A stretch of 64,000 nt of DNA. It comes from Escherichia phage vB_EcoM_LMP25. The notes beneath the pieces were generated by a model. That model did no database searches and was not told the DNA's origin. It saw nothing but the letters and a program-made list of their open reading frames with translations. The position numbers were made by a program, and so were the translations under genes. Position 1 is the first letter of the stretch. Every line of letters begins with the position of its first letter. Where the stretch lies: the sequence record MK482688.1; one strand, 5' to 3'. This document shows positions 1 through 64,000 of this stretch, piece by piece.

Positions 1-1452
1 TTTGTACAGACCACCTTGTGTGAATGCAAGAGGGTTAGAACTTGCTGGCATATTAGCAATCATTTCGTAGCGTTTCTTGTGGAAGCTGCGAATCATCTCT
101 AGGTACTTATCAAGCTCTTTCCAGAAATCTAAACCACTCTCTTTAGAATACTGGTAAATCATTGGTAAGTTCAAAGATACAGCACCAATGTTAGCACGAC
201 CAACGTAGAACTCTTCCCCATTCTCGTTAAGATACGGAGATAAGAAGGCTCTGCAACCCATCGGTGAAATTACCTTACCAGAACGCTCAAAAGCCTCTGC
301 TACAGCACCATGACCAGATACACTTAAGAAATCTGGATACATTGCTTTAGAGCAACACTCAATAGCTTTACTGTACAGGTGACCTTGACAGATATTCTCA
401 TTGTGTCTCTTCTGGTCATAAATATAAACCAGTTTAGGGAATACAACAGGTTTCTTGCTCTTACCTTGACCATTCATACGAACATCTAGGAGAGTACTTG
501 CAATCATATATTGCAGTCGGTTATCTTCATTGGACATATCTGAGTCAAGTAACCCGAATGTCAAAGTTGTGAATGCAAAATCACCACGGCTACAAGGCAC
601 GGTATTTAGTTTCATCTCAAGTGACTGAAAACCTTGAGTCAGTTCAATTTGTAACTGCTCCATTACATAATTGTGGTAATGCTCTTTAGGAATACCATAA
701 GATGATGCTTTCTCAGCATGATAGCGTAGAGACTTCTTAGCATACGGTACAAGTACCTTATCAATCTCTGCTAAAGTAAAACCACCAAATTGCTGTGCAG
801 TTGCTGAAAGTACTACGTCACCAATAACCTGCAACGCTGACAGTACAGATTTAGGTTCACAGTACTCAATGCCGGACATTTCAAAGCCACCTTTTAGTAC
901 TTTACCAATGTCAAACAGGCAACAGTTAATACCACCAAAAATCAGGTCTCTTAAATCATGGATATAGATAAAGCCTTTCTCAATGGCTTCAAGTTCCTCT
1001 GGTGTTAGATGATACTGTTTAAAGATTTCTTTAGTCAGGTAACCACGGATAATTGAACCTTTCGTAGAAATTAAACTGCTGTCAAAGTTAGCATTTTCAC
1101 GGTCACCTAAGAAGAGTGTATCTTTAGTCTTCTGGTAGAGTTCATCCCAATTTTGAGCAACCTCTTTACGGTAATTTCTATATGTTGAGTAAGACTCATA
1201 AATCTCGTGATTGACTTCTGCCAAAGCACCCTCAACAATACTGTGAATATCATTTACCGAAATTAGCAAATTATTCTGCTTAGTGGACTTTACCAGAATC
1301 CTCATAAATGCTGACTCAAGAGCTTGAGTAACATCTGGTGGAAGCTCTTTATAACCAACTCTGTTAGCTGACTTTGTGACTGCTGCTAAAACTTTTTTGA
1401 TATCAGGTTCTTCAAGTGAGCCATTCTTTTTAATAATCTGTACTTTGTTCAT
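1..1452 (-). CDS. nrdD: Anaerobic ribonucleoside-triphosphate reductase (class III RNR), N-terminal ~484 aa; C-terminus lies beyond the window start
   Basis: Manual translation of the minus strand from ATG at 1452: ATP-cone-like N-terminus, then VVFPKLVYIYD, KAMYPDFL, PMGCRAFLS, GRANIGAVSLNLP, which match conserved NrdD blocks. Frame stays open to position 1. Confidence 0.85.
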   Translation of the reverse strand, partial: MNKVQIIKKNGSLEEPDIKKVLAAVTKSANRVGYKELPPDVTQALESAFMRILVKSTKQNNLLISVNDIHSIVEGALAEVNHEIYESYSTYRNYRKEVAQNWDELYQKTKDTLFLGDRENANFDSSLISTKGSIIRGYLTKEIFKQYHLTPEELEAIEKGFIYIHDLRDLIFGGINCCLFDIGKVLKGGFEMSGIEYCEPKSVLSALQVIGDVVLSATAQQFGGFTLAEIDKVLVPYAKKSLRYHAEKASSYGIPKEHYHNYVMEQLQIELTQGFQSLEMKLNTVPCSRGDFAFTTLTFGLLDSDMSNEDNRLQYMIASTLLDVRMNGQGKSKKPVVFPKLVYIYDQKRHNENICQGHLYSKAIECCSKAMYPDFLSVSGHGAVAEAFERSGKVISPMGCRAFLSPYLNENGEEFYVGRANIGAVSLNLPMIYQYSKESGLDFWKELDKYLEMIRSFHKKRYEMIANMPASSNPLAFTQGGLYK

Positions 1453-1470
1453 TATTGCCCCTTTACATGC

Positions 1471-1495
1471 TAAAAAGGTCTCCGAAGAGACCCTT
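1471..1495 (-). terminator. Intrinsic terminator (GGTCTC-TTCG-GAGACC hairpin followed by T-run on the minus strand)
   Basis: Perfect 6-bp stem with TTCG tetraloop and a TTTTT run directly downstream of the 1501 stop. Confidence 0.5.
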
Positions 1496-1500
1496 TCATT

Positions 1501-1707
1501 TTAAATCTTTTTAGAAAACTTAGAAACGAGTTTTCTCAGTTTTTCAGTGATGCCTAACTGTATCTCTAATATTTCAAAGATAACCCATAGTAACATGGCT
1601 CCAAACAATGAACCTTGTTCAAAATCAGTAAATAGGTTAACAACAAGCATACCAATCACAATGGCTGGTGCATCAACAACCAGACCTTCCCAAAGGCGTT
1701 TAAGCAT
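1501..1707 (-). CDS. Small hydrophobic protein (hypothetical)
   Basis: 68-aa ORF with two hydrophobic segments, wedged between nrdD and the glutaredoxin-like gene. Confidence 0.4.
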   Translation of the reverse strand: MLKRLWEGLVVDAPAIVIGMLVVNLFTDFEQGSLFGAMLLWVIFEILEIQLGITEKLRKLVSKFSKKI

Positions 1708-1942
1708 TATTCACCTCTGCCATAAAATTCTGTAGCGTTCCAACAGGTTTTAGGTTTTGTCCATCAGTTTTCATGATGAATGGCATCTGACGAACTGGCA
1801 TCTGTGCAATATCCATCAGGTCTGATAGTTCATAGTCCTGCCCTAACATTCTCACAACATGGTCAATACCACGAGCTTTTGCAAAATTCTTTGCAGTCTC
1901 ACACTGAGGGCATCCAGTTTTGGAGTAAATTACATAAGTCAT
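1700..1942 (-). CDS. Glutaredoxin/NrdH-like redoxin
   Basis: 80 aa with N-terminal YSKTGCPQCETAK (CxxC redox motif in a thioredoxin-fold context); placed between RNR genes. Confidence 0.6.
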   Translation of the reverse strand: MTYVIYSKTGCPQCETAKNFAKARGIDHVVRMLGQDYELSDLMDIAQMPVRQMPFIMKTDGQNLKPVGTLQNFMAEVNNA

Positions 1943-3015
1943 TAAGGAACCTCTAAAAATCCACTATTCAAATCATCTACAACAGTATTCAACAGGTACG
2001 CACCGTTCTGTTGCTCCTGATTAGCATTCTGCTCTTTATCAATTTCCATCTTCTTAATCATGTACTTCAAAGGTGGTTCTTTAGGAGCTACAAAATCTCT
2101 GGGAATGCCAAACATATCATACAGTGGGGCAGCATTATAGTAAACCCACTCATGAAGAAGCTTTGTATTCAAGCCAACTACAGCACGTCCTTCGGAGAAG
2201 ATATAATACGACCATTTCTCTTCACTTTCAACTACTTCATCTAAGATTACTTTAATCTCTGGAAGAATTTGTTGAAAAGCTTTCTGCCATTCATCATCTC
2301 TTAAAGTTTCTTTTAAAACTTCAATATCAATTTTAGTGTGAAGGATTTCGTCAAGCATAATTTTCTGGACAGCTTGAGCAATACCCTGAAATTTATCTTG
2401 AGCATCAAGTGCAAAAGTACATGCAAAGGATGCCATAAAAGATATGCCTTCAAGTGCAGTCACTGCAAACAGCCCTTTCAGAATCACTTTATGGAAGTGC
2501 AAAGGGTCTTTGTCCAGAAGTGAATCACGTACATAACTCAGACGGTAGTTTATACCTTCATCCAGTAATTCTTCAAGAACACGATTCACAGTTTTTAATC
2601 GGTCTTGCACAGCAACATTCTGGTTAATCTCATCTAAGATTGTTTCAGGGTTTTTAATACATTGTCTTACAATCTCTGAGTAAGTAAGAGCATGTAGGTT
2701 TTCAATCTCAGACTGCTTCATAATTGCAGTTGCATAGATGTCATCAGAGATAAAGGGTGCAAAGGCAAATGCCAAGCTCTTAGCAACTTGAGTATCTGCT
2801 TCCCATTGCCACTTAAGAATCTCAAGCATTACACCTGACATTGATGCTGGGACACTCTCAAAATCAAGACGTGATTGTTCAAAAGGGAACTCATCTTCTG
2901 ACCAGTCTTGTGCTTTTTGTTGTTTATAAAGTTCAAAGATTTTTGGGTAGTGCTTATTGAGTGAGTCAAAAGTTTTTCTCTCACCACCTAAAAAGATTGG
3001 GTGCTGGTTAATCAT
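1942..3015 (-). CDS. nrdB: Ribonucleotide reductase class I beta subunit
   Basis: Listed ORF runs to 3075; the internal ATG at 3015 is preceded by AGGAG at good spacing, so start is placed there. Ferritin-like RNR small-subunit organisation adjacent to nrdA; assignment by size, position and glutamate/histidine-rich helices. Confidence 0.8.
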   Translation of the reverse strand: MINQHPIFLGGERKTFDSLNKHYPKIFELYKQQKAQDWSEDEFPFEQSRLDFESVPASMSGVMLEILKWQWEADTQVAKSLAFAFAPFISDDIYATAIMKQSEIENLHALTYSEIVRQCIKNPETILDEINQNVAVQDRLKTVNRVLEELLDEGINYRLSYVRDSLLDKDPLHFHKVILKGLFAVTALEGISFMASFACTFALDAQDKFQGIAQAVQKIMLDEILHTKIDIEVLKETLRDDEWQKAFQQILPEIKVILDEVVESEEKWSYYIFSEGRAVVGLNTKLLHEWVYYNAAPLYDMFGIPRDFVAPKEPPLKYMIKKMEIDKEQNANQEQQNGAYLLNTVVDDLNSGFLEVP

Positions 3016-3269
3016 AGCGTGATTTCTCCTTTCTTTATCATTTCTAAGGCTTGTTTTCTGTCTAAAACTTCCCAATTTTCTTTGTTAAACATCTCATAAG
3101 GTCTTGCGTAGATTTTACCATCTGCTGTAGAGATGTAAGAGATACCAGCAACCCATGAGTCATCATTTTGTTTTATCATCATGTCTGTGCTACTCACATA
3201 GTACATCGTTTTCCGAGGCTTATGGAGCAAGTATATAGGTCGCTCATGTTTTTCTATTAAATCTTTCAT
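3012..3269 (-). CDS. Hypothetical protein between nrdA and nrdB
   Basis: ORF 3012..3347 trimmed to the ATG at 3269 (GGAGAG RBS; avoids overlap with the nrdA stop). No recognisable motif. Confidence 0.4.
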   Translation of the reverse strand: MKDLIEKHERPIYLLHKPRKTMYYVSSTDMMIKQNDDSWVAGISYISTADGKIYARPYEMFNKENWEVLDRKQALEMIKKGEITL

Positions 3270-3325
3270 GGTCTCTCCAAAGTTATTTTTAGAGGGTCTT
3301 TTACGACCCCCCATAGTTGTTAAAA

Positions 3326-5560
3326 CTAAACACCACAACCCTCGCAATAAGCATCTTGCAGTGCAGATTTACCTACACCAATGCGACTATTAAGGTAGTA
3401 CATGGTTTTCATACCTACCGAGTTGGCATAAATCATGTACTTCAGAGCTTGAGCCAATGATACCTTCTTAGACTTTGCATAGTCAACATAGAAGTCTGAA
3501 GAAATAGCTTGACCAGTGAACTTTTGAACAATTGCATAACAATCAATCATGTCAAAGGTGTCAATATCCCAAGCAATTTCATAAACATACTTCAACTCTT
3601 CATAATCTGGAACAATAAACAGTACGTTACCAGTTGCAGACTTTTTAGTTAAAATAAAGTCACGAATTGGGTACAAGCCATTTGTCGTGTTAGTTGCTAG
3701 TGAAGAACTCTCATTAGGCATGTAAGCTTCTAATACAGAGTTTCGGATTCCACCATTTTCTTTGATACGTTGTGCTAAGTCATCCCAATCATATCGTAGT
3801 TTTGCATCATGCTTTTCATCAATCTTCTTGTTAGCTGTCTTTGGAGGAACCCAGCCTTCAGGATACTTAGTGAACTTCATGTACTCTGGAACGCCACGCT
3901 CTTTAGCAAGTCTCAGAGAGGCTTCATGCAGATAGTAAGAGTGCATCTCTGCCAGTTCATGAAGTTTCGTTTTACCTGCTCGTGAAGAGTAGTTCACATA
4001 GTTCTTCGCAAGGTAATGAGCCACATTTGTAAGGCCAATCCCAACAGAACGACGCTTCTGAACATGGTTACGCATCGACGGATACGGATAATCCATAAGG
4101 TCAATAACGGAGTCAACCATTGCAAGAGCATAATAAGCAACGTCAGCGTATTCATCTTCTGAAATTCTCCCTGCAACCAAACTAGCTAGGAAGCAAAGAG
4201 CCACCTCACCATCCTCTTTCACAGCATCGTCTCTGTAAAGGTCTGTCTCTTTCTCAAAACCATACACTGGCAATACAATTTCCATACAAAGATTTGACAT
4301 CTTCAATGGTTCTTTAAATGGTGTATGTGTGTTTGCATTGTTAGTGAAGAATGGATACACACGACCTGTAGCATAACGCTGTTGAATAAACAGCTTAGCA
4401 ATTTCACGAGCCTTGACTCGTCTGTGCTTAACTCCTGAATGTACTGCGTGACCAACTGCCATAGCAAACTCATCAGCAGATGCTGTGTAGAACATGTCAT
4501 AGAGTTTTGGTGCATCTTTGTAAGAGAATAGCAACCAATCTGTATCATACTGAACACACTGCCAGAAGTAATCGTTTGTGCCGAATGAGTAGTCCATCTC
4601 ATTAATACGTTTAGAAGGAACCGTTGTAGGGTGCTTCAAACGCAGTAAATCTTCAATCTGCGGGTCTAGAGCAGTGTAGAAGTTGTTAGCTGAACCACCA
4701 CGACTCTTCTGTTTGTTTGCCTCTACAGATGAACGTACAAGCTTGTAATAAGGTAGCTTACCCATGTGTTCAATAGTATTTTGACGGATACCATCACCAA
4801 TAGTGCGAGTCTCCATCAGCATCCCGATACCAGCTTGCTTTGTAGTCATATCATAAGCAACCTTTGCAGCAATACCGAGAGATTCAGCGGTATCATTCGC
4901 CTTAATCAAACAGCATGACGCATAACCTGATTTAGTGGCTCTTAAACCATTCAGGTAAGGAGTAGGAGCGTTAATCTTCAGGTCAGATAGGTAAGTGTAC
5001 AGCTTGATAACATCTTGCAGTCTACGGTGCTTTGGTTGCTTCTCAAAGGCTTTCATAGCCATACCCATAAACATAAATTGTGGTGACTCAAAAAGTCTTC
5101 CCGTTTTAATATCACGGATACCATACTTGTCTCTGAACTGTTTCAGGACTGCATAACCATAAGAGATATCTTTTGAGTGCACAATGTACCCTTGCAGGTA
5201 TTCAAGCTCTTCCTGAGAATAGTCCATCTTCTCCCAAAGTCCTGCTCTCTCCATATTTTTAACGAAGGTAACCAGCGTAGGAACCTTAGTAAAACCTCCA
5301 AAGGCTTCTTTGTAGATAATTCCCAGAAGTAGCCGTCCAGCCATATCTGAGTACTCTTGAGTTTGTTTATCAACACAAACATCAATCATGGCTTGGTGCA
5401 TCTCTTTTGTAGTGCAACCTTCATAGACACGTTTCATGGCTTCCATAGTGACTTCTGACCAGATGATTCCGCGCTTATCTGCCCATGATGCCCACTTATT
5501 CAGTCTTTCTGGGTCAAAGCTTACTACTGTACCGTTTGATTTTTTAATTGTCTTAATCAT
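3326..5560 (-). CDS. nrdA: Ribonucleotide reductase class I alpha subunit
   Basis: 744 aa; N-terminal ATP-cone, then CCLIKANDTAESLG and SNLCMEIVLP active-site-like blocks and a C-terminal CEGCG tail typical of NrdA. Confidence 0.9.
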   Translation of the reverse strand: MIKTIKKSNGTVVSFDPERLNKWASWADKRGIIWSEVTMEAMKRVYEGCTTKEMHQAMIDVCVDKQTQEYSDMAGRLLLGIIYKEAFGGFTKVPTLVTFVKNMERAGLWEKMDYSQEELEYLQGYIVHSKDISYGYAVLKQFRDKYGIRDIKTGRLFESPQFMFMGMAMKAFEKQPKHRRLQDVIKLYTYLSDLKINAPTPYLNGLRATKSGYASCCLIKANDTAESLGIAAKVAYDMTTKQAGIGMLMETRTIGDGIRQNTIEHMGKLPYYKLVRSSVEANKQKSRGGSANNFYTALDPQIEDLLRLKHPTTVPSKRINEMDYSFGTNDYFWQCVQYDTDWLLFSYKDAPKLYDMFYTASADEFAMAVGHAVHSGVKHRRVKAREIAKLFIQQRYATGRVYPFFTNNANTHTPFKEPLKMSNLCMEIVLPVYGFEKETDLYRDDAVKEDGEVALCFLASLVAGRISEDEYADVAYYALAMVDSVIDLMDYPYPSMRNHVQKRRSVGIGLTNVAHYLAKNYVNYSSRAGKTKLHELAEMHSYYLHEASLRLAKERGVPEYMKFTKYPEGWVPPKTANKKIDEKHDAKLRYDWDDLAQRIKENGGIRNSVLEAYMPNESSSLATNTTNGLYPIRDFILTKKSATGNVLFIVPDYEELKYVYEIAWDIDTFDMIDCYAIVQKFTGQAISSDFYVDYAKSKKVSLAQALKYMIYANSVGMKTMYYLNSRIGVGKSALQDAYCEGCGV

Positions 5561-5573
5561 TTTTGAATCCTAC

Positions 5574-5600
5574 AGATGAAAAGAGCCTCCGAAGAGGCTC
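5574..5600 (-). terminator. Hairpin GAGCCTC-TTCG-GAGGCTC with T-run (terminator-like), between the 5607 stop and the nrdA start
   Basis: 7-bp perfect stem, TTCG loop, TTTTC after the stem on the minus strand. Confidence 0.45.
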
Positions 5601-5606
5601 CCTAGT

Positions 5607-5942
5607 TTAAATCTTGAAAATTTGCTCATTCTGCCACATATCGTAAAACTTATCACTTACTTTTGTGACTGAAGAGGCGTGCATACAATTTAGGAACCAT
5701 GACGGTGTACTAGCATCCATAATTGTTTCAAGTTTTTGTGTGACATTCACATCCATGTCTGCAACAACGTAATTGCCTCGCATCTTGCAAACAATTCTTC
5801 CAAACAAGATTGCACTTCTGCCTCTTCTGTCGTCACAGTACATAACTGTGTCTCCGTGCTTAACATCTTGTCCGATACTATCAACACCTAATTTAGCACC
5901 TGAGATAATGTCATCATAAGATAGCTTTTTTGCTTTAGACAC
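5607..5942 (-). CDS. Hypothetical protein
   Basis: 111-aa ORF, co-oriented and tightly packed with neighbours. Confidence 0.4.
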   Translation of the reverse strand: MSKAKKLSYDDIISGAKLGVDSIGQDVKHGDTVMYCDDRRGRSAILFGRIVCKMRGNYVVADMDVNVTQKLETIMDASTPSWFLNCMHASSVTKVSDKFYDMWQNEQIFKI

Positions 5943-6267
5943 GGTATTTCTCCAAGTTTCTTTTTAGATATAACCAACCATAGTCAGTTCTTTCTACACC
6001 CATGAAGAGTGGAGCCATTACAACTTTACCAAAAGTATTCCTGTGTTGACAGATTTCAAAAGAATACTCTTTCTCAATATCAATCCCGTATTTGTACAGG
6101 ACTGCTTTTAAAACTTGTTCATTATCCAGAAGTGTATCTGGAGTCTCACCATACTTCTCAAGTAACGGGTCATTCATAAACACCGTCATAGAGATATTGT
6201 AGTTTGAGAAGTGGCTCTTCTGAGCCACACCTTCTTTATTAATGTTCTGTGAATCCATTATAACCAA
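5935..6267 (-). CDS. Hypothetical protein
   Basis: 110-aa ORF; its start overlaps the upstream gene end. Confidence 0.4.
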   Translation of the reverse strand: MVIMDSQNINKEGVAQKSHFSNYNISMTVFMNDPLLEKYGETPDTLLDNEQVLKAVLYKYGIDIEKEYSFEICQHRNTFGKVVMAPLFMGVERTDYGWLYLKRNLEKYRV

Positions 6268-6994
6268 CCCCTTTTAACCAGCACTTCAGGTTATTAGCAT
6301 CATAATTCAGTTTCGGGTATGAGGTTACATGGAACTGCTCACCATCATAGTAGACAATATCTGCAATCCATAGTCCATTCTCTTTACAGAAGTCTTTATC
6401 TGCTTTAGAGGTAATTGGATTAACTTCTACAAAACCATCTACACCCAAATCCTTTAAGCTACATACAATACCTTTGCAGATAACGCATGTGTCAGATACT
6501 ACCACAAAAAGTTCTTGGCTTTCAAGTTCTACAATGTATTCACCAAGCTGAACTTTAGGGAGATTAGATTGCTTCATAACCTTCCCATCGGCTGCGCGAA
6601 CAATTGCATACCACTCTTTACCATCAACTACTGACATTCTGATGATACACTCTTGACCAGTACGCTTCTCAATATCTGCAAGACGTTTTAAAGCTTCTTC
6701 ATAGTCGTCTGTGTACTTCAGGTCATTATTATGGCAAACGGCTTCCATAGCGCCATTGTGGTCATGCTGTGACAGATAAATCAGACCGTCAAGAACATAT
6801 TGCAAATCTGCCTGAGCATCCAGTGTCTCAATGGGGTCTTTCTCTTCAATTGCTTTTACAAGCTCTTTTGCTTCTTCAAGCATACATAGAGATTGAGATT
6901 TCAAAGACTCCCAATACTCATCACTGTAAGGTTGCTTTTGAGTGTTTCCACAACGAAGATTCCAGTTTTTTACTGATTCTCTTGAGTTAAACAT
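6239..6994 (-). CDS. Hypothetical protein (N-terminal helical region weakly MazG-like)
   Basis: 251 aa; N-terminal EE/D-rich helices (LEEAKELVKAIEE...DAQADLQYVLDGL) loosely resemble MazG-type pyrophosphohydrolases; not confirmed. Confidence 0.35.
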   Translation of the reverse strand: MFNSRESVKNWNLRCGNTQKQPYSDEYWESLKSQSLCMLEEAKELVKAIEEKDPIETLDAQADLQYVLDGLIYLSQHDHNGAMEAVCHNNDLKYTDDYEEALKRLADIEKRTGQECIIRMSVVDGKEWYAIVRAADGKVMKQSNLPKVQLGEYIVELESQELFVVVSDTCVICKGIVCSLKDLGVDGFVEVNPITSKADKDFCKENGLWIADIVYYDGEQFHVTSYPKLNYDANNLKCWLKGVGYNGFTEH

Positions 6995-7233
6995 TTGGAC
7001 TCCTTAAAATATCTGTTAACCTTTAGCTCTCGTGTTTCAATATATTCCAGATGTTCACGTAGCTCTTGACGTTTAAGCATTAGGTGCTGCATTTGAGATT
7101 CAACAGCTTCAACCTCTTTAATTATTGACTCTCTGGCATTTGCAAGAATGCGCTCAAGTTCTTCAATCTTGCTGTCAACTTTTGCTACATGACTCACAGC
7201 TTTACTTTTGTTAAACATTTTATTCTCTCTCAA
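6970..7233 (-). CDS. Hypothetical coiled-coil protein
   Basis: 87 aa, heptad-like charged pattern. Confidence 0.35.
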   Translation of the reverse strand: MRENKMFNKSKAVSHVAKVDSKIEELERILANARESIIKEVEAVESQMQHLMLKRQELREHLEYIETRELKVNRYFKESKCLTQENQ

Positions 7234-7239
7234 TAGTTA

Positions 7240-7737
7240 TCAAGCACAGTTTGCTTTCATTACCTTATGGATTCTTTTTTCAGCATCTTCATAAGTTTCT
7301 TTAGTAATAAACTTAATTGCTGCAATATTGGCATTGTAGAAGAGCCTGAGCTTCGAGTCAATCCTTTTTGTCATTACATCGAATTTATGTTGAAGGTTTG
7401 CTTCACCATAGACTAGACCACCTTTTGTGTAGTAGGTTTGAATAATGTAAAAATCAAAAGATTCTTTTCCAAAGCTTTCAATATCTTTTTTAATATACTC
7501 AGAAGAGGTTTCGTAAGTCATCCAATCACTCTCCTTAGTGACTACCTTCTTCCGAGTCTTCCCAGCAACTTTTCTTTTTGTCACACTGTTAAGCTGTTTC
7601 TTTCCGATATAATATTGTCCAGTCTTCTTACAGTGCACTAAATAGACAAAGCCAAAATGTTTAGTGGGGTCAACTTCCCCACATAAAGATACCCAATGAC
7701 CGTAGGTAGGGCAATTGCCAAATCCTTTAATCTTCAT
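7240..7737 (-). CDS. GIY-YIG family endonuclease (putative homing endonuclease)
   Basis: N-terminal FGFVYLVHCKKTGQYYIGKK matches the GIY-(10-11)-YIG spacing of GIY-YIG nucleases. Confidence 0.5.
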   Translation of the reverse strand: MKIKGFGNCPTYGHWVSLCGEVDPTKHFGFVYLVHCKKTGQYYIGKKQLNSVTKRKVAGKTRKKVVTKESDWMTYETSSEYIKKDIESFGKESFDFYIIQTYYTKGGLVYGEANLQHKFDVMTKRIDSKLRLFYNANIAAIKFITKETYEDAEKRIHKVMKANCA

Positions 7738-8767
7738 TCATACACGGCTCCCAATTATATTTCTTGAAAGAGAAATTGTCTTTTGGATTTCTCTCTTGAT
7801 ATGCTATCCAGAAATGCTGTTCCATTAACTCTAATGGTGTTTTGGTAACAGTCTGTCCATCCCATGATACATAGGTGTAAGAGTCTTTTTTAGCATAGAG
7901 TTCATAGATAGCATCAAGACACTCTTTATAGGTCTCTTTACCCTCTAAAGCATTCATCACAGCTACTTTACCAGCACCTTTAAGGCCGAAGTAGTTGTCT
8001 GCATTATCTCCAGCAACAGCCTGATAACACAAAAATTTAAAACCTACACCAACTGTTTTTGCAGCTTTTGGTTTTGATTTGATAGGACAATCCCAGATAT
8101 CACCAACATTATTATCAGCAATAAAAATTAGTGGTGACTTTTCATAAGTCATATCAATACAATAAGTCCCTTCAGCTTGTCGAAGGTCTTTGTCAATACT
8201 CATGAGAGCAGCCTTCTTACCCATCTTTTCAGCTTTAGCAATTACAATTGAATCGGCTTCGAATCCTCCCTTTAAGAGTTTGAACTCTGGTCTTGACAGA
8301 AGATACTCACGACAAGCGACTAAATGTGTTGGTGTGACAGCATCTTTACGGTTACCTTGATATTGGTGCTCAAGACCTTTCACATCTTTATGTTTATGCA
8401 CACCCTTCTCTGTTAAATAACCTACCCAAGTTCTTTCTTTACCAACAACCTTAAGCCATTCCTGAAGAACCTGCTGAGTAGCCATGATAGCTTCTTTTTC
8501 ACTCTTAGCTTCTTTCCAAGTCTGTCTTTCCCATTCATCTTCATCAAATGCTAGGCCAAGCTCTTCTACAAGGATTCTCTGGTCTGCTAACCATCTTGCA
8601 GCATCTTTTGCATTATCAAATGATTCAGATTCTTCTGCTGTGAGCTTATTAACGTATTTATACTTTGCTTTCTCAACTACACAAGCACCTTTATAGGCAA
8701 TGCTGTCAGAGTCAATAAAGACATGTGTAACTGAATCGGGAAGCTTTGTTAATGTGTACTTCTCCAT
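7727..8767 (-). CDS. RNase H / 5'-3' flap endonuclease (T4 RNase H-like)
   Basis: 346 aa; VFIDSDSIAY, EADSIVIAKAEK, SIDKDLRQ and GDNADNYFGLKGAG blocks align by eye with the acidic clusters and H3TH region of T4 RNase H/FEN nucleases. Confidence 0.55.
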   Translation of the reverse strand: MEKYTLTKLPDSVTHVFIDSDSIAYKGACVVEKAKYKYVNKLTAEESESFDNAKDAARWLADQRILVEELGLAFDEDEWERQTWKEAKSEKEAIMATQQVLQEWLKVVGKERTWVGYLTEKGVHKHKDVKGLEHQYQGNRKDAVTPTHLVACREYLLSRPEFKLLKGGFEADSIVIAKAEKMGKKAALMSIDKDLRQAEGTYCIDMTYEKSPLIFIADNNVGDIWDCPIKSKPKAAKTVGVGFKFLCYQAVAGDNADNYFGLKGAGKVAVMNALEGKETYKECLDAIYELYAKKDSYTYVSWDGQTVTKTPLELMEQHFWIAYQERNPKDNFSFKKYNWEPCMNED

Positions 8768-8783
8768 TATGGCTCTCCATATG

Positions 8784-8812
8784 AAAAAGCCCCATACTAA
8801 GTACAGGGCTTT
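8784..8812 (-). terminator. Hairpin plus T-run downstream of the SSB-like gene
   Basis: Minus-strand AGCCC...GGGCT stem followed by TTTTTCAT. Confidence 0.4.
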
Positions 8813-8829
8813 AAAGTAACTTTTAGAGA

Positions 8830-9687
8830 TTAGTCTTCTGTATCGAAGTCTTCATCTTCTTCGTCATCTGGGTCTGGCAAGTCTTCATCGTCACCATCAT
8901 CAGAATCATTCGAAGATTTATGGTCTGTTGCGTCTTCTTCAGTGATTTCACCGTTATCTTCGACACCATCAAGACCAAGCATAGCCAGTTCATCTTCATC
9001 CAGTTCAGGTTCACCGTTAGCACCGTTACCACCAGTGTAAGGTACAAGAGTATCAATGATAAACTGTTCCTGAATAGGCTTTGTCAAGACATTGTTCTCA
9101 AAAGTGTAGAAGTGAGTAGAAAGAATCACACTACCAAAAGAACCGTTACCAACTGCAATATCTGGATGAATTACATCATAGTTCTTATCATCTTCATGTT
9201 TGTCAGATGCTTGAGCTTTGATTTTCTTCATCGGCTGCTTAACAGCTACACGCTTACCATTTACTTCTTCAATCAGCATTACAGGGAATGACTGTTTAGC
9301 TGTCCATACAGCACCATCTTTATAAGCTGCTGCACGACTTACTTTCAAGATGTAGTAAGTGTCTGCTTCAAATGGTGGTTTGCAACCAAACTTCTCTTCG
9401 AAGTCATCTGCATCAACTGCTTCAGTGGTAACTTTATCCCAACCTTCTGGGTTTTTCTTAGACTTAGTAAACTCTTTAAACAGCTTGTTACCATCTTCTG
9501 CCAGAATTGAAACGCTGTAGTTACAGTCTTTGCCTGGGAATTTCTTATCAATGGACTTGCCTTTTCCCGGACGTGGTGAAGTGTTCAGGTAATAAAACCA
9601 GACATCTTTCAGAAGGTAACGCAGAGTTTGACGTTCAGTACCGTTGTACTTCTCTACCGGAGCTTTCATTTTAACAACTTTAGACAT
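8830..9687 (-). CDS. Putative single-stranded DNA-binding protein (acidic C-terminal tail)
   Basis: 285 aa with an extremely acidic C-terminus (DDGDDEDLPDPDDEEDEDFDTED), as in phage SSBs (T4 gp32, T7 gp2.5); replication-module context. Inference from composition and position only. Confidence 0.4.
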   Translation of the reverse strand: MSKVVKMKAPVEKYNGTERQTLRYLLKDVWFYYLNTSPRPGKGKSIDKKFPGKDCNYSVSILAEDGNKLFKEFTKSKKNPEGWDKVTTEAVDADDFEEKFGCKPPFEADTYYILKVSRAAAYKDGAVWTAKQSFPVMLIEEVNGKRVAVKQPMKKIKAQASDKHEDDKNYDVIHPDIAVGNGSFGSVILSTHFYTFENNVLTKPIQEQFIIDTLVPYTGGNGANGEPELDEDELAMLGLDGVEDNGEITEEDATDHKSSNDSDDGDDEDLPDPDDEEDEDFDTED

Positions 9688-9723
9688 TATTTAAACCTCT
9701 ATCTCAATTTATGAAGAGTACCA

Positions 9724-9752
9724 ATTCTAATTTGTTGATACTCTATTGTCAA
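9724..9752 (-). promoter_or_regulatory. Sigma70-like promoter TTGACA-N17-TAGAAT on the minus strand, upstream of the SSB-like gene
   Basis: Consensus -35 hexamer, 17-nt spacer, near-consensus -10. Confidence 0.5.
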
Positions 9753-9782
9753 ATATTAATTACTGGAAGTTGTGCTTATCTT

Positions 9783-9909
9783 TAGAAGCTGCTTTACGTG
9801 CAGTTTTTCCAGTTCTTACACGCTTCTCTTCATAGTATTTTGCTGGTTTTCCAGCAGTGGCTTTTAAGGAATCCCCAAAAACTTTTTCAAATGCTTTAGA
9901 GTGTTTCAT
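9783..9909 (-). CDS. Small basic protein (hypothetical, 41 aa)
   Basis: Hand-translated short ORF MKHSKAFEKVFGDS...KDKHNFQ, below the ORF-track length cutoff; lysine-rich. Confidence 0.25.
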
Positions 9910-10161
9910 GATATTCTCCGATATACTTGATATTCAAACACATTTTCTTTTATTACAAACAGCCAACCAATATTATGTTCAGGTATAGTAATAGTGACTG
10001 TGATAATACTGTGATGGAACTTTTCTTCTACCTCAACACCTCCATCACATTTCATGTAGAGCATTCTATAGAACCTATCAACCTTTGTCAAACACTCTTC
10101 CTGAAATTTATTTAAACTTTTTTCTTCAAAGAAGGGTGTGAACCCCTCTCTTTTATAGCTA

Positions 10162-12153
10162 TCACTCAGTTTCGAACGGGCAGTCATCTGCATCCTCACT
10201 TAATACAGGTGGAATCGTTGAGCTTTGACGCTGCTCTTCAGTATAGACTTCACCAGTCTCACGGTCAAACACTTCATCCTCATAATGTGGCAAAGAGTCA
10301 TCATAATGGTCTTCAGCTTCACCAATACCAAACTGCTGGCGAATGTTTTCTGCTGCACCATCAATGTCAACTCCACAACCAGATGCTTTGATGAGACGTC
10401 CTGTATCTGGATTGTACCAAGTATGACCAGCAATACCAGTTGACTTACCATGACGACGACACTTAGTTAACTTGATTTTTGTCAAGTTTTTCTTAACTGG
10501 GTCTGGGTCAACCTTGTTACGCATTAACAGAATGTTATTCATAGAAATCTGAAAATACGCACCAGAACCTTTGATATCCTCTTCAGAGATATCTCCACCT
10601 TCAGAGTTAGCTTTCTGACCACCTGCACTCTTACGAACGTGACATACGTTTACCTGCGCATACTGGTAGCGTTTGCAACGACGCAATAGCTCAGACAAAA
10701 CTTCTTCTTCATCCGTATCAGAACGTGACAGGGCTAACGTGATAGGGTCAAGAATGATAATCTTACAGTCTAAACTGTTAACAAGATAGTCAACAAACTC
10801 TAGCAGGTTATCTTGGTCAATTGCCCCTTGATGGTCAACGATATGGATACGACGGCCTTTAGATAGTTCTGCGTGTGCTCCTTTTAATTCATCCCAATCC
10901 CGTTCATCATAAGGAATCTCAGAAATCTGCTTGCTCAGGTGGATTGCACAGAGCATCTCCATCAACTCTTCATAGGTATCTTCTACAGGAATTACACCGA
11001 TATTATAATCAGTTTCTTTCCAAGCTGAGTAAATCATCTCACGAGTGTAAGCTGACTTACCTACTGAAGATGGTGCTGCAATAGTTGTAATCTCACCTAA
11101 ACCGTAACCACCATAAGTCAGCCTGTTCAAATCTCCGAAAGATTCTGGGAAAGGAATCAATGGAATCTGACCACGATTCTTCATTGCCTCAAAACCATCT
11201 GCAAAGTTCTTGATACCAGCAGGACAGTAACGAGGTGCATTGTAGATACGCTGCTTAAATCCTTCCAGAACTGTATCTTTCTCTTTATAGAACTTTGTCC
11301 ACCACTCGTTAAGGTCTTTTACGCCTTCTGGATACTGGAATAAACGAACCTTCTCAATAGGTAGGATACCAGCAGCCTCTTTAGTGGCTTTAGCACCTGC
11401 TTCATCGTTATCAAAGCACAAGTAAATCTCATCAAATGATGTAATGTACTGATAGTTATCTTTGATAGACTTGATGTTTGCACCTGATGGAACAGATACG
11501 TGACAGTAATTCTTACGACGAGATTTGTCCTTAATCGCAAGAGAAGTCATATAGATTGCTGTCGCACATTCCATCTCACCTTCCCAGATGAATAGACGGT
11601 TACCACCTTCTGGAGCAATCCATGAACCGAACATTGCCAGTTCACCTTTAATGTCTCCAACACCACCAGAAAAGTCTTTTAACTTACCTCGTAGGTGCTC
11701 TTTTGGATGGTCTTCTGGGTAACGGTGACGAACACGGTAGCCAACATGCTCTAGCTTGCCATCTTCATTGCGTTTGTAAGTTGGGTAGAAATGCGCGTCA
11801 ATTTCACCATCACTGTCAATGTCAACCTTGATACCCAAACGCTCAAGAACTTTTGCAGGAATCTTCCTGTCCTTTAAGTCCATTGCTTCAAGGTTTTCTT
11901 TCACATCGTCTAAATCCATTCCACGGAAAGTACGGTTTTTATTGTCTGAACCAGTAGAATAAGTGCTCACGATTTGTCCTTTATCAAAATCCCACTCTGG
12001 GAAACCTTTGTTACAACTAAAGCAAGTCATTGAATAAGAACCATCGTCATGATGATAGATTGAACCAGCATCTGATGAACCACAACGTGGACATGCGCAA
12101 TGACCAACAAACTGACCAGCCTCTTTCAATTTACGACCTTTAGACATTAGCAC
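10162..12153 (-). CDS. Bifunctional DNA primase/helicase (T7 gp4-like)
   Basis: 663 aa; N-terminal Cys-rich zinc-binding region (CPRCGSS...CFSC), TOPRIM-like DNDEAG block, C-terminal P-loop PSSVGKS and DnaB-like helicase region. Confidence 0.85.
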   Translation of the reverse strand: MLMSKGRKLKEAGQFVGHCACPRCGSSDAGSIYHHDDGSYSMTCFSCNKGFPEWDFDKGQIVSTYSTGSDNKNRTFRGMDLDDVKENLEAMDLKDRKIPAKVLERLGIKVDIDSDGEIDAHFYPTYKRNEDGKLEHVGYRVRHRYPEDHPKEHLRGKLKDFSGGVGDIKGELAMFGSWIAPEGGNRLFIWEGEMECATAIYMTSLAIKDKSRRKNYCHVSVPSGANIKSIKDNYQYITSFDEIYLCFDNDEAGAKATKEAAGILPIEKVRLFQYPEGVKDLNEWWTKFYKEKDTVLEGFKQRIYNAPRYCPAGIKNFADGFEAMKNRGQIPLIPFPESFGDLNRLTYGGYGLGEITTIAAPSSVGKSAYTREMIYSAWKETDYNIGVIPVEDTYEELMEMLCAIHLSKQISEIPYDERDWDELKGAHAELSKGRRIHIVDHQGAIDQDNLLEFVDYLVNSLDCKIIILDPITLALSRSDTDEEEVLSELLRRCKRYQYAQVNVCHVRKSAGGQKANSEGGDISEEDIKGSGAYFQISMNNILLMRNKVDPDPVKKNLTKIKLTKCRRHGKSTGIAGHTWYNPDTGRLIKASGCGVDIDGAAENIRQQFGIGEAEDHYDDSLPHYEDEVFDRETGEVYTEEQRQSSTIPPVLSEDADDCPFETE

Positions 12154-12340
12154 CTCTTCGTTGTAGTTCTGCCTTCAATCCATTTTCAATCTTGTCCAGT
12201 TCATGAATTTCATCTGCAATCTCTTTCCTTCTTGATTCAACTCTCTTAAGACGTTCAATCATTACCTCATTGGAAAGAGATGAGAGTTCCACTAAACGGT
12301 GGTCAATAACTTTAAAATTGTCTTTTACTCTCATCTTCAT
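12140..12340 (-). CDS. Hypothetical coiled-coil protein
   Basis: 66-aa charged helical ORF. Confidence 0.3.
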   Translation of the reverse strand: MKMRVKDNFKVIDHRLVELSSLSNEVMIERLKRVESRRKEIADEIHELDKIENGLKAELQRRGANV

Positions 12341-12348
12341 TCTCTCTT

Positions 12349-13092
12349 TTAAACTTTAATGATGGCTCTTAGCTTGTTCTCAAGGTCTGCAAGAGTACCA
12401 TTATTATGAATAATGTCACGCGCATATTTGGTAGAAATCCCATTTTCTGAAACATGTGACGAAACCTTATCCACATTGTCTCTTTTTACTTCGATAGTTT
12501 GGTGTGCAAATCTGCTCAGCCACTCAGCTTCAGAGTCAAACCTTAAGTCACTGATTAAAACAACACCGTATTGATTCTTAAGTGAGCAAACGTCAAAGAA
12601 ATTTGCCATTCGTTTTTCGAGGTCTTTAGCCCAGAATTTGTCACCCATAACTTTACGGATAACTTCAGTACCCCAAATCTGTTGAACCTGTCTTGATGAG
12701 AATTTATACTTTTTACTAAACCCCAGACGTGTTAATAAAGTTGGTTTAGCAACCTTCTTTAGTTCCATAATCAGTCGTCCGGTTAACTCTGACATAAGTT
12801 TAAAGTCCGTATGATAACGTTCACCTCTGAAAGTAAACTCCATAGCTTCTGTGACTTTGAACATCAGTTCAGGGTATGATAAATCAAAAACCTGTGGAGT
12901 CTCTTTAGTTTCACCGTACAGGTCATTCCAAGTCAAGTCAAATATCTTTGATGCAGAGAGTTTAAGGTTGTCTGCATAGGCCATTACTGCAACATTGTAG
13001 CCATACTCATCTTCTAGAATATTCTTAACAATAGAACATGAGGTGTCTTTTCCAGAACGCGCCTTTCCAGTAAATGCGATAATATTACTCAT
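12349..13092 (-). CDS. Deoxynucleoside monophosphate kinase (T4 gp1-like)
   Basis: 247 aa; N-terminal IIAFTGKARSGKDT P-loop closely resembles the T4 dNMP kinase N-terminus (LSGVKRSGKDT); size matches. Confidence 0.6.
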   Translation of the reverse strand: MSNIIAFTGKARSGKDTSCSIVKNILEDEYGYNVAVMAYADNLKLSASKIFDLTWNDLYGETKETPQVFDLSYPELMFKVTEAMEFTFRGERYHTDFKLMSELTGRLIMELKKVAKPTLLTRLGFSKKYKFSSRQVQQIWGTEVIRKVMGDKFWAKDLEKRMANFFDVCSLKNQYGVVLISDLRFDSEAEWLSRFAHQTIEVKRDNVDKVSSHVSENGISTKYARDIIHNNGTLADLENKLRAIIKV

Positions 13093-13112
13093 TCTATCTC
13101 CCTTAATTACTA

Positions 13113-13138
13113 AAAAGCCCCCAACTAAGGAGGCTTGT
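13113..13138 (-). terminator. Hairpin plus T-run (terminator-like) between the 13155 gene and the dNMP kinase gene
   Basis: Minus-strand AGCCTCC/GGGGGCT stem followed by TTTTT. Confidence 0.35.
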
Positions 13139-13154
13139 AAGTTTTTATAAAGAC

Positions 13155-13967
13155 TTAGTGCAGTTGGTCAGTATTAGTCTGTGAATACTCTTTTTCAGCC
13201 ATAGCTGAGATTTGCTTCACAAAATCATCACCAAAGTTAATGCGCAGCTTCTCTTCAATGATTGAAGCACCAATGCTCACCAGAACATCATTGATTGCTT
13301 GCATACTCACACCACCAGTCATACTCTCAATGAACTCAATGCTTGTGCCCATCATCTGTGAAAGCTGGATTAGTGCAACGATATTCATCATCGTAGAGAT
13401 GGCTGGAATCATCAATGCAACTTTCACCTGAAGTGGTTCTACATCAGCTACAGAATCATCTTTCACAGCTTCTTCTAGAGAATCTTTGGTTTGCTGGATA
13501 ATCTCTTTGATTCGTGGGTTTAATTCCTCTACACCCCAATCAAGCTTTTCATATCGTGACAGCTTCTCTTCCATTCGCTTCTCAAGAGCAGCCATAACAG
13601 CACTCGTTGACGAAATTAACAGGTCAACTAGCTCATTATTATCTAAGAGCAGTAGCGAGTCTTTTTCTTCAGAGGTCATGGCAATATAGTCATTTTTCTG
13701 CATCTCATAAAAAATGAACTCTGCAAGAGCATCAACACCTACAACAATAGATGCTAAAGCAAGTGTTTTGTCACACAGCATCATATTAACCTGTTCTGCA
13801 AAAGCACCGTTATCAGACTTGTCTTTAGGCAGGTTATAGCTTGCAGGCATAAACTGTTCTGTGTAGTTGTTTCCACGAAGAATCATAGCCATGCTTTCTA
13901 CGGCATTGATTAAGAATGCTTCGTCAATACCTTTTTCTTCAAGCATCTGGTCTACAGTAGTATTCAT
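13155..13967 (-). CDS. Hypothetical protein
   Basis: 270-aa ORF; no recognisable motif. Confidence 0.4.
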   Translation of the reverse strand: MNTTVDQMLEEKGIDEAFLINAVESMAMILRGNNYTEQFMPASYNLPKDKSDNGAFAEQVNMMLCDKTLALASIVVGVDALAEFIFYEMQKNDYIAMTSEEKDSLLLLDNNELVDLLISSTSAVMAALEKRMEEKLSRYEKLDWGVEELNPRIKEIIQQTKDSLEEAVKDDSVADVEPLQVKVALMIPAISTMMNIVALIQLSQMMGTSIEFIESMTGGVSMQAINDVLVSIGASIIEEKLRINFGDDFVKQISAMAEKEYSQTNTDQLH

Positions 13968-13968
13968 A

Positions 13969-14391
13969 TTATTTCTCTCTCAGTTGGTTAAGTTTCTTTC
14001 TAGAACATTTTAAGTTTTCGGATGAAGAAAAGTCAAGTGTCTTTTCAGAACGTGGATAGTAATGTCTATCCCAAGAAGTTTCAACATCATTAATCAGTGA
14101 CGCTAGATTACACAGGTCTGTACCACTTTGCAACCTCTTTTTAAGAGAATCTAGTAAAGCAACTGTGTCTTTAGCTTTACGTCTCGCTGTAGCAACATCT
14201 TTCATATGCTCAAATACAGAGCATTTTAAGTCATCTTCATAGTTTTCAGACAACTCTATTTCATGTTGTATATCAACCATTCTCCTGTGATGGTGAGCAT
14301 ATTCCCGTTGAGCAGCAATGTCAAGTTCTTCCAACTTCTGCAAAGCTCTAACAAAGTCAGCTATGTCTGGGTGAACAAACATTTTCTGCAT
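13969..14391 (-). CDS. Hypothetical protein
   Basis: 140-aa ORF at the start of the minus-strand operon. Confidence 0.4.
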   Translation of the reverse strand: MQKMFVHPDIADFVRALQKLEELDIAAQREYAHHHRRMVDIQHEIELSENYEDDLKCSVFEHMKDVATARRKAKDTVALLDSLKKRLQSGTDLCNLASLINDVETSWDRHYYPRSEKTLDFSSSENLKCSRKKLNQLREK

Positions 14392-14564
14392 GTAAGCCTC
14401 TTTTAAGTAACTATTAAGTTTTAATCTTTTATCTTAACGTATTCTATACGTTATACTTTAAAGCTTTTTAAAAGCTATTAAATAATCTTTTAAGAGTTTT
14501 AAAGTATCTGTATAGTTAAACTGTTAAGTAACCTTTTAAGTAAAAACCCACTTCGCAAAGATTA

Positions 14565-14589
14565 ACACCTTGTCAAGTACATTGTCAAC
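14565..14589. promoter_or_regulatory. Conserved ~25-bp box ACACCTTGTCAAGTAC(A/T)TTGTCAAC in a divergent intergenic region (second copy at 57006-57031)
   Basis: Near-identical sequence at two divergent promoter regions; contains two TTGTCAA (TTGACA on the minus strand) elements. Confidence 0.5.
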
Positions 14590-14648
14590 TTGCTTTTTAT
14601 AATTTTTTGCAGTAATGTATGAGGTTAATGATTTTAGAGGGAGTAAAA

Positions 14649-17348
14649 ATGGAAAACGTAGATTTTAAAAACTTACATTTAGTTGGTGATACAGAAACTG
14701 ATGGTTTACTCCTTGAGTTCACTAAAGTGCACGTAATGGCTTTCGCAGACTATAAATCTGACGATGAAGAGCCACCTGTATGGGTCTTTACAGATGAGCC
14801 TATCCTCGGTCACAAGTACACTAAGTACATCAAGGGTGGTTTACGTGAAGGTGTTGAGTTTGCGTTAAAGGCAAAACGACTTTGCATCCATAACGGCCTC
14901 GGTTATGACTGGTGGGTTTTCAATCACATTGCACCTGATTTATGGAACTTTGATAATCCAAAGTGTAAACCGTGGAGTAATTTCTTTCAGGATTCTCTTA
15001 TCCAGTCTCGTGTTCAGTGGATGGATAGACCAACTCCAAAGGGTTATAAAGGTGCTCATGGTTTGGCTGCATGGGGTGCTCGTGTTGGTGTTCGTAAACC
15101 AGAGATTGAACATTGGGGTGTGTGGAATGCAGAAATCTTCACTCGTGTTGTAGAAGATATCCGTATTAACGCCAAAACTAAACGGGCACTTGATAATGAA
15201 TATCTCAAGCTTAAGAAGTGTGGCATAGACACTTATGAAACCTACATGCGAGCTAAAGAAACATCTTTCTGGATGAGTCAACAAGCTATCAATGGCTGGA
15301 AAGCTGATAAAGAGCTTATGGAGTTCCATGTAAAGGAACTTGACAAGTTGACTAATGAGCTTGCTTCAGAGGTTGAACCACATCTACCTCCAACTATTAA
15401 GACTAAAGGTAAAGTCACTGGAGAAGAGTTTGCAAAAGCTTGGAATGAGTATGTTGAATCGTTCGGTCATGCAGATGGACTGAAGAGAATTACCAAGTAC
15501 CCTAAGACAAAGTACCGTCAGCAGGTACGTAACGGTGAGATGCAGACATATGAAATCAAGCCATTTGGTAAGCCAACTACAAAGATTTTTAACATTGAAA
15601 AGAGAAATTGCTATACACCAACCAACTCTGTAACTGGTGAAGAGTACAAGGAAGGCTTTGTAGCAATGAAGGATGCTCGTGCAATTTGCAATGAGTTGAA
15701 TGCAAAGATTGGTAAGAAATGCAAAGACTGGAAGCCAGTAAAAACAGTCAAAACTGTGAAGTACTACAACAGTCATGTTGTTAACCACTTTGAACTTGAG
15801 TCAAGTCGCTATACAGGTTTGATTGATGCACCATATACACCAATTGAGTTCGAAGTTTCTCGTATGACTCAGGTAGCAGTTGTTAAAGACTACTTGAAAT
15901 CAGTTGGTTGGATTCCAGATGACTGGAACTACAAGAAAGACTCAGATGGTCGCCCTGTCAAAGTTTGTCGTTTCAAAGACAACAAAAAGATGATTACAAA
16001 GCATCCTAAGTGGCAGGAGATGGTTGAACGGTGTGGCTTGAGTTATGTTGAACATGAAGGTGTCCAGTACATTGAGCATAACTGGTCTGTGAAGAAGTAC
16101 ACAGATTTGCTTGAGCCTTGCTTAATCCGTACTTCACCAAAACTTACTGAATCATCTTATGATACGATTGAAGGCGAGCTTGGACAGAAGATTGCTAAAT
16201 ACTATACTTTGATGCACCGACGTAGAACTATTGAGAACTCAAAGGATGATGAAAAAGGTTGGTTGAACCAGATTCGTCCTGATGGTCGCCTTAGTGCTGG
16301 TGCAATGGTGTTTGGTACTTCAACTGGACGTATGACACAATATGGTATTGTAAACGTACCGTCTGGTGCTGCTGTCTATGGGGAACCAATGAGGGCAGTG
16401 TGGATTTGTGAAGAAGGTACTAACGTCGTCTCTGTAGACATGAACTCAGCCCAGCTAGTTCTTCTTTGTAACTTTATGGGTGACAAAGACTTCACCAAAG
16501 CGGTGACGCAAGGTAAAGAAGAGATTGAGTTTATTCGTCAAGAAGATGGACGCTATTACTGCAAACATTTTGATGAGTACCTCAATCCAGAGATTGATAA
16601 GTACCTTCGCTATGACTCTGAGAATGACCTTTACGTTGTCTATTCAGGGACTGATGCACACACACTGAACAGTATTTACTTTAGCTTGAATGATGAGCAG
16701 GATATCTTGACTTGTCGAGCTACTCAGGATGAGAATCTTCTTCATGAGATTAGTAAAGGTCGTAAGAAAGCTAAGAATGGTATCTATGCACTGCTGTTCG
16801 GTGCAGGGGATGAGAAGTTTGCTAAGACGATTAAAGCTGCAACTACTCAGGAAGGTGCACTGACTAAACAAACTTACTTTATTCGTTTGCCTAAAATTAA
16901 GAAGCTACTAGATGACTTGGAAGCTGACTACAAAGCAACTAAAAAGGCACTTGAAGAGGTGTTTGGTAAGACTGCTGCAATCTCTAAAGGGGGTTTTGTA
17001 AAGGTTGCTGGAGCTTGGTTGTGGTGTAAATCTCCACATAAGTTATTGAATTATTTGCTCATGGGTTCAGAGGCTCAGATTCAAAATGAGGCAATTAACC
17101 TTGCTTGTAGAAGAGCATGTGAAGAAGGATTGACAAAATTAAATGGACGAAAACCAGCAATTGGTGCTAGGCTTTTGCTGGCATACCACGATGAAAACAG
17201 TTGGGAATGCCCAGAAAGTATGACTCAAGAAGTTAAAGCCATAACTGACTGGATGTATGGTCAGGCATCTAAGAATTTAGGTTTGAAGAGTGAGACGCTT
17301 GTAACTGGCACAGGTAAGGTTGGTAAGAGCTGGTTGGAAGTACATTGA
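14649..17348 (+). CDS. DNA polymerase, family A (Pol I-like) with 3'-5' proofreading exonuclease
   Basis: Start moved to the ATG at 14649 (GAGGGAG RBS). Exo I-like LVGDTETDGL, Pol A motif B RKKAKNGIYALLFGAG, motif C-like LAYHDENS. Confidence 0.85.
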   Translation: MENVDFKNLHLVGDTETDGLLLEFTKVHVMAFADYKSDDEEPPVWVFTDEPILGHKYTKYIKGGLREGVEFALKAKRLCIHNGLGYDWWVFNHIAPDLWNFDNPKCKPWSNFFQDSLIQSRVQWMDRPTPKGYKGAHGLAAWGARVGVRKPEIEHWGVWNAEIFTRVVEDIRINAKTKRALDNEYLKLKKCGIDTYETYMRAKETSFWMSQQAINGWKADKELMEFHVKELDKLTNELASEVEPHLPPTIKTKGKVTGEEFAKAWNEYVESFGHADGLKRITKYPKTKYRQQVRNGEMQTYEIKPFGKPTTKIFNIEKRNCYTPTNSVTGEEYKEGFVAMKDARAICNELNAKIGKKCKDWKPVKTVKTVKYYNSHVVNHFELESSRYTGLIDAPYTPIEFEVSRMTQVAVVKDYLKSVGWIPDDWNYKKDSDGRPVKVCRFKDNKKMITKHPKWQEMVERCGLSYVEHEGVQYIEHNWSVKKYTDLLEPCLIRTSPKLTESSYDTIEGELGQKIAKYYTLMHRRRTIENSKDDEKGWLNQIRPDGRLSAGAMVFGTSTGRMTQYGIVNVPSGAAVYGEPMRAVWICEEGTNVVSVDMNSAQLVLLCNFMGDKDFTKAVTQGKEEIEFIRQEDGRYYCKHFDEYLNPEIDKYLRYDSENDLYVVYSGTDAHTLNSIYFSLNDEQDILTCRATQDENLLHEISKGRKKAKNGIYALLFGAGDEKFAKTIKAATTQEGALTKQTYFIRLPKIKKLLDDLEADYKATKKALEEVFGKTAAISKGGFVKVAGAWLWCKSPHKLLNYLLMGSEAQIQNEAINLACRRACEEGLTKLNGRKPAIGARLLLAYHDENSWECPESMTQEVKAITDWMYGQASKNLGLKSETLVTGTGKVGKSWLEVH

Positions 17349-17358
17349 TGGTGTTGAA

Positions 17359-17871
17359 ATGATTACAGAAATTCGTCTTAAGGAGCTATTGGACTACGAC
17401 CCCGAAACAGGGGTCTTTACTTGGAAGTTTAGAGAAGGTAATGCAAACTTTAACTCTAGATTTGGAGGTAAGAGGGCTGGAAACTACAGAACAAATACTG
17501 ATGGACACAAGTCAGTTCAGTTGCTGATTGATGGAAGGGGTTACCAAGCAAATCGTTTAGTTATCTTGTATATGGATGGATATCTACCTGATAAAACCTT
17601 ACAGGTTGACCATAAGAATGGGGACGGTTGGGACAATAGGTACTTGAATTTAAGGGTTTGTACAGCTTCACAAAACTCTTGCAATCGGTCAAGAGAGTCC
17701 CCATCTGGGTTGCCAAAAGGTGTACAGAAGATAAGTAAAAGGTTTCGAGCAATGATACGTTTACAAGGTAAAAACTATCATCTTGGTATGTTTGACACAC
17801 CAGAAGAAGCCCATAAAGCTTACTGTGAAGCTGCTATTAAACTCCACGGAGAGTTTGCAAAACTAAGTTGA
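17359..17871 (+). CDS. HNH homing endonuclease with AP2-type DNA-binding domain
   Basis: VDHKNGDGWDNRYLNLRVCTASQN (HNH core) plus C-terminal AP2-like RAMIRLQGKNYHLGMFDTPEEAHKAY; begins 11 nt after the polymerase stop. Confidence 0.7.
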   Translation: MITEIRLKELLDYDPETGVFTWKFREGNANFNSRFGGKRAGNYRTNTDGHKSVQLLIDGRGYQANRLVILYMDGYLPDKTLQVDHKNGDGWDNRYLNLRVCTASQNSCNRSRESPSGLPKGVQKISKRFRAMIRLQGKNYHLGMFDTPEEAHKAYCEAAIKLHGEFAKLS

Positions 17872-17922
17872 CAAGGTGCTCAGGGAAGAGTACCTTATAC
17901 TACATCTTGTATAGGAGGGCTT

Positions 17923-18132
17923 ATGAGTCACCGTGGAAGAACCCATGCAGCGATGATGAAAGGTGCTTCAAAGGAAACTATCAAGAACCGTAAGCAGAAG
18001 TTGTTTGAGAGAATGAACAGGCTAATTGATAATACTTCCCTGTCTGGTGGTGAGAAAGTTTTCCTTAAAAGTAACCTTAAAAGCATTGCACAAGAACTTG
18101 TAGATATTGAATATTGGAGACATCAAAAATGA
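17923..18132 (+). CDS. Hypothetical protein
   Basis: 69 aa; AGGAGGG RBS. Confidence 0.4.
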   Translation: MSHRGRTHAAMMKGASKETIKNRKQKLFERMNRLIDNTSLSGGEKVFLKSNLKSIAQELVDIEYWRHQK

Positions 18133-18347
18133 CACTTGCAGACGTTATTCAGCAACTTCATGATAACTGCTATACTCCAGAGCTGATTCAGGAGATGTGC
18201 ATTGTAGTCATGCCTAGTAGGTTCGTAAAAACCTTTAACAGCGACACTTTAAGGTCTGCACACATTCTTATTGTTGAAGGTAAGATTGCAAAAGACCGTA
18301 CTGGAGTACTCAAAGGTGAACGTATTGATATTCTGGAGTTGCTATGA
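18129..18347 (+). CDS. Hypothetical protein
   Basis: Start trimmed to the ATG at 18129 (GGAGA RBS). Confidence 0.35.
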   Translation: MTLADVIQQLHDNCYTPELIQEMCIVVMPSRFVKTFNSDTLRSAHILIVEGKIAKDRTGVLKGERIDILELL

Positions 18348-18613
18348 AGAAAATGTACAGTCTCTGGGGAAGTATTATGTGGAAAGCAGTAATTGCGCTT
18401 GGTGTTGTTTTTCTATCTGGCTGCAACCCTTCTTATGAAGATAAAAATGCTTCTTACAGTCTCCCACCAGAGATGCAAGATTGCAGAGTATACAAGTTAC
18501 ATGGTGATGCTATAAGCAGGGATATTGTTGTTGTCAGATGCCCAAACTCTCAAACAACAACATCTTATAGCTATGGCAAAAATGGTCAATCACATACTAC
18601 GGTTATTGAGTGA
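18344..18613 (+). CDS. Putative lipoprotein
   Basis: Signal-peptide-like N-terminus ending in a lipobox-like LSGC. Confidence 0.4.
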   Translation: MKKMYSLWGSIMWKAVIALGVVFLSGCNPSYEDKNASYSLPPEMQDCRVYKLHGDAISRDIVVVRCPNSQTTTSYSYGKNGQSHTTVIE

Positions 18614-18623
18614 GGTTTTCACG

Positions 18624-18830
18624 ATGGAAGTATTAGTAAACTATATCTACCGTTATGATACTGTTCACACCACTACAACCGTAGCTCAACGTAACCCAAT
18701 CGTCCCACGAGAAGGTGAGTTGGTTCGCATCGAGGGTTGGACTTACACTGTGGAAAGTATCATTCATAAGTTTGATGTTGCTGGTGATGTTCAAGTTATC
18801 GACGTGGAAATTGGCGGTAAGAGAAAATGA
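18624..18830 (+). CDS. Hypothetical protein
   Basis: ORF 18525..18830 trimmed to the internal ATG after the lipoprotein stop (GAGG RBS). Confidence 0.35.
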   Translation: MEVLVNYIYRYDTVHTTTTVAQRNPIVPREGELVRIEGWTYTVESIIHKFDVAGDVQVIDVEIGGKRK

Positions 18831-18994
18831 AATCTAAGCAAACAATGACAGATGCAATCTTCACAGTACACAGTTTCGAAAGGTTGCACATTAAAGATGC
18901 AAAAAATACACCAAAATGCGTTGTACATTTCATTAAAAGACGTAGTGATAGGTCTTATATAAAATCTGACACAGGCGAGAGTACAAATGGGTAA
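18827..18994 (+). CDS. Hypothetical small protein (55 aa)
   Basis: Hand-translated; ATGA start/stop overlap with the upstream gene; below ORF-track cutoff. Confidence 0.25.
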   Translation: MKSKQTMTDAIFTVHSFERLHIKDAKNTPKCVVHFIKRRSDRSYIKSDTGESTNG

Positions 18995-19205
18995 AGATAA
19001 TAAATTTCAGAACGCAGTTCTTACAGAAGATGGTGAGCTTGAAGCATTCATTCTTCGTGTTGATGGTAAGTTATTCCGGTGTCGTTGTGGGTCAAACTGT
19101 TTCCATAAACCAGATAAAAACGACTTAGAGCTTTACGCATGTAATGCTTGCAACACTTGGTATCACTCAGAGGTTAAAAATGACAATTCTGTACAAACAA
19201 AATAA
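18987..19205 (+). CDS. Small Cys-rich (zinc-ribbon-like) protein
   Basis: 72 aa with CRCGSNC ... CNACN pairs. Confidence 0.4.
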   Translation: MGKDNKFQNAVLTEDGELEAFILRVDGKLFRCRCGSNCFHKPDKNDLELYACNACNTWYHSEVKNDNSVQTK

Positions 19206-20283
19206 AGATGGTTCCTTCAACGTCTGGTCATGTGTTGCTGTAGGTGACAAAGTTATCACAACCTATGGTAAAGAAAATGGCAAGATGATGTTTGAAGAGT
19301 ACACAGCAGAGCCTAAGAACATCGGTAAAAAGAATGAGCGTAATGCTGAACAGCAAGCTCTCTTTGAAGTTGCTGCTAAGTATAAAAAGCAAGTTGACCG
19401 TAAAGGGTATGCTTACACAAAAGAGTCTGCACAGAATACTGAGAAGGTAGGTGTACAGCTTGCTCATGATGCTGCAAAGGTTAGTCATGCAAAGTATCTG
19501 AAGTTCCCTGCTGATGCTCAACCAAAACTGGATGGTGTACGTTGTAGAATTTCAAGACACTTAAGTATTGGTAGTGTATTTACAGCATATTCTCGTGAGA
19601 ACACTATTTATAAAATTCCTACTGAGCTAATACCTGACATTATGGCAATGTTGAGGCTCCATAAAGACGTTGATGAATTTGATGGTGAAATCTATGCTCA
19701 TGGGTTGGACTTAGAAGATATTGTCTCCATGATTAAAAATGAAGACAATCCTGACCGACATCTACTCAAGTTTTACTGGTATGATATCTGTGACAGTACT
19801 AAGACGTGGCCTGAGCGTAGAGATATTATTGAGACTTCACCATTGAATGACTTCAGAGACGGCTGTAAAGTTGTTCCTGTTAAGTCTCGTCGTGTAAATT
19901 CTTGGGAAGAGTTTGATGAAGCCCATGATAAGTGGGTTGAAGCTCAGTTTGAAGGTGCAATGTACCGTTCAATCTCTGAAGACTCATTCTATGAGTGTTG
20001 TCACCGTTCATACTTCTTGATTAAGCACAAGAAGATGCACACTGAAGAGTTTAAAGTGACTGGTGTAAAGACTGATAAACGTGGTCATGGTAAGTTCGTT
20101 GTAGAGACTCTTCCTAACGTCTTTGTAGATGTTTCATGGAAAACTACACACGAGAAGAAACAGTATCTTGCTGAACATCCTGAAGAGTTTATCGGGAAAC
20201 CTTTAACTGTTCAGTTCCAGAAGATGACTCGTAAGGGTTCTTTACAGTTTCCTGTAGGGCTAGTTATTAGGGATTATGAGTAA
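19180..20283 (+). CDS. ATP-dependent DNA ligase
   Basis: Start placed at the ATG at 19180 (GAGG RBS). Contains the adenylation motif PKLDGVRC (KxDGxR). Confidence 0.8.
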   Translation: MTILYKQNKDGSFNVWSCVAVGDKVITTYGKENGKMMFEEYTAEPKNIGKKNERNAEQQALFEVAAKYKKQVDRKGYAYTKESAQNTEKVGVQLAHDAAKVSHAKYLKFPADAQPKLDGVRCRISRHLSIGSVFTAYSRENTIYKIPTELIPDIMAMLRLHKDVDEFDGEIYAHGLDLEDIVSMIKNEDNPDRHLLKFYWYDICDSTKTWPERRDIIETSPLNDFRDGCKVVPVKSRRVNSWEEFDEAHDKWVEAQFEGAMYRSISEDSFYECCHRSYFLIKHKKMHTEEFKVTGVKTDKRGHGKFVVETLPNVFVDVSWKTTHEKKQYLAEHPEEFIGKPLTVQFQKMTRKGSLQFPVGLVIRDYE

Positions 20284-20286
20284 ACT

Positions 20287-20433
20287 ATGTTCAGTACAGT
20301 CATTCTGTTTATACTGGTTGTCTTTGTATTATCATACATTGCAAGTAAGCTTTTGGACACATCTTTTGCAATGGGTGTTTTGTTCACAATCTTTTGTTTT
20401 GTAACACATATAGCTATCAGGACTTTTATATAA
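20287..20433 (+). CDS. Small membrane protein (hypothetical, 48 aa)
   Basis: Hand-translated MFSTVILFILVVFVLSYIASK...; preferred over the antisense 76-aa ORF 20274..20504 because of strand context. Confidence 0.25.
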   Translation: MFSTVILFILVVFVLSYIASKLLDTSFAMGVLFTIFCFVTHIAIRTFI

Positions 20434-20439
20434 AAAGTT

Positions 20440-20467
20440 GTTGACATAGAAAATTTGGTGAGTATAC
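20440..20467 (+). promoter_or_regulatory. Sigma70-like promoter TTGACA-N16-TATACT
   Basis: Consensus -35 and near-consensus -10 at the head of the repeat-containing leader. Confidence 0.5.
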
Positions 20468-20500
20468 TGAGCAGCATAAACCAACGGGTACTCACCAGCA

Positions 20501-20538
20501 TCACTTAAGAGTCTTCTAAGAGGGTTTTTAAGTGATGT
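20501..20538. repeat. Box A (38 bp, CACTTAAGAGTCTTCTAAGAGGGTTTTTAAGTGATGTG), copy 1
   Basis: Near-identical to 22037-22074 (two substitutions); a partial third copy lies at 20783-20816. Confidence 0.8.
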
Positions 20539-20544
20539 GTAGCT

Positions 20545-20612
20545 CGGTCAGGTATGGTGCGGTGGTGTAAGGTGGTGTCAGGTGTAGTATGGTGCGGTGA
20601 TGTGAGGTATGG
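20545..20612. repeat. GGTNN pentanucleotide-periodic tract 1
   Basis: ggtca|ggtat|ggtgc|ggtgg|tgtaa|ggtgg|tgtca|ggtgt|agtat|ggtgc|ggtga|tgtga|ggtat|gggta: GGT recurs every 5 nt for about 14 units. Confidence 0.8.
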
Positions 20613-20617
20613 GTAGT

Positions 20618-20643
20618 TAGTCTCAGCTACATTAAAATGAGAC
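20618..20643. repeat. Hairpin 1 (copy A): AGTCTCA-[GCTACATTAAAA]-TGAGACT
   Basis: Perfect 7-bp inverted repeat; loop shared with 22007-22032 while the stem sequence differs with compensating changes. Confidence 0.7.
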
Positions 20644-20650
20644 TTACCTT

Positions 20651-20684
20651 TTTAAAAGGTCTTTAAACAGGGTCTTTTAATAAG
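20651..20684. repeat. Box B (34 bp, TTAAAAGGTCTTTAAACAGGGTCTTTTAATAAGG), copy 1
   Basis: Near-identical copy at 21917-21950 (one substitution). Confidence 0.8.
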
Positions 20685-20749
20685 GTAGTGTCAGGTTAGG
20701 TTAGGTGCGTTTTGGTAGGGTAGGGTAAGGTTCGGTAAGGTATGGGTGG
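20685..20749. repeat. GGTNN pentanucleotide-periodic tract 2
   Basis: taggt|taggt|gcgtt|ttggt|agggt|agggt|aaggt|tcggt|aaggt|atggg: 5-nt periodicity of GGT. Confidence 0.8.
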
Positions 20750-20777
20750 ATGGTAGTAGCCACGTTAAAAATCTACC
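20750..20777. repeat. Hairpin 2 (copy A): TGGTAG-[TAGCCACGTTAAAAAT]-CTACCA
   Basis: 6-bp inverted repeat; the counterpart at 22133-22160 has TGGCAG/CTGCCA (compensatory T>C and A>G). Confidence 0.7.
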
Positions 20778-20835
20778 AAGTTTCTAAAGAGTCTTCTGTT
20801 GAGGGTTCTTTACAAACAACTTAACAATCAACTAA

Positions 20836-21441
<606 letters not shown>

Positions 21442-21443
21442 TT

Positions 21444-21884
21444 ATGAATACAAAAGCATTAGCAGCAAAGTTTAGTTACGGTGACACTGTATCACATTCT
21501 GAGATGGATACCTTCTTAGGTATTGTGAAGCCAACTTATCAAGGTGACATTGTTAAGTACGAAGATGAAATGAAGGCTTATGCACTTACACGACTAAACC
21601 GACTTGAGAAGTTTATTGAAAAGCTTCTTAAAGAAGAGAAGATTTATCTGGTTGCTTCAATGGGTGTTGGTTATCGTGTTGTTGAACCTAAGCATCAAGC
21701 AACTATTGCAAAACGTAAAATGTCTGGTAAGATTGGTCGAGCTTTAAAGCAAGCTACTCAAGCGATTGAGAATGTGAACACTATGGCACTTAGTCACCAA
21801 GAACGTTCACGACTGATTGAACAGCAAAATCACTTAGCTGCTATGAAAGCTAATATTAACAAGCAACGCAGAAAACCTTTCTAA
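21444..21884 (+). CDS. Hypothetical protein (second cassette gene; basic C-terminus)
   Basis: 146-aa ORF immediately after the previous gene; lysine/arginine-rich C-terminal helix. Confidence 0.45.
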   Translation: MNTKALAAKFSYGDTVSHSEMDTFLGIVKPTYQGDIVKYEDEMKAYALTRLNRLEKFIEKLLKEEKIYLVASMGVGYRVVEPKHQATIAKRKMSGKIGRALKQATQAIENVNTMALSHQERSRLIEQQNHLAAMKANINKQRRKPF

Positions 21885-21896
21885 GTTGACTAGGTA

Positions 21897-21917
21897 GCCT
21901 CTTCGGAGGCTCCTTTT
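21897..21917 (+). terminator. Intrinsic terminator GCCTC-TTCG-GAGGC followed by TCCTTTTT
   Basis: GC stem with TTCG tetraloop and T-run directly after the 21884 stop. Confidence 0.55.
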
Positions 21918-21950
21918 TAAAAGGTCTTTAAACAGGGTCTTTTAACAAGG
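21917..21950. repeat. Box B, copy 2
   Basis: TTAAAAGGTCTTTAAACAGGGTCTTTTAACAAGG. Confidence 0.8.
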
Positions 21951-22003
21951 CTTAGCTTGGTTAGGTATGGTAAGGTGGTGTTTGGTGTTGTAAGGTATGG
22001 GTA
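21951..22003. repeat. GGTNN pentanucleotide-periodic tract 3
   Basis: gttag|gtatg|gtaag|gtggt|gtttg|gtgtt|gtaag|gtatg. Confidence 0.75.
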
Positions 22004-22006
22004 GTT

Positions 22007-22032
22007 AATCGGAGCTACATAAAAATTCGATT
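22007..22032. repeat. Hairpin 1 (copy B): AATCGGA-[GCTACATAAAAA]-TTCGATT
   Basis: 7-bp stem with one G-T pair; loop conserved with 20618-20643. Confidence 0.7.
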
Positions 22033-22036
22033 ACAT

Positions 22037-22074
22037 CACTTAAGAGTCTTTTAAGAGGGTTTTTAAGTGAGGTG
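22037..22074. repeat. Box A, copy 2
   Basis: CACTTAAGAGTCTTTTAAGAGGGTTTTTAAGTGAGGTG. Confidence 0.8.
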
Positions 22075-22130
22075 TGGCACAGTAATGTTAGGTAGGGTCA
22101 GGTCAGGTCAGGTGAGGTAATGTATGGAAG
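22075..22130. repeat. GGTNN pentanucleotide-periodic tract 4
   Basis: aggta|gggtc|aggtc|aggtc|aggtg|aggta|atgta|tgg. Confidence 0.75.
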
Positions 22131-22132
22131 GA

Positions 22133-22160
22133 TGGCAGTAGCCTTATAAAAAATCTGCCA
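22133..22160. repeat. Hairpin 2 (copy B): TGGCAG-[TAGCCTTATAAAAAAT]-CTGCCA
   Basis: Compensatory stem changes relative to 20750-20777. Confidence 0.7.
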
Positions 22161-22163
22161 AAT

Positions 22164-22213
22164 AAGCTATAAAATCTGTTGACAAGTCAGGTGTTATAGC
22201 TTATTTTTATACT
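22164..22213 (+). promoter_or_regulatory. Putative promoter (TTGACA at 22179) embedded in a 9-bp inverted repeat AAGCTATAA...TTATAGCTT (operator-like)
   Basis: -35 consensus hexamer centred between perfect 9-bp inverted-repeat arms (22164-22172 / 22194-22202); -10 is ambiguous (TATTTT or TATACT). Confidence 0.4.
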
Positions 22214-22251
22214 CAATGTAATACAAAATTTAATATAACTTTGAGGTCATT

Positions 22252-22635
22252 ATGAAAAAGATTTTATTAGCTGCTGCAATGGTTATGGCAATGAATTTAC
22301 CAGTCAATGCAACAGAACTTCCAAATGTGGACTTATCAGGTGTTCCAGAAGACACTTGCCAGATTGTAAAAGGTGTTGCTCTAGCTAATGGTGAGTTACT
22401 TAAACCAATCTCTGAAGAGTCTTTGACAGAGATGACTGATAAGGTGACTGACTATCAATATCGCGTTCTTGCAGAGTATTTCCTGCAATCTGCAAATATT
22501 AAAGAGAAACACCATGATGATATTGATGTACAGGCGATGCTCAATCATCGTATCCAGTTTAAAGAAGATTTGATGCAAAAAGCTATGTACGGTGTTGAGT
22601 ATTTCTTAGAAAACAGAAGCTGCACAGGTATTTGA
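22252..22635 (+). CDS. Putative secreted/periplasmic protein
   Basis: N-terminal signal-peptide-like MKKILLAAAMVMAMNLPVNA. Confidence 0.45.
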   Translation: MKKILLAAAMVMAMNLPVNATELPNVDLSGVPEDTCQIVKGVALANGELLKPISEESLTEMTDKVTDYQYRVLAEYFLQSANIKEKHHDDIDVQAMLNHRIQFKEDLMQKAMYGVEYFLENRSCTGI

Positions 22636-22636
22636 T

Positions 22637-22849
22637 ATGGCTCTTAAAAAGTTACATCCCAGAAGCGGTTATGGTAAGATAATTGACGATACAGACGGCT
22701 TTACAGTCTTTACAGTTATCTGTCAAGATGATTCACAGATTGAAAAGGCTCTTGATGATTATCTTAACGATGAACGTGAAAAGGTTAGGGCTACAAACAT
22801 AGATTCATTGATTGACACTTCACGCAAACGGAAGAAGAAAGATGAATGA
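22637..22849 (+). CDS. Hypothetical protein
   Basis: 70-aa ORF. Confidence 0.35.
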   Translation: MALKKLHPRSGYGKIIDDTDGFTVFTVICQDDSQIEKALDDYLNDEREKVRATNIDSLIDTSRKRKKKDE

Positions 22850-23141
22850 AGCTTTTGACCCTTATGCTCCACAAGATGATTGGGAGGCTGATAGAGAGGC
22901 TGAAATGGAGAGTTATATTTGTCCAATGGATGTAGACGAAATGAGAGACTTCGTTGCACATCGTTTTAAGAGAGAGATTAAATCCAGAGGTCTTTCTCAA
23001 GAGCAAGTTGCTAAAATTTGTGGCATCTCTCAAGCTCGTGTATCCAACATAATCCACCTCACTGGTAATGTTTCCCTTGAGTATATGTTGGAAGTATGTG
23101 AAAAATTTGGTGTTAATTTTAATTTAAGGTTGGCAGATTAA
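22842..23141 (+). CDS. XRE-family helix-turn-helix transcriptional regulator
   Basis: Start at 22842 (overlaps the upstream stop). HTH: LSQEQVAKICGISQARVSNI. Confidence 0.5.
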   Translation: MNEAFDPYAPQDDWEADREAEMESYICPMDVDEMRDFVAHRFKREIKSRGLSQEQVAKICGISQARVSNIIHLTGNVSLEYMLEVCEKFGVNFNLRLAD

Positions 23142-23142
23142 T

Positions 23143-23502
23143 ATGAAACGTGAAAACATTATCCACTCTGAAAACTTCGCATTAGGCTTTTATGGTGTCC
23201 CTACTCACCTTGAAAAGTATTATGGTGTGAAGATTCTCTCCAATCTCATTATGGCTTACAAAGATGGTAAGATTAAGCATACTGAGAAGAAACGTGTCAT
23301 GGGCTATATGGCTGTTGGTTCAGCAATCTCGAACATTAAGTTGGAAACAACTAGCAGTCAGATTGTAAAAGACCACTTCATCAAAGAGCTTTACCAAAAT
23401 CTTGATGGTGTAGATGTTCAGGCTGTTTGGCTAGATGTTGATGGTCACAACTACACAAGTTTCGTTTTCAAAAACGATGACATTAAGTGTCTGTTCCCAT
23501 AA
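23143..23502 (+). CDS. Hypothetical protein
   Basis: 119-aa ORF. Confidence 0.4.
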   Translation: MKRENIIHSENFALGFYGVPTHLEKYYGVKILSNLIMAYKDGKIKHTEKKRVMGYMAVGSAISNIKLETTSSQIVKDHFIKELYQNLDGVDVQAVWLDVDGHNYTSFVFKNDDIKCLFP

Positions 23503-23515
23503 TAGGTGATTAACG

Positions 23516-24031
23516 ATGATTGATATCTACTTACAAGATGCTCATGCAGATTTCCTTAAAGAGATGCTTAAAAAGTTTATGGCTTCACAGTATGAGAATG
23601 AAGCATCTTTTAAAATAGTTACATGTGGTGACGAAGCTGGTTTTGTTGAGATTGAACATGAAGGTACTGGAAAGACTGTTTGTAAGCTACCTGATAGCAT
23701 GTTCTCTAAAACGTTCTTAACAAAGACTAGTATAAATGTTAAGCTTGTTCCTCAGATTGAAACATACTCTGGTACAGATTACCCTAAAGGCTTCAAGTCA
23801 CTGATGAAACACTTCTTAGATGACTTTGTGAGTAATCTTCTAAGTGAGGTAACAGAAAGCCGTACAATATTAACTGTAGAGAATATAGGGAACACTATCA
23901 GGGTTACTTCTGACCGATATTCTATGAGCCTCTTCGACTTTGTACCTAAGAACTTTGATGGTATTCTGGATGAAGAAGATGACTGTGTAGACTTTATATT
24001 GGTTCTTGAACCAGTTTTTGAGGTTAAATAG
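23516..24031 (+). CDS. Hypothetical protein
   Basis: 171-aa ORF. Confidence 0.4.
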   Translation: MIDIYLQDAHADFLKEMLKKFMASQYENEASFKIVTCGDEAGFVEIEHEGTGKTVCKLPDSMFSKTFLTKTSINVKLVPQIETYSGTDYPKGFKSLMKHFLDDFVSNLLSEVTESRTILTVENIGNTIRVTSDRYSMSLFDFVPKNFDGILDEEDDCVDFILVLEPVFEVK

Positions 24032-24292
24032 ATGAAAATTGAACACTGCTATGAGTCTGATGGAACACCTATCCGTTGTCCACATTGCGGGTGTACAGAC
24101 TTACAAGGTGAGGTAAGTGAAATAGTCAACGGTCATATTGCTGAAGAAAGTACCCGATGCACAGGGTGTAATGAAATTATCGCTTTCTGGGCTTATGGTT
24201 CATACCAACCATCTCCACATTTTATCTACCATCGTAGTAAAGTTGTGAAGAGTGTTATCAACTGGTTCATTAAGAAAGGATTTACAAAATGA
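24032..24292 (+). CDS. Small zinc-ribbon-like protein
   Basis: CPHCGC ... CTGC Cys pairs. Confidence 0.4.
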   Translation: MKIEHCYESDGTPIRCPHCGCTDLQGEVSEIVNGHIAEESTRCTGCNEIIAFWAYGSYQPSPHFIYHRSKVVKSVINWFIKKGFTK

Positions 24293-24834
24293 TTAAATTA
24301 ATCTTTGCAAGTGGTGAAAATGGTGAGTTTGGTACTCCAACTGGTATGCCGTGGCCTCGACATAAACAGGACATGCAAGAGTTTAAGAGACTCACTAAAA
24401 ACAACTTAGTAGTGATGGGTAATGAGACTTTCAAGACTCTGGGGAGTAAGCCTTTACCAGAACGCGCAAACCTCATCTTAACAAACTCTGTACCATACTT
24501 AGGCATAGACTTTGGCAAAGATGATGTAATGTATGCTAAGGCCAGCAAAGAATCCTTTGGAGCATTTTTGAAGTATCTTGATAGCTCTATTGATGAAGAT
24601 GTCTTTGTAATTGGTGGTGCAGGTGTTCTTGTCGATGCTTTGCCGTATGCTGGTGTGGTGTTCCATACAGTCTTCCATAAAGTTACTGAAGAGGCCACTG
24701 TGCATTTACCTTTTGAAAACTTCTTTGCGAAGCTGTATGATAACCGTGTATTTACAAAGGTACAGTCAAAACCATCAGAGGATGGTAAAGCAACTTTTGA
24801 AATTTATGTTCCACAAGTAAAAGGACACTTTTGA
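24289..24834 (+). CDS. folA: Dihydrofolate reductase
   Basis: MIKLIFA...GMPW...VVMGNETFKTLG...PLPERANLILTN follows the DHFR pattern; immediately upstream of thymidylate synthase. Confidence 0.75.
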   Translation: MIKLIFASGENGEFGTPTGMPWPRHKQDMQEFKRLTKNNLVVMGNETFKTLGSKPLPERANLILTNSVPYLGIDFGKDDVMYAKASKESFGAFLKYLDSSIDEDVFVIGGAGVLVDALPYAGVVFHTVFHKVTEEATVHLPFENFFAKLYDNRVFTKVQSKPSEDGKATFEIYVPQVKGHF

Positions 24835-24835
24835 T

Positions 24836-25735
24836 ATGTCACAAGCAGATTCAAGTTACAAAAATATCCTGAACCATGTTTTATCCGTTGGTGAACTGCG
24901 TACTACACGAACTGGAGATGTTATCTCTGCATTTGCTCCACCTCAGTTTCGTTTTGATATGCGAACTGGTTTCCCGCTCTTAACATCTAAACAGGTGTTT
25001 ACACGGCAAGTCATTGGGGAAGCTTTATGGTTCCTGAATGGTGAGAATAAACTTGGTGAACTCCGTTATCGCACTTGGGGTGAAAATGATGGAGAACGCT
25101 GGACTATCTGGTCAGATGATTTTAAACGCTGGTTAAGCTCTAATTATTCCTCTGAACAAGACTGGTTAGAAGATGCAGGTGGTAGAATCTACGGGGTTCA
25201 GTGGAGAAACTTTGAAGGTCATAATGGTTGTGTTGTAGACCAGTTAGAAACCTTAGTAACGAAGATGAAAGGTGATATCACAGACCGTTACATGCTTGTT
25301 AATGCTTGGAATGCAGCAGATATTGCAGCAAACTCAATGGCTTTAGCACCTTGTCATGTTCTGTTTCAGATTTATATCACCAACGAAGGTGAAGTTGACT
25401 TGCAATGGTATCAACGTTCTGTAGACACCTTTTTAGGACTTCCGTTTAATATTGCATCTTATGGTTTTATTCTGGAAGTTCTTTGTAAGATGACTGGATA
25501 CACTCCACGGTACTTGATAGGTGTCTTTGGAGATACTCAGATTTATCAGAATCATATGAAGCAGGTTTATGAACTGATGAACAATGAAGAGTTCCATGCA
25601 CCAACTTTTGAGATTGGTATCCCACTTAACACTTTAAGTGACCTAAAACATCTCACTGCAAGTGACTTTATCGGTGGAATTAACAACTACCAACATGCAG
25701 GAAAGATTGAAGCGCCTTTGTCAGTAGGTAAGTAA
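24836..25735 (+). CDS. thyA: Thymidylate synthase
   Basis: Active-site LAPCHVLFQ, and QRSVDTFLGLPFNIASY; 299 aa. Confidence 0.85.
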   Translation: MSQADSSYKNILNHVLSVGELRTTRTGDVISAFAPPQFRFDMRTGFPLLTSKQVFTRQVIGEALWFLNGENKLGELRYRTWGENDGERWTIWSDDFKRWLSSNYSSEQDWLEDAGGRIYGVQWRNFEGHNGCVVDQLETLVTKMKGDITDRYMLVNAWNAADIAANSMALAPCHVLFQIYITNEGEVDLQWYQRSVDTFLGLPFNIASYGFILEVLCKMTGYTPRYLIGVFGDTQIYQNHMKQVYELMNNEEFHAPTFEIGIPLNTLSDLKHLTASDFIGGINNYQHAGKIEAPLSVGK

Positions 25736-25740
25736 AAAAC

Positions 25741-25772
25741 AAAAAAGGCTCCCGTCAAAAGGAGCCTTAAAA
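25741..25772. terminator. Bidirectional terminator hairpin (GGCTCC...GGAGCC) between convergent genes
   Basis: Stem flanked by A-run and T-run; lies between the thymidylate synthase stop and the 25775 stop. Confidence 0.5.
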
Positions 25773-25774
25773 TT

Positions 25775-26146
25775 TTATTTTTCAGTATTCTTTGTGTTCT
25801 TCTCAGTAATAGCTTGGAGGGCTGATACTGATTGAGCCAGATTATTTACACTGTCAGAGAATTTATCAAGAGTTTTGGTAAGTTTTGCGTTTTCGCCCTT
25901 AACATTCTCTAACTGAACTTTCTGGTTCTCCATCCCTAGCTGAATCAATCTCATGTCAGACTGTAAATCACGAATAGCTGAATAGTTACTTTTGGAATAA
26001 TTATCTAGCTGCTGTAACTTTGTTGTGACAGACACTTCTTGTTTACCACTTGAAACTTGCATGGTGGTATACATCCCAATAACACTAAAAATACCAACTA
26101 CAATTGCACCAATATTATTTTTAAAAGCTTCCTCTAGCCACTTCAT
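25775..26146 (-). CDS. Hypothetical membrane-anchored coiled-coil protein
   Basis: N-terminal transmembrane segment, then a long Q/N/K-rich helix. Confidence 0.4.
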   Translation of the reverse strand: MKWLEEAFKNNIGAIVVGIFSVIGMYTTMQVSSGKQEVSVTTKLQQLDNYSKSNYSAIRDLQSDMRLIQLGMENQKVQLENVKGENAKLTKTLDKFSDSVNNLAQSVSALQAITEKNTKNTEK

Positions 26147-26340
26147 TTATTCTCCCCCTTAAAAGCTTTTTCTAAGTTATCTACGAACTCATCATCAATA
26201 GGTGTGTCTGTTTTACTCGCAAGGTATCTTGCAAGCCTAAAGAACACTTTCTCAATCATGTATTCACTTAGAAGGGATAAAATGAGTTTCCAGAAGAAGC
26301 TACCTAGATTTTTTAGAAGAATTGCTAGGATTGTAGGCAT
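26143..26340 (-). CDS. Small membrane protein (hypothetical)
   Basis: 65 aa with a hydrophobic N-terminus. Confidence 0.35.
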   Translation of the reverse strand: MPTILAILLKNLGSFFWKLILSLLSEYMIEKVFFRLARYLASKTDTPIDDEFVDNLEKAFKGENK

Positions 26341-26383
26341 TTAATCACCTCATCAGCCAAGATGGTGAGAATACCCATAAAGA

Positions 26384-26412
26384 ATATTAACACCATCTTA
26401 ACAATCAGTCAA
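26384..26412 (-). promoter_or_regulatory. Sigma70-like promoter TTGACT-N17-TAATAT on the minus strand
   Basis: Just downstream of the tail-fibre stop, upstream of the two small membrane-protein genes. Confidence 0.45.
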
Positions 26413-26419
26413 CAAGGGA

Positions 26420-28804
26420 TTAAGCAGTTCTCACCCAAGCCATTAACTTGTAGAACTGGTTAGTAACACTAAATGCTGAACCAGAACCTGTACTACCAGT
26501 GTTACCACTGACTGTGTGGCTGTGAGCACCAATACCTACAGAGTGGGAATGGTCACCAGCACCGCTTGTAGTACCAGACCATGTGTGTGTATGGTTACCA
26601 GTTGTGTTAGTGTTAGGGAACTTGTTATCAGTTCTGTCAAGCCAGTCAAGAGTTCTTGTCTTGTTGTTACCAATAGTGGTATAACCGTACTGAGCATCAC
26701 CACCATTAACCAATAGTAGACCTAAGTGGTGAGCGTGGTTACCAGCAGCACTTGTTGTACCACTTACAGAGTGAGTATGACCACCAGTACTATTAGTGCC
26801 CTTCGTACCATAATCAAAAGATGAAGTGGTGGCAGAGAAACTGTGAGTGTGCGATGGTAAGTTACCAACAGCTAAAGTTACAGAGTCTGAACCACCAGTT
26901 GTAGCAACATCTGAACCGTTTGCTGCTGCGATTCTGATAGTTCTACCAACACCATTGTTCAGGTACGTCCAAGTTAACCCAGGCAACGCTGTGTTAGGGT
27001 TAACATTACTGTTAAACCATGTTACAATACCAACTGGGTAGATTTTATTAAGGTCTGTAGAGTCACTAATTGCTTCTGCAATTTTCTGGTCAGTTTCAGC
27101 TTTAGTGTATGCACCAATCTCTGAAGGGTTTGGTCTCTGAGCTTCAGTGTAAACCTTAGACCATTCAGCCTCAAAACCCTGCCTATCTCTAGCTGTTCTA
27201 TACCATAAACCACTATTCCTGTAATCAAACCTTAATTGTGCAGTTGGTGTTGATGCTAACGTATTAGCGAATAGGTGTAAGACTAAACGGCTTGAACCAC
27301 CACCCTTGATAGTCTCTACATAAATTCCTGAAGGTTGGTTCCAAGCCACACCACCATCAGACTCCTCCACTAAAGCTCTGGATGCTGGCCATAAGTACTT
27401 TGCATCGGTTGCAGATTTAACGTAGTATCTATCATCTAAGTTAGACCAATCAGATGGTTGTACCTGACCAGTGATTCTAACAGTTTTATTCAGTAAGAAA
27501 TCACTCCCCATGTAAATGGTGGTAGCAGTCCTGTCATTGTGAATAATGAGTCTGGTCGGGTCTGCTGTTTCTCCATTCCCAATATACCACCTTCTCACAT
27601 CGTCAGCATTATGGGCAGAGAGATACACCTCTTTATCCTGAATAGTATTCCTTAGTTGCAATAATGGGCCATTCTGTTTAATAACCTGTGCAGACCTGAA
27701 AGTGTTTACATCACTTAGCTTAGCAAGATTACTCAAAGTTCCTGCTGGAATATATCTAGAGTCGATGTTAGTCCAATCAGAAGGTTGAACTTGACCAGTG
27801 ATTTGGACTGTTCTGCTCATGGCAATGGTGTTACCTAGTGAGATTTGTGTATTTGCTAAGTAGTTATAGATGTTTACAGTGTTTTCATCGGTATCATTAC
27901 CAATATACCACTTACAAGTTCCATCTGATTTTTTTGCTTGGATATACAAAGCAGCAGTTGTATCTACATTTTGCAGAGTGATAGCATTAGCATTCTTCTT
28001 AACAACAAAGTTAGTGAAAATATTAGAGCCACTAAAAGTATTATCACCAGCCAACTGTGCAAATTTCTGATTAGCCACTGTCTGAGTAAAATATCTAGCA
28101 TCTAAGTTAGAGAAGTCAGAAGGTTGAACTTGACCCATAACTCTTAGTGTCTTGTTAAACGATGCTGTTGCATCAAGTGTCAACATTGAACCGGTGGCAT
28201 GATTGTACAAATAAACATTAGTATTATTTGCATTTCCTTGCCCAACATACCAAGTTTGCTGGTTATTAGCATCCCTACCTTGAATATATGAAGCACCTGC
28301 ATTGGTTGCTTTCTTAAGGGTTAACTGCTCACCATCAGTTACAATTGCTTGCCTAATGCTGAAGTTATTTGTAACAGCAAGCCTTGCATATCTTGCATCA
28401 TTCTCTTCATTAGTTCTCATCCCAAGTTCATTAGGACTTGGTTTATTCAGAGTATGGTAAACAGTTGCTGACCTTGAAGCATCTGCAATAGTTAGTTTAA
28501 GACCATTTGCGTTAATTTTAAAAGTCTTTAAAACATCCCCAATAGTAATCTCAGAAGAGCCTGTCGGGTTAAATACTACCTTACCACCATAAAGTAACTT
28601 AATAATCCCTAAGTCACCAGTCATAGTGCTACCAGCAATCTGAACAAATCTTTCAAGTTTAAAAGATGCTAAGAAGTCTTGATAGGTCATTCGACGGTCT
28701 TCATCACCCAGCATTTCAGGTCTCTTTTTAACTCTGACATGAAGAAGGTCATCTGAACGGATTGTGTCGATTGAGTTTAATTCACTCAATTTGTAATCTG
28801 CCAT
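26420..28804 (-). CDS. Tail fibre protein (long; receptor-binding; HxH-rich C-terminal tip)
   Basis: 794 aa; three internal ~110-aa repeats containing (R/Q)(I/V)(T/M)GQVQPSD(W/F)(S/T)N(L/I)D.RY; C-terminal HTHS / GNHTHT / GDHSHS / GAHSHT repeats like T4 gp37 metal-binding tips. Confidence 0.7.
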
Positions 28805-28850
28805 TATATATTATCCTCTCAAAAGGGGCTATAAAGCCCCTGTAAAGAAA

Positions 28851-30038
28851 TTAAGCTGTTCTCTGCCATACATACAGTACGAAGGATGGCTGCTCAATGT
28901 TGAAAGCTTGTCCACCACCAACACTATTAGTGTTCCCGCTATGCGTATGTTCAGAAGAAGAAACTGTTACAGTACCATTGTGTGTATGTGAACCAATACC
29001 AACTGTGTGGCTGTGAGCACCAATACCAACCGTATGGTTGTGGTTACCAGTTGTGTTAGTGGTAACACTGAAAGAGTGGCTGTGAGCACCAGCGACTTCA
29101 CAGACAGCATCTGCTGAGTACCATGATTGGTCATTCCTTGAAGACCAAACCATTGCAGGTCTTTCCGATAAACCACCACCTGCTTCATAGGTCAATCTGT
29201 GGTTGTGAGCACCATCCGCATTTGTTGACCCACTACCCACATGGTTGTGGTTACCAGTCGTGTTAGTGGTCTTTGTCCCATAGTCAAAAGAGTTGGTAGT
29301 CTTAGTTCCATAATCAAAAGCTGAAATTGACACCGTTGCATTATGGGTGTGACCACCACCACTAAGAGACACAGAGTGTGAGTGTTGTGGCATGTTATTA
29401 ACTGACAAAGTGACAGTTGAAGCACCAAATACAGAGCCTGCTGGTCTTGTATCAGAGTCATAACCAACCAACGCTCTACCTTTTGAAACTAACTCCCAAG
29501 TTCCTCCACAAATTAAATACGTAGAAGGGTTTGCAGAGTTCATGGAAAGATGGATAGTACCTACTGGATAAGAAGCCTGAACAGCCTTGTACAAGTTATT
29601 TACTGCTCTTGCTGTAGCATACTTATCTGCATCTTCATTATAAAGGTTAGATGTTGTCCAGTTCTGAACATTACTCAATCCTACCTGTGCCTTAGTTGTA
29701 TTATGTGGGTTGCTCTTGTCCTGAATATGCTGTTGAACAAGATTATTAACCTCTTCTGAAGACATAATCTGTAGATTTGCTCTTGCCTGAGCTACATTAG
29801 TAACGTCTGATAAGTTATTTGCAGCAACTAACTGAAGAGCATTGATAACGTTATCTAAACCAATTTGTGTTTTAGTAACACCATGAGGGTTATTTCTTAG
29901 GCTTGAGTGTGGAGCAAGTAATTGCTCAAGAGTACATCTCTTATCCTCAATACCCTGCTTAAGATGGAAGATATCACTAAGGTCAATTGGTAAGGCTGCT
30001 TGAGGCAAGGCACTAATTTGAATTTCACCTACCGCCAT
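28851..30038 (-). CDS. Tail fibre protein (short paralogue with HxH-rich tip)
   Basis: 395 aa; C-terminal GNHNHxG / AHSHS / HTHN repeats; same C-terminal ending (-W.RTA) as the 794-aa fibre. Confidence 0.65.
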   Translation of the reverse strand: MAVGEIQISALPQAALPIDLSDIFHLKQGIEDKRCTLEQLLAPHSSLRNNPHGVTKTQIGLDNVINALQLVAANNLSDVTNVAQARANLQIMSSEEVNNLVQQHIQDKSNPHNTTKAQVGLSNVQNWTTSNLYNEDADKYATARAVNNLYKAVQASYPVGTIHLSMNSANPSTYLICGGTWELVSKGRALVGYDSDTRPAGSVFGASTVTLSVNNMPQHSHSVSLSGGGHTHNATVSISAFDYGTKTTNSFDYGTKTTNTTGNHNHVGSGSTNADGAHNHRLTYEAGGGLSERPAMVWSSRNDQSWYSADAVCEVAGAHSHSFSVTTNTTGNHNHTVGIGAHSHTVGIGSHTHNGTVTVSSSEHTHSGNTNSVGGGQAFNIEQPSFVLYVWQRTA

Positions 30039-30040
30039 TA

Positions 30041-38065
<8,025 letters not shown>

Positions 38066-38066
<1 letters not shown>

Positions 38067-38305
38067 TACATTTTTCCTGCTCTTCTAAGTTCGTTGTAAG
38101 CAATTTCCTCTTTATACGACCTCTGAATCTCAAGAAATTGTCTCAATGATAATAAATCAGAGAATGTCATAGCAAAGAGTTGGTCAAGTGTTTCTTTACA
38201 CCCTTCCATACCATAAATAGCAAGCACAAATTTCATCTCGTCTGCTTCTTCATAGGTTGCCTCTACAGCAGCATCAGTCAGTGGTGTCTGTAGAGTGTTA
38301 CCCAT
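38066..38305 (-). CDS. Tail assembly chaperone, downstream ORF in the -1 frame (candidate frameshift extension)
   Basis: 79-aa ORF in the -1 frame relative to 38308..38706, open upstream of its ATG; typical G/GT arrangement before a tape measure gene. Confidence 0.4.
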
Positions 38306-38307
38306 GT

Positions 38308-38706
38308 TTACTGAGAAGTTAGGCTTTTGAAAATGCTTGCTTCGAAAAAACTTCCGAAGTTTGCCTCCAGCGCAAATGCTAAGTAATCAATAAATTCACC
38401 ATAGTTTGCTTGGAAGTATGTATCAATATTAAGTGGGAAGTCATCAACAGTTGCCCCTTGAAATAACAGGGTAGCCATTTCTTCAAGGTTAATTTCTTCA
38501 ATTCTGTCAAAACAAGCTTCAACAAGTTCTTTAAATGGAACCATTGGAGCTTCTTTCTTACCCTTGTCAGTCAGACTTGACAGCATCTGTGCAAAAGTTG
38601 GAACAACAATTTTACCCAACTTCATAGACATCTTAATACCATCTCTTGCCCCAAGCAGAACGATATTTACTTTCTTACCATTAATTACTCTAGATTCTGT
38701 TTTCAT
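38308..38706 (-). CDS. Tail assembly chaperone
   Basis: 132 aa; position between tail tube and tape measure; acidic. Confidence 0.45.
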   Translation of the reverse strand: MKTESRVINGKKVNIVLLGARDGIKMSMKLGKIVVPTFAQMLSSLTDKGKKEAPMVPFKELVEACFDRIEEINLEEMATLLFQGATVDDFPLNIDTYFQANYGEFIDYLAFALEANFGSFFEASIFKSLTSQ

Positions 38707-38779
38707 TGTGATTCCTTAATACTTTTAAAAGAAACAAAAAAGGGGAAGACCTTTTAAAGTCTCCCCCTTATAGGATTTA

Positions 38780-39226
38780 TTAAACACTTGACGCTGGAAT
38801 TGTAGAAGTGTAGTCTAGCTTCTCACAACCAAAAATCCAAGTTTTAGAGTTCTGGTCACGACCAAGTTCAATCTGTGGTAATTCCTGCAACCAAGCATTA
38901 ATACCAGTTGCCAGAACAGAGCCTGATGGGTCGTAGATTACGAAGTTAGAAGAGATATCTTCTTCAAGTTCCATATTGTCTTGTTTAGCTTGAATTGCAG
39001 AAAGCATCTGGTTAGAGAGAGAAGTCTGCATTAACTCAATCTCAATAGTACCTGTCTTGTCTGCATTTCTTGTCAGAGCAACCTGACCACCTGCACCAAC
39101 AACTGGTGTCACAAGTGGTGATGTTCTCTGTAGACGCAAGAATGAGTCTGGAGCAAAGCCTTCAATAGCAATGCCGTTCCAGCTACATACAACGTCTTTA
39201 GGGGAATATTGCTGATACATAGCCAT
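38780..39226 (-). CDS. Tail tube protein
   Basis: 148 aa; directly downstream of the sheath gene. Confidence 0.5.
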   Translation of the reverse strand: MAMYQQYSPKDVVCSWNGIAIEGFAPDSFLRLQRTSPLVTPVVGAGGQVALTRNADKTGTIEIELMQTSLSNQMLSAIQAKQDNMELEEDISSNFVIYDPSGSVLATGINAWLQELPQIELGRDQNSKTWIFGCEKLDYTSTIPASSV

Positions 39227-39241
39227 TCCAATTTACCTCTA

Positions 39242-40594
39242 TTATTCGTAAGCCACTGTACCTTTCAAGTCAACATCCAAGATAGCCCCTGCTAAGATAC
39301 CTGCGAAGGTAACGTCTTTCAGGATACGTGCTTTCTTGTCTGCCAAAGCAACTTGAGAGGCTTTAGGAACATTAACTGTGTAAGATGACAGGAAGTTTCT
39401 GTTGACTGCTCTTTGCAGAGAGGTTTCAATGACTTGACGAATACGGGTAATACCAGTATCATCATAAGTAATCTTACCACCCTTCTGGTTAATTAGCAAG
39501 TCTCTCAGAGAAGTTTTCAGGTCTGATTCTAACCAGTCAACACCACGGACGATATCAATCCATTCCCCACCAGAAGTAATCCCTCTACGAACCACTGGAA
39601 CACCACCATCAAGGTCAATAAAGTTACAGTGACGTACATCTAAAGCAGACTTCTGAATACTTGTCAGAGGTCTCTGATTAGATGGTTGTAGAGAAGCTGC
39701 TACGCCAGTTAGCTGAGCATTACCCCAAGCAATTGAGCCTGCATCATATGGAGCACCATAAGCAATGTATGCCATCTCTGGATAATCTTCTGCTGCTGCG
39801 TGATGCCACAAGCAAACTGTACGAGTGTACATATTCTTAGCAAGCTGTGCTGGAACATCATTTGCACTGGCTAATTCTGTACCTTGTAGGGCTGTTACAT
39901 CGGAGTTAGCCGTAAAGAAGATTTTCTTACGAGCCTGAATCTCAGAAGCCATTGCTAAGACAAACTGTTGCGTTCTGTCTTCTGCTGCAATGAAATACCA
40001 GTCAGTAGAGTAAGCTTCGATAGCTGCCAGAGCAGTTGCTGCTGTATCGGCAGTTGTACTTGCAATATATACAGTCTGTGCTGTGGTTGTTACTTTCACA
40101 AAGTCATTATCACCAGCTTTGGTAATAATCATTGTGGCAGAGCCATTGCTACCAGTTACGTTCACAGAAACCTTATCTTTGATTGTTGGGTCAGCTTCAA
40201 TCTGTGTTTTAAACTGTTGCAACACGTTTTCAGCAGTGTCTTCAGCTTGCGCTGTATACTGATATGGTTGAGAAATTCCACCGCCAGCAGCTACAGTAAT
40301 AGAGTAGTCTGTACTTTCAGCAACGGCATTAGGAATTGATACAGTGTACTGCATAGCACGTCTACCAATATAAAGCTGAGTTACTTTAGGAGTCTGACTC
40401 CAAAGTTGTTTAGCAGCCTTATATGCAGCAGTATTCTCATCGAAATCTTCAGCAACTTCAGTTAAGGAAGTGTAACCACGGACTCTTTCTTCAAAATTAT
40501 CTGTTGAAGCTAAGAATAGTGGCAAACCAAAACCTTCTCTTGTAGTTCCTGCGGTGTTCAATGTAATATCTACATTAACAATTGGATTCCACAT
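39242..40594 (-). CDS. Tail sheath protein
   Basis: 450 aa; size and position upstream of tube and chaperones in a myovirus tail module. Confidence 0.55.
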   Translation of the reverse strand: MWNPIVNVDITLNTAGTTREGFGLPLFLASTDNFEERVRGYTSLTEVAEDFDENTAAYKAAKQLWSQTPKVTQLYIGRRAMQYTVSIPNAVAESTDYSITVAAGGGISQPYQYTAQAEDTAENVLQQFKTQIEADPTIKDKVSVNVTGSNGSATMIITKAGDNDFVKVTTTAQTVYIASTTADTAATALAAIEAYSTDWYFIAAEDRTQQFVLAMASEIQARKKIFFTANSDVTALQGTELASANDVPAQLAKNMYTRTVCLWHHAAAEDYPEMAYIAYGAPYDAGSIAWGNAQLTGVAASLQPSNQRPLTSIQKSALDVRHCNFIDLDGGVPVVRRGITSGGEWIDIVRGVDWLESDLKTSLRDLLINQKGGKITYDDTGITRIRQVIETSLQRAVNRNFLSSYTVNVPKASQVALADKKARILKDVTFAGILAGAILDVDLKGTVAYE

Positions 40595-41194
40595 TTATTT
40601 TACCCCTTTGGAGTCTACATCTAGATGGATAGTATATTCTGGTGGCTCTTGTCCTTCTTCATAAACCAACTCACCATCAACAATGACACGCTCAATAATA
40701 CTTCCACGTTCATCCTTCAGGACTGAGTTTTTTACAAGAGTTACAACAAGAGGTGCAGAATTTTCGAAATCTGTATTGAGATAAGTATAGTCATTCGGGA
40801 TAGCTCCAGTGTCCAGTACTGTAGCTCCTGTTTCTTCAAGGATTAAATCTCTGACTGAACTCATCTCTAATCGTTGTTTAAGCTCAAGCATAATACTGTG
40901 AGCACCTTTACCATTCACCGTAATTAATACAGGAATCTGAAAAGCAATTCTGTAGCAAACTACATCATCCTCAACAAACTTATCAAGAACCCAACCATAA
41001 GGTGTTGCAGCATCTTGACAATATACGGTAATAAATGGCTGGTCAGGTTTTAAACCTTTGTCATTTGAGTTATCAGAAGGGTAAGCTCTAATTACATTTG
41101 GTCTATTATTCTTATCACGAGCTAGTCTGTGACCAATAACATCCACTAAGGTTCTAACTAGACCTTTTTCAAGTTCTGCTGTTTCTAACTGCAT
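40595..41194 (-). CDS. Hypothetical structural protein (tail terminator/completion region)
   Basis: 199 aa; synteny. Confidence 0.35.
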   Translation of the reverse strand: MQLETAELEKGLVRTLVDVIGHRLARDKNNRPNVIRAYPSDNSNDKGLKPDQPFITVYCQDAATPYGWVLDKFVEDDVVCYRIAFQIPVLITVNGKGAHSIMLELKQRLEMSSVRDLILEETGATVLDTGAIPNDYTYLNTDFENSAPLVVTLVKNSVLKDERGSIIERVIVDGELVYEEGQEPPEYTIHLDVDSKGVK

Positions 41195-41570
41195 TCATTT
41201 TATCCCTTCTAATAATGATATATTCATAATGGGATGTATGGGCTAATTGCTGTGACCAATCCATAGTCATAAATACTTCATACTCATGACCATCAATCAT
41301 AACAATATCAGACTCATTCCACTCTACATCATCTGAAGTTCTAAGCTTATATGTGGTATACAGGATTCTTGTATCGGTAAGCCTAATACCTTCCGGTAAA
41401 GCAATCTGTGTACCATTCTTTACAGAACCTTTGATATATGGCTGGATATTACCTTTGCAGTTAACCTCTACAATATCTTGTGAAGCTACCCAATCACCAT
41501 CATCATTATAATAACCGTCTTCAGAGACTTTACGCTTTACTACAAAGCTGTGTCTGTTTAAGAGTCTCAT
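41169..41570 (-). CDS. Hypothetical structural protein
   Basis: 133 aa; synteny. Confidence 0.35.
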   Translation of the reverse strand: MRLLNRHSFVVKRKVSEDGYYNDDGDWVASQDIVEVNCKGNIQPYIKGSVKNGTQIALPEGIRLTDTRILYTTYKLRTSDDVEWNESDIVMIDGHEYEVFMTMDWSQQLAHTSHYEYIIIRRDKMNAVRNSRT

Positions 41571-42049
41571 TTTTTAATACCCTTCTTAGTAGAAATTTTA
41601 TAAGCAAGGTTATCTCTTAAGTCACCTGTCTCAACAAGAGGTGCGTTAAAGCCTTTTTTCTTGACTGTGGAAGGTGCGTTAGGAGGGAGGATAGCAGAAT
41701 TACCAAAACCCCTTTTAATTGCCTTTTGAGTATTCTTTGCAAATGCTTCTAAGGTATTTGAAGGGTCTGTGTTGAGACTGCTAAGTTGCTTATATAGATT
41801 CTTCTTAGTCTGCTCTAACAAGGTCTGTTTGTTTAGCATCATAGTGATTTCAAACAACCTACGATATACTTTACCAGAAGCTGAAGGAACCCCAATAACT
41901 TCTTGTAAATACATTAAAGCAGGATAAGAAAAACCAGAGCTATGTTGACCTTGTTCTTGAAAATACCCAACTTGAGCATTAGCCGTTTGCAAGTTCTTCA
42001 TAGCCCCGACTAATTTTGCTCTAGCGGGGTGAATAACCCTTTTAACCAT
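41567..42049 (-). CDS. Hypothetical head-tail connector region protein
   Basis: 160 aa; synteny. Confidence 0.35.
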   Translation of the reverse strand: MVKRVIHPARAKLVGAMKNLQTANAQVGYFQEQGQHSSGFSYPALMYLQEVIGVPSASGKVYRRLFEITMMLNKQTLLEQTKKNLYKQLSSLNTDPSNTLEAFAKNTQKAIKRGFGNSAILPPNAPSTVKKKGFNAPLVETGDLRDNLAYKISTKKGIKK

Positions 42050-42498
42050 TATTCATCTCGCTCGATAATAAATACGCCATTAACACGGTTGCAGTAATCT
42101 CTGCCTTCGTATCTGGCAGCATCACCATATTCTGTGTATTTCTTGACAGAGCAAGGATTATGACGACGCATGTCAATATCACACTGATTAATACCACCTG
42201 CATAGGGTAGTCCTGAAACAGAGCTTTTAACAAGGTCGTCATAAACAGCTTTCAGAGATTTGAATCTGGAAGAGTTACGTAAGTAAACACCACCAACTTT
42301 CTCATCTCCCATCTTGGCTACTTGAAAGAGTAAATATTTAAGAGCTTTGATGGCTGCTTTCTTTTCATCCTTTCCAGATTCTAGGTAGAACCACTCTAGC
42401 ACAGACTGTTCAATAAGAATTTCGTCATTATTGGTGTCTGTGCAGAGGATTCTTACTCTATCAAGAGGGTTATTGGCTGGGTCGCCTGTATAACACAT
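42049..42498 (-). CDS. Hypothetical head-tail connector region protein
   Basis: 149 aa; synteny. Confidence 0.35.
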   Translation of the reverse strand: MCYTGDPANNPLDRVRILCTDTNNDEILIEQSVLEWFYLESGKDEKKAAIKALKYLLFQVAKMGDEKVGGVYLRNSSRFKSLKAVYDDLVKSSVSGLPYAGGINQCDIDMRRHNPCSVKKYTEYGDAARYEGRDYCNRVNGVFIIERDE

Positions 42499-42519
42499 TC
42501 ATAACCCTCCTTAAGAATA

Positions 42520-43629
42520 TTAGTCTTTAGCGTCAGAACGAACATCTACCAGCAACTGAGGACGAGTACAGTATGGCAGCATGTAAGAGTGAGCTTCAAA
42601 GTCGATACCTTCGTCACGGTCTTTTTCGTATTCGAATACGTATAGTTCCTGACCAAGTGTATTCGCATAACCCATCTTAGGACATGGGCCATATGCCACT
42701 TCGAAGATGTTGTTTGCTTCACCCAGCATAGAAACGTTAGGGAAAGCATGTCCTACACCTACAGTTCCATCCTGAGTAACACCATCAATGCTAACCAGAG
42801 TGTGAACTTTACCACGCTTGTCTTTGAACTTACCGTTGTACTGGACAAACTTAACACCACCGTAGTAGAAGGTGTTCATATGAGCCTGAACGCCGTCAGT
42901 ACCACCAGTTCTCAGAGAACCAGTAATCTGTTGCCAAGCCAGTGGAGTCTGCTGTGCAAGATAAGCGTCACGAATCTTAGGATGCTTGGTCAGTTTGCTG
43001 AAGAATACACGGTCAACAACTACGTGAATTTCTTCACCGTTGATTACAGTGCCAGTCTTAGCTTCGTCTTCCATGTGCATACGCAGTTCTTCAATAGAAG
43101 CGTCAATGTCAGCATTAGGGTTGTCAAGGTCGAAGTAAACAGTCTTCTTCTCAACGTCGAACTGCTTGTACAGGTCAGCATACAGAGTACCACGAGCATC
43201 AACAACTTTACCCTTCAGAGCTTGCATAAACAAGAACTCACGAGTAATATCGAACTTGGTACGAATCTTCATCAGCTTCTTAGCACGTACTACAGCTTCA
43301 GTAGTCAGTTCGTTTGCAGTGCCTGGCTGACGTACACCCTGAATCTCATCAGGAGTAATGCTTTCAACTTCTTTGAAGTACATCATTGGGAAGCTGATTT
43401 GACGAACACGCTCAGGTGCGCTAGTCTCTGCTTTACGGCTATCACGGTCTACCGCATCAAGCAAACTAACATCCCAATCAGTCAAGTCCATAAGGAAAGT
43501 AGTTTGGGTAATTGGTGCTGAACGGAACAGACCTAAGTTGGAAATATACCCATAAGTATTTGGGATAGACTGGACTTCACCAGTCAGGTCAGCAAGGAAA
43601 AATCTGCTTTTTTCAGAATTAGTCAACAT
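42520..43629 (-). CDS. Major capsid protein
   Basis: 369 aa; directly downstream of the protease/scaffold and decoration-like genes. Confidence 0.6.
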   Translation of the reverse strand: MLTNSEKSRFFLADLTGEVQSIPNTYGYISNLGLFRSAPITQTTFLMDLTDWDVSLLDAVDRDSRKAETSAPERVRQISFPMMYFKEVESITPDEIQGVRQPGTANELTTEAVVRAKKLMKIRTKFDITREFLFMQALKGKVVDARGTLYADLYKQFDVEKKTVYFDLDNPNADIDASIEELRMHMEDEAKTGTVINGEEIHVVVDRVFFSKLTKHPKIRDAYLAQQTPLAWQQITGSLRTGGTDGVQAHMNTFYYGGVKFVQYNGKFKDKRGKVHTLVSIDGVTQDGTVGVGHAFPNVSMLGEANNIFEVAYGPCPKMGYANTLGQELYVFEYEKDRDEGIDFEAHSYMLPYCTRPQLLVDVRSDAKD

Positions 43630-43662
43630 TGTAAAATTCTCCAGAATGTCTTATTATTGTTA

Positions 43663-44040
43663 TTACAGGCCAGTTGGTACGAAATCAATACCTTTAGCAG
43701 CCAGAGCTGCCTTAACACTCTCAGCATTAACACTTGCTTCAAGAGTAAGCATGTCTTTCAGTTCTGCATCACGGTAGATGCCTACCACTTTCAACTGACC
43801 ATGATAAGACAGTTGTGAGTCTGCGTAGAAGTTAACGATACACACAGAGTCAGCCTGAGCTTCTTCCCCTGCTGCAACTTTAGTACCGTCTGCTTTCAGA
43901 ACTTCACCTACACGGTATTCTGTTGAAGCAACTGGAGTGTACTCTTTACGAGAGTGACCTGTTGGGGTAATCTGTTCCCAAAGAATGATATCATTCAGAG
44001 GTTCTCTGTTACCTAACTTAGTAAAACCTTGATATGCCAT
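43663..44040 (-). CDS. Hypothetical head protein (decoration-like by position)
   Basis: 125 aa between protease and major capsid genes. Confidence 0.35.
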   Translation of the reverse strand: MAYQGFTKLGNREPLNDIILWEQITPTGHSRKEYTPVASTEYRVGEVLKADGTKVAAGEEAQADSVCIVNFYADSQLSYHGQLKVVGIYRDAELKDMLTLEASVNAESVKAALAAKGIDFVPTGL

Positions 44041-44051
44041 TATTGTGTTCC

Positions 44052-45398
44052 TTATTTGATAAGAGATTTGAGAGCATTCTGGAGAGCCAGTTTGCGTTGT
44101 TCAGCGGTGTCTTCGGAAGCATTCTTAGCTGGTTCTTTTTCTTCTTCAACCAAATCAGCTTCGCCGTCATTACCCATTTCTTCCATAGCATTAGAATGTT
44201 CAAGGACAGCACCAGCAGTTTCTTTCAGCTTGGTAATTTCTGATTCTTTTTCTTCCATTGCAGAAGCATGGGACGCGATAGTTTCATTAAGTTTCTGGTT
44301 AGCACCTTCCATAGCATTCATAAACAGAACACTCAGAGGGTTATCAAGACCAGCACCTAAAATAGTCGTTGCAGCTTCTTTTGCATCAAATCCAAAAGCT
44401 TCAGCAGAAGCAGAAATCTTATTAGTCAAATCTGACAAAGCAGCTTCCTGTTCTTTAGCTTTCATTTGAGCAACCTGAAGACGCAAAGCTTCTAGTTCTT
44501 GCTTTTCTTGTTCAGTCATTTCTTCACCTGAATTGTTAACGTTTAAACTTACAGGAGCCTCTTCAGAACCTTGTAAGTAATTTAAGAAATCATCTTGAGA
44601 CATGATTGAGTTAATTAAACCAAGTTCAAGAGCTTCCTGAGCAGAATAAACATTCGCCTCAGTATTCTTTACAGCTTCTTCAGAGAGATTACGAGATTCG
44701 GCTACAAAACCTGTAAAGGTTGCGTAGGTATCATTAATTCTCTTTTGAAGTCTTTCTTTGCTTTCTTCTGAGAGTGCTTGGAATGGTGAACCCATCCCTT
44801 TAAATTCACCAGCTTTAATGACGTTAATTGTTACGCCATTCTTTTCAAATGCCTTAGTTAATTCCTGATGAACCATGATTACACCGATAGAACCAACATC
44901 TGCATCTGGTGATGCAATAATTTCTTCAGCAGAAGATGCAAGAGCATATGCAGCGGAACAAGCGAACTCATCTACATAAGCAATAATTTTCTTTTGGCCT
45001 CTTGAAGCCATGATGTGACGTGCTAATTCAAAGCAACCTGAAGCTTCACCACCACCAGAATCAATATGCAGAACGATAGTCTTAATTGACTCATCTGCTA
45101 AAGCTTCGTCAAAGCCTCTACGCAAACCTTCATAAGAGCTTAATCCACCTGTACACATTGCATCAATGAATGTCATACGATGGGTTAAACCACCCATAAT
45201 AGGGATAATAGCAATGTCATCTTTCACTTTTAAAAGACTTCTTGCTTCACCTTTGGGTTTATCAAAGTTTACTGCTGCTTGGACATCACCCAGCAATCTG
45301 TTATTCACATAAGTTGCTGCTGAGTGAGCTAATGATTCAGTGGCTAGTAAAGGTTGGTTGAATAATCTATCAGCAAGTCTGAAGATATTCGAACTCAT
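44052..45398 (-). CDS. Prohead protease (S49/SppA-like) with C-terminal scaffold-like coiled coil
   Basis: 448 aa; HIDSGGGEASG and FACSAAYALA motifs of the S49 serine peptidase family, then a long E/K/A-rich helical tail. Confidence 0.65.
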   Translation of the reverse strand: MSSNIFRLADRLFNQPLLATESLAHSAATYVNNRLLGDVQAAVNFDKPKGEARSLLKVKDDIAIIPIMGGLTHRMTFIDAMCTGGLSSYEGLRRGFDEALADESIKTIVLHIDSGGGEASGCFELARHIMASRGQKKIIAYVDEFACSAAYALASSAEEIIASPDADVGSIGVIMVHQELTKAFEKNGVTINVIKAGEFKGMGSPFQALSEESKERLQKRINDTYATFTGFVAESRNLSEEAVKNTEANVYSAQEALELGLINSIMSQDDFLNYLQGSEEAPVSLNVNNSGEEMTEQEKQELEALRLQVAQMKAKEQEAALSDLTNKISASAEAFGFDAKEAATTILGAGLDNPLSVLFMNAMEGANQKLNETIASHASAMEEKESEITKLKETAGAVLEHSNAMEEMGNDGEADLVEEEKEPAKNASEDTAEQRKLALQNALKSLIK

Positions 45399-45409
45399 TT
45401 TTACTCACC

Positions 45410-45742
45410 CTATTTGTTTAAATCTACAGAGACTGAAGAGATAACATAGATACCTTCTTCAGCGAAGAATTGAGGTTTGCTAAGAGCACCAGTTGCCACG
45501 CATTTATCGTTAGCATCCCACAAGCTATAGTGTGAGACCGTTGCAGAAGCTGGAACAGTAATATTAACTGTATCTTCTGAGGCAATTAAGCCATTATCCG
45601 GTTCAGAAAAATAAATAGCCACTGGCTGAGTAACCTTATTTGCTGTAGGGTCTGCCGTTGGGTCTACATTGTGTAAAATAATAGTCGTTGGGGTTAGCGT
45701 GGCGAGGATTTTATTCTTACCATCAATAGTTAATGTTCCCAT
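45410..45742 (-). CDS. Hypothetical protein
   Basis: 110 aa. Confidence 0.35.
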   Translation of the reverse strand: MGTLTIDGKNKILATLTPTTIILHNVDPTADPTANKVTQPVAIYFSEPDNGLIASEDTVNITVPASATVSHYSLWDANDKCVATGALSKPQFFAEEGIYVISSVSVDLNK

Positions 45743-46242
45743 TAATTAAACCTTACTTTTTGTTTAAGGACTGTTGAATGGTTACCAGATTCATCTACCA
45801 CATTTACAATCATATCATATACTTTACCTTTGACAAGTACTTTGTAATCATTTTGTGAAAAAATGTATTCAAGTCTGTTTGTTTCTTTATTAACTGTCAT
45901 TGGAGATTGAAATGCAGTGTCGAGGGTAATGAAAGCGGCTTCAATGCTATTAACATTGATACGTTTATTCTCGCAGTTATATAACTTTACACCCAAAAGG
46001 CATGAACTGTCAAATGGAATTTTAACAATTTCACTACAATTTCCTGAAATAAACGGTTTTCCACTCATTGGAGCATCAAGTAACCTACAAATAGTGAAAA
46101 CGTCAGAGGTTCCACCATCACTTACATAACCTGAAAGGCTGACCCTTGAGCCAGCCCCTACAGATAATTTGTCAGTGATAATAAGAACACCTCTATACGA
46201 ATGCACTCGTGTAGCATTTGAAATAGAGATAACTTCAGCCAT
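45742..46242 (-). CDS. Hypothetical protein
   Basis: 166 aa. Confidence 0.35.
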   Translation of the reverse strand: MAEVISISNATRVHSYRGVLIITDKLSVGAGSRVSLSGYVSDGGTSDVFTICRLLDAPMSGKPFISGNCSEIVKIPFDSSCLLGVKLYNCENKRINVNSIEAAFITLDTAFQSPMTVNKETNRLEYIFSQNDYKVLVKGKVYDMIVNVVDESGNHSTVLKQKVRFN

Positions 46243-54196: not shown

Positions 54197-54284
54197 TGGT
54201 GTGCCGTGTAGGAGTCGAACCTACCGAGTCTCAATGACAAGGGATTTACAGTCCCCACCGCTACCATCTACGGGATAACGACAC
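54197..54284 (-). tRNA. tRNA-Tyr (GTA), type II
   Basis: Acceptor GTGTCGT/ACGGCAC, anticodon stem GGGGA/TCCCT with loop CTGTAAA, long variable arm, 88 nt. Confidence 0.7.
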
Positions 54285-54353
54285 ATTTAATTTCTATTCA
54301 GGCTAAGGACTTGCACCTTACAAATCGGTGAGCAATCGCTTCTCTCCTAAATT

Positions 54354-54430
54354 TGGCGGTTAGTCAGGGATTCGAACCCTGTGCCATTCGCTTAACAGGC
54401 GACCGCACATACCTTATGTGCTTCCTAACC
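54354..54430 (-). tRNA. tRNA-Asn (GTT)
   Basis: D-stem GCAC/GTGC, anticodon loop CTGTTAA, T-stem CAGGG/CCCTG. Confidence 0.7.
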
Positions 54431-54443
54431 ATGTTTAGTATTA

Positions 54444-54508
54444 CCAGACCGTATATTTCAATTTTTTCCGCTAAAAATTTAATAAATATTGCTGTAAACG
54501 GTCTTCTG
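54444..54508. repeat. tRNA-spacer repeat, copy c (CCAGACCGT ... TTGCTGTAAACGGTCTTCTG)
   Basis: Inverted arms AGACCGT / ACGGTCT around an AT-rich loop of about 45 nt; ends 6 nt before the next tRNA. Confidence 0.65.
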
Positions 54509-54514
54509 TAAATT

Positions 54515-54591
54515 TGGAGGCGGGTGCAGGAGTCGAACCTGCCGATACCATGCTAATGAGACATGTGAGACGCCCTTTCTCTATACCCGCA
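54515..54591 (-). tRNA. tRNA (CAT), second CAT-anticodon gene; Met or Ile2
   Basis: D-stem GAGA/TCTC, anticodon stem CATGT/GCATG with loop CTCATTA (unusual T37), T-arm GCAGG-TTCGACT-CCTGC, unpaired 1-72. Confidence 0.55.
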
Positions 54592-54602
54592 ATTCTTAAT
54601 GA

Positions 54603-54674
54603 CCAGACCAAATATCTTCTTTGTCCGATTAACTTTCAGATGAGTAGATTAAGTTTGCTGTAATTGGTCTTCTG
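54603..54674. repeat. tRNA-spacer repeat, copy d (CCAGACCAA ... TTGCTGTAATTGGTCTTCTG)
   Basis: Inverted arms AGACCAA / TTGGTCT; ends 7 nt before tRNA-Glu. Confidence 0.65.
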
Positions 54675-54681
54675 TCAAAAC

Positions 54682-54759
54682 TGGCGTTCCAGAAGGGATT
54701 TGAACCCTCAAATATCCACTTTGAAAGAGTGGTGACTTTACCATTTTGTCTACTGGAAC
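54682..54759 (-). tRNA. tRNA-Glu (TTC)
   Basis: Acceptor GTTCCAG/CTGGAAC, perfect anticodon stem CCACT/AGTGG with loop CTTTCAA. Confidence 0.75.
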
Positions 54760-54765
54760 ATTAAT

Positions 54766-54846
54766 TTGGTCTCCGTTGAAGGATTTGAACCCTCGACCCC
54801 TTGCTCCCAAAGCAAGTGCTGCTAAACCAAACTGAGCTAAACGGAG
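54766..54846 (-). tRNA. tRNA-Pro (TGG)
   Basis: Acceptor CTCCGTT/AACGGAG, perfect anticodon stem CTTGC/GCAAG with loop TTTGGGA. Confidence 0.7.
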
Positions 54847-54869
54847 ATAAACTTTTCAAACTCTATGTA

Positions 54870-54901
54870 ACCACTTTAACATTATTTTTTAGTGATTGTC
54901 A
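54870..54901 (-). promoter_or_regulatory. Putative minus-strand promoter (TTGACA-N18-TAAAGT) upstream of the tRNA array
   Basis: TTGACA with a weak -10; carries a variant (TTGTCAAGAACTTTTTT) of the motif at 53431 and 57028. Confidence 0.35.
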
Positions 54902-54965
54902 AGAACTTTTTTAAAATATTTTTCAGTATCTTAGAAAAGCTCTCATTTCGTTTCTATGTAGAACA

Positions 54966-54994
54966 TATTAAAGGGTATTAAACACATTGTCAAT
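54966..54994 (-). promoter_or_regulatory. Sigma70-like promoter TTGACA-N17-TAATAT upstream of the tRNA array
   Basis: Consensus-like hexamers with 17-nt spacing, between the vWA gene stop and the first tRNA. Confidence 0.5.
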
Positions 54995-55011
54995 ACCCTT
55001 TTTAAAACTTT

Positions 55012-56427
55012 TTACCAGATATAACGGTCAATCATTACTGCTTTGAGCATTACACTGATTGGGTCAAACTTCTCACCACCAAGCAGAGCTTTTAAAGTGG
55101 CTGGAGAGAACCCTGATACCATTGCTACACCGTTATCCTTAACAGATACTTCGCAAGTACCATTACGGTTTGCTAAGTACCAGAATACCAGTTGTGGCAT
55201 CTCATATCCAGCTTTTTTGTACTTACTCTGAATTGCTTCAAAGTTTGTACGTCCGTTAGCTCCATCAACCTGATTGAACTCCATATCGGAGAAGATGATA
55301 AGCTTACTTGGCATATCTTTCTGAGTCAAGTTGTTTCTTTTACCTGTCTCAAGAATGCGGTCAAAAGCTGCTTGTAAGTTAGTTGAGCCATATTCAACGT
55401 GTCGCATCACCTGACGATGACGGTTTCGTAAATTACCACTCAGTTCGATGAAGTGAGGGTTTGTTGAATAAACCATCAACTCATCCTTAAAGCAACCTGT
55501 ATTGCGTTCTGCTACATACAAGGCAAGTGATACACCAATATCAAGTGCAGTGATTGAACCAAAATTCACCCAAGACATTGAGCTTGAAACATCAGTCATA
55601 CATAGGATGTTTTCACCTTCTGCCATCCAGTTTGGTAGTGCTTTCCACTGCTCATTAGCAACATCTGCATTACCATACTTGAGAGATTTAATCACATCGT
55701 ATGGATAAACAGCACCAGCATTAATCTTAGTCTCACCTTTTGATAAGGACTCGATGTAAGCTTTGTAACGCTCTCCATCTTTACGGTTAAACAGTTTTTG
55801 GTAACGTGCAGCAGCAAGTGAAGGAATCTTACTGTAGTCAATATTACCAAACTCATTAGCAGAGATTTTTTGTTCAACTGTATCAGATAGTGCAGACAGC
55901 AGTGTGCGGTACTCTTTCTCACTCAAGTTTGCAAACTTGCAGAAACGTTTTACAAACTGCTTATGACGTGGTTTGACTCGTGGTAACCACTTAGCCGCCA
56001 AACCTGCTGTTGCAGGGTCTAGTAATGCTGCTTCTAAATGTTTGAAGGCATCTGTCTCGAAACGAGTACCTACGAAGATTTTGAAGTCATCAAAACGACC
56101 AAGTTCTGCAATCTTATCCATAATGCGAAGAACCTGCGTAGGCTCTAAAACTTTATCTTCAATCGCTTGAAGCAAAACAGTTCTGAAGGCTTTACGCTCA
56201 CCCATACCTTCTCGTACATCTCGCATATGCAGTAAAATACGAACTGCAACATCAACATCCTCACGCAAAGCTTTGTAGAACAAGTCTGGTAAGATTTCTA
56301 CATTGCTACGGCTTGAACCAGCAGCTTTGTAAAAATCTACAAGAGCAGACATTGATGAAGTATGGTTTACAGCACCATTTTCAGTTCGACCTGCATGAAG
56401 GTGCGCATGTTTAAATAACTCGCTCAT
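55012..56427 (-). CDS. von Willebrand factor A (vWA) domain protein with helical N-terminal domain; possible Ro60/TROVE-like RNA-binding protein
   Basis: 471 aa; MIDAS motif DVSSSM (DxSxS) at about residue 296 starts a ~175-aa C-terminal vWA-like region; ~290-aa helical N-terminus. Encoded directly upstream of the tRNA array. Confidence 0.5.
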   Translation of the reverse strand: MSELFKHAHLHAGRTENGAVNHTSSMSALVDFYKAAGSSRSNVEILPDLFYKALREDVDVAVRILLHMRDVREGMGERKAFRTVLLQAIEDKVLEPTQVLRIMDKIAELGRFDDFKIFVGTRFETDAFKHLEAALLDPATAGLAAKWLPRVKPRHKQFVKRFCKFANLSEKEYRTLLSALSDTVEQKISANEFGNIDYSKIPSLAAARYQKLFNRKDGERYKAYIESLSKGETKINAGAVYPYDVIKSLKYGNADVANEQWKALPNWMAEGENILCMTDVSSSMSWVNFGSITALDIGVSLALYVAERNTGCFKDELMVYSTNPHFIELSGNLRNRHRQVMRHVEYGSTNLQAAFDRILETGKRNNLTQKDMPSKLIIFSDMEFNQVDGANGRTNFEAIQSKYKKAGYEMPQLVFWYLANRNGTCEVSVKDNGVAMVSGFSPATLKALLGGEKFDPISVMLKAVMIDRYIW

Positions 56428-56508
56428 ATTTTACTCTCTTCTCTCATTTGTTGTTTGATGTGACAGACTTTAGAGTAACTTTATAGAGTCTGTCAACATC
56501 TTTTAAAA

Positions 56509-56880
56509 TTATTTTTTAAGGGTTGCAACAGCAGAGAACGTTGGTTTGTTGTCTGTCTGAGACTGACCACCGTTATCAGGAGTCTTCTTAGTGTCTGCTG
56601 CAATTGCTTTCATCTCACCTGCTGAGTGAGTCATGATAGTTTTACCGACCTCAATCATACTCTTGATGGTTACATCGTCTGTGTTTAACCCGAACTCTGC
56701 AAGCTTAGCAGCATCCCTTGTAACAATCGCCTCAAACAGCTTTGCAGCAAACTCAGCAGAATTATCAATGGTCAGTTGAGCTTTTACGAGTGAGCTTTTG
56801 TTACGAGAGCCTTTTGGTCTTCCAGATGGGTTTCCAGACTGGCCTTTTTTAAACTGGCCTTTGTTTGTTCTGTTTTTCAT
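56509..56880 (-). CDS. Hypothetical protein (basic, G/K-rich N-terminus)
   Basis: 123 aa; first gene of the minus-strand unit leading into the vWA gene and tRNA array. Confidence 0.4.
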   Translation of the reverse strand: MKNRTNKGQFKKGQSGNPSGRPKGSRNKSSLVKAQLTIDNSAEFAAKLFEAIVTRDAAKLAEFGLNTDDVTIKSMIEVGKTIMTHSAGEMKAIAADTKKTPDNGGQSQTDNKPTFSAVATLKK

Positions 56881-57005
56881 TGGTATGCCTCTTATAAGAC
56901 CTCTTAAAAGGCTTTTAAGATAAAAGATAGATATCCAGAAAGATATCTGTTTAAATAGCCTTTTTAGAGGAACCTTTTAAGTTATCTTCTAAGTATTTAT
57001 AAGCC

Positions 57006-57031
57006 TACACCTTGTCAAGTACTTTGTCAAC
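57006..57031. promoter_or_regulatory. Conserved ~25-bp box (second copy of the 14565-14589 motif) in a divergent intergenic region
   Basis: ACACCTTGTCAAGTACTTTGTCAAC; one TTGACA on the minus strand sits 17 nt from TAGGCT, a possible weak -10. Confidence 0.5.
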
Positions 57032-57128
57032 AACTTTTTTAACTTGCAATAGTTCTTGACTTGTTGTATGGATTACTGTACCATCTTACTTAAGCTGTAG
57101 GTCTGCCTTGTTCTACAAAGGAGACTTA

Positions 57129-57290
57129 ATGAGAAAATCAAACAACCCGAAGAAAGGTAAAAATACCAATCACTGTAAGGAATCAAAAAGGGTAGAGTTA
57201 CTCTACTATTCATCCTCTGAAATTGGTCTGTACCTGTTCTTTCAAAATTACAGAAGACAAGAGGATTATCTATGTGTAGTTCCCAATTAG
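57129..57290 (+). CDS. Hypothetical small protein
   Basis: ORF 57108..57290 trimmed to the ATG at 57129 (AAGGAGA RBS). Confidence 0.3.
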   Translation: MRKSNNPKKGKNTNHCKESKRVELLYYSSSEIGLYLFFQNYRRQEDYLCVVPN

Positions 57291-57505
57291 AAATCGCAGA
57301 TATTATAGATTTATATAAAACTGCAAAGAGTCATGGCTATATAACCTCAATTGGAAAGAATAGTCACTACGATGCTTTGACTGGAATGTATTTCAGGGCA
57401 ATGGCTCAATCTAGTGAACAACACTTAATGGTTTCTTCCAGTGAGTTTACTTCGTTTCTCTATTGCAGCAAAATTATAAATCGCAGGAGAACTGAAAAAT
57501 GTTAA
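57272..57505 (+). CDS. Hypothetical protein
   Basis: 77 aa; AGAGGA RBS. Confidence 0.35.
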   Translation: MCSSQLEIADIIDLYKTAKSHGYITSIGKNSHYDALTGMYFRAMAQSSEQHLMVSSSEFTSFLYCSKIINRRRTEKC

Positions 57506-58089
57506 CAGTAAGTTTTAATTACAATAGTGATGGCTCTGTATCAATTAATTCACCATATGCAAATGACCTACTTAAAGAGCTAGTCAATCAGTGTGGTAGA
57601 GGTCTTCACTATGTTCAAAATTCTTTTAAACAGAAGACTATTGCTAATAACTTGATGCGTGTAACAGTAACGGCATCGAATCCAAATTATGACTTTGATA
57701 GTGAAAGTCCGTATTCATTAGTTGCGCTTGGAGAGAGCAGCCAATTCAAACTTGTTTGCCACGACTCAGAAACATTCCTTAAGGTATTTTCCAACCTTAT
57801 CCATAATAATAAGTACAGCTACGTTGATGGTAGTGTAAATTTCTATCCAGCAAACTATACATGTTTGTTGGTTGATAATATGAGAAAAAGTAAGCAAGAG
57901 CCTACGGAAATTTCATTTGATGTGAACTCTAGTCCAGACGCAGAAACAAGTAAGAACTTTGATATGAGTTACGCATTGTCACTCAGTAAGAAATCCGAGT
58001 TCATTGATTATGTCAATGGATTTGGTTTTAAGTTTGATGAGAGTATGAATCTTAAAAAACTTAAGAACCTACTTAAGACCAAAGCTTAA
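57499..58089 (+). CDS. Hypothetical protein
   Basis: 196 aa. Confidence 0.4.
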   Translation: MLTVSFNYNSDGSVSINSPYANDLLKELVNQCGRGLHYVQNSFKQKTIANNLMRVTVTASNPNYDFDSESPYSLVALGESSQFKLVCHDSETFLKVFSNLIHNNKYSYVDGSVNFYPANYTCLLVDNMRKSKQEPTEISFDVNSSPDAETSKNFDMSYALSLSKKSEFIDYVNGFGFKFDESMNLKKLKNLLKTKA

Positions 58090-58136
58090 GTGTGAATAGG
58101 GGCTTATGCCCCTTTAACTATTTATAAGGATATTTA

Positions 58137-58508
58137 ATGAAAGCTAAGAGTGCAAAAGACTTTTATTGCTTCCTACAATCCTATATCAATTCCGTGCAAA
58201 ATGGTGAAAGGTACAACCTTAATGATGTTATCCCAACACCTTTGACATGGAGACTCAGTAAATGGCCTGAAGAAGATATTACACCAACAAGCGAACAGCG
58301 TACCTACAAACCTGAAATCAATATTCCAGACTCTGAGAATCTATTATACCCAATGTTCCATATTGTTGGTCTTGGAAGATTCCTTATGGATATCCAGTAT
58401 GTAATTGGTAAAGGCTATAAGGTTAAAGGTATTGTCGTTGGTGATGTATCTCCGAATCACAAAGGTTATTTTAGACTAAACGCACATTTAGAGGCTGAAA
58501 AGAAATGA
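58137..58508 (+). CDS. Hypothetical protein, paralogous to the N-terminal domain of the next gene
   Basis: 123 aa; aligns with residues 1-120 of the 58505 product (KAK..DF..F...I..V..G.RY ... WPE.DI ... Y.KP ... LLY ... FMD.QY.I..GK). Confidence 0.45.
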   Translation: MKAKSAKDFYCFLQSYINSVQNGERYNLNDVIPTPLTWRLSKWPEEDITPTSEQRTYKPEINIPDSENLLYPMFHIVGLGRFLMDIQYVIGKGYKVKGIVVGDVSPNHKGYFRLNAHLEAEKK

Positions 58509-59638
58509 TTAAAGCAAAGACTTACCCAGACTTCAAAGAGTTTGTGAAGGGCTTCATTGCAAACGTAAAGGCTGGTAAGAGATATGATTTTAGAACATAT
58601 CAAGAGGCTATTTTACCACTTACCTATAGCTCGTATTGGCCTGAAGCTGATATTGCAGAAGTTGAGAAGTTTGACTATAAACCAGACTACAAAGTTCCAT
58701 TTAGTGATGAGTTGCTTTACAGTGTTGGTGCTCAAATGAGAACTTCTGACTTCTTCATGGACTTACAATATGCAATTATCAATGGTAAAGACGTTGATAC
58801 AGTTTATTGTGAATGGCTGGCAAGAGTTAAACCATTCTCAATGTTGAATGCTAAGTTGAAGGGCGCTATCAAGCCACCATCAATCACTCAGCAACCAACC
58901 AATCAAACAGTAAATGAAGGTGGTACACTTACCCTAAGCGTTATTGCAACTAATGCCACTGGATATCAATGGAAAAAGGATGGTGAGGATATCACTAGCG
59001 CCACATCTGCAACCTACACAAAACAGTCTGTAGAACCTTCTGATGCCGGTTCATACACTTGTGTTGTATCTGGAGAGGCTGGGACAAGCGTTACCTCAGA
59101 TGCGGCAACAGTTACTGTCAACACACTGCCTGTGATTACACAACAACCTTCTAGCCAGACCGTCAATGAGGGTGGAAACATCAACTTGGAAGTGACTGCA
59201 ACAGGTGCAACAGGTTATCAGTGGAAGAAAGATGGCTCTGACATTCCTTCGGCTACAGATGCAACCTATAGTAAGTCTGGTGCTCTGCCAGCAGATGCAG
59301 GTTCATACACTTGCGTTGTAACAGGTGCAGGTGGTTCTGTCACTTCTAACCCTGCAACCGTTACTGTGAAAGCTTTACCAGTTATCACTCAACAGCCAAC
59401 CAATCAAGAAATCACTGAAGGTGAGACCTTAACGCTGAATGTTGTGGCAACAGGTGCGACAGGTTACCAATGGAAGAAAGGTGAGGAAGACATCCTCGAT
59501 GCAACTACTGCAACTTACACCAAAGAAGGTGCAACCGCTGCTGATGCAGGAAGCTACACCTGTGTAGTTACTGGTGCAGGTGGCTCTGTAACATCCAATG
59601 CAGCAACAGTTACAGTTAACCCAGCAGGGGAGGCGTAA
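58505..59638 (+). CDS. Protein with duplicated N-terminal domain and three tandem Ig-like repeats (Hoc-like surface protein candidate)
   Basis: 377 aa; three ~85-aa repeats (ITQQP(T/S)(N/S)Q.(V/I).EG..L.L.V.ATGATGYQWKK...Y.. ...DAGSYTCVV(T/S)G.(A/G)G.S.TS..ATVTV), an Ig I-set-like pattern. Confidence 0.5.
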   Translation: MIKAKTYPDFKEFVKGFIANVKAGKRYDFRTYQEAILPLTYSSYWPEADIAEVEKFDYKPDYKVPFSDELLYSVGAQMRTSDFFMDLQYAIINGKDVDTVYCEWLARVKPFSMLNAKLKGAIKPPSITQQPTNQTVNEGGTLTLSVIATNATGYQWKKDGEDITSATSATYTKQSVEPSDAGSYTCVVSGEAGTSVTSDAATVTVNTLPVITQQPSSQTVNEGGNINLEVTATGATGYQWKKDGSDIPSATDATYSKSGALPADAGSYTCVVTGAGGSVTSNPATVTVKALPVITQQPTNQEITEGETLTLNVVATGATGYQWKKGEEDILDATTATYTKEGATAADAGSYTCVVTGAGGSVTSNAATVTVNPAGEA

Positions 59639-60102
59639 TGCAACTCTCAAGAAAAGGTTTAGATGCTATTAAGTTCTTCGAAGGTCTGGAGTTAGAGGCT
59701 TACGAAGATTCTGCCGGAATCCCAACAATCGGGTATGGGACAATCCGTATTGACGGAAAACCTGTTAAGATGGGTATGAAAATTACTGCTGAACAAGCTG
59801 AACAGTATCTTCTCGCGGATGTTGAGAAGTTTGTTGCAGCAGTGAACAAAGCTATCAAGGTTCCAACTACTCAGAATGAGTTCGATGCACTTGTAAGTGA
59901 AACATACAACATCGGTATCACAGCTATGCAGGATTCCACATTTATCAAGCGCCACAATGCTGGTAATAAGGTAGGTTGTGCAGAAGCTATGCAGTGGTGG
60001 AACAAGGTTACAGTCAAAGGTAAGAAGGTCACTTCAAACGGTCTGAAAAACAGACGTAGAATGGAAGCTGACATTTATCTTGACAGTGTATACCCAAAGT
60101 AA
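59638..60102 (+). CDS. Endolysin, glycoside hydrolase family 24 lysozyme
   Basis: FFEGLELEAYEDSAGIPTIGYGT matches the catalytic Glu/Asp region of lambda/T4-type lysozymes. Confidence 0.7.
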   Translation: MQLSRKGLDAIKFFEGLELEAYEDSAGIPTIGYGTIRIDGKPVKMGMKITAEQAEQYLLADVEKFVAAVNKAIKVPTTQNEFDALVSETYNIGITAMQDSTFIKRHNAGNKVGCAEAMQWWNKVTVKGKKVTSNGLKNRRRMEADIYLDSVYPK

Positions 60103-60112
60103 TATCTTCATA

Positions 60113-60140
60113 GGCTCCTTCGGGAGCCTTTTTTATTTTC
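60113..60140 (+). terminator. Intrinsic terminator GGCTCC-TTCG-GGAGCC followed by TTTTTTATTTT
   Basis: Perfect 6-bp GC stem, TTCG loop, T-run; directly after the lysozyme stop. Confidence 0.6.
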
Positions 60141-60153
60141 TAAGGAGAAAGCT

Positions 60154-60552
60154 ATGAAACTTTGGGCTAGTGACTTTGGAACTTTTAAGTACACTCGTAA
60201 TGGCTCGCTTGTACGCATTGTCGGGAACAATGTGGTTTCAAGAGGTGACAAGGTATATACACGGTTTACTGTAGAGCTTGTTGAGCTGTCACCTATTGAG
60301 TCTGTGAACAATGGCCTGTTTAAGTTTGAGACTTACAATGTCAACGAACATGGACAATTCAACCCTCTTGGTGAAAGTGGACTTGATATTATTTCAGAGC
60401 ACCCATTGACAAAAGAGCAACTCGCAAGTTATTATAAAACTGTTCTGGAAAGGCAGTTAGCAACACATGAACAAGAAGCTAACTATCATTTACAACATTG
60501 CGAAGCTTTAAGAGCAAAAATAGAACAAGCAGAGAGAGGTTTTTATGAATAA
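60154..60552 (+). CDS. Hypothetical protein
   Basis: 132 aa. Confidence 0.4.
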   Translation: MKLWASDFGTFKYTRNGSLVRIVGNNVVSRGDKVYTRFTVELVELSPIESVNNGLFKFETYNVNEHGQFNPLGESGLDIISEHPLTKEQLASYYKTVLERQLATHEQEANYHLQHCEALRAKIEQAERGFYE

Positions 60553-60934
60553 AGAGATTCAAGTAAAAGTTGACACCTTTGGCCATGATGGTCGAGAAGA
60601 TGCTGGACTTGCTGACGCAGTGATTTTTGAGTGTAATGGAAATATTAGTCTTCGCTTTACAGGCTCAGGTAGCACCCTTCGCAGAATGCGAGATGATGCA
60701 GATGGTTGCCCTGTATTTGGCTGGTATGACATGGAGTTTCCTCTTTACGCCATCCATTATCCAGATGGTGGAGAAGACTGGACAACTCAATCAATCCGAG
60801 ATGAGCTTAATGGCATTCCAGTTGAGCAAGAAGAGCAAGAGCCTGTTGAACTCACATTCACTTTTATCAAAGAAGAGAAAGTTGGTGATTTGTCTGTAAC
60901 TGAAGCAATTCAAGTCTCACAGGTTATTCGTTAA
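60545..60934 (+). CDS. Hypothetical protein
   Basis: 129 aa. Confidence 0.4.
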   Translation: MNKEIQVKVDTFGHDGREDAGLADAVIFECNGNISLRFTGSGSTLRRMRDDADGCPVFGWYDMEFPLYAIHYPDGGEDWTTQSIRDELNGIPVEQEEQEPVELTFTFIKEEKVGDLSVTEAIQVSQVIR

Positions 60935-61227
60935 TGAGTAAAGTACAGGTTGTTTTCCCTATTTGTGACTTCTCACTAGAGCGTGAACTTGACCTGTACG
61001 AAGAAATTACTGACGAAATTATCTGGTCTGTTGTAGAAGAGGCTATCAAGAAGCTGTATGGTGGCCTCTTAAACCCATCAAGTAAGAAGTTAAGCACTAA
61101 GCAAGTAGCTGATACATACGTTTCATATGATGCCTATAACAAACCTTTTGAAAATACCTGCTTTGACCTTATGGTAGGTAATAACAAAGTCAACTATTTC
61201 TTCGTCAGAGAGTTTAACGATGAGTAA
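60934..61227 (+). CDS. Hypothetical protein
   Basis: 97 aa. Confidence 0.4.
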   Translation: MSKVQVVFPICDFSLERELDLYEEITDEIIWSVVEEAIKKLYGGLLNPSSKKLSTKQVADTYVSYDAYNKPFENTCFDLMVGNNKVNYFFVREFNDE

Positions 61228-61564
61228 GCTCCATGTCACAGTGTACAAAAACTTCTCAGATATCAAAGAGTCTTTAACAAACAAGCTTGATATGCAACGG
61301 AAAAGACTCTTTTTAATGTATGACATAGACAACTACAACCATCCTAAAGAGTTTAACTACAAAGATGGTACAAAGGTTGTTGAGTTTGAAGATTCTGTGA
61401 CGGTGTATGTAAAATATGACTTACCAGCAAAGTATATAGGGATGTTAGAGTACTACATATTCAAACATACTGGTATGCGTGGTGAGTCTGTCAAGATATC
61501 TTCTGTAGAAGTTTTTGAGAAACCTAACACACAACTTAAAAAGTATTTAATGAGGAAACTGTAA
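61220..61564 (+). CDS. Hypothetical protein
   Basis: 114 aa. Confidence 0.4.
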   Translation: MSKLHVTVYKNFSDIKESLTNKLDMQRKRLFLMYDIDNYNHPKEFNYKDGTKVVEFEDSVTVYVKYDLPAKYIGMLEYYIFKHTGMRGESVKISSVEVFEKPNTQLKKYLMRKL

Positions 61565-62145
61565 TGTCCGAAGAGCAACAGAGTATCACTCCACAAGTGA
61601 CCTTAGTACAACATTTTGGAAACATCGAAGGGTGTATTGCACTTTTTCAACCAAGTATCAATTCTCCTGCAAAAGTCTGTAAGTTGACTATGAATGTCAA
61701 CAACATCAGTGTTTGTCTTGTTGAGGAAGTCCAGTACTTCAAGTTTAATGATAGAGAAGTTGATGCTGCACTTTTGAAGTATCGAGCCAATCTTGAAAAA
61801 GACATTGACCATAAAGAGCTTGTAACACTGTTTGGTGACCTTCACAAGCTTCTTGAAAAGGTTATTAAGCGTACATACTACATGAACAATGGTTCAATTA
61901 TAACCACTCTGATTTCACCGTGTATCTCAGAGCCAATCCTTACTGATGATGGCGGGTACTATGTTGTAGCATCAGCAGATTCTGGTTGGTGGATGAAGAA
62001 TACAGCACTTAAGACGGTTATTGAAGCTATTCGTGAACATATCCCTTCATTCAGCCCGTGGAAAGGCAAAGGTGACGATTTTATCGCACTATTGAGTGAA
62101 GAGAGTAACAAACGTAGCGCATTACTGCCTAAAAAATACTCTTGA
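61564..62145 (+). CDS. Hypothetical protein
   Basis: 193 aa. Confidence 0.4.
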   Translation: MSEEQQSITPQVTLVQHFGNIEGCIALFQPSINSPAKVCKLTMNVNNISVCLVEEVQYFKFNDREVDAALLKYRANLEKDIDHKELVTLFGDLHKLLEKVIKRTYYMNNGSIITTLISPCISEPILTDDGGYYVVASADSGWWMKNTALKTVIEAIREHIPSFSPWKGKGDDFIALLSEESNKRSALLPKKYS

Positions 62146-62213
62146 CCGAATATACAATGTTAACTATGATGGGAGCTATCGAGAGGTAGTTCCCTTTTTA
62201 GTTTCTCAAGAAG

Positions 62214-62447
62214 ATGCGTGGTGAAAGAATGAAAAAACTAACTACAGTTGAAGATTACTACAAACTGTCCCTGTTAGAGCAATATCGTAGAAGTCAGAAT
62301 ATAAGAAAGTGCTATGGTAAACACGCTGAAGGTGACTTTTACCGTTGCTACGATGCAGATTTAAAAGGCGTAACACCTAGAGGGAGAGTCCTGCAAAGAC
62401 TTGTTGACCTTGAGTGGAATAAACGATTGAGAGGGATTGGAAAATGA
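62214..62447 (+). CDS. Hypothetical protein
   Basis: 77 aa (the true start may be the ATG at 62229). Confidence 0.35.
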   Translation: MRGERMKKLTTVEDYYKLSLLEQYRRSQNIRKCYGKHAEGDFYRCYDADLKGVTPRGRVLQRLVDLEWNKRLRGIGK

Positions 62448-62947
62448 TTTACGAAGAAAGATATAAGATAGATTATCAGGATACTCGTCATCACACCTCT
62501 TTGAGAGTAACCAAACCAAATGGGGATACCGGTATCATAGCACACTTTGGTGGTGATTATTGGTACGGTACAGGTTGCTTTGAGGGCTACACTCAAGAAT
62601 ACTTGAAAGCTTTCTACAGAGACTTTACAAATGACTACAACAGTGTTGTTGAAGAGAAGAATAAGTGCATTAAGCATGAATACCATGCTAGAGGTTGTCT
62701 GAATATTGCTATGATACTGGTTTTTTTCTTAGCAACATTACTAGCCGTATCAGCAATCAGCTACATAGCTCAAGACTTGACTATCACACAGATTACTGCA
62801 AAGGTATATGATGTTTGGTACTTGTATGCTGTTCCTTTAGCTGGTATCATCATCTCACTACTAAGATTCAGAGTTCATAAGAAACGACTTAAGGACTCTG
62901 AGGTTAAACTTGAAGAGGTAAGTAAAGAATGCAACCTACAATTATAG
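62444..62947 (+). CDS. Hypothetical membrane protein
   Basis: 167 aa with two C-terminal hydrophobic segments. Confidence 0.4.
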   Translation: MIYEERYKIDYQDTRHHTSLRVTKPNGDTGIIAHFGGDYWYGTGCFEGYTQEYLKAFYRDFTNDYNSVVEEKNKCIKHEYHARGCLNIAMILVFFLATLLAVSAISYIAQDLTITQITAKVYDVWYLYAVPLAGIIISLLRFRVHKKRLKDSEVKLEEVSKECNLQL

Positions 62948-63023
62948 CTGTATGTGTTCGTTTTGCAATCGCTGAAATGATTAACAAGGCAATCTTGAAA
63001 GATGCCTATGGAGAAACTAAGTA

Positions 63024-63248
63024 ATGATTAAGACACCTGTACCAATTTTTGGATTTCCTTCTATTGAAGAGTTCAAAGTTTATCTTGACAAAAACTTCTA
63101 CAATGAGCAGCCTGTTACTTTGCTGAAGAGTGACTTATCAGAGCTTCTTGATATGGTTATCAAGGCAACTTCTGAGAAGGAACCTGAGCAGAAAGCTGAG
63201 AAGAAGACTAGTAAGAAATCCGATAAAAAGACTGAAAAGTCTGAGTAG
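63024..63248 (+). CDS. Hypothetical protein (lysine-rich C-terminus)
   Basis: 74 aa. Confidence 0.35.
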   Translation: MIKTPVPIFGFPSIEEFKVYLDKNFYNEQPVTLLKSDLSELLDMVIKATSEKEPEQKAEKKTSKKSDKKTEKSE

Positions 63249-63301
63249 TAGCTTGAGGGGTTATTTGATAGCCCCTTTGTAGAAACTTAAAAGGTAGCGA
63301 A

Positions 63302-63574
63302 ATGACACCAGAATTAGAGGGTATCTCAGGTATCTGTAAGCCTGAAGGTGGTTGGAAAGAAAAAACATACTATATTGTAGATGTTGCATACTCTAATAAA
63401 AATATAATCCACAGAGCAATTATGTACTCAGGTTTTTGTAATGATGATGGAATACCAGAAAACTATAACTGGATTAAGAATGGTAGCTATGAGACAAAGC
63501 ATACAATCTCTGATGCTTACTATTTAAAAGTGGTGGCTGAGTTGCCTGAAGAATTTCAAATTGATAGGATTTAA
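63302..63574 (+). CDS. Hypothetical protein
   Basis: 90 aa. Confidence 0.35.
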   Translation: MTPELEGISGICKPEGGWKEKTYYIVDVAYSNKNIIHRAIMYSGFCNDDGIPENYNWIKNGSYETKHTISDAYYLKVVAELPEEFQIDRI

Positions 63575-63577
63575 GAG

Positions 63578-64000
63578 ATGAAAGAGTACATAGGTAAAGA
63601 ACTTGACGTTGTAGATGCAAAGACACAGAGATATATCTCTACTGTTAAGTTTCTCGGAATGAATGATGCAAATGATGATTACCCTCTCAACTGCATAGTG
63701 CTAGATAAGTTTGTTGCTTGTGGTATTAATTTTAATGAGGATAACTTTATAAGCTTTGATAAGGACGGTCTCTGGCGTGGTAAGAACCATCCTCAAGCAA
63801 ATGAGTTTGATATGCGTCTAGTGATACCACAAAAAGGTAAATCACAAAATGTAAAAGATATCCTTGTAGAAGCCTATGCAGAAGGTATAATAGATGTTGT
63901 GCATGATGTTGAAAAAGCTTTAAAGCTTGTTATGCCACATTTAGAATCTGGAAAGCTGACTTTAGAGATGCTTAATAGGGTTATTCGGAGAGCTTATGAA
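63578..64000 (+). CDS. Hypothetical protein, 5' part (continues beyond the window end)
   Basis: Frame opens at ATG 63578 (MKEYIGKELDVV...) and is uninterrupted to 64000. Confidence 0.35.
   Translation, partial: MKEYIGKELDVVDAKTQRYISTVKFLGMNDANDDYPLNCIVLDKFVACGINFNEDNFISFDKDGLWRGKNHPQANEFDMRLVIPQKGKSQNVKDILVEAYAEGIIDVVHDVEKALKLVMPHLESGKLTLEMLNRVIRRAYE

Follow-up and report, generated by a model that had tools for sequence, protein, structure and literature searches.

A 25-bp box at the two divergent-transcription points of a Felixounavirus genome is probably the core of two leftward host-type promoters

Two distant intergenic regions of the genome of Escherichia phage vB_EcoM_LMP25, from which genes are transcribed in opposite directions, share a nearly identical 25-bp box, which raises the question of what this box does and which of the flanking genes it serves. 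An original prediction, made from the sequence alone, presented it as a shared regulatory site at which a phage or host factor controls divergent transcription. We analyzed a 64,000-nucleotide stretch of this genome (record MK482688.1; hereafter the window). Around both sites it matches Escherichia phages vB_EcoM_LMP33 and LMP34, of the genus Felixounavirus, with 100% identity, and the LMP34 genome, taken in reverse-strand orientation, is collinear with it; many Felixounavirus genomes, for example those of wV8 and the O157 typing phages, show 96–99% identity in the same regions. Because gene orientation splits the genome into four transcription blocks (minus strand to 14391, plus strand between ~14649 and 25735, minus strand over 25775–56880, and plus strand beyond ~57129), the genome has only two points of divergent transcription, and a copy of the box lies at each. 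In Felix O1 the matching regions are those of genes 96/97 and 40/41; the genome paper of that phage describes the same four "transcriptons", finds one of the divergence points, the second, "odd" and says outright that the temporal regulation is not understood (PMC3185647). Phages of the Felix O1 type find wide use in Salmonella and E. coli typing, biocontrol and therapy.

The gene context of both sites was as first described. Site 1 lies between a minus-strand operon, encoding a 140-aa protein, a dNMP kinase and others, and the gene of a family A DNA polymerase; site 2 lies between a DUF5681 / DUF2828-DUF7788 (vWA-like) / tRNA unit and plus-strand genes. The 471-aa 'vWA' protein (55012–56427, minus strand) has Pfam matches to DUF2828 and DUF7788 and is encoded directly upstream of a 25-gene tRNA array; its wV8 ortholog is an RNA-binding protein according to RefSeq. 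Within the 660-bp gap that runs from tRNA-Ser to tRNA-Ile, Rfam gives a weak extra tRNA-like match (53034–53112, minus strand; 31.7 bits, just over the gathering score), which is not called by ARAGORN.

When the whole window was scanned with the box pattern ACACCTTGTCAAGTACWTTGTCAAC, allowing up to three mismatches, exactly two matches were found, at 14565–14589 and 57007–57031. The first copy had been placed correctly; the second begins at 57007 rather than 57006. The claim of near-identity was borne out, since the copies agree at 24 of 25 positions and differ at one base, and none of 100 shuffled sequences contained a match at the same threshold. In the 21 kb by which the LMP34 genome extends beyond the window, the box was likewise absent at up to three mismatches. 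A motif search of the complete genome, which had been suggested as a check, located the full box only at the two divergent intergenic regions and nowhere at random, non-intergenic positions, and its sequence and uniqueness are established on this basis. The two TTGTCAA elements described within the box are present, but they are spaced 12 nt from start to start, leaving a gap of 5 nt and not the 7 nt first reported. TTGTCAA alone is not over-represented (25 observed vs 21 expected). An exact-pattern scan of IMG/VR with TTGACAANNNNNTTGACAAG returned at least 120 contigs, mostly unrelated; by a rough estimate, 15 specified bases would yield about as many by chance in a collection of that size, so the scan was uninformative. 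The KhF3 GenBank record labels an 11-bp 'direct repeat sequence2 posible binding site of StbAB' inside a 196-aa gene, equivalent to window positions ~58023–58033 (L001 3124–3134); this repeat is unrelated to the box.

Read on the minus strand, the box is GTTGACAAWGTACTTGACAAGGTGT and contains two perfect sigma-70 -35 hexamers (TTGACA) 12 bp apart, with an A-tract before them. On that strand copy 1 reads GTTGACAATGTACTTGACAAGGTGT and copy 2 reads GTTGACAAAGTACTTGACAAGGTGT; the preceding sequence is AAAAAGCAAG at site 1 and AAAAAAGTTG at site 2. Since the minus-strand box has the directional layout of a sigma-70-type promoter core, we consider it probable that it forms the core of two strong leftward host RNA polymerase promoters and serves only the leftward operon at each site. 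The notion of a shared regulatory site is upheld to the extent that the box is unique to both divergence points; a special factor for divergent transcription is not needed, the simplest candidate being the host sigma-70 polymerase. The box would constitute the -36 to -12 core of two paralogous sigma-70 promoters, both firing leftward. The promoter at site 1 would drive the replication / nucleotide-metabolism / rII early operon, and that at site 2 the DUF5681 / vWA-like / tRNA unit that heads the structural block.

Polymerase would dock on the upstream TTGACA, the proposed -35 (14583–14588 at site 1 and 57025–57030 at site 2, both minus strand), and on the A-tract that precedes it, and would open the DNA at a weak TAnnnT -10 situated 17–18 bp downstream. 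Upstream of the leftward promoter at site 1, the A/T-rich tract CTGCAAAAAATTATAAAAAGCAA (14590–14612, minus strand) is UP-element-like and overlaps the rightward promoter core; the A-tract at site 2, TTAAAAAAGTT (57032–57043, minus strand), is common to the other short-motif promoters described below. The proposed -10 of site 1 is TAATCT (14559–14564, minus strand; TAGTCT in Mooglevirus), preceded by TGT and located 18 bp past the first hexamer. At site 2 the proposed -10 is TAGGCT (57002–57007, minus strand), 17 bp past the first hexamer, and its counterparts in other genera, TAGCCT, TAAGTT and TAGTGT, also conform to TAnnnT. The -10 register relative to the box is shifted by 1 bp between the two sites. 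Both -10 hexamers are weak, with 3–4 matches out of six; they fall below the threshold of a consensus scanner and were not called. Transcription is predicted to start near 14552 and 56995, and the transcripts would begin with long, conserved, AT-rich leaders carrying further common motifs. We infer the use of sigma-70, the start sites and the early timing of these promoters from the sequence. The searchable literature yielded no transcription start mapping for any Felix O1-like phage, and RT-PCR of Felix O1 shows ORFs 41, 42, 96 and 97 peaking at 25 min, not at 5 min (PMC3185647), which counts against the proposal.

Promoter predictions at these sites in relatives were already known. The site 2 element is the ortholog of the predicted Felix O1 promoter P41 (TTGACA-N15-TATAGG; PMC3185647), and in the AYO145A record (NC_028825) the site 1 box is annotated as a promoter, at the equivalent position and with the same hexamers as proposed here. 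Other genome papers list program-predicted promoters only. We found no description of the conserved twin-hexamer design in the literature. Two other candidates in and around the box were rejected. A plus-strand promoter reading finds in TTGTCA a 5/6 match to the -35, but the partner hexamers are absent or not conserved. A T4-late-like TATAAATA just after the site 2 box reads TCTAAATA in close relatives and TAATAAAA in other genera.

The short motif that had been noted alongside the box does recur, although at positions other than those first given: TGTCAACAACTTTTTT is found at 57025–57040 and 53429–53444, and a variant with one mismatch at 54897–54912. It is the reverse complement of AAAAAAGTTGTTGACA, that is, an A-tract plus a -35. 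Copies with no more than one mismatch (20441, plus strand; 53434, 54902 and 57030, minus strand) occur only in non-coding DNA and are co-oriented with genes; looser copies at 22179 (plus strand), 54993 and 56496 (both minus strand) are likewise intergenic and co-oriented, and the loosest matches, with three mismatches (7476 and 50266), fall inside predicted ORFs. We propose that the short motif represents the A-tract and -35 consensus of the phage's whole set of host-type promoters. The more general pattern TTGACA-N16-18-TAnnnT has 17 matches in the window (128 kb counting both strands), 16 of them co-oriented with genes. Ten of the 17, again co-oriented, lie in the 10% of the DNA that is non-coding, where ~0.85 would be expected (binomial P 1.4e-9), and both boxes are among these ten; the orientation of the box and the enrichment of the pattern are established by these counts.

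Individual candidates include a short-motif promoter inside the tRNA region, AAAAAAGTTG-TTGACA-N17-TATAGT (53406–53444, minus strand), and a variant-motif promoter just upstream of the tRNA array, AAAAAAGTTC-TTGACA-N18-TAAAGT (54873–54912, minus strand). Between the DUF5681 gene and the vWA-like gene lies TTAAAAGATG-TTGACA-N18-TAAAGT (56467–56506, minus strand), and TAAAAAGTTG-TTGACA-N16-TATACT (20431–20468, plus strand) is co-oriented with plus-strand genes. All intergenic consensus promoters fall in the early, tRNA and replication regions, five of them at 53.4–57.0 kb, in the first 4 kb of the strand block that also contains the structural genes. None was found in the ~24-kb head/tail/terminase module (25775–49341), so the late genes must use read-through or another promoter type. 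Two further elements were observed in gaps between genes. Just after the vWA-like gene (54965–55003, minus strand), there is a hairpin, AAAGGGTATTGACAATGTGTTTAATACCCTTT, that has been listed as a terminator for Felix O1; a TTGACA within it has TAATAT as its partner at 17 bp, and a terminator and a promoter appear to overlap there. In an inter-ORF gap at 17868–17896 (plus strand), a single second half of the box, TTGACAAGGTGC, is paired with TACCTT at 17 bp and is probably another promoter sharing the TTGACAAGGTG string.

Sigma-70 early promoters of lytic coliphages (T4 early, T5, T7 A1-type) have A-rich upstream regions. The leftward promoters resemble them in the perfect TTGACA, the 17–18 bp spacer, the TAnnnT hexamer and the upstream A-tract, as well as in being intergenic, co-oriented, clustered in early regions and present in several near-identical copies per genome. 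They differ in the weak -10 and in the invariant second TTGACAA, which sits in the spacer 10–13 bp past the first. Both divergence points are tied to a common, strongly conserved promoter module, and the structural block is devoid of consensus host-type promoters; the promoter map and this gap offer a guide for start-site mapping and for engineering, such as the insertion of a payload or reporter under early control. The practical consequence is modest, and if the box is only a strong host-type promoter, its recognition is routine annotation. For promoter architecture, the conserved second -35-like hexamer is a minor puzzle that experiments could address.

This second TTGACAA is not accounted for by a plain sigma-70 promoter; its hexamer lies within the spacer at 14571–14576 (site 1) and 57013–57018 (site 2), both on the minus strand. 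We compared intergenic regions fetched via their flanking genes, not via the box, from 21 and 28 IMG/VR contigs and from Suspvirus and Mooglevirus GenBank genomes. Together, both sites in Felixounavirus, Suspvirus and Mooglevirus gave 16 distinct box variants, and in all 16 the two TTGACA hexamers, each with its following A, are retained together with the T-A...T of the -10, which establishes the conservation of the box. The upstream hexamer is invariant at both sites. The 6-nt linker between the hexamers carries two to four different bases at 5–6 columns and is the most variable stretch of the intergenic region. Within the spacer of the 16 variants, the 6 nt past the -35 vary freely and the next 7–8 nt (TTGACAAG) are invariant. 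Concerted evolution of the linker between the sites was not seen: in SUSP1 and Mooglevirus the linkers differ between sites, indicating that the near-identical linker of this phage is lineage-specific. The second hexamer was rejected as an independent sigma-70 promoter; it has no -10 partner at site 1, where the sequence 17 bp on is AAGTGG, and at site 2 the corresponding TACTTA is not kept in other genera.

The pattern TTGACA-N17/18-TAnnnT is still present at the equivalent places in more distant Ounavirinae, so the promoter reading is consistent across the subfamily. In Hafnia phage Zyzzx the hexamer is doubled at each divergence site, with spacings of 10 and 11 bp, and the -10s are TATTGT and TACTCT. 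A single hexamer is found in Pectobacterium Wc4, with a -10 of TAGGCT at site 1 and TACCCT at site 2, and in Erwinia Fifi106 and Prophecy, with TACATT at site 1; site 2 of Fifi106 has a weaker TTTACA-N17-TACACT. The comparison indicates that the second hexamer is a selected, lineage-specific addition with flexible spacing. We infer that it would serve either as an additional site on which sigma region 4 can dock, thereby raising promoter occupancy, or as an operator half-site for a regulator covering the promoter. Between small early-region genes of LMP34 outside the window (L005 1819–1837, plus strand) lies a third promoter with twin hexamers, AAAAAAGTG-TTGACAATACCCATTGACA; its period is 13 bp, and its upstream hexamer pairs with TAACTT at 17 bp. 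Paired TTGACA hexamers at 3550–3564 and 11814–11825 (both minus strand; 9-bp and 6-bp periods, respectively) lie in coding sequence with neither A-tract nor -10 and probably arose by chance.

If the second hexamer is an operator half-site, the direct repeat TTGACAA-N5-TTGACAAG would also bind a phage-encoded or host regulator that covers the -35 and the spacer and switches both major leftward promoters, together with the third early twin-hexamer promoter, off or on at once. This would add a layer to the sigma-70 explanation, with which it is compatible, and we regard it as possible but rather unlikely. The invariance of the second hexamer in 16 variants beside a freely variable linker speaks for it, as does the lack of a usable -10 at 16–18 bp from this hexamer at site 1, or of a conserved one at site 2. 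The retention of twin hexamers at both divergence sites of the distant phage Zyzzx and the existence of the third twin-hexamer promoter in the early region (L005 1819) point in the same direction, and an operator would address the temporal control that the Felix O1 authors left unexplained (PMC3185647). However, the spacing is not fixed (12, 12 and 13 bp here, 10 and 11 bp in Zyzzx), which is unusual for a rigid dimeric DNA-binding protein, one hexamer suffices in the Erwinia and Pectobacterium relatives, and no candidate binding protein was identified. Moreover, the half-sites are identical to the -35 consensus and are more simply accounted for by sigma region 4 itself. The arrangement recalls the lambda CII and P22 C1 sites (TTGC-N6-TTGC straddling the -35) in that short direct repeats, separated by roughly a helical turn, overlap the -35; CII sites, however, flank a poor -35 with a fixed 10-bp period, whereas here each repeat is a consensus -35 and the period varies by lineage.

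The similarity of the two sites extends beyond the box, the regions being paralogous over ~90 bp. The leftward leaders, 14392–14552 and 56881–56995 (minus strand), are ~160 and ~115 nt long. The exact 12-mer ACTTAAAAGGTT is found only twice in the window, once per site, at 14530–14541 (~+11 from the predicted start) and 56971–56982 (~+13), both on the minus strand. At 15–17 nt past it, both leaders carry a second motif of the form TAWACAGATAY, namely TATACAGATAC at 14504–14514 and TAAACAGATAT at 56943–56953 (minus strand), and six of the window's 16 copies of CTTAAAAG also lie within the leaders. Among Felixouna-, Susp- and Mooglevirus the leaders are 92–100% conserved, compared with ~78% for the flanking coding sequence, and they contain 70–77% A+T, compared with 61% for the window. 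Their folding beats that of all 200 shuffles (z -3.4 and -2.9). Rfam assigned the leaders to no family, giving chance-level matches only (E >0.4, far under the gathering scores), and a search with both leaders and the whole window returned nothing but tRNAs. By inspection, a candidate pairing of the 5' end of the site 1 leader with the ribosome-binding site is not kept in Mooglevirus. The Hafnia, Pectobacterium and Erwinia relatives also have AACAG / CTTTAAAG-type motifs in the corresponding leaders.

The twin TTGACAA and the leader motifs, ACTTAAAAGGTT at ~+12 and TAWACAGATAY, might together form a common control module for a phage or host factor, a suggestion that we put forward tentatively and with considerable doubt. 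Through such a module the factor would switch both master leftward promoters, and a third early one, in concert. Felix O1-like phages encode neither an RNA polymerase nor a recognised sigma or anti-sigma factor, and the module would provide the mechanism still missing for their temporal control.

It is distinctly improbable that the two sites are replication origins like T4 oriF and oriG, in which a promoter is combined with an AT-rich unwinding region and an R-loop transcript primes DNA synthesis; on that view the box would act as origin promoter, and the conserved leader would be where unwinding or recognition takes place. The phage sites do resemble oriF and oriG in lying where coding switches strand and in having a long AT-rich non-coding stretch downstream of a promoter, but the high A+T content is not specific to origins, and the phage sites lack a MotA-type middle promoter. 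In conservation the leaders exceed the flanking genes, and CTTAAAAG and AACAG-type motifs are repeated within them; their conservation, however, is one of sequence and not only of composition, and an unwinding element needs no base-by-base conservation. Cumulative GC skew has minima at ~14 kb and ~57 kb, but the skew tracks gene orientation here and cannot separate replication from transcription. Site 1 lies between replication genes, yet neither an origin-binding protein nor an iteron family was recognised, and experimental origin data for this phage group were not found.

The PhoB pho box consists of two 7-bp direct repeats, with the half-site CTGTCAT, that have an 11-bp period and replace the -35. 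The idea that the plus strand of the box is such a site, TTGTCAA-N5-TTGTCAA, at which an OmpR/PhoB-type regulator switches on the rightward genes (at site 1 that of the DNA polymerase, at site 2 the block of small-ORF / Ig-domain genes), draws on a core TGTCA that matches the half-site and on direct repeats standing beside a -10-like hexamer in pho promoter-like geometry (a perfect TATAAT 9 nt past the second repeat at site 1, TAACTT at the same distance at site 2), but we discard it as scarcely credible because these partners are not conserved in Suspvirus or Mooglevirus (GAAACT or GAAGAT in SUSP1 and Mordin at site 1; TCAGTT, TGATAT or TTAGGT at site 2), the period is 12 bp here and 10, 11 or 13 bp in other copies, not a fixed 11 bp, the repeats equal the sigma-70 -35 consensus, every short-motif copy points with the TTGACA strand, and the rightward genes have separate conserved promoters.

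Beside the leftward host-type promoters proposed for the box, sequence and alignment conservation point to a rightward promoter for the DNA polymerase gene at site 1, TTGCTT-N17-TAATGT (14590–14618, plus strand; -10 TAGGGT in Mooglevirus). Only 1 bp separates its -35 from the leftward one, and a polymerase bound at either promoter therefore probably keeps a second from binding at the other. The plus-strand promoter annotated in AYO145A corresponds to window positions 14598–14630, slightly downstream of this candidate and overlapping it. At site 2 the rightward candidate is TTGACT-N17-TACCAT (57056–57084, plus strand), which is invariant across genera. The sequence CTTGCAATAGTTCTTGACTTGTTGT (57043–57067, plus strand) might be a diverged, inverted copy of the box, matching it weakly at 17 of 25 positions with a twin-hexamer layout. 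Only 4 of 5000 local shuffles equalled this match, but eight other matches of 17–18 out of 25 occur across the window once overlaps with the boxes are excluded; the copy is locally unusual and weak window-wide, and we do not find it convincing. The mechanical ORF of the DNA polymerase starts at ATG 14619 (plus strand), which overlaps the predicted -10 of its own promoter. The true start is likely the in-frame ATG at 14649, which has GAGGGAG before it and is the start used in the SUSP1 and Mordin records.

Follow-up and report, generated by a model that had tools for sequence, protein, structure and literature searches.

A probable free-standing HNH-AP2 homing endonuclease gene in a variable slot behind the DNA polymerase gene of a Felix O1-like phage

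The window analysed here, a 64,000-nucleotide stretch of Escherichia phage vB_EcoM_LMP25 (MK482688.1), carries an open reading frame (ORF) of 170 amino acids at 17359..17871 on the plus strand, directly behind the DNA polymerase gene. Bases 14000-19500 of the window are 100% identical to Escherichia phage vB_EcoM_LMP33 (MK482689, Felixounavirus) and to LMP34, and they match some 260 records from Felix O1-like phages (Felixounavirus, Ounavirinae) at 80-97%. The product of the ORF is 100% identical to QBQ76170.1 of LMP33, which is labelled "putative HNH endonuclease" in GenBank, and in Salmonella phage Mushroom the same gene is labelled "HNH homing endonuclease, AP2/ERF domain". Felix O1 supplied one of the founding examples of the HNH-AP2 homing endonucleases (Magnani et al. 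2004, as cited in PMC5318435), a group with members in phages, cyanobacteria and ciliates. Six endonuclease-like sequences have been described in Felix O1 (PMC8300805). The HNH-AP2 gene behind the polymerase is real, was correctly read in a first-pass annotation made from the sequence alone, and was already known and annotated.

The upstream neighbour is a family-A DNA polymerase gene (14619..17348, plus strand) encoding a continuous ORF of 909 amino acids, with matches to Pfam DNA_pol_A (1.2e-15) and phrog_17 (2.9e-113), and its stop codon TGA occupies 17346-17348. The polymerase motifs were located in a single frame: Exo I (DTETDG, residue 24), a motif A-like VDMNSAQ (residue 606), motif B (RKKAKNG, residue 715) and motif C (YHDE, residue 856). 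An Rfam search of the window found no intron. The polymerase had been described as intact, with the exonuclease motif and motifs B and C in one frame, and this description holds.

The endonuclease ORF begins with the ATG at 17359 and ends with the TGA at 17869-17871. Ten nucleotides lie between the polymerase stop and this ATG (TGGTGTTGAA, 17349..17358, plus strand; delimited by comparing the junction with empty sites), and they include a weak Shine-Dalgarno-like GGTG. The ATG is therefore 11 positions past the last base of the stop codon, the distance given in the first-pass annotation, which had also noted an overlap of the upstream in-frame stretch with the polymerase 3' end; this stretch reaches a TTG at 17320 and overlaps the polymerase gene by 29 nt. 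The ATG at 17359 is nonetheless the likely start and the TTG extension is unlikely to be used, because the homologue at locus L018 has an in-frame TAA directly before the same "GGTGTTGAA ATG".

Two domains account for the assignment to the HNH/AP2 type. The nuclease core (residues 63-107; 17545..17679, plus strand) matches Pfam HNH_3 (PF13392) with an E-value of 5.4e-12 and 45.6 bits, above the cut-off of 24.8, and the protein matches phrog_99 "HNH endonuclease" at 6.7e-60. Residues D84-H85, N93, N97-L98-R99 and N109 are invariant in an alignment of the lineages that occupy the slot, leaving the HNH motif intact, and in a profile alignment they correspond to DHKDGN..N..NLR..N of I-HmuI (1u3e; 8.9e-8 with a profile built from five alleles of the locus). 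The AP2-type DNA-binding domain (residues 124-164; 17728..17850, plus strand) scores 6.5e-6 and 26.8 bits as a single sequence, under the Pfam gathering cut-off of 33.3; the five-allele profile matches the solved plant AP2 domains of WRI1 (7wq5, 4.3e-12), ERF096 (5wx9, 4.2e-6), TEM1 (7et4, 9.7e-5) and AtERF1 (1gcc/2gcc, ~1e-4), which places the domain in the AP2 family. A single-sequence AlphaFold2 model of the 170-aa protein had a mean pLDDT of 35.5. Judged by these matches, 17359-17871 is not a chance ORF. A search of the 64-kb window for paralogues of the gene found none.

The gene is followed by the conserved leader of the downstream gene (TTGACA...TATAGGAGGGCTT; 17868..17922, plus strand) and then by a conserved small gene, phrog_5180, of 69 amino acids (17923..18132, plus strand), which forms the right border of the slot. 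In phage NBEco005 and many others, the polymerase stop is followed by a 61-nt spacer and then by the next gene. The junction in NBEco005 consists of the polymerase stop, TTAGTG and then TTGACAAGG, where the window has 513 extra nt; after TTAGTG the sequence runs TTGACAAGGTGCTCA..TATAGGAGGGCTT to the ATG of phrog_5180. The leader is unchanged in empty sites, and the endonuclease stop codon falls within its retained TTGACA. A GTTGA is found at each junction (17353-17357 and 17867-17871), which leaves a 5-nt ambiguity in the insertion point. A promoter scan of 14300-18500 gave 10 promoter-like matches against 9.7 expected and did not call the TTGACA leader. With the leader unchanged and the polymerase ORF continuous, both neighbouring genes are intact; judging by these junctions, the endonuclease gene sits in the 61-nt spacer and disrupts neither the polymerase nor the downstream gene.

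We then compared occupied with empty alleles, as the first-pass annotation had proposed for the polymerase 3' ends. Relatives without the gene do exist, and the comparison supports a free-standing homing endonuclease. Among 21 loci collected (18 from IMG/VR and 3 from GenBank), eight had no endonuclease gene: five had the 61-nt empty spacer, and three had only an unrelated small gene behind the leader. In GenBank, about 100 of 240 relatives have no endonuclease gene at the site, a figure extrapolated from evenly spaced rows of the empty-junction search. The gene is thus a precise presence/absence polymorphism between conserved genes in collinear relatives. The window and NBEco005 form a near-isogenic pair: in 100-nt windows, their identity is mostly 94-100% on the flanks upstream of 17108 and beyond 17871 (95-100% for more than 1 kb on the downstream side), and about 76% between these flanks. 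In essence, what separates the two is a 763-nt cassette, 17109-17871.

The slot is occupied by four HNH-AP2 lineages whose proteins are only 40-50% identical. Type 1, that of the window, was found in about 25 records of the phage collection at 90% amino acid identity or more, and in 27 records by DNA; type 2 was found in about 48 records, type 3, which occupies the same slot in Felix O1 itself, in 18, and type 4 in about 58. Each lineage has its own 5' junction with the polymerase gene: the 10-nt spacer in type 1, a TGATG overlap in type 2, a 17-nt overlap in type 3 and a 3-nt spacer in type 4. At the other end, the four lineages share their last 70 nt (..EEAHKAYCEAAIKLHGEFAKLS*; 17802..17871, plus strand) with 93-100% DNA identity, while the rest of their genes is 25-60% identical. 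This 70-nt end is found neither in the paralogues at a second slot beside the exonuclease gene, where 19-22 of 70 positions match, nor in empty sites. Being locus-specific, it fits recombination between alleles of the polymerase-stop slot. Within type 1, dN/dS was 0.08-0.10 (~0.09) for pairs with a dS of 0.32-0.72, and values in the other lineages were 0.05-0.16. A ratio of about 0.09 indicates purifying selection on the protein, as opposed to the decay of a relic.

The 3' end of the polymerase gene differs between carriers of the gene and empty alleles. Per-site comparison, an identity matrix and a chimeric query delimited an endonuclease-linked polymerase tail ("allele A") at 17109..17348 on the plus strand, comprising the last 80 codons and including motif C (YHDE at 17184). 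Compared with endonuclease-less genomes in steps of 100 nt, the window shows mostly 94-100% identity upstream of ~17050 and 73-83% across the final 300 nt of the polymerase gene. Site by site, the change is abrupt at 17108/17109, and the first differences at this boundary are two Arg codons, for which carriers have AGAAGA and most empty alleles CGTCGT. The contrast between CGTCGT in empty alleles and AGAAGA in carriers was considered as a GC-rich target for AP2, a proposal weakened by the endonuclease-less locus L013, which also has AGAAGA.

The identity matrix covered 237 coding nt of the tract and used the most divergent loci fetched (L019-L021) as the outgroup. Tails of type 1 and some type 2 carriers were 97-100% identical to one another, and 73-76% identical to empty alleles. 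Identity to the outgroup was 70-73% for carriers and 82-84% for empty alleles, the latter about equal to that of the neighbouring 240 nt. Because the empty alleles are nearer to the outgroup than the carriers are, the carrier tail is the imported one. The 240 nt directly upstream of the tail are 93-99% identical among genomes, and the tail of type 3 is only 57-65% identical to all others. For the chimeric query, the carrier tail was joined to the empty spacer and leader. Of the 31 records with a carrier tail (at least 92% identity), 30 bore the HNH gene, the match being split around a span of 811-834 nt, and all one-piece (empty) matches were at most 90% identical. The sole exception, ESCO49, has a carrier tail, no gene and a clean empty-type junction, CAC TAA TTAGTA TTGACA; either the gene was lost here, or ESCO49 preserves the state of the donor lineage before the invasion.

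Thus, flanking sequence is co-inherited with the gene as a 240-nt tail with a sharp boundary, and this tail (17109-17348) is likely a co-converted or immunity tract. In some type 2 carriers (SeKF_63, ASO1A and BPS17L1) the polymerase tail is of the empty type, so that not every lineage need co-convert it. The boundary at 17108/17109 is a candidate cleavage site or recombination hot spot. It could instead go back to a single old recombination, passed on by descent, and not to repeated cutting: the upstream 240 nt are so similar among genomes that repeated homing is inseparable from one old event plus recombination. Differences in the downstream flanks of type 1 genomes speak for movement of the cassette, short of proof.

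Within the endonuclease gene lies a GC hairpin, GACCCC-GAAACA-GGGGTC (17398..17415, plus strand), a terminator-like match that occurs once in the window. Codons 14-19 (D-P-E-T-G-V) form its perfect 6-bp GC stem. The stem was present exactly once in each of the 23 HNH-bearing Ounavirinae loci fetched, including paralogues from the other slot, with a variable loop, and in none of 78 other loci, of which about 45 are homologues on other viral contigs that have the same peptide motif. None of the eight endonuclease-less loci had it. The codons involved are rare in the phage, in which CCC makes up 2.6% of Pro, GGG 6.9% of Gly and GTC 11% of Val codons; given this codon usage, the probability of the hairpin codon set is 7.5e-5 per independent lineage. 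In a terminator scan of 14300-18500 the hairpin was the only notable match, and its U-tract is not conserved. RNA folding of 17330-17440 revealed no unusual overall stability (z = 0.57). The conservation points either to a selected nucleic-acid hairpin or to a short patch homogenised by gene conversion. The hairpin may act as an attenuator, or as an operator to which the AP2 domain of the encoded protein binds, and so keep expression of the nuclease low.

Other selfish elements are found in the relatives. In some, a group I intron of 311 nt (Rfam, 62 bits) is inserted in polymerase motif B, after a position corresponding to ~16791 of the window and about 560 nt upstream of the polymerase stop. 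Relatives also have the second HNH slot beside the exonuclease gene; in the window, both this slot and the intron site are empty. The first-pass annotation had taken a GIY-YIG gene at 7240-7737 (minus strand), together with the HNH gene, as a mark of a host for selfish endonucleases. The domain itself is confirmed (PF19835 SegE_GIY-YIG, 4.9e-28), and the ORF is annotated in the records either as "NAD synthetase" or as "GIY-YIG homing endonuclease". Its mobility is a different matter: in 192 of 222 records the 1.5-kb region that holds the ORF is uninterrupted, rather than patchily present, and since the ORF lies in the same place in these relatives it gives no sign of current mobility. On this evidence it looks fixed in the genus and not mobile. 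The intron and the second HNH slot of the relatives are better evidence than the GIY-YIG ORF that the genus hosts selfish elements.

Taken together, we consider 17359-17871 to be a free-standing homing endonuclease gene of the HNH_3 + AP2 type, with a probability of about 0.8 on the sequence comparisons. The reading as free-standing, rather than part of an intron or intein, had already been put forward in the first-pass annotation, and several observations agree with it: the polymerase is continuous, the ORF starts after its stop codon, Rfam identified no intron, relatives without the gene exist, and carriers have a private, recoded polymerase tail.

How such a gene would spread can be outlined from the T4 Seg/MobE-type free-standing endonucleases, for which the steps are established (PMC2988022, PMC2790892). 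In a mixed infection, the AP2 domain and the N-terminal region would bind a site in the endonuclease-less allele. The target would most likely lie in the 3'-terminal ~240 nt of the polymerase gene, at its edge or in the adjacent spacer. The single HNH active site would then nick or cut this allele, and recombinational repair, with the carrier genome as template, would transfer the endonuclease gene along with the stretch of polymerase tail that separates cut and insertion. The carrier would be protected because its own tail (17109-17348) has diverged, with many synonymous changes. The outcome would be a mobile cassette of 763 nt, 17109-17871. For this protein, we infer enzymatic activity, the position of the target, nicking as opposed to a double-strand break, and super-Mendelian inheritance from these precedents. 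A literature search found no cleavage, nicking or homing assay for this protein or close relatives, and no mapped target for felixounavirus HNH-AP2 members.

HNH_3 phage endonucleases include I-HmuI, I-BasI and I-TwoI. I-HmuI is encoded by an intron in a polymerase gene and has a helix-turn-helix C-terminal domain. It resembles the protein described here in its HNH_3 core, which aligns (D-H...N...N), in its length (174 versus 170 aa) and in having one active site per monomer, a common feature that would fit strand-specific nicking. Unlike I-HmuI, the present gene is free-standing and has an AP2 domain in place of the helix-turn-helix C-terminal domain. Members of the HNH-AP2 family share with it an N-terminal HNH and a C-terminal AP2 domain, are phage-borne and often lie beside DNA polymerase genes. 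The "IPA-HNH" group of Vibrio phage ICP1 is too diverged for Pfam HNH_3 (PMC10448857), whereas our protein matches HNH_3 directly. More generally, nuclease genes of phages are located where genetic exchange has its boundaries, often near polymerase genes (PMC10448857).

The T4-like Seg/MobE genes are intergenic, lie beside an essential conserved gene and are polymorphic in presence among relatives; flanking markers are co-converted when they spread, and the target lies in the neighbouring gene, distant from the insertion (PMC2988022, PMC2790892). The gene behind the polymerase is likewise intergenic beside an essential gene and polymorphic in presence, its flank is co-inherited, and its target is predicted to be in the neighbour. 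The T4 free-standing enzymes are built from different modules, either GIY-YIG or HNH with other binding domains, and the four lineages in one slot with a common 70-nt 3' end set the present locus apart from the T4 systems.

A further precedent is collaborative homing, as described for F-CphI and the cyanophage psbA intron (PMC6083498). Like F-CphI, the gene encodes a free-standing endonuclease and directly follows a gene which in some relatives is interrupted by an ORF-less group I intron. That it belongs to an intron or intein system, for example as a trans-acting endonuclease that mobilises the polymerase intron, was suggested by Mushroom, NS7, garuso, warpig and Tf, all of which carry the ORF-less 311-nt intron and a type 1 gene. 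However, at least 97 records contain the intron, type 2, type 4 and endonuclease-less genomes among them, it often holds its own "endonuclease VII" ORF, and many type 1 genomes, the window included, are intron-less. Our census found no association of gene and intron of the kind that would liken the system to F-CphI, and the tract linked to type 1 stops at 17108, short of the intron site, which lies about 320 nt further upstream. With the intron spread across all slot states and missing from many type 1 genomes, we rejected collaborative homing, and membership in any intron or intein system is very improbable. It is also improbable, though somewhat less so, that the gene is an inactive relic drifting to loss and the linked polymerase tail only a historical scar. 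Such relics are predicted by the homing-cycle model, ESCO49 with its carrier-type tail and no gene suggests that loss happens, and the ribosome-binding site is weak. Nevertheless, all 26-27 type 1 records have an unbroken ORF, the catalytic residues are invariant, and the low dN/dS at substantial synonymous divergence is incompatible with neutral decay.

A less improbable alternative, to which we still give clearly less credence than an even chance, is that the gene is kept because it benefits the phage and is not, or not only, selfish. The nuclease might damage the polymerase gene of co-infecting relatives, as interference competition or marker exclusion, or the AP2 domain might regulate transcription around the polymerase operon. 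Strong purifying selection is consistent with either version, as are the four lineages kept at one slot in ~60% of genomes. Each lineage having its own polymerase tail would be expected of an attack and immunity pair, and the GC hairpin in the gene could be an operator for the AP2 domain, which prefers GC (PMC10448857). Yet ~40% of the relatives have no gene here, so the gene is dispensable, and selfish spread alone predicts the same comparative pattern. A benefit to the phage is also compatible with homing rather than its exclusive alternative.

In practical terms, a routine annotation is borne out, that of a selfish nuclease and not of replication machinery, the polymerase being complete without it. 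Both the final 240 nt of the polymerase gene and the adjoining slot are recombination-driven mosaics, and are therefore unfit as phylogenetic markers for users in phage therapy, food safety and phylogenetics. NBEco005 and LMP33 provide a natural near-isogenic pair, a convenient system for mapping the target of an HNH-AP2 enzyme. To a gene that was already known, the four-lineage slot, the sharp boundary of the cassette and the conserved hairpin are modest additions. More speculatively, the polymerase-stop slot could be a site of cassette exchange, at which at least four lineages may replace one another by means of the polymerase tail and the shared 70-nt end as recombination arms, with the rare-codon GC hairpin as a cis-acting control element; we regard this combined proposal as tentative and rather doubtful. 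If it were true, each lineage would drag in a private motif-C tail, and the endonucleases would be the main driver diversifying an essential catalytic segment of the polymerase, with the cut site at or near 17108/17109.

Within the HNH-AP2 gene (17359-17871, + strand) that occupies the slot after the DNA polymerase stop, codons 14-19 form a perfect GC hairpin, GACCCC-N6-GGGGTC (17398-17415), using codons that this phage seldom employs. The hairpin was kept in all of the Ounavirinae HNH-AP2 genes examined (23/23), including paralogues at another locus; among the loci fetched from relatives and homologues (L-numbers), these were L001, L003-L008, L012, L014, L015, L017-L019, L022-L024, L028-L030, L039, L043, L046 and L064. 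From codon usage, the probability of this codon set was 7.5e-5 per lineage. The hairpin was not found in homologues of other viruses that have the same peptide motif.

There is a second HNH-AP2 slot, probably at ~7727-7740, where a GIY-YIG ORF (7240-7737, - strand) meets the gene for the 5'-3' exonuclease (7727-8767). The window has nothing inserted there, while in Felix O1, wV8, BPS15Q2, FSL SP-010 and others this 1.5-kb region contains an extra annotated HNH endonuclease of ~490 nt. The hairpin-bearing paralogues outside the polymerase slot (L039, L043, L046 and L064) may belong here. The adjoining GIY-YIG ORF encodes a SegE-type GIY-YIG domain (Pfam, 4.9e-28) and is found at a conserved position in 192 of the 222 felixounavirus records; it thus appears to be a fixed or domesticated gene, not a mobile one. 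Many of these records annotate it as "NAD synthetase".

The polymerase gene of relatives is itself interrupted by a group I intron, inserted in motif B between RKKAKNGIYA and LLFGAG (for example, at 4293-4603 of the relative's locus L003). The intron was present in at least 97 phage records and had three forms: one of 311 nt with no ORF, one of ~810 nt that contains an "endonuclease VII" ORF, and a variant of 276 nt. The window polymerase gene carries no such intron, and the corresponding site, at ~16791, is empty. The DNA ligase gene (19144-20283), a single ORF in the window, is split in two in the annotation of several relatives (adrianh, ekra, warpig, SapYZU01, fjerdesal and others), which suggests a further insertion, either an intron or an endonuclease gene, inside the ligase gene of some genomes. 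Elsewhere, the window carries a cluster of 24 tRNA genes (49774-54846, - strand; Rfam RF00005) that is typical of Felix O1-like phages.

Downstream of the endonuclease slot, the TTGACA..AGGAGG leader is followed in many relatives by a small optional gene, which starts MTLSEIEVQLQCAGYS and precedes the phrog_5180 gene. It was found in L009, L018-L021 and L102, at the position equivalent to 17923, where the window has none, and its occurrence was independent of the state of the endonuclease slot.

Escherichia phage vB_EcoM_ESCO49 (L102, 1051-1440) was the sole record found in which the polymerase tail of carrier type, that is, the endonuclease-linked last 240 nt of the polymerase gene (window 17109-17348), stands next to an endonuclease slot that is cleanly empty. 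This state may reflect loss of the gene or else an empty allele that is resistant; the ESCO49 allele would be of use as a control substrate.

What the first reader, a model, noticed from the sequence alone, without database searches (positions are those of the whole stretch)
26420..30038. Two tail fibres share HxH-rich C-terminal tips; the long fibre has three internal ~330-bp tandem repeats
Both fibres end with multiple GNHxH/HTHS-type motifs and the same terminal -W.RTA, and share DNA segments (for example TGTGGCTGTGAGCACCAATACC at about 26516 and 29004). The 794-aa fibre also has three direct repeats at the DNA level (around 27400-27480, 27745-27810 and 28090-28150) encoding QVQPSD(W/F).N.D.RY modules. 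HxH repeats are metal-binding in T4 gp37 tips. Shared modules plus internal repeats give substrates for recombinational host-range switching.
Basis: partly seen in the sequence, partly recalled or inferred. Interest (0 to 1): 0.5.

Follow-up and report, generated by a model that had tools for sequence, protein, structure and literature searches.

The report
Mosaic tail fibres of a Felixounavirus
These are the short and long tail fibres of a known Felix O1-type coliphage; both end in a T4 gp37-style histidine/metal needle tip, as cryo-EM of relatives has already shown, and comparison with relatives shows they evolve by swapping ready-made cassettes at conserved joints.

Summary
The window is Escherichia phage vB_EcoM_LMP33/LMP34 (Felixounavirus; 99.9-100% identity). 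Gene 28851-30038(-) is the 395-aa short fibre and 26420-28804(-) the 794-aa long fibre, orthologues of Bas63 gp26/gp27. Both C-terminal parts are homologous to the T4 gp37 tip (2XGF, E 1e-26 and 8e-23). They carry 9 and 6 HxH motifs that align with T4's iron-binding HxH, and both end in W-x-RTA. The three ~330-bp repeats are real but old: 31-37% amino-acid identity, with only a 67-nt junction at ~75% DNA identity. Each is a T7 gp17 'pyramid'/PF20744 domain. All of this is already published for the genus (VpaE1 2015; Sf14 and Bas63 cryo-EM 2025).

The recombination reading is supported, with corrections. The true distal tip is the variable 'head' loop between outgoing and returning HxH strands, not the C-terminus. 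Repeat number is 3 in every close relative examined. What varies is which allele sits in each module. Among 121 long fibres, five segments assort into 52 combinations, breakpoints fall on the junction repeats, and alleles move between positions 1 and 3. Head cassettes are shared between long fibres, short fibres and T4-like gp37.

Verdict: ordinary, already-known biology. The cassette-shuffling picture is a modest addition.

The parts
28851..30038 (-). Short tail fibre gene (395 aa), orthologue of Bas63 gp26 / Sf14 gp52 / VpaE1 gp74
   Evidence: ORF. Same gene order as Bas63. PHROG 2097 E 9.5e-137. Pfam Gp10_C.
29604..30038 (-). Short fibre N-terminal part (aa 1-145, approximate): baseplate-binding region plus helical region with two NPHxxTKxQ(I/V)GLxNV motifs
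   Evidence: Sequence. Helices in the AF2 model. Conserved among homologues, identity 0.65-0.84. Bas63 description (PMC12609058).
29394..29603 (-). Short fibre collar domain (aa ~146-215), T4 gp10 C-terminal / gp37 collar-like
   Evidence: Pfam PF21939, 68.8 bits. PDB 2FKK/5HX2 hits. pLDDT 81-90.
29199..29393 (-). Short fibre outgoing needle strand (aa ~216-280) with 4 HxH and a duplicated FDYGTKTTN unit
   Evidence: 30-nt tandem repeat at 29262-29320.
29091..29198 (-). Short fibre head cassette (aa ~281-316, RLTYEAGGGLSERPAMVWSSRNDQSWYSADAVCEV): presumed receptor-contacting tip and the most variable segment
   Evidence: Identity to 72 homologues is 0.23-0.26. 37 head types in the sample. Aligns with the T4 gp37 head.
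28929..29090 (-). Short fibre returning needle strand (aa ~317-370) with 5 HxH, including the GIGxHxHxV tandem duplication
   Evidence: 27-nt tandem repeat at 28979-29042.
28851..28928 (-). Short fibre C-terminal strand returning to the collar (...QAFNIEQPSFVLYVWQRTA) plus stop codon
   Evidence: Conserved at 0.78-0.79. pLDDT 89. Aligns with the T4 gp37 C-terminus.
28825..28840 (-). GC hairpin (GGGGCT-TTAT-AGCCCC) followed by TTTT in the 46-nt gap between the two fibre genes; terminator-like
   Evidence: Sequence. KhF2 annotators marked a terminator at the same place.
26420..28804 (-). Long tail fibre gene (794 aa), orthologue of Bas63 gp27 / Sf14 gp53 / VpaE1 gp75
   Evidence: ORF. PHROG 4277, 1292 bits. 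Same gene order as Bas63.
28430..28804 (-). Long fibre N-terminal baseplate-binding region (aa 1-125), conserved
   Evidence: Identity 0.88-0.99 across 120 homologues.
28091..28429 (-). Shaft module 1 (aa 126-238): T7 gp17 pyramid-like beta domain plus junction
27752..28090 (-). Shaft module 2 (aa 239-351)
27425..27751 (-). Shaft module 3 (aa 352-460)
28092..28158 (.). Junction repeat copy 1 (encodes ...[15 protein letters not shown]): conserved DNA where mosaic blocks switch
   Evidence: Repeat family D3. Breakpoint against KhF2 at ~28136.
27753..27819 (.). Junction repeat copy 2 ([15 protein letters not shown])
   Evidence: Repeat family D3. Breakpoint against KhF2 at ~27722.
27426..27492 (.). 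Junction repeat copy 3 ([15 protein letters not shown])
   Evidence: Repeat family D3. An island of identity between two divergent blocks against KhF2.
27065..27424 (-). Central domain (aa ~461-580) homologous to the phage Mu tail fibre S domain (Pfam gp37_C); variable
   Evidence: PF12604, 57 bits. 8JU3 E 7.6e-22. Foldseek 8JU3 1.6e-6. 5 allele classes.
26855..27064 (-). Long fibre collar domain (aa ~581-650), conserved
   Evidence: Identity 0.98-1.0. BLASTP to the short fibre collar.
26729..26854 (-). Long fibre outgoing needle strand (aa ~651-692) with 3 HxH
26594..26728 (-). Long fibre head cassette (aa ~693-737, [45 protein letters not shown])
   Evidence: Variable, 7 types in the sample. 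The same head occurs in gp37 of T4-like phages N2, BYEP01, sutha, AV122 and SHBML-50-1.
26510..26593 (-). Long fibre returning needle strand (aa ~738-765) with 3 HxH
   Evidence: 56 nt are 91% identical to T4 gene 37.
26420..26509 (-). Long fibre C-terminal strand (...[19 protein letters not shown]) plus stop codon
   Evidence: AWVRTA in 119 of 120 homologues.
26511..26536 (.). 26-nt word identical to 29002-29027 (encodes [10 protein letters not shown] in both fibres); 'His box'
29002..29027 (.). Partner of the 26-nt word, in the short fibre gene
30041..30343 (-). Context: 100-aa protein, orthologue of Bas63 gp25 (the platform the long fibre attaches to)
   Evidence: Same gene order. PHROG 4141. 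PMC12609058.

Best explanation
The region encodes the two receptor-binding fibres of a Felixounavirus. Each is presumably a homotrimer attached to the baseplate by its N-terminus: in Bas63 the short fibre binds wedge 2 and the long fibre binds the gp25 platform.

Each fibre ends in a T4 gp37-type tip. The chain leaves a collar, runs out along a needle, forms a small variable head that would contact the receptor (LPS core in studied relatives), and runs back to the collar, ending in W-x-RTA. By homology, each HxH motif from the three chains would coordinate one metal ion (iron in T4) in the needle axis. That gives about 6 sites in the long fibre and 9 in the short fibre.

The long fibre's extra length comes from three tandem T7-gp17-pyramid-like beta domains, separated by conserved helical junctions (GQVQPSD[WF]xNxDxRY), plus a Mu fibre-S-like domain.

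The fibres evolve by cassette exchange. Conserved DNA at the module junctions and around the HxH motifs flanks strongly diverged cores, and homologous recombination between co-infecting phages swaps those cores. This produces new combinations of shaft modules, central domain and head. Exchanges occur between long and short fibres and with T4-like phages.

Shown here: homology, motif alignment, mosaic structure and breakpoint positions. Inferred: trimer, metal binding, receptor, and any effect on host range.
For: Identity of the phage: 99.9-100% to LMP33/LMP34. The gene order matches Bas63 gp23-gp27.

Tip homology: 2XGF E 7.6e-23 and 1.6e-26. The two tips are 34% identical to each other over 255 aligned columns. 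A three-way alignment places the long fibre's 6 HxH on 6 of T4's 7. It places the short fibre's 9 on all 7 plus one extra on each strand, through matched 22-aa and 20-aa insertions. T4's HxH bind seven irons, and H929/H931 are essential (PMC6957217).

Modules: PF20744, 171.5 bits, 3 stretches. A profile of module alleles hits T7 gp17 aa 368-435 at E 4e-7. AF2 gives beta cores with pLDDT 70-89 and helical junctions. Foldseek finds the Mu fibre, T4 gp34 and T7 gp17.

Cassette exchange:
- Per-segment identities of 120 homologues are bimodal and independent.
- There are 5-7 allele classes per segment and 52 combinations in 121 proteins, and 8 of 10 segment pairs show all four gametes.
- DNA identity to isolate KhF2 switches between >0.9 and ~0.4 exactly at the junction repeats.
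- KhF2 module 1 is 87% identical to LF110P1 module 3, and KhF2 module 3 is 80% identical to Bas63 module 1.
- Salmonella phage OPT-SAL01 carries the same head in both of its fibres, 79% DNA identity over 198 nt.
- The T4-type head is found in VpaE1, REP5-12 and L27 long fibres.
- The window-type head is found in five T4-like phages.

Published cryo-EM of Bas63 and Sf14 shows the same architecture (PMC12609058, PMC11821841).
Against: - No structure of the trimer or of metal sites could be obtained. The monomer AF2 models have pLDDT of about 30-35 in the long-fibre tip and 46-62 in the short-fibre head region, and Foldseek did not recover 2XGF.
- Conservation at junctions and His boxes is also what purifying selection on structure would give. 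Breakpoints at conserved DNA show where exchange is possible, not that the motifs evolved for it.
- Within this genome the junction copies share only 12-20 nt exact runs, which makes them poor substrates for intragenic recombination.
- Most homologues analysed are metagenome assemblies that could be chimeric. The key points were re-checked only on a handful of isolates.
- The 120 homologues are the ones most similar to the query, so they are a biased sample.
- No host-range data were linked to any cassette, apart from the anecdotal VpaE1 / E. coli B parallel.
Confidence: 0.85

Rival explanations
1. The repeats and shared motifs are only structural: conserved because the fold (helical junctions, metal-binding needle) requires them. 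The diversity of the cores arose by ordinary point-mutation divergence under diversifying selection, without recombination playing a special part.
For: The conserved elements are exactly the structurally critical ones: HxH, the GQVQPSD..RY junction, the collar and the C-terminal strand. Internal repeats are only ~50% identical in DNA. Copy number is fixed at 3 in close relatives. Among identical residues only ~57% of codons are identical between the two tips.
Against: Identity is bimodal: ~99% or ~36% in a segment while flanking segments stay >90%. All four allele pairs occur for 8 of 10 segment pairs. Switches in DNA identity are sharp. The same allele is found at different positions and in different genes and phage families. 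Divergence alone cannot produce these patterns.
Confidence: 0.1
2. One reading: the three internal repeats act as substrates for unequal intragenic recombination. Fibre length (repeat number) would then vary between isolates and tune host range.
For: Distant metagenomic relatives have 4 modules (P0242, 901 aa) and 5 modules (P0241, 1015 aa, with modules 3 and 5 64% identical). So duplication has happened. P0090 has module 2 copied exactly over module 3. The short fibre does show copy-number variation of short needle repeats: FDYG 0-4 copies and HxH 6-11.
Against: 3 junction motifs are matched in 107 of 120 close homologues. The other 13 have the same length classes, and the module alignment shows degenerate motif variants such as QVKPSD and QVQPSN. 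The best isolate matches to the 4- and 5-module proteins are ~2.3-kb genes, which is 3-module size. Bas63 authors report no variable repeat number in the 18 ICTV species (PMC12609058). Exact runs between copies in this genome are only 12-20 nt.
Confidence: 0.1
3. The mosaic patterns are artefacts of metagenome assembly: chimeric contigs from mixed Felixounavirus populations.
For: Most of the 240 homologues come from Logan/ENA assemblies. Conserved junctions are just where assemblers switch between strains. P0090's perfect internal duplication is suspicious.
Against: The same features are present in sequenced isolates: KhF2, Bas63, CRP22, LF110P1, Moogle, VpaE1 and OPT-SAL01, REP5-12, and N2, BYEP01 and sutha.
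Confidence: 0.05

Closest known systems
Bas63 (JohannRWettstein) gp26 short fibre and gp27 long fibre; Sf14 gp52/gp53; VpaE1 gp74/gp75 (Ounavirinae)
   Same: Orthologous genes in the same order. Same architecture: N-terminal baseplate-binding domain, T4 gp37-like collar/needle/head with HxH, and a long fibre with beta repeat domains separated by helical turns plus T7 gp17-like and Mu-like domains. No neighbouring chaperone gene (PMC12609058, PMC11821841, PMC4690856).
   Different: The alleles differ. Against Bas63, the long-fibre head, module 1 and 2 cores and the whole short-fibre tip are diverged. The short fibre here has 9 HxH against 7 in Bas63.
T4 gp37 receptor-binding tip (PDB 2XGF)
   Same: Significant sequence homology over collar and needle. 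HxH motifs align. FDYGTK and GIGAHxHTV motifs are shared, and 56 nt are 91% identical in DNA.
   Different: 6 or 9 HxH instead of 7. The heads differ. The tip is fused to a short Mu/T7-like shaft in one polypeptide rather than a four-protein fibre. No gp38 homologue is found in the 64-kb window.
T7 gp17 pyramid domain (PDB 4A0T/4A0U) and T4 gp34 repeated shaft domains (4UXG/5NXH); Pfam PF20744
   Same: The module core matches gp17 aa 368-435 by profile (E 4e-7) and by fold (65 columns, rmsd 1.8 A). Foldseek aligns the three-module region with gp34.
   Different: Three tandem copies with a strongly conserved helical junction motif, against one copy in T7. No sequence-level match to gp34.
Phage Mu tail fibre S (PDB 8JU3); Pfam PF12604
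   Same: Long fibre aa 482-576 match Mu S aa 336-427, E 7.6e-22.
   Different: Here the domain sits in the middle of the fibre, followed by a gp37-type tip. About 10% of homologues replace it with another, longer domain.
Recombination at conserved motifs ('His boxes') in T-even adhesin genes (Tetart et al., J Mol Biol 1996 and 1998; from my own knowledge, only the 1996 title seen in the reference list of PMC6957217)
   Same: Conserved HxH-coding DNA flanks variable adhesin segments. Short duplications occur in the needle. Segments are swapped between phages.
   Different: Here the exchange also involves shaft modules, two paralogous fibres in one genome, and phages of two families (Ounavirinae and Straboviridae).

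Membership tests
T4 gp37-type receptor-binding tip (collar-needle-head) | Sequence homology to the solved tip (2XGF) across collar and needle | tested here: met
   phmmer E 7.6e-23 (long fibre aa 650-774) and 1.6e-26 (short fibre aa 146-367).
T4 gp37-type receptor-binding tip (collar-needle-head) | HxH motifs at the positions of T4's seven iron-binding HxH | tested here: met
   Alignment. The long fibre has 6 of 7 (the last returning one is missing). The short fibre has all 7 plus one extra on each strand.
T4 gp37-type receptor-binding tip (collar-needle-head) | Out-and-back chain topology with a small head between the two needle strands and the C-terminus back at the collar | tested here: inconclusive
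   Supported by the alignment to T4, by the variable segment lying between the HxH groups, and by the conserved C-terminus. The AF2 monomer models are too poor in this region. Shown by cryo-EM for the Bas63 orthologues (PMC12609058).
T4 gp37-type receptor-binding tip (collar-needle-head) | Homotrimer with metal ions (Fe) on the three-fold axis | not testable with these tools
   Only single-chain prediction is available, and no metals are modelled.
T4 gp37-type receptor-binding tip (collar-needle-head) | Folding depends on the gp38 (and gp57A) chaperones encoded by the phage | tested here: not met
   tblastn of T4 and N2 gp38 against the window finds nothing below E 0.36. The two ORFs downstream of the long fibre are PHROGs of unknown function. 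gp57A was not searched, and the window is only part of the genome.
PF20744 / T7 gp17 pyramid-like shaft module | Pfam match above the gathering score | tested here: met
   171.5 bits against a cut-off of 21.7, 3 stretches.
PF20744 / T7 gp17 pyramid-like shaft module | Homology and fold similarity to the solved pyramid domain | tested here: met
   Profile hit to 4A0U/4A0T/7BOZ at E 4e-7 to 1e-6. Foldseek 4A0T: 65 columns, rmsd 1.8 A, probability 1.0. Module cores have pLDDT 70-89.
Mu fibre S-like domain (PF12604) | Pfam match above the cut-off and a match to the solved Mu fibre | tested here: met
   57.1 bits against 22.5. 8JU3 E 7.6e-22. Foldseek 1.6e-6.
Felixounavirus short/long fibre pair (Bas63 gp26/gp27) | Same gene order downstream of wedge and platform genes, and full-length homology | tested here: met
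   PHROG 2097 and 4277 match over the full length.
Motif-mediated cassette recombination in fibre genes | Diverged blocks bounded by conserved DNA, with incompatible block combinations among relatives | tested here: met
Motif-mediated cassette recombination in fibre genes | Exchange changes receptor specificity or host range | not testable with these tools
   Only circumstantial: VpaE1, restricted to E. coli B, carries the T4-type head (PMC4690856).

The most novel reading that the evidence does not exclude
Felixounavirus fibres would be a combinatorial system with at least five exchangeable slots (three shaft modules, a central domain and the head). In it, shaft-module alleles can move between repeat positions 1 and 3. 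Head cassettes would circulate among long fibres, short fibres and gp37 of T4-like phages. This implies that the 'structural' shaft modules are themselves under diversifying selection, for example through lateral contacts with surface glycans or with the sheath. I did not find this described in the Felixounavirus papers I read, which speak only of 'substantial sequence variation'.
Probability: 0.5. Interest if true: 0.45.

Novelty: already known. Interest (0 to 1): 0.27.

Why it matters
For annotation, it settles what these two genes are and which ~35-45 residues of each are the likely receptor-contacting head. That is useful for predicting or engineering the host range of Felix O1-type phages, which are used in Salmonella and E. 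coli diagnostics and biocontrol. The cassette map gives natural, pre-tested crossover points for building chimeric fibres: the conserved junction motif GQVQPSD..RY and the HxH boxes. The sharing of heads with T4-like phages suggests that tips can be transplanted between very different virions, apparently without the T4 chaperone gp38. None of this changes current understanding of how such fibres work.

Tried and rejected
- AlphaFold2 single-chain models of both fibres were too poor in the tips to say anything about His geometry. Foldseek of the short-fibre model gave only weak gp10 / C24 / beta-pore-stem matches.
- Tandem Repeats Finder does not see the ~330-bp units because they are too diverged. 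They had to be defined from the protein motif.
- I looked for copy-number variation of the three modules in 120 close homologues and in the isolates that best match the 4- and 5-module proteins, and found none. It appears only in two distant metagenomic proteins whose source I could not trace.
- I considered recent gene conversion between the two tips of this genome. The only evidence is the 26- and 21-nt identical words. Overall tip DNA identity is 54%, and only 57% of codons for identical residues are the same, so there is no evidence of a recent event here. This contrasts with OPT-SAL01.
- A search for LMP33/LMP34 in the literature found nothing relevant.
- Bartual 2010 and Hyman & van Raaij 2018 are not held in the library. 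The iron-site facts are cited from PMC6957217 and PMC12609058 instead.


Full report
**What the window is.** The region and its surroundings are 99.9-100% identical to Escherichia phages vB_EcoM_LMP34 and LMP33, genus Felixounavirus. The two ORFs of the finding are annotated there as tail fibres. Gene order matches phage Bas63 (JohannRWettstein):
- 31203-32672: wedge protein, Baseplate_J
- 30343-31200: wedge protein
- 30041-30343: 100-aa platform protein
- 28851-30038: short fibre, 395 aa
- 26420-28804: long fibre, 794 aa

**Check of the observation.**
- The long fibre has 6 HxH motifs (aa 652-763) and the short fibre has 9 (aa 219-366).
- The proteins end in AWVRTA and VWQRTA.
- The quoted 22-mer lies at 26515 and 29006, inside a 26-nt exact match. 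A second exact match of 21 nt lies at 26592/29041.
- The three direct repeats are at 27426-27492, 27753-27819 and 28092-28158, at 75-76% identity.
- The best 67-nt self-match in the gene is 51/67, against at most 38/67 in 20 shuffles.
- At the protein level the repeats extend to whole units of 109-113 aa (aa 126-238, 239-351, 352-460). These are only 31-37% identical in protein and about 50% in DNA. They are old domain duplications whose 3' junction alone has stayed similar.

**What the parts are.**
- *Tips.* Both C-terminal parts are homologous to the crystal structure of the T4 gp37 tip, 2XGF (E 7.6e-23 and 1.6e-26), and to each other (34% identity).
- *HxH alignment.* In a three-way alignment, the long fibre's six HxH fall on six of T4's seven, three outgoing and three returning. 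The short fibre has all seven plus one more on each strand, through matched insertions of 22 and 20 residues. These insertions coincide with two small tandem duplications in the DNA (28979-29042 and 29262-29320).
- *Metal sites and the head in T4.* In T4 these HxH motifs coordinate seven irons along the needle. The segment between the two HxH groups is the head that binds LPS/OmpC (PMC6957217; PMC12609058).
- *Where the distal tip is.* The corresponding segments here are long fibre aa ~693-737 and short fibre aa ~281-316. The short-fibre head is the most variable part of that protein among relatives, and the long-fibre head is the variable part of its tip. The conserved W-x-RTA end aligns with T4's C-terminal strand, which returns to the collar. 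So the true distal tip is the middle of the HxH region, not the C-terminus.
- *Shaft modules.* The three modules are Pfam PF20744 domains (171.5 bits, three stretches). A profile of 16 diverse module alleles hits the pyramid domain of T7 gp17 (aa 368-435, E 4e-7).
- *Central domain.* Residues 482-576 match the Mu tail fibre S (8JU3, E 7.6e-22).
- *Predicted structures.* The single-chain AlphaFold2 model of the long fibre is confident only in the module cores (pLDDT 70-89). These are beta-rich and separated by short helices that carry the QVQPSD..RY motif. Foldseek returns the Mu fibre, T4 gp34 and T7 gp17. The tips were modelled poorly in both fibres, so metal geometry could not be assessed.

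**What is already published.**
- VpaE1 (2015) reported that both Felix O1-type fibres share a T4 gp37-like C-terminal region, and that the middle of the long fibre is highly variable (PMC4690856).
- The Sf14 structure (2025) described T7 gp17-like and Mu-like domains plus a T4 gp37-like distal tip, and found no chaperone homologues (PMC11821841).
- The Bas63 structure (2025) described collar, needle with HxH, and head for both fibres. It counted the di-histidine motifs, described beta repeat domains separated by helical turns, and stated that repeat number does not vary among the 18 ICTV species (PMC12609058).
- The finding is therefore known biology in a known phage.

**Test of the recombination idea.** I compared 120 long-fibre and 72 short-fibre homologues and then re-checked key points on isolate genomes.
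- *Copy number.* Lengths cluster at 779-797 aa, with a 854-858-aa class that carries a different central domain. 3 junction motifs were matched in 107 of the 120. The other 13 have the same lengths, and the module alignment shows degenerate motif variants.
- *Segment identities.* Identity to the window protein, segment by segment, is bimodal and independent. Module-1 core is ~99% or ~36-40%. Module 2 is 99/88/68/~38%. Module 3 is 99/75/~30%. The central domain is 99/88/75/50/20%. The head is 87-100% or 9-23%. Meanwhile the N-terminus, the three junctions, the collar and the returning needle stay high.
- *Allele combinations.* Clustering gives 5-7 allele classes per segment and 52 five-segment combinations among 121 proteins. 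8 of 10 segment pairs show all four combinations of their two commonest alleles.
- *Breakpoints.* Against isolate KhF2, DNA identity switches between >0.9 and ~0.4 at 28136, ~27722 and ~28385, with an island of identity at 27413-27470.
- *Position changes.* One allele class holds 28 module-1 and 18 module-3 cores. Among isolates, KhF2 module 1 is 87% identical to LF110P1 module 3, and KhF2 module 3 is 80% identical to Bas63 module 1. One metagenomic protein has module 2 copied exactly over module 3.
- *Wider relatives.* A profile search of 1.8 billion representative proteins found orthologous fibres with four modules (901 aa) and five modules (1015 aa). The latter has modules 3 and 5 at 64% identity. 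No sequenced isolate matches them closely; the best hits are ~50% and ~44% identical.

**Head cassettes.**
- The sample holds 7 long-fibre and 37 short-fibre head types.
- The same types occur in long fibres of some phages and short fibres of others (93% over 30 aa).
- Salmonella phage OPT-SAL01 carries one type in both of its fibres, 79% DNA identity over 198 nt. Most Salmonella members show two matches per genome.
- The T4 gp37 head itself (88% over 60 aa) sits in the long fibres of VpaE1, REP5-12, NBEco005, L27 and AYO145A. VpaE1, like T4's LPS-dependent mode of adsorption, uses E. coli B-type LPS (PMC4690856).
- Conversely, the head of this window's long fibre is found in gene 37 of T4-like phages N2, BYEP01, sutha, AV122 and SHBML-50-1. 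In N2 it joins a T4-type collar and is followed by gene 38.
- In the window phage the two heads are unrelated, so the two fibres probably recognise different structures.
- Short-fibre needles vary in length: HxH 6-11 and FDYG units 0-4. The window has 9 HxH and Bas63 has 7.

**Interpretation.** The best explanation is the standard one for phage adhesins, now well documented for this pair. They are trimeric fibres with metal-stapled gp37-type needles, and they diversify by homologous exchange at conserved joints.
- His-metal geometry remains untested here.
- Purely structural conservation, assembly artefact and unequal crossing-over were considered as rivals. They fit the data less well (see rival explanations).
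- It remains unexplained why supposedly structural shaft modules exist as deeply diverged, freely reassorting alleles.
- It is also unclear how a gp37-type tip folds without gp38. No homologue was found in the window or next to the fibre genes.

**Verdict.** The feature is already known, so interest is low to moderate. The combinatorial shuffling, including position changes and cross-family head sharing, is a modest and possibly undescribed addition.

Noticed in passing
window 28825-28840 (- strand): GC-rich hairpin GGGGCT-TTAT-AGCCCC followed by TTTT in the 46-nt gap between the short- and long-fibre genes. It looks like a terminator or attenuator and could set the ratio of the two fibres. 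KhF2's annotators marked a terminator at the same place.
   Followed up: partly
window 26359-26399: A 15-nt inverted repeat (87% complementary, 11-nt loop) just downstream of the long-fibre stop codon and upstream of the 65-aa ORF. A weak sigma-70-like match overlaps it (26412-26384, - strand).
   Followed up: no
window 25745-25768: A strong hairpin with T-runs that scores as a terminator on both strands. It lies between the convergent thymidylate synthase gene (+) and the 123-aa ORF (-).
   Followed up: no
window 49771-54846 (- strand): A cluster of 25 tRNA genes, typical of Felix O1-type genomes.
   Followed up: no
window 25775-26340 (- strand): The two small ORFs after the long fibre (65 aa, hydrophobic N-terminus; 123 aa) match only PHROGs of unknown function. 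The equivalent of the 123-aa ORF in phage Moogle is annotated 'putative holin'. Neither resembles a fibre chaperone.
   Followed up: partly
L002 (Escherichia phage N2, ON645936) 3895-7097: Gene 37 of this T4-like phage carries the Felixounavirus long-fibre head. In the record it is frameshifted directly after the head and is annotated only as a misc_feature. This could be a sequencing error or a pseudogene.
   Followed up: partly
GenBank GU169904 ('Staphylococcus phage SA1', 147 kb) and MG065664 ('Campylobacter phage A132', 70.7 kb): Both records contain Felixounavirus tail-fibre DNA at 90-100% identity. They are probably mixed or mislabelled records.
   Followed up: no
P0090 (metagenomic long fibre, 858 aa), aa 239-351 and 352-464: Module 2 is repeated almost exactly in the place of module 3; the cores are 100% identical over 71 aa. 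This is either an intragenic conversion between repeat positions or an assembly artefact.
   Followed up: partly
Long-fibre homologues of 854-858 aa (e.g. P0023, P0033, P0114-P0117): About 10% of homologues replace the Mu-S-like central domain (window aa 461-560) with an unrelated domain about 60 aa longer.
   Followed up: no
P0241 (1015 aa) and P0242 (901 aa), metagenomic relatives: These are orthologous long fibres with five and four shaft modules instead of three. Their source organisms could not be traced with the tools allowed.
   Followed up: partly

What the first reader, a model, noticed from the sequence alone, without database searches (positions are those of the whole stretch)
38290..38330. 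Candidate programmed -1 frameshift between the two tail-chaperone ORFs
ORF 38066..38305 is in the -1 frame relative to 38308..38706, and its frame is open for at least 8 codons upstream of its ATG (…QKPNFSVNMG…), overlapping the end of the upstream ORF (…IFKSLTSQ*). The pair sits immediately before the tape measure gene, as in the conserved G/GT arrangement. The sequence TTTTCAAAAGC around the junction is not a canonical X-XXY-YYZ heptamer, so the slip site is uncertain.
Basis: partly seen in the sequence, partly recalled or inferred. Interest (0 to 1): 0.45.

Follow-up and report, generated by a model that had tools for sequence, protein, structure and literature searches.

The report
Felix O1-type tail chaperone frameshift site

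Summary
The stated observation is correct. ORF 38066-38305 lies in the -1 frame of ORF 38308-38706 (minus strand), directly upstream of the tape measure gene. That frame is open for 27 codons before the ATG, not just 8.

It is a canonical, in-register heptamer, agT TTT TTC, at 38350..38344, just outside the flagged range. Slipping there gives a 213-aa fusion (121 + 92 aa).

The window is a Felixounavirus, 100% identical over the queried 1.4 kb to Escherichia phage vB_EcoM_LMP34. RefSeq already annotates the joined chaperone CDS in Salmonella phage Mushroom (same genus), Moogle and Michonne. Michonne's note, "ribosomal slippage", falls inside the same heptamer. Genome announcements for Moogle and Mijalis also mention the frameshift.

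- All 58 relatives examined keep TTTTTT[C/T] in register with a -1 frame that continues to the tape measure start where the tape measure gene directly follows. They include rV5-like phages and contigs of 57-65% GC.
- Many of them have no start codon for the downstream part. One close relative has ATA in place of the ATG.
- No downstream RNA structure is present or conserved.

Verdict: real, mechanistically ordinary and already known. Direct experimental proof was not found.

The parts
38308..38706 (-). Tail assembly chaperone, zero-frame product (G-like), 132 aa
   Evidence: ORF list. Pfam Phage_TAC_15 E=1.7e-19, 71 bits against a cut-off of 22. PHROG 1613 'tail assembly chaperone' E=2.9e-48.
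38344..38350 (-). Slippery heptamer T_TTT_TTC in register (agT TTT TTC), encoding the family-invariant Phe120-Phe121
   Evidence: Sequence. In-register check. Invariant G-TTTTTT in the DNA alignment of 10 lineages. F120 and F121 invariant. Present in 46/46 IMG/VR loci and 12/12 phage-database loci. Michonne's 'ribosomal slippage' coordinate falls inside the homologous heptamer.
38066..38344 (-). -1 frame extension (T-like part): 92 codons, RSKHFQKPNFSVNMGNTLQ...RRAGKM, plus the stop. The fusion CDS is join(38706..38344, 38344..38066), 213 aa
   Evidence: Translation. The 641-nt joined CDS in Salmonella phage Mushroom gives the same 213 aa. The -1 peptide directly after FF is conserved across genera (R-x-K-x-F-Q-K-P).
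38066..38305 (-). ORF2 as an ORF finder calls it (79 aa from ATG 38305). Best read as the C-terminal part of the fusion rather than an independent gene
   Evidence: PHROG 4963 'tail assembly chaperone' E=2.8e-55. No Shine-Dalgarno sequence in the 18 nt before the ATG. The ATG is ATA in L017 and absent in many lineages.
38364..38368 (-). GGAGG, Shine-Dalgarno-like, 13 nt upstream of the heptamer. A possible dnaX-type upstream stimulator, unproven
   Evidence: GGAGG or GAGG sits at the same spacing in 15 of 21 distinct lineages. It is encoded by the conserved Leu-Glu-Ala. GAG is the minor Glu codon here, 56 GAG against 172 GAA. It is absent in Kolesnikvirus, Hafnia, Yersinia and phiTE.
38329..38332 (-). 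At most a minor secondary slip site
   Evidence: Sequence. In E. coli, U_UU.C is the second most slip-prone tetramer, but tetramers are barely shifty without a stimulator (PMC4066793). It is not conserved outside Ounavirinae.
35838..38066 (-). Tail tape measure protein, 742 aa. Its ATG overlaps the stop of the -1 frame (TAATG)
   Evidence: PHROG 4036 E=0, Pfam TMP_3 E=2e-17. Junction sequence aaaatgTAAtggca.
38780..39226 (-). Tail tube protein (context)
   Evidence: Pfam KPP10_Orf10 E=3.2e-07, PHROG 280. It lies directly downstream of the sheath gene 39242-40594 (PHROG 205 tail sheath, E=3.7e-123).
38740..38769 (-). Intrinsic-terminator-like hairpin (13 bp, then TTTTGTTTCT) between the tube gene and the chaperone gene (context)
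   Evidence: A terminator is annotated at the same place in Michonne and listed for other Felix O1-like records.

Best explanation
**Identity of the locus.** The window is a Felix O1-like myophage (Felixounavirus). Its tail assembly chaperone gene is decoded in two ways.

**Zero-frame product.** Most ribosomes read ORF1 to its stop at 38308 and make a 132-aa G-like chaperone of the Phage_TAC_15 family.

**Frameshift product.** A minority of ribosomes slip back one base while the two tRNA-Phe sit on UUU-UUC of the heptamer U_UUU_UUC (38350..38344). Both tRNAs re-pair to UUU-UUU. Translation then continues with CGA (Arg) in the -1 frame for 92 codons and stops at the TAA that overlaps the tape measure ATG (TAATG). 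The result is a 213-aa GT-like fusion, ...EANFGSFF|RSKHFQKPNFSVNMGNTLQ....

**Role, by analogy with lambda gpG/gpGT and P2 gpE/gpE+E'.** The shared N-terminal part coats the tape measure protein. The rare C-terminal extension recruits the tube protein to start tail tube polymerisation. Neither product ends up in the virion.

**Shown here:**
- the anatomy of the two frames;
- the canonical in-register heptamer;
- its conservation across the whole family;
- the dispensability of ORF2's own start codon;
- the absence of a downstream structure.

**Inferred:** that the slip actually happens, its efficiency (probably a few percent, from the heptamer alone or helped by the GGAGG 13 nt upstream), and the division of labour between the two domains.
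For: **1. Anatomy.** ORF2 is in the -1 frame and that frame is open from 38386. T_TTT_TTC is in register at 38350..38344. It is the only in-register heptamer in the window with a long -1 continuation, 92 codons against at most 32 for the other 60.

**2. Family.** ORF1 matches Pfam Phage_TAC_15 (E=1.7e-19). Both ORFs hit PHROG 'tail assembly chaperone' families. The gene order is sheath, tube, chaperone pair, tape measure.

**3. Existing annotation.**
- A joined CDS of 641 nt (213 aa) is annotated in Salmonella phage Mushroom, a Felixounavirus whose ORF1 is 98.5% identical.
- Joined CDSs are also annotated in Moogle and Michonne. Michonne's note 'ribosomal slippage (47149)' maps to position 1010, inside the heptamer at 1007-1013.
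- The genome announcements PMC4319497 and PMC5543628 state the frameshift.

**4. Conservation.**
- The 46 IMG/VR loci were retrieved with peptide patterns that lie upstream of the heptamer, so codon choice at the site did not bias the retrieval. All 46 carry in-register TTTTTTC. This includes contigs of 57-65% GC whose ORF1 is 26-31% identical.
- So do Kolesnikvirus, Suspvirus, Mooglevirus, Hafnia and Yersinia phages and the Vequintavirinae FV3 and phiTE. Alteromonas PT11-V22 has TTTTTTT.
- The codon before Phe-Phe always ends in T (AGT, TGT or GAT). The first Phe codon is always TTT.

**5. DNA island.** Between Felixounavirus and Kolesnikvirus the ORF1 proteins are 41% identical. Yet blastn finds only window 38361..38321 conserved, at 92.7%.

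**6. ORF2's own start is dispensable.** It is ATA in L017, whose ORF1 protein is identical. Many lineages have no start codon near the N-terminus of the T part. In phiEa21-4 the T part is not annotated as a gene at all, although the -1 frame is open and conserved.

**7. Heptamer competence.** In E. coli, U_UU.U_UU.C shifts at more than 0.1% without a stimulator. It belongs to the H_HH.U_UU.Y class, among the most efficient motifs, and is selected against in genes (PMC4066793). P2 E/E+E' uses the near-identical TTTTTTG without any hairpin (PMC3091744).
Against: - No experimental detection of the fusion protein for any Felix O1-like phage was found.
- The exact 213-aa sequence is not in the 15-billion-protein collection.
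- There is no downstream stimulatory structure. The 60 nt after the heptamer fold at -3.4 kcal/mol with z = +1.17. The Ounavirinae consensus fold is -1.5 kcal/mol with no covariation. Efficiency may therefore be low.
- Phe-Phe is invariant at the protein level, so part of the nucleotide conservation is explained by the protein alone.
- 20 of 21 close Felixounavirus loci keep the ATG 2 nt after ORF1's stop (TAAacATG). Some independent re-initiation in this clade is therefore not excluded.
- Sequence alone cannot separate ribosomal slippage from transcriptional slippage on the T6 run.
Confidence: 0.86

Rival explanations
1. Two independent genes. ORF2 is made only from its own ATG at 38305, for instance by termination-reinitiation at TAAacATG, and no fusion is produced.
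For: An ATG lies 2 nt after ORF1's stop and is kept in 20 of 21 close Felixounavirus loci. Most database records, including the record 100% identical to the queried segment (LMP34), annotate two separate ORFs.
Against: - The 18 nt before the ATG contain no Shine-Dalgarno sequence.
- The ATG is ATA in L017.
- No start codon exists near the N-terminus of the T part in Kolesnikvirus, Hafnia, FV3, phiTE, Alteromonas and the high-GC contigs.
- The -1 frame is open, and conserved as protein, for 13 codons upstream of the ATG (R-x-K-x-F-Q-K-P).
- This reading does not explain the invariant in-register T_TTT_TTY.
Confidence: 0.03
2. Both routes operate. The frameshift gives GT, and low-level reinitiation at ATG 38305 gives a free 79-aa T fragment in the E. 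coli/Salmonella clade.
For: Same as above. An ATG occurs within codons 14-19 of the T part in Felixounavirus, Suspvirus and Mooglevirus.
Against: There is no ribosome-binding site. The ATG is lost in L017 with no other change, and lineages outside this clade lack it. A free T domain has no known role in lambda (PMC5009743).
Confidence: 0.07
3. Transcriptional slippage. RNA polymerase adds one extra U while copying the T6 run, and the edited mRNA is read normally into the -1 frame, giving the same fusion protein.
For: The site is a homopolymeric T6 run, and T7 in Alteromonas PT11-V22. A weak hairpin precedes the run. Runs of 7 identical A or U are avoided in E. coli genes, possibly because of such slippage (PMC4066793).
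Against: From my own knowledge, efficient bacterial RNA polymerase slippage usually needs runs of about 8-9 or more. The run is never longer than 6-7 in the 58 relatives examined, although lengthening it would be easy. The closest characterised analogues, lambda G/GT and P2 E/E+E', are described as translational.
Confidence: 0.04

Closest known systems
Annotated tail assembly chaperone frameshift of Felix O1-like phages (Salmonella phage Mushroom NC_041923; Citrobacter phages Moogle NC_027293, Michonne NC_028247, Mijalis)
   Same: Same genes, same order and same heptamer TTTTTTC. The fusion length is the same as Mushroom's, 213 aa. ORF1 is 98.5% identical to Mushroom's and the -1 frame reads identically. 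Michonne's slippage coordinate lies inside the homologous heptamer.
   Different: Nothing of substance. The record 100% identical to the queried segment (LMP34) and most other Felixounavirus records simply do not annotate the join.
Bacteriophage P2 gpE / gpE+E' (-1 frameshift at TTTTTTG, contractile-tail phage)
   Same: A contractile-tail phage with a chaperone pair between the tube and tape measure genes. The slip is -1 on a T6 run and there is no downstream hairpin (PMC3091744).
   Different: The last base is C rather than G. Pfam detects no relationship: only Phage_TAC_15 is hit. P2's products are shorter, 91 and 142 aa against 132 and 213 aa.
Bacteriophage lambda gpG / gpGT (-1 frameshift at G_GGA_AAG)
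   Same: The genes have the same position and logic. [quoted passage not shown] The products are not in the virion (PMC5009743).
   Different: Lambda is a siphovirus with a different heptamer and an unrelated sequence family. The roughly 30:1 ratio has been measured for lambda only.
E. coli dnaX -1 frameshift (A_AAA_AAG with upstream Shine-Dalgarno-like stimulator and downstream hairpin)
   Same: A GGAGG lies 13 nt upstream of the heptamer. That is within the 6-17 nt window in which Shine-Dalgarno-like stimulators are sought (PMC4066793).
   Different: There is no downstream hairpin. The GGAGG is absent in several lineages and is partly explained by the conserved Leu-Glu-Ala codons. Its role is untested.

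Membership tests
G/GT-type tail assembly chaperone pair with programmed -1 frameshift (Xu, Hendrix & Duda 2004) | Two ORFs located between the major tail/tube gene and the tape measure gene | tested here: met
   The order is tube 38780-39226, ORF1 38308-38706, ORF2 38066-38305, tape measure 35838-38066.
G/GT-type tail assembly chaperone pair with programmed -1 frameshift (Xu, Hendrix & Duda 2004) | The downstream ORF is in the -1 frame and its open frame overlaps the 3' end of the upstream ORF | tested here: met
   The -1 frame is open from 38386, overlapping 26 codons of ORF1.
G/GT-type tail assembly chaperone pair with programmed -1 frameshift (Xu, Hendrix & Duda 2004) | A slippery X_XXY_YYZ heptamer in the zero-frame register inside the overlap | tested here: met
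   T_TTT_TTC at 38350..38344. The motif is competent in E. coli (PMC4066793).
G/GT-type tail assembly chaperone pair with programmed -1 frameshift (Xu, Hendrix & Duda 2004) | The slip site and the two-frame arrangement are conserved among relatives | tested here: met
   All 58 related loci keep them, across Ounavirinae, Vequintavirinae, Myoalterovirus and uncultured contigs of 57-65% GC.
G/GT-type tail assembly chaperone pair with programmed -1 frameshift (Xu, Hendrix & Duda 2004) | The fusion protein is actually made, at a low fixed ratio, and is required for tail assembly | not testable with these tools
   No proteomic or genetic data were found for Felix O1-like phages.
Pfam PF21822 Phage_TAC_15 | Score above the curated gathering threshold over most of the profile | tested here: met
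   71 bits against a cut-off of 22. Residues 9-124 match profile positions 1-124 of 127.
P2 gpE / gpE+E' family (sequence homology) | Detectable sequence similarity to P2 gpE | tested here: not met
   The Pfam scan at E<=0.1 returns only Phage_TAC_15 and one sub-threshold chance hit. No gpE family is hit. The resemblance is in mechanism and position only.
dnaX-type frameshift signal with upstream Shine-Dalgarno stimulator | A conserved Shine-Dalgarno-like element 6-17 nt upstream of the heptamer | tested here: inconclusive
   GGAGG lies 13 nt upstream in the window. GGAGG or GAGG is present in 15 of 21 lineages and absent in 6. It is confounded by the conserved Leu-Glu-Ala.
Frameshift signal with downstream hairpin or pseudoknot stimulator | A stable, conserved structure 5-9 nt downstream of the heptamer | tested here: not met
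   -3.4 kcal/mol with z = +1.17 for the 60 nt downstream. The consensus fold is -1.5 kcal/mol with no compensatory pairs.

The most novel reading that the evidence does not exclude
The signal may be an ancient, family-wide recoding cassette rather than a slip site that each lineage chose for itself. The same T_TTT_TTY heptamer is locked onto the invariant Phe-Phe at the end of the Phage_TAC_15 domain. It usually has GAGG/GGAGG exactly 13 nt upstream. It has been kept unchanged in every member examined, from 39% to 65% GC. If the upstream element, or the nascent ...NF-x-SFF peptide, tunes the shift, this would be a compact phage model of stimulator-poor frameshifting. It would also be a reliable annotation rule for the whole family, where most records still list two 'hypothetical proteins'.
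Probability: 0.25. Interest if true: 0.3.

Novelty: already known. Interest (0 to 1): 0.12.

Why it matters
The value is mostly practical. The frameshift is a textbook feature of tailed-phage tail assembly, and it is already annotated in RefSeq for a phage of the same genus.

Most Felixounavirus records still list two separate ORFs or 'hypothetical proteins'. That includes the record identical to the queried segment of this window. The exact join, join(38706..38344, 38344..38066), can be transferred directly to those records.

The one mildly interesting point is that a single heptamer is invariant across the whole Phage_TAC_15 family, even in high-GC genomes. That makes the family an easy target for automatic frameshift annotation.

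Tried and rejected
It is not an X_XXY_YYZ heptamer. It contains only an in-register U_UUC tetramer (38332..38329). It is not conserved outside Ounavirinae.

2. **A downstream stimulatory hairpin or pseudoknot: none found.**
   - The 60 nt after the heptamer are less structured than shuffles.
   - The alignment fold has no covariation.
   - The strong hairpin CUCUACAG...CUGUAGAG (about 38290-38253) starts more than 50 nt downstream, too far to act.
   - GC-rich hairpins in high-GC relatives are no better than their shuffles.

3. **The 8-bp hairpin CUUCGGAA/UUUCGAAG that contains the heptamer itself.** Its upstream arm differs in Kolesnikvirus, Hafnia and Yersinia phages, and the consensus fold of the Ounavirinae alignment does not recover it. 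By inference it cannot exist while the ribosome occupies the site. I treat it as a by-product of the Phe-Gly-Ser-Phe-Phe-Glu codons.

4. **The search for related loci with the 9-sequence cross-subfamily alignment failed**, because no stretch was conserved enough. An Ounavirinae-only alignment worked.

5. **Exact look-up of the 213-aa fusion in the protein collection:** not present.

6. **PDB and NCBIfam searches with the fusion:** nothing.

7. **Literature search for experimental proof in Felix O1-like phages:** it found only genome announcements. The Bas63 gene-essentiality paper says nothing about the chaperone.

Full report
**What is in the sequence**

All genes of this region are on the minus strand. 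Their order is:
- sheath, 39242-40594 (PHROG 205, E=3.7e-123);
- tube, 38780-39226;
- ORF1, 38308-38706 (132 aa);
- ORF2, 38066-38305 (79 aa);
- tape measure protein, 35838-38066 (742 aa; PHROG 4036 E=0, Pfam TMP_3).

ORF1 is a Pfam Phage_TAC_15 tail assembly chaperone (E=1.7e-19, 71 bits against a cut-off of 22). Both ORFs hit PHROG families labelled tail assembly chaperone.

ORF2 is in the -1 frame of ORF1. That frame is open from 38386, 27 codons before ORF2's ATG, and reads LLSICAGGKLRKFFRSKHFQKPNFSVNMGNTLQ....

**The slip site**

Eleven bases upstream, outside the flagged range, the zero frame reads GGA AGT TTT TTC GAA. This contains T_TTT_TTC at 38350..38344 in the exact X_XXY_YYZ register.

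A tandem -1 slip of the two tRNA-Phe gives ...EANFGSFF followed by RSKHFQKPNFSVNMGNTLQ...RRAGKM. The fusion is 213 aa (121 + 92). Its stop overlaps the tape measure start (TAATG).

The 61 large ORFs of the window (16,506 codons) hold 61 in-register heptamers. This one is followed by 92 open -1 codons, the next best by 32, and it lies 11 codons before its gene's stop. TTTTTTC is also depleted in the window, with 10 copies against 26.9 +/- 5.3 expected.

**Identity of the window and existing annotation**

The segment 37900-39300 is 100% identical to Escherichia phage vB_EcoM_LMP34 and LMP33. It is 95-99% identical to about 200 Felix O1-like phages of the genus Felixounavirus.

Most records annotate two separate ORFs. 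Phage momo is an example. Three RefSeq records carry a joined chaperone CDS:
- Salmonella phage Mushroom is a Felixounavirus whose ORF1 is 98.5% identical. Its joined CDS spans 641 nt, which is exactly 213 aa with one base read twice. Its -1 frame reads identically to the window's.
- Citrobacter phage Moogle carries a joined CDS.
That coordinate maps to position 1010 of locus L005, inside the homologous heptamer at 1007-1013.

[quoted passage not shown] The feature is therefore already known by annotation.

**Comparative test**

*Ounavirinae.* I examined Mooglevirus, Suspvirus, Kolesnikvirus, two Hafnia-type phages and Yersinia phage P778. In all of them TTTTTTC is in register, and the -1 frame runs from the heptamer to the tape measure start.

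*Beyond Ounavirinae.* The heptamer and a long open -1 frame are also found in the Vequintavirinae FV3 and phiTE and in Alteromonas phage PT11-V22 (which has TTTTTTT). Their ORF1 is only 26-32% identical to the window's. In Alteromonas PT11-V22 the -1 frame again ends at the tape measure start. In FV3 and phiTE it ends before a short gap or an intervening ORF.

*IMG/VR viral contigs.* A scan retrieved 46 loci through peptide patterns that lie upstream of the heptamer ([AG]NYG[EF][FLM][ILV]D and [AI]FA[LV]E[ATK]NF). Codon choice at the site therefore did not bias the retrieval. All 46 carry in-register TTTTTTC. They include contigs of 57-65% GC, where a T6 run is highly atypical.

*Codon choice.* In every lineage the codon before Phe-Phe ends in T (AGT, TGT or GAT), and the first Phe codon is TTT. 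In the window's structural genes AGT is 17% of Ser codons and TTT 54% of Phe codons. As a rough inference, about a dozen independent lineages all keeping xxT TTT TTY is far beyond what protein conservation of Phe-Phe alone predicts.

*DNA island.* Felixounavirus and Kolesnikvirus ORF1 proteins are 41% identical. Yet blastn detects only window 38361..38321 as conserved DNA, at 92.7%. That is the expected footprint of a recoding site followed by a stretch read in two frames.

**Is ORF2 an independent gene?**

The comparative evidence argues against it.
- The 18 nt before its ATG (cctaacttctcagtaaac) contain no Shine-Dalgarno sequence.
- In IMG/VR locus L017, whose ORF1 protein is identical, the codon is ATA.
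- Kolesnikvirus, Hafnia, FV3, phiTE, Alteromonas and all the high-GC contigs have no ATG, GTG or TTG near the N-terminus of the conserved T part.
- In phiEa21-4 the T part is not annotated at all, although it is open and conserved.
- The -1 peptide between the heptamer and the ATG (R-S/G-K-H-F-Q-K-P) is conserved across genera.

A minor contribution of reinitiation at TAAacATG in the E. coli/Salmonella clade cannot be excluded, because 20 of 21 close relatives keep the ATG.

**Stimulators**

- The 60 nt downstream of the heptamer fold at only -3.4 kcal/mol, weaker than shuffles (z = +1.17).
- The Ounavirinae consensus fold is -1.5 kcal/mol with no compensatory pair.
- The hairpin that contains the heptamer, and the more distant CUCUACAG/CUGUAGAG hairpin, are respectively not conserved and too far away.
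- A GGAGG lies 13 nt upstream of the heptamer (38368..38364). GGAGG or GAGG occurs at this spacing in 15 of 21 lineages. GAG is the minor Glu codon here, 56 against 172 GAA. However, the element encodes the conserved Leu-Glu-Ala and is missing in six lineages, so its role is undecided.

The lack of a downstream structure matches P2 E/E+E', which slips at TTTTTTG without a hairpin (PMC3091744). In E. coli, U_UU.U_UU.C shifts at more than 0.1% without any stimulator. It belongs to the H_HH.U_UU.Y class of most efficient motifs and is under-represented in genes (PMC4066793).

**Mechanism and function**

Best explanation, confidence 0.86: programmed -1 ribosomal frameshifting at U_UUU_UUC yields a minor 213-aa GT-like fusion beside the major 132-aa G-like chaperone.

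By analogy with lambda, the shared part binds the tape measure protein and the extension recruits the tail tube subunit. Both are absent from virions, and in lambda the ratio is about 30:1 (PMC5009743). These functional steps are inferred, not shown here.

Rivals:
- independent initiation only (0.03);
- both routes (0.07);
- transcriptional slippage on the T6 run (0.04).

**Comparison with what is known, and verdict**

This is a member of the Phage_TAC_15 family and of the G/GT-type frameshifted chaperone class. All sequence-level defining features were tested and met. Production and requirement of the fusion could not be tested.

It is not homologous to P2 gpE by Pfam, although it works like it. 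No solved structure or NCBIfam model covers it.

The feature is real and correctly interpreted in kind. It is ordinary and already annotated in the same genus. The added value here is the exact slip site and join coordinates, and the observation that the same heptamer is invariant across the whole family.

Noticed in passing
window 38740-38769 (- strand): A strong intrinsic-terminator-like hairpin (13 bp, 6 G-C pairs, then TTTTGTTTCT) lies between the tube gene and the chaperone gene. It is annotated as a terminator at the same place in Michonne. It would lower transcription of the chaperone and tape measure genes relative to the sheath and tube genes.
   Followed up: partly
window 38340-38359 (- strand): An 8-bp hairpin, CUUCGGAA-GUUU-UUUCGAAG, has the slippery heptamer in its loop and 3' arm. 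Its upstream arm differs in Kolesnikvirus, Hafnia and Yersinia phages. It is probably a by-product of the Phe-Gly-Ser-Phe-Phe-Glu codons.
   Followed up: partly
window 38364-38368 (- strand); L013, L034-L059: GGAGG or GAGG sits exactly 13 nt upstream of the heptamer in 15 of 21 lineages, including the high-GC contigs. It uses the minor Glu codon GAG in this phage. It may be a dnaX-like upstream stimulator, or simply the conserved Leu-Glu-Ala.
   Followed up: partly
L050-L059 (IMG/VR contigs, 57-65% GC): Distant uncultured relatives keep AGT/GAT TTT TTC despite their high GC content. Their zero frame continues 32-48 codons past the heptamer as a low-complexity Ser/Thr/Ala/Pro-rich tail. GC-rich hairpins begin within 6 nt (0-5 nt) after the heptamer, for example L051 at -32 kcal/mol, but they are no better than shuffles.
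   Followed up: partly
window, whole: TTTTTTC is strongly under-represented on both strands: 10 copies against 26.9 +/- 5.3 expected. This is consistent with avoidance of slippery runs in a densely coding phage genome.
   Followed up: no
window 38064-38070 (- strand): The stop of the -1 frame and the tape measure ATG overlap (aaaATGTAATGgca, TAATG). An AGGA lies about 8 nt upstream of the ATG. The junction is kept in Felixounavirus, Suspvirus, Mooglevirus and Yersinia P778.
   Followed up: no
L002 (Erwinia phage phiEa21-4) 1270-1505; L008 (Salmonella phage SE5) 1389-1502: In Kolesnikvirus records the T part is unannotated (phiEa21-4), or only a 37-aa fragment from an internal ATG is called (SE5). 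These records miss the frameshifted product altogether.
   Followed up: yes

What the first reader, a model, noticed from the sequence alone, without database searches (positions are those of the whole stretch)
55012..56427. vWA-domain protein with Ro60-like architecture encoded directly upstream of the tRNA array
The 471-aa product has a ~290-aa helical N-terminal region and a C-terminal vWA domain with a DxSxS MIDAS motif (DVSSSM). That is the domain order of Ro60/TROVE RNA-binding proteins. In bacteria and some phages, Ro60 orthologues are known to be encoded next to tRNA-like Y RNAs (YrlA). Here the gene abuts a tRNA array that contains several aberrant tRNA-like elements and unassigned structured spacers, so a phage Ro60 plus Y-RNA-like module is a specific, testable hypothesis.
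Basis: partly seen in the sequence, partly recalled or inferred. Interest (0 to 1): 0.75.

Follow-up and report, generated by a model that had tools for sequence, protein, structure and literature searches.

The report
Phage Ro60-like protein with Y-like RNAs
A Felix O1-type phage gene encodes a protein predicted to have the ring shape of the RNA-quality-control protein Ro60, and beside it, hidden among the phage's tRNA genes, lie four unannotated small structured RNAs, one a tRNA mimic like bacterial Y RNAs, a pairing that recurs in many unrelated phages.

Summary

What I could not find described is the RNA partner. Four paralogous elements sit between tRNAs at 53827-54681 (-). Each has a bulged basal stem plus a single-stranded ACAGCAA motif. 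The longest (53827-53970) adds a T arm, a closed acceptor-like hairpin and a D arm, which is the order that defines bacterial YrlA Y RNAs. The structure is supported by covariation. A model built from these elements finds relatives beside DUF2828 genes in phages of Mycobacterium, Bacillus, Enterococcus, Klebsiella, Sinorhizobium, Staphylococcus and Aeromonas. Simpler pattern searches add Listeria, Campylobacter and Fusobacterium.

Rfam's YrlA model misses the window element but matches the Enterococcus phage relatives. Binding and function remain inferred.

The parts
55012..56427 (-). Gene for the 471-aa Ro60-fold protein (Pfam DUF2828 + DUF7788; PHROG 850). The helical ring is about aa 1-265 (55633-56427); the vWA domain is about aa 266-471 (55015-55632).
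55576..55593 (-). MIDAS DxSxS motif (DVSSSM, aa 279-284). The partner residues T349 and D381 are also invariant.
   Evidence: Invariant columns in alignments A1 and A7; aligned to the Ro60 MIDAS motif DVSGSM.
56467..56496 (-). Sigma-70-like promoter (TTGACA-18-TAAAGT) upstream of the gene.
   Evidence: Consensus scan. This is a match to a consensus only; the total number of such sites did not exceed the shuffles.
54873..55001 (-). Hairpin after the gene's stop codon and two sigma-70-like promoters (54965-54993, 54873-54902) that would drive the tRNA / Y-like RNA array.
   Evidence: Consensus scan; sequence read directly.
54597..54681 (-). Short Y-like element A, between tRNA-Glu and tRNA-Met. 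It has a bulged basal stem (AGACCAA/UUGGUCU) and a UUACAGCAA motif, with no tRNA-like insert.
   Evidence: Covariance models R1 39.8 bits and R2 44.1 bits; fold; pattern search.
54438..54515 (-). Short Y-like element B, between tRNA-Met and tRNA-Asn (stem AGACCGU/ACGGUCU, UUACAGCAA).
   Evidence: R1 55.6 bits and R2 51.9 bits; fold; pattern search.
53971..54059 (-). Short Y-like element C (stem AGACCAA/UUGGUCU, AUACAGCAA).
   Evidence: R2 38.5 bits with filters off; fold; pattern search; conserved in 7 Ounavirinae.
53827..53970 (-). Long YrlA-topology RNA (element D). Helix 1 is 53963-53966 with 53830-53833. Helix 2 is 53952-53959 with 53835-53842. ACAGCAA is 53944-53950. The V hairpin is 53910-53932, the T arm (GAAGG-UUCGAUU-CCUUC) 53892-53908, the closed acceptor-like hairpin 53874-53891 and the D arm 53856-53872.
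   Evidence: MFE fold; RNAalifold on 7 Ounavirinae with compensatory changes in the acceptor-like stem; R1 155.5 bits; cross-lineage covariation. The order T, acceptor-like hairpin, D is the YrlA order (PMC4201824).
53690..53825 (-). A further conserved structured RNA (element E): a closing stem of about 22 bp around about 95 nt. It lacks the ACAGCAA module, so whether it belongs to the system is uncertain.
   Evidence: RNAalifold on 6 sequences, with 6 pairs showing compensatory change.
53608..54846 (-). The tRNA genes that flank and separate the elements: Pro 54767-54846, Glu 54682-54759, Met 54515-54591, Asn 54354-54430, Tyr 54197-54284, Asp 54114-54191, Lys 53608-53683.
   Evidence: ARAGORN and Rfam tRNA hits.

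Best explanation
The gene encodes a highly diverged Ro60-type protein: a ring of helical repeats closed by a vWA/MIDAS domain. It belongs to the DUF2828/DUF7788 family, which is found in many phage lineages. Its likely RNA partners are four small RNAs encoded just downstream within the phage's tRNA array. All four share a bulged basal stem followed by a single-stranded (N)CAGCAA motif, which is the presumed protein-binding module. One of them (53827-53970) also carries a tRNA-like domain in the permuted order T arm, closed acceptor-like hairpin, D arm, as in bacterial YrlA. The other three resemble short YrlB-type RNAs.

The inferred mechanism has three steps. (1) The array is transcribed from sigma-70-like promoters just after the gene. 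(2) RNase P and tRNA 3'-end processing of the flanking tRNAs would release the elements as discrete small RNAs. (3) The RNAs would bind the ring and act as Y RNAs do elsewhere, gating the ring's cavity or tethering the protein to a tRNA-recognising enzyme or exoribonuclease such as PNPase. The outcome could be surveillance or repair of tRNAs during infection, or diversion of a host nuclease.

Shown computationally: the fold, the RNA structures, their covariation, and their co-location with the gene across lineages. Inferred: transcription and processing, protein-RNA binding, and function.

For: RNA in the window. The pattern CAGAAGACCNNNWACAGCAA occurs 4 times, all on the - strand between 53944 and 54674, against 0.09 expected. 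The MFE fold of the long element gives exactly basal stem, V, T, acceptor-like hairpin, D. In 7 Ounavirinae the T and D arms are invariant while the acceptor-like stem has three different sequences, all paired. This is the conservation pattern published for YrlA.

Cross-lineage support. The Felix-derived model R1 finds full-length relatives next to DUF2828 genes in a metagenomic relative (70 bits), Klebsiella (58 and 46), Bacillus (58), Enterococcus (54.5 and 31) and Mycobacterium cluster L (34 bits, 96 nt after the gene). On the alignment fitted to model R1, 95.1% of cells are paired against 63.7% in shuffles and about 40% with slid partners, and 26 of 31 pairs show double changes. Model R2 then found elements in lineages not used to build it: Sinorhizobium phiM12 (60.9 and 49.5 bits), a Twort-like Staphylococcus phage (31.5) and Aeromonas LAh_9 (six short forms just upstream of the gene).

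Enrichment. Stem+ACAGCAA modules number 27 within 2.6 kb on the gene's strand in 13 loci, against 4 in the other 432 kb of strand (expected 0.63, Poisson P about 1e-34).

Link to YrlA. Rfam's YrlA model independently matches the Enterococcus phage elements (47.8 bits, E 4e-9; 34.4 bits). A bona fide mycobacteriophage YrlA scores only 36.1 bits on that model, and that same RNA's tRNA-like core is hit by R2.

Context and precedent. RNA-repair or tRNA genes sit nearby in other phages: RtcB, RNA ligases, phosphoesterase and CCA-adding enzyme. TROVE Ro60 proteins with Yrl RNAs are known in phages and can bind host PNPase (PMC4201824, PMC12135203).
Against: There is no experimental evidence of expression, processing or binding.

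The N-terminal 235 aa show no significant sequence similarity to TROVE, so common ancestry of the ring rests on a predicted structure.

Rfam YrlA gives no hit on the window element even at E<=10 in a 231-nt search. The published Ro-binding motif GNCGAAN0-1G is replaced by ACAGCAA.

The A15/C48 combination I read by eye in the long element does not form the canonical Levitt pair.

The ACAGCAA motif was defined after seeing the data. The covariation alignment A4 was fitted to the model, which inflates the pairing statistics.

Short-form covariance-model scores in the Gram-positive phages (22-26 bits) are close to the noise seen in the T5 tRNA array (about 21 bits). Those cases rest on the motif-plus-stem pattern and on its clustering.

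Two jumbo phages (GAP32, ME3) show no element within 6 kb.

No RtcB, RNA ligase or CCA-enzyme homologue was found in this 64-kb window, so a repair role is not supported locally.
Confidence: 0.65

Rival explanations
1. The ACAGCAA stem elements are cis-acting signals rather than stable partner RNAs. They could be processing or punctuation hairpins of tRNA arrays. They could also be leader or trailer elements that regulate the DUF2828 mRNA, for example by autoregulatory binding of the protein to its own transcript.
For: In the window they sit tightly between tRNAs. In several phages one copy lies directly upstream of the gene's start codon: Fusobacterium 34 nt, phiM12 17 nt, plus Campylobacter, Bacillus, Enterococcus and Aeromonas. 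The short forms have AU-rich, poorly structured interiors.
Against: The position relative to the gene varies. It is downstream in Felix-like, Mycobacterium, Staphylococcus and Klebsiella phages and upstream in others. Copy number ranges from 1 to 7. The elements occur without a tRNA array in Mycobacterium phage BigCheese and the Staphylococcus phage. The T5 tRNA array, with no DUF2828 gene in the region examined, has none. The long forms carry a complete tRNA-like domain with covariation, which has no obvious role as a spacer. Autoregulation would still imply that the protein binds this module.
Confidence: 0.17
2. The protein is a vWA/MIDAS protein with a role unrelated to RNA, such as a protein-protein adaptor, assembly factor or anti-defence factor. 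On this view its Ro60-like helical part reflects a generic alpha-solenoid resemblance in a predicted model, and the co-location with the RNAs reflects a shared 'accessory early region'.
For: No sequence-level TROVE signal was found in the N-terminal 235 aa. As I recall, Pfam also lists DUF2828 members from bacteria and eukaryotes; this was not checked here. Overexpression of the cluster L homologue LeBron gp53 is toxic without a known mechanism (PMC13148394). The role of MIDAS in Ro60 itself is unknown (PMC12135203).
Confidence: 0.1
3. The long element is debris: the 3' half of one decayed tRNA gene followed by the 5' half of the next.
For: Adjacent tRNAs naturally give the order T arm, then D arm. 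The covariance models score such junctions at about 20-24 bits in tRNA arrays. The array does contain degenerate tRNAs.
Against: The two 'acceptor strands' are complementary to each other and co-vary across lineages; the acceptor-like helix has 98.8% of cells paired and all 7 pairs show double changes. There is no anticodon arm on either side. The whole unit is enclosed by a conserved, co-varying basal stem. It is kept in about 245 Ounavirinae genomes and in distant phages. It scores 120-155 bits, against a noise level of about 21.
Confidence: 0.03

Closest known systems
Bacterial Ro60 (Rsr) with YrlA/YrlB Y RNAs (Salmonella rsr-yrlBA-rtcBA; Deinococcus Rsr-Yrn1-PNPase 'RYPER')
   Same: The predicted ring-plus-vWA/MIDAS fold is the same. 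The RNA genes lie within a few kb on the same strand. One RNA has a tRNA-like domain in the order V, T arm, closed acceptor-like hairpin, D arm, accompanied by shorter RNAs that share only the presumed binding module, as with YrlA and YrlB. T and D are nearly invariant while the acceptor-like stem is variable but paired. RNA ligase or RtcB genes sit nearby in several phages.
   Different: The protein belongs to a different sequence family (DUF2828/DUF7788, not TROVE/vWA_Ro60) and is about 60-80 aa shorter. The presumed binding motif is (N)CAGCAA next to a bulged stem, not GNCGAAN0-1G. Rfam's YrlA model does not match the window RNA. The RNAs are embedded in a phage tRNA array, in up to 7 copies.
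Phage-encoded TROVE Ro60 with Yrl RNAs (cluster C1 mycobacteriophages, CcrColossus, Bacillus phage G; Thermus phage phiLo phiRo60-Yrl1/2)
   Different: Those proteins match Pfam TROVE and vWA_Ro60 strongly; this one does not. Their RNAs carry the CGAA motif. The family here is far more widespread among phages (721 records) and has not been studied experimentally as far as I could find.
PHROG 850 / RefSeq 'RNA-binding protein' / SEA-PHAGES 'Ro-like RNA binding protein' (e.g. wV8 gp47, LeBron gp53)
   Same: This is the same protein family. The window protein matches PHROG 850 end to end (E 7e-184) and is 97.8% identical in DNA to the wV8 gene.
   Different: These are annotation labels only. No RNA partner is annotated in any of the records examined; the element's position is listed as 'none' or as a small hypothetical ORF.
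Phage T5 'tRNA-like stable RNAs with unknown functions' (RNA1, RNA2, RNA3 and others) within its tRNA region
   Same: They are non-tRNA small stable RNAs interspersed in a phage tRNA array. They show that such arrays can yield extra stable RNAs.
   Different: The T5 region examined holds no DUF2828 gene. The covariance model finds nothing above tRNA-junction noise there, so they are not the same RNA family.

Membership tests
Ro60 / TROVE protein family (Pfam PF05731 + PF25045) | Significant sequence match to the TROVE domain profile | tested here: not met
   Pfam scan at E<=1 gives only DUF2828 and DUF7788. phmmer and hmmsearch against PDB find no significant Ro60 hit. hhalign against a TROVE alignment does not align aa 1-234. 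As a control, McGee gp233 hits TROVE at 9e-50.
Ro60 / TROVE protein family (Pfam PF05731 + PF25045) | Ring of helical (HEAT-like) repeats closed by a C-terminal vWA domain | tested here: met
Ro60 / TROVE protein family (Pfam PF05731 + PF25045) | vWA domain of the Ro60 type with a MIDAS motif (DxSxS...T...D) | tested here: met
   D279, S281, S283, T349 and D381 are invariant. hhalign aligns aa 235-445 to the Ro60 vWA domain, prob 88%, E 3e-6.
Ro60 / TROVE protein family (Pfam PF05731 + PF25045) | Binds Y RNA on the outer surface and single-stranded RNA ends in the central cavity | not testable with these tools
   Needs RIP/CLIP, EMSA or an experimental structure.
YrlA Y RNA (Rfam RF02553) | Score at or above the Rfam gathering threshold (69 bits) | tested here: not met
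   No YrlA hit on the window at E<=1 or at E<=10 on 53780-54010. Related Enterococcus phage elements score 47.8, 34.4 and 28.4 bits. A genuine C1 mycobacteriophage YrlA also scores only 36.1 bits.
YrlA Y RNA (Rfam RF02553) | tRNA-like domain in the order (V) - T arm - closed acceptor-like stem-loop - D arm, enclosed by a 5'/3' stem | tested here: met
   MFE and consensus folds; covariation; definition taken from PMC4201824.
YrlA Y RNA (Rfam RF02553) | Conserved 5' GNCGAAN0-1G motif (proposed Ro-binding site) | tested here: not met
   The conserved single-stranded motif after the 5' strand of the stem is (U/A)ACAGCAA in all four window elements and (N)CAGCAA in other lineages. A GGCGAAG string exists but overlaps the T stem (read).
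YrlA Y RNA (Rfam RF02553) | Encoded within about 4 kb of the Ro60 gene on the same strand | tested here: met
   The elements lie 330-1185 nt downstream of the gene's stop, on the same strand. The same holds in 16 of 18 lineages examined.
DUF2828 / DUF7788 family (PF11443 + PF25043; PHROG 850) | Profile matches above the curated thresholds | tested here: met
   DUF7788 148.1 bits (cut-off 27.1) and DUF2828 102.3 bits (cut-off 29). PHROG 850 E 7e-184, full length.

The most novel reading that the evidence does not exclude
DUF2828/DUF7788 proteins and the RNAs carrying the bulged-stem (N)CAGCAA module would form a second, largely phage-borne class of Ro60-Y RNA ribonucleoproteins. The RNAs come with or without a permuted tRNA-like domain. 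The pairing is present in hundreds of phages, including Felix O1-like, A511-like Listeria, Twort-like Staphylococcus, Campylobacter, KVP40-like Vibrio and cluster L mycobacteriophages. The RNAs would be produced as by-products of tRNA-array processing and would be used in the conflict over tRNAs and RNA decay between phage and host. Possible roles are surveillance or repair of damaged tRNAs, decoys for tRNA-targeting defences, or capture of host PNPase.
Probability: 0.5. Interest if true: 0.8.

Novelty: new variant of a known kind. Interest (0 to 1): 0.72.

Why it matters
Ro60-Y RNA particles are conserved from bacteria to humans, yet their function is still poorly understood. In phages only the canonical TROVE type has been studied. 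If this reading is right, three things follow.

- A sequence-unrecognisable Ro60 family with its own RNA partners is carried by hundreds of phages (721 of the 50,697 records searched), including model and therapeutic phages.
- The 'junk' spacers of phage tRNA arrays encode a defined class of small RNAs.
- There is a simple, testable recognition module: a bulged stem plus CAGCAA.

This gives a tractable E. coli/Salmonella phage system in which to ask what a Ro60 RNP does during infection. It also bears on how phages defend their tRNA supply or manipulate host RNA decay. Finally, it would correct annotation: in the records examined the elements are unannotated or overlaid by spurious small ORFs.

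Tried and rejected
- **Sequence routes to Ro60.** Pfam at E<=1, phmmer against PDB, and hmmsearch with two family profiles gave no significant TROVE or Ro60 hit. Only structure comparison and hhalign on the C-terminal half connect the families.
- **Rfam on the array.** Only tRNAs were found. Weak tmRNA hits at 53031-53303 turned out to be an aberrant tRNA-Arg(UCU)-like element, not a tmRNA. YrlA is absent from the window even in a 231-nt search.
Full covariance-model scans, including one with filters off, find nothing above tRNA-junction noise (22.7 bits or less).
- **Apparent long-form hits in Listeria (3682-3826) and Campylobacter (7389-7520).** These were rejected as unreliable. The first is the junction of an unannotated tRNA with tRNA-Lys. 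Both score 18-25 bits, which is the range produced by adjacent tRNAs in T5.
- **RNA-repair partners in this phage.** tblastn with phage RtcB, two RNA ligases, a CCA enzyme, a phosphoesterase and tRNA amidotransferases found nothing in the 64-kb window.
- **Literature.** Searches for DUF2828, Ro-like, YrlA plus phage, and TROVE plus phage plus tRNA found no description of these RNAs. The 2020 Annual Review and the supplementary tables of Chen et al. 2014 were not available, so prior mention cannot be excluded.
Full report
**What the window is.** The region is 100% identical to Escherichia phages vB_EcoM_LMP34 and LMP33 and about 98% identical to wV8. It is therefore a Felix O1-like myovirus of the genus Felixounavirus.

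**Checking the observation.** ORF 55012..56427 (-) encodes 471 aa. Twenty-five tRNA genes follow on the same strand from 54846 down to 49771, so the gene's stop lies 165 nt before tRNA-Pro. The DVSSSM motif is at aa 279-284. D279, S281, S283, T349 and D381 are invariant in a 31-member and in a more diverse 20-member family alignment, which makes the MIDAS motif complete. The helical part is about 265 aa rather than about 290.

**Is the protein Ro60-like?**
- By sequence it is not recognisably so. Pfam gives DUF2828 (PF11443) plus DUF7788 (PF25043) and no TROVE hit at E<=1.
- phmmer and two profile searches of all PDB sequences give nothing significant. With the more diverse profile, though, four of the five weak hits (E 0.36-1.3) are Ro60 proteins, matched at the MIDAS region.
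- By predicted structure it is. An AlphaFold2 model (pLDDT 87.5, pTM 0.87) has Ro60/TROVE entries as its top 11 Foldseek hits in the PDB, aligned over the whole length (E 2e-9 to 1e-7, TM 0.53-0.66). These are followed only by isolated vWA domains.
- I took a genuine phage TROVE Ro60 (Mycobacterium phage McGee gp233; Pfam TROVE 9e-50 and vWA_Ro60 4e-54) and built an alignment of its relatives. Profile-profile comparison aligns aa 235-445 of the window protein with the last ring helix plus the vWA domain (prob 88%, E 3e-6, and similar). It does not align the N-terminal 234 aa.
- The protein is therefore best described as a Ro60-fold protein of a separate sequence family. Membership of Pfam TROVE is not met.
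- The label is not new. PHROG 850 is called 'RNA-binding protein' (E 7e-184), RefSeq names wV8 gp47 'RNA-binding protein', and cluster L mycobacteriophage homologues are annotated 'Ro-like RNA binding protein'.
- I found no functional study. One screen reports that LeBron gp53 is toxic when overexpressed (PMC13148394). 'DUF2828' appears in only five unrelated papers.

**The RNA side in the window.** While reading the - strand I saw a motif four times in the spacers between tRNAs: CAGAAGACC-NNN-(A/U)ACAGCAA, each followed 40-110 nt later by GGUCUGG. A pattern search confirms four hits, all on the - strand between 53944 and 54674, against 0.09 expected.
- Each unit folds into a basal helix interrupted by an asymmetric bulge. 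The ACAGCAA lies single-stranded just inside the helix.
- Three units are short, about 65-85 nt. The fourth (53827-53970) contains, in order: a small hairpin, a perfect T arm (GAAGG-UUCGAUU-CCUUC), a 7-bp hairpin, and a D arm (GUGU-AAUGGUA-GCAC).
- That is a tRNA opened at the anticodon and closed at the acceptor end. It is the arrangement that defines bacterial YrlA Y RNAs: V, T, 'AS' stem-loop, D, with the 5' and 3' ends paired (PMC4201824). The minimum-free-energy fold reproduces it without constraints.

**Conservation within the subfamily.** The element is present in about 245 Ounavirinae genomes, almost always unannotated. In an unconstrained MAFFT alignment of seven genomes from three genera, the T and D arms are invariant. 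The acceptor-like hairpin has three different sequences (ACUCGGC/GUCGAGU, ACACGU/GCGUGU, ACCCUUC/GAAGGGU), and all of them are paired. The same pattern was reported for YrlA.

**Conservation across unrelated phages.**
- A covariance model built from those seven sequences (R1) finds only these elements in the 64-kb window. It also finds full-length relatives next to the DUF2828 gene, on the same strand, in several other phages: a metagenomic relative with 56% protein identity (70 bits), Klebsiella phage phi1_175008 (58 and 46 bits), Bacillus phage PJN02 (58), Enterococcus phage Ben (54.5 and 31), and Mycobacterium phage BigCheese (34 bits, 96 nt after the 'Ro-like' gene).
- On the resulting 19-sequence alignment, 95.1% of pair cells are canonical. 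This compares with 63.7% after shuffling and about 40% when partners are slid. Twenty-six of 31 pairs show changes on both sides. That alignment is fitted to the model, so these numbers are inflated.
- A second model (R2) was applied to lineages not used to build it. It found two long forms in Sinorhizobium phage phiM12 (60.9 and 49.5 bits), one in a Twort-like Staphylococcus phage (31.5 bits) and a run of short forms directly upstream of the gene in Aeromonas phage LAh_9.
- A simple search for 'stem, 0-3 nt, ACAGCAA, complementary strand' shows tandem clusters abutting the gene in Listeria, Staphylococcus, Campylobacter, Mycobacterium and Fusobacterium phages.
- Over 13 loci there are 27 such modules within 2.6 kb on the gene's strand and 4 in the remaining 432 kb of strand (expected 0.63; Poisson P about 1e-34). 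The motif was defined after seeing the data, so the P value is indicative only.
- The only two ACAGCAA heptamers in 17 kb of Campylobacter phage DNA both lie within 170 nt of the gene's start.
- The module accompanies the gene even where there is no tRNA array, as in BigCheese and Staphylococcus phage S-CoN_Ph3. It is absent from the T5 tRNA array, where the model's best scores (about 21 bits) are junctions between adjacent tRNAs. That sets the noise level. For this reason I do not rely on weak long-form hits in Listeria and Campylobacter.
- Two jumbo phages (GAP32, ME3) have no element within 6 kb.

**Relation to the known YrlA family.**
- Rfam's YrlA model gives no hit on the window element, even at E<=10 in a 231-nt search.
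- It does match three elements upstream of the DUF2828 gene in Enterococcus phage Ben (47.8 bits, E 4e-9; 34.4; 28.4). Two of these are also hit by my Felix-derived model.
- As a calibration, the bona fide YrlA upstream of the TROVE Ro60 of a cluster C1 mycobacteriophage scores only 36.1 bits on Rfam's model. Its tRNA-like core, but not its basal part, is recognised by R2.
- The tRNA-like domains of the two classes are thus alike. The basal module differs: (N)CAGCAA beside a bulged stem here, against GNCGAAN0-1G in YrlA. A different binding module is what one would expect if the protein partner is a different family.

**How it most likely works (inferred).**
- The gene and the array each have TTGACA-type promoter-like sites on the - strand, at 56496, 54993 and 54902.
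- The elements are packed between tRNAs with only a few nucleotides to spare. Ordinary tRNA 5' and 3' processing would therefore release them as separate small RNAs.
- The shared stem/ACAGCAA module would be the docking site on the ring. The long RNA's tRNA-like domain could recruit tRNA-recognising enzymes. It could also tether an exoribonuclease, as Y RNAs tether PNPase in Deinococcus and as phiLo Ro60-Yrl complexes bind and attenuate host PNPase (PMC12135203).
- In other phages the gene neighbours RtcB, RNA ligases, a phosphoesterase and CCA-adding enzyme. This echoes the cellular rsr-yrlBA-rtcBA operon and points to tRNA damage and repair.
- In this window no such enzymes were found, so the specific function here is open.
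- A copy of the module directly upstream of the start codon in several phages leaves room for autoregulation as an additional or alternative role.

**Verdict.** The protein's Ro60-likeness is real at the fold level and already reflected in annotation. The Y-like RNAs are real, conserved and unannotated, and as far as I could determine they are undescribed. I rate this a new variant of a known kind of system. Binding and function remain to be shown.

Noticed in passing
window 53690-53825 (-): Another conserved structured RNA lies between the long Y-like RNA and tRNA-Lys. It has a closing stem of about 22 bp, with 6 compensatory pairs between Felixounavirus and Suspvirus/Mooglevirus. Its interior differs strongly between the two groups except for a conserved GAUUCUAGAUU. 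It has no ACAGCAA module and no Rfam match.
   Followed up: partly
window 53031-53112 (-): An aberrant tRNA-Arg(UCU)-like element. It keeps the anticodon arm, T arm and a 6-bp acceptor stem, but it lacks a D arm and has an 18-nt insertion relative to the intact tRNA-Arg of Sf15 and Moogle. It is the source of the weak Rfam tmRNA hits. wV8 annotates the homologous spot as a pseudo-tRNA.
   Followed up: partly
window ~52810-52900 (-): By eye, this is another tRNA-like sequence: an 8-bp acceptor-type pairing, a T-arm-like GGGGUUCAACUCCUC, a loop containing CCA, and a 3' GCCA. ARAGORN and Rfam do not call it. The 658-nt stretch 52792-53449 has no ORF of 50 aa or more, whereas wV8 carries an HNH endonuclease gene at the corresponding place.
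   Followed up: no
window 54060-54113 (-): Two conserved hairpins (GAGAGGGCUAUUUAGCCCCUCCC and CCUUAAAGGG...CCUUUAAAGG) lie directly after tRNA-Asp and before the Y-like elements C and D. They may be a terminator or a processing signal.
   Followed up: no
window 56509-56880 (-): The gene immediately upstream encodes a 123-aa basic DUF5681 protein with a GNPSGRPKG motif. It also precedes the DUF2828 gene in the more distant relatives L012 and L013 (63% and 57% protein identity), so it may be a conserved neighbour within this phage group.
   Followed up: no
L017 2250-2600 (+) (Enterococcus phage vB_OCPT_Ben): An unannotated tmRNA (Rfam 149.5 bits) and a large unannotated tRNA array lie upstream of the DUF2828 gene. 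Three sub-threshold YrlA matches (4173-4273, 5274-5381, 5606-5727) fall in the same stretch.
   Followed up: partly
L022 2823-3961 (+) (Aeromonas phage LAh_9): About seven tandem short stem-(N)CAGCAA modules run right up to the DUF2828 gene. The last two overlap the annotated CDS start (3866), whereas similarity to the window protein begins at 4001, so the annotated start is probably too far upstream. An SPFH/band-7 gene follows directly and an RNA ligase 2 gene lies 3.7 kb downstream.
   Followed up: partly
L020 (phage T5 record positions 30284-33949 and 40848-41566): The T5 record annotates eight 'stable RNAs with unknown functions', three of them called tRNA-like, inside its tRNA region. 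They are not related to the RNA family described here, but they show that extra stable RNAs in phage tRNA arrays are an old, unresolved observation.
   Followed up: partly
L014 5903-8130 (Klebsiella phage phi1_175008): Here the DUF2828 gene sits inside the tRNA array. tRNA-Arg ends 22 nt before its start, and the 700-nt gap after it holds two long Y-like RNAs (7695-7833, 7834-7966) and at least one short one (7634-7688). A tRNA annotated as 'tRNA-Pyl' is also in this array.
   Followed up: partly
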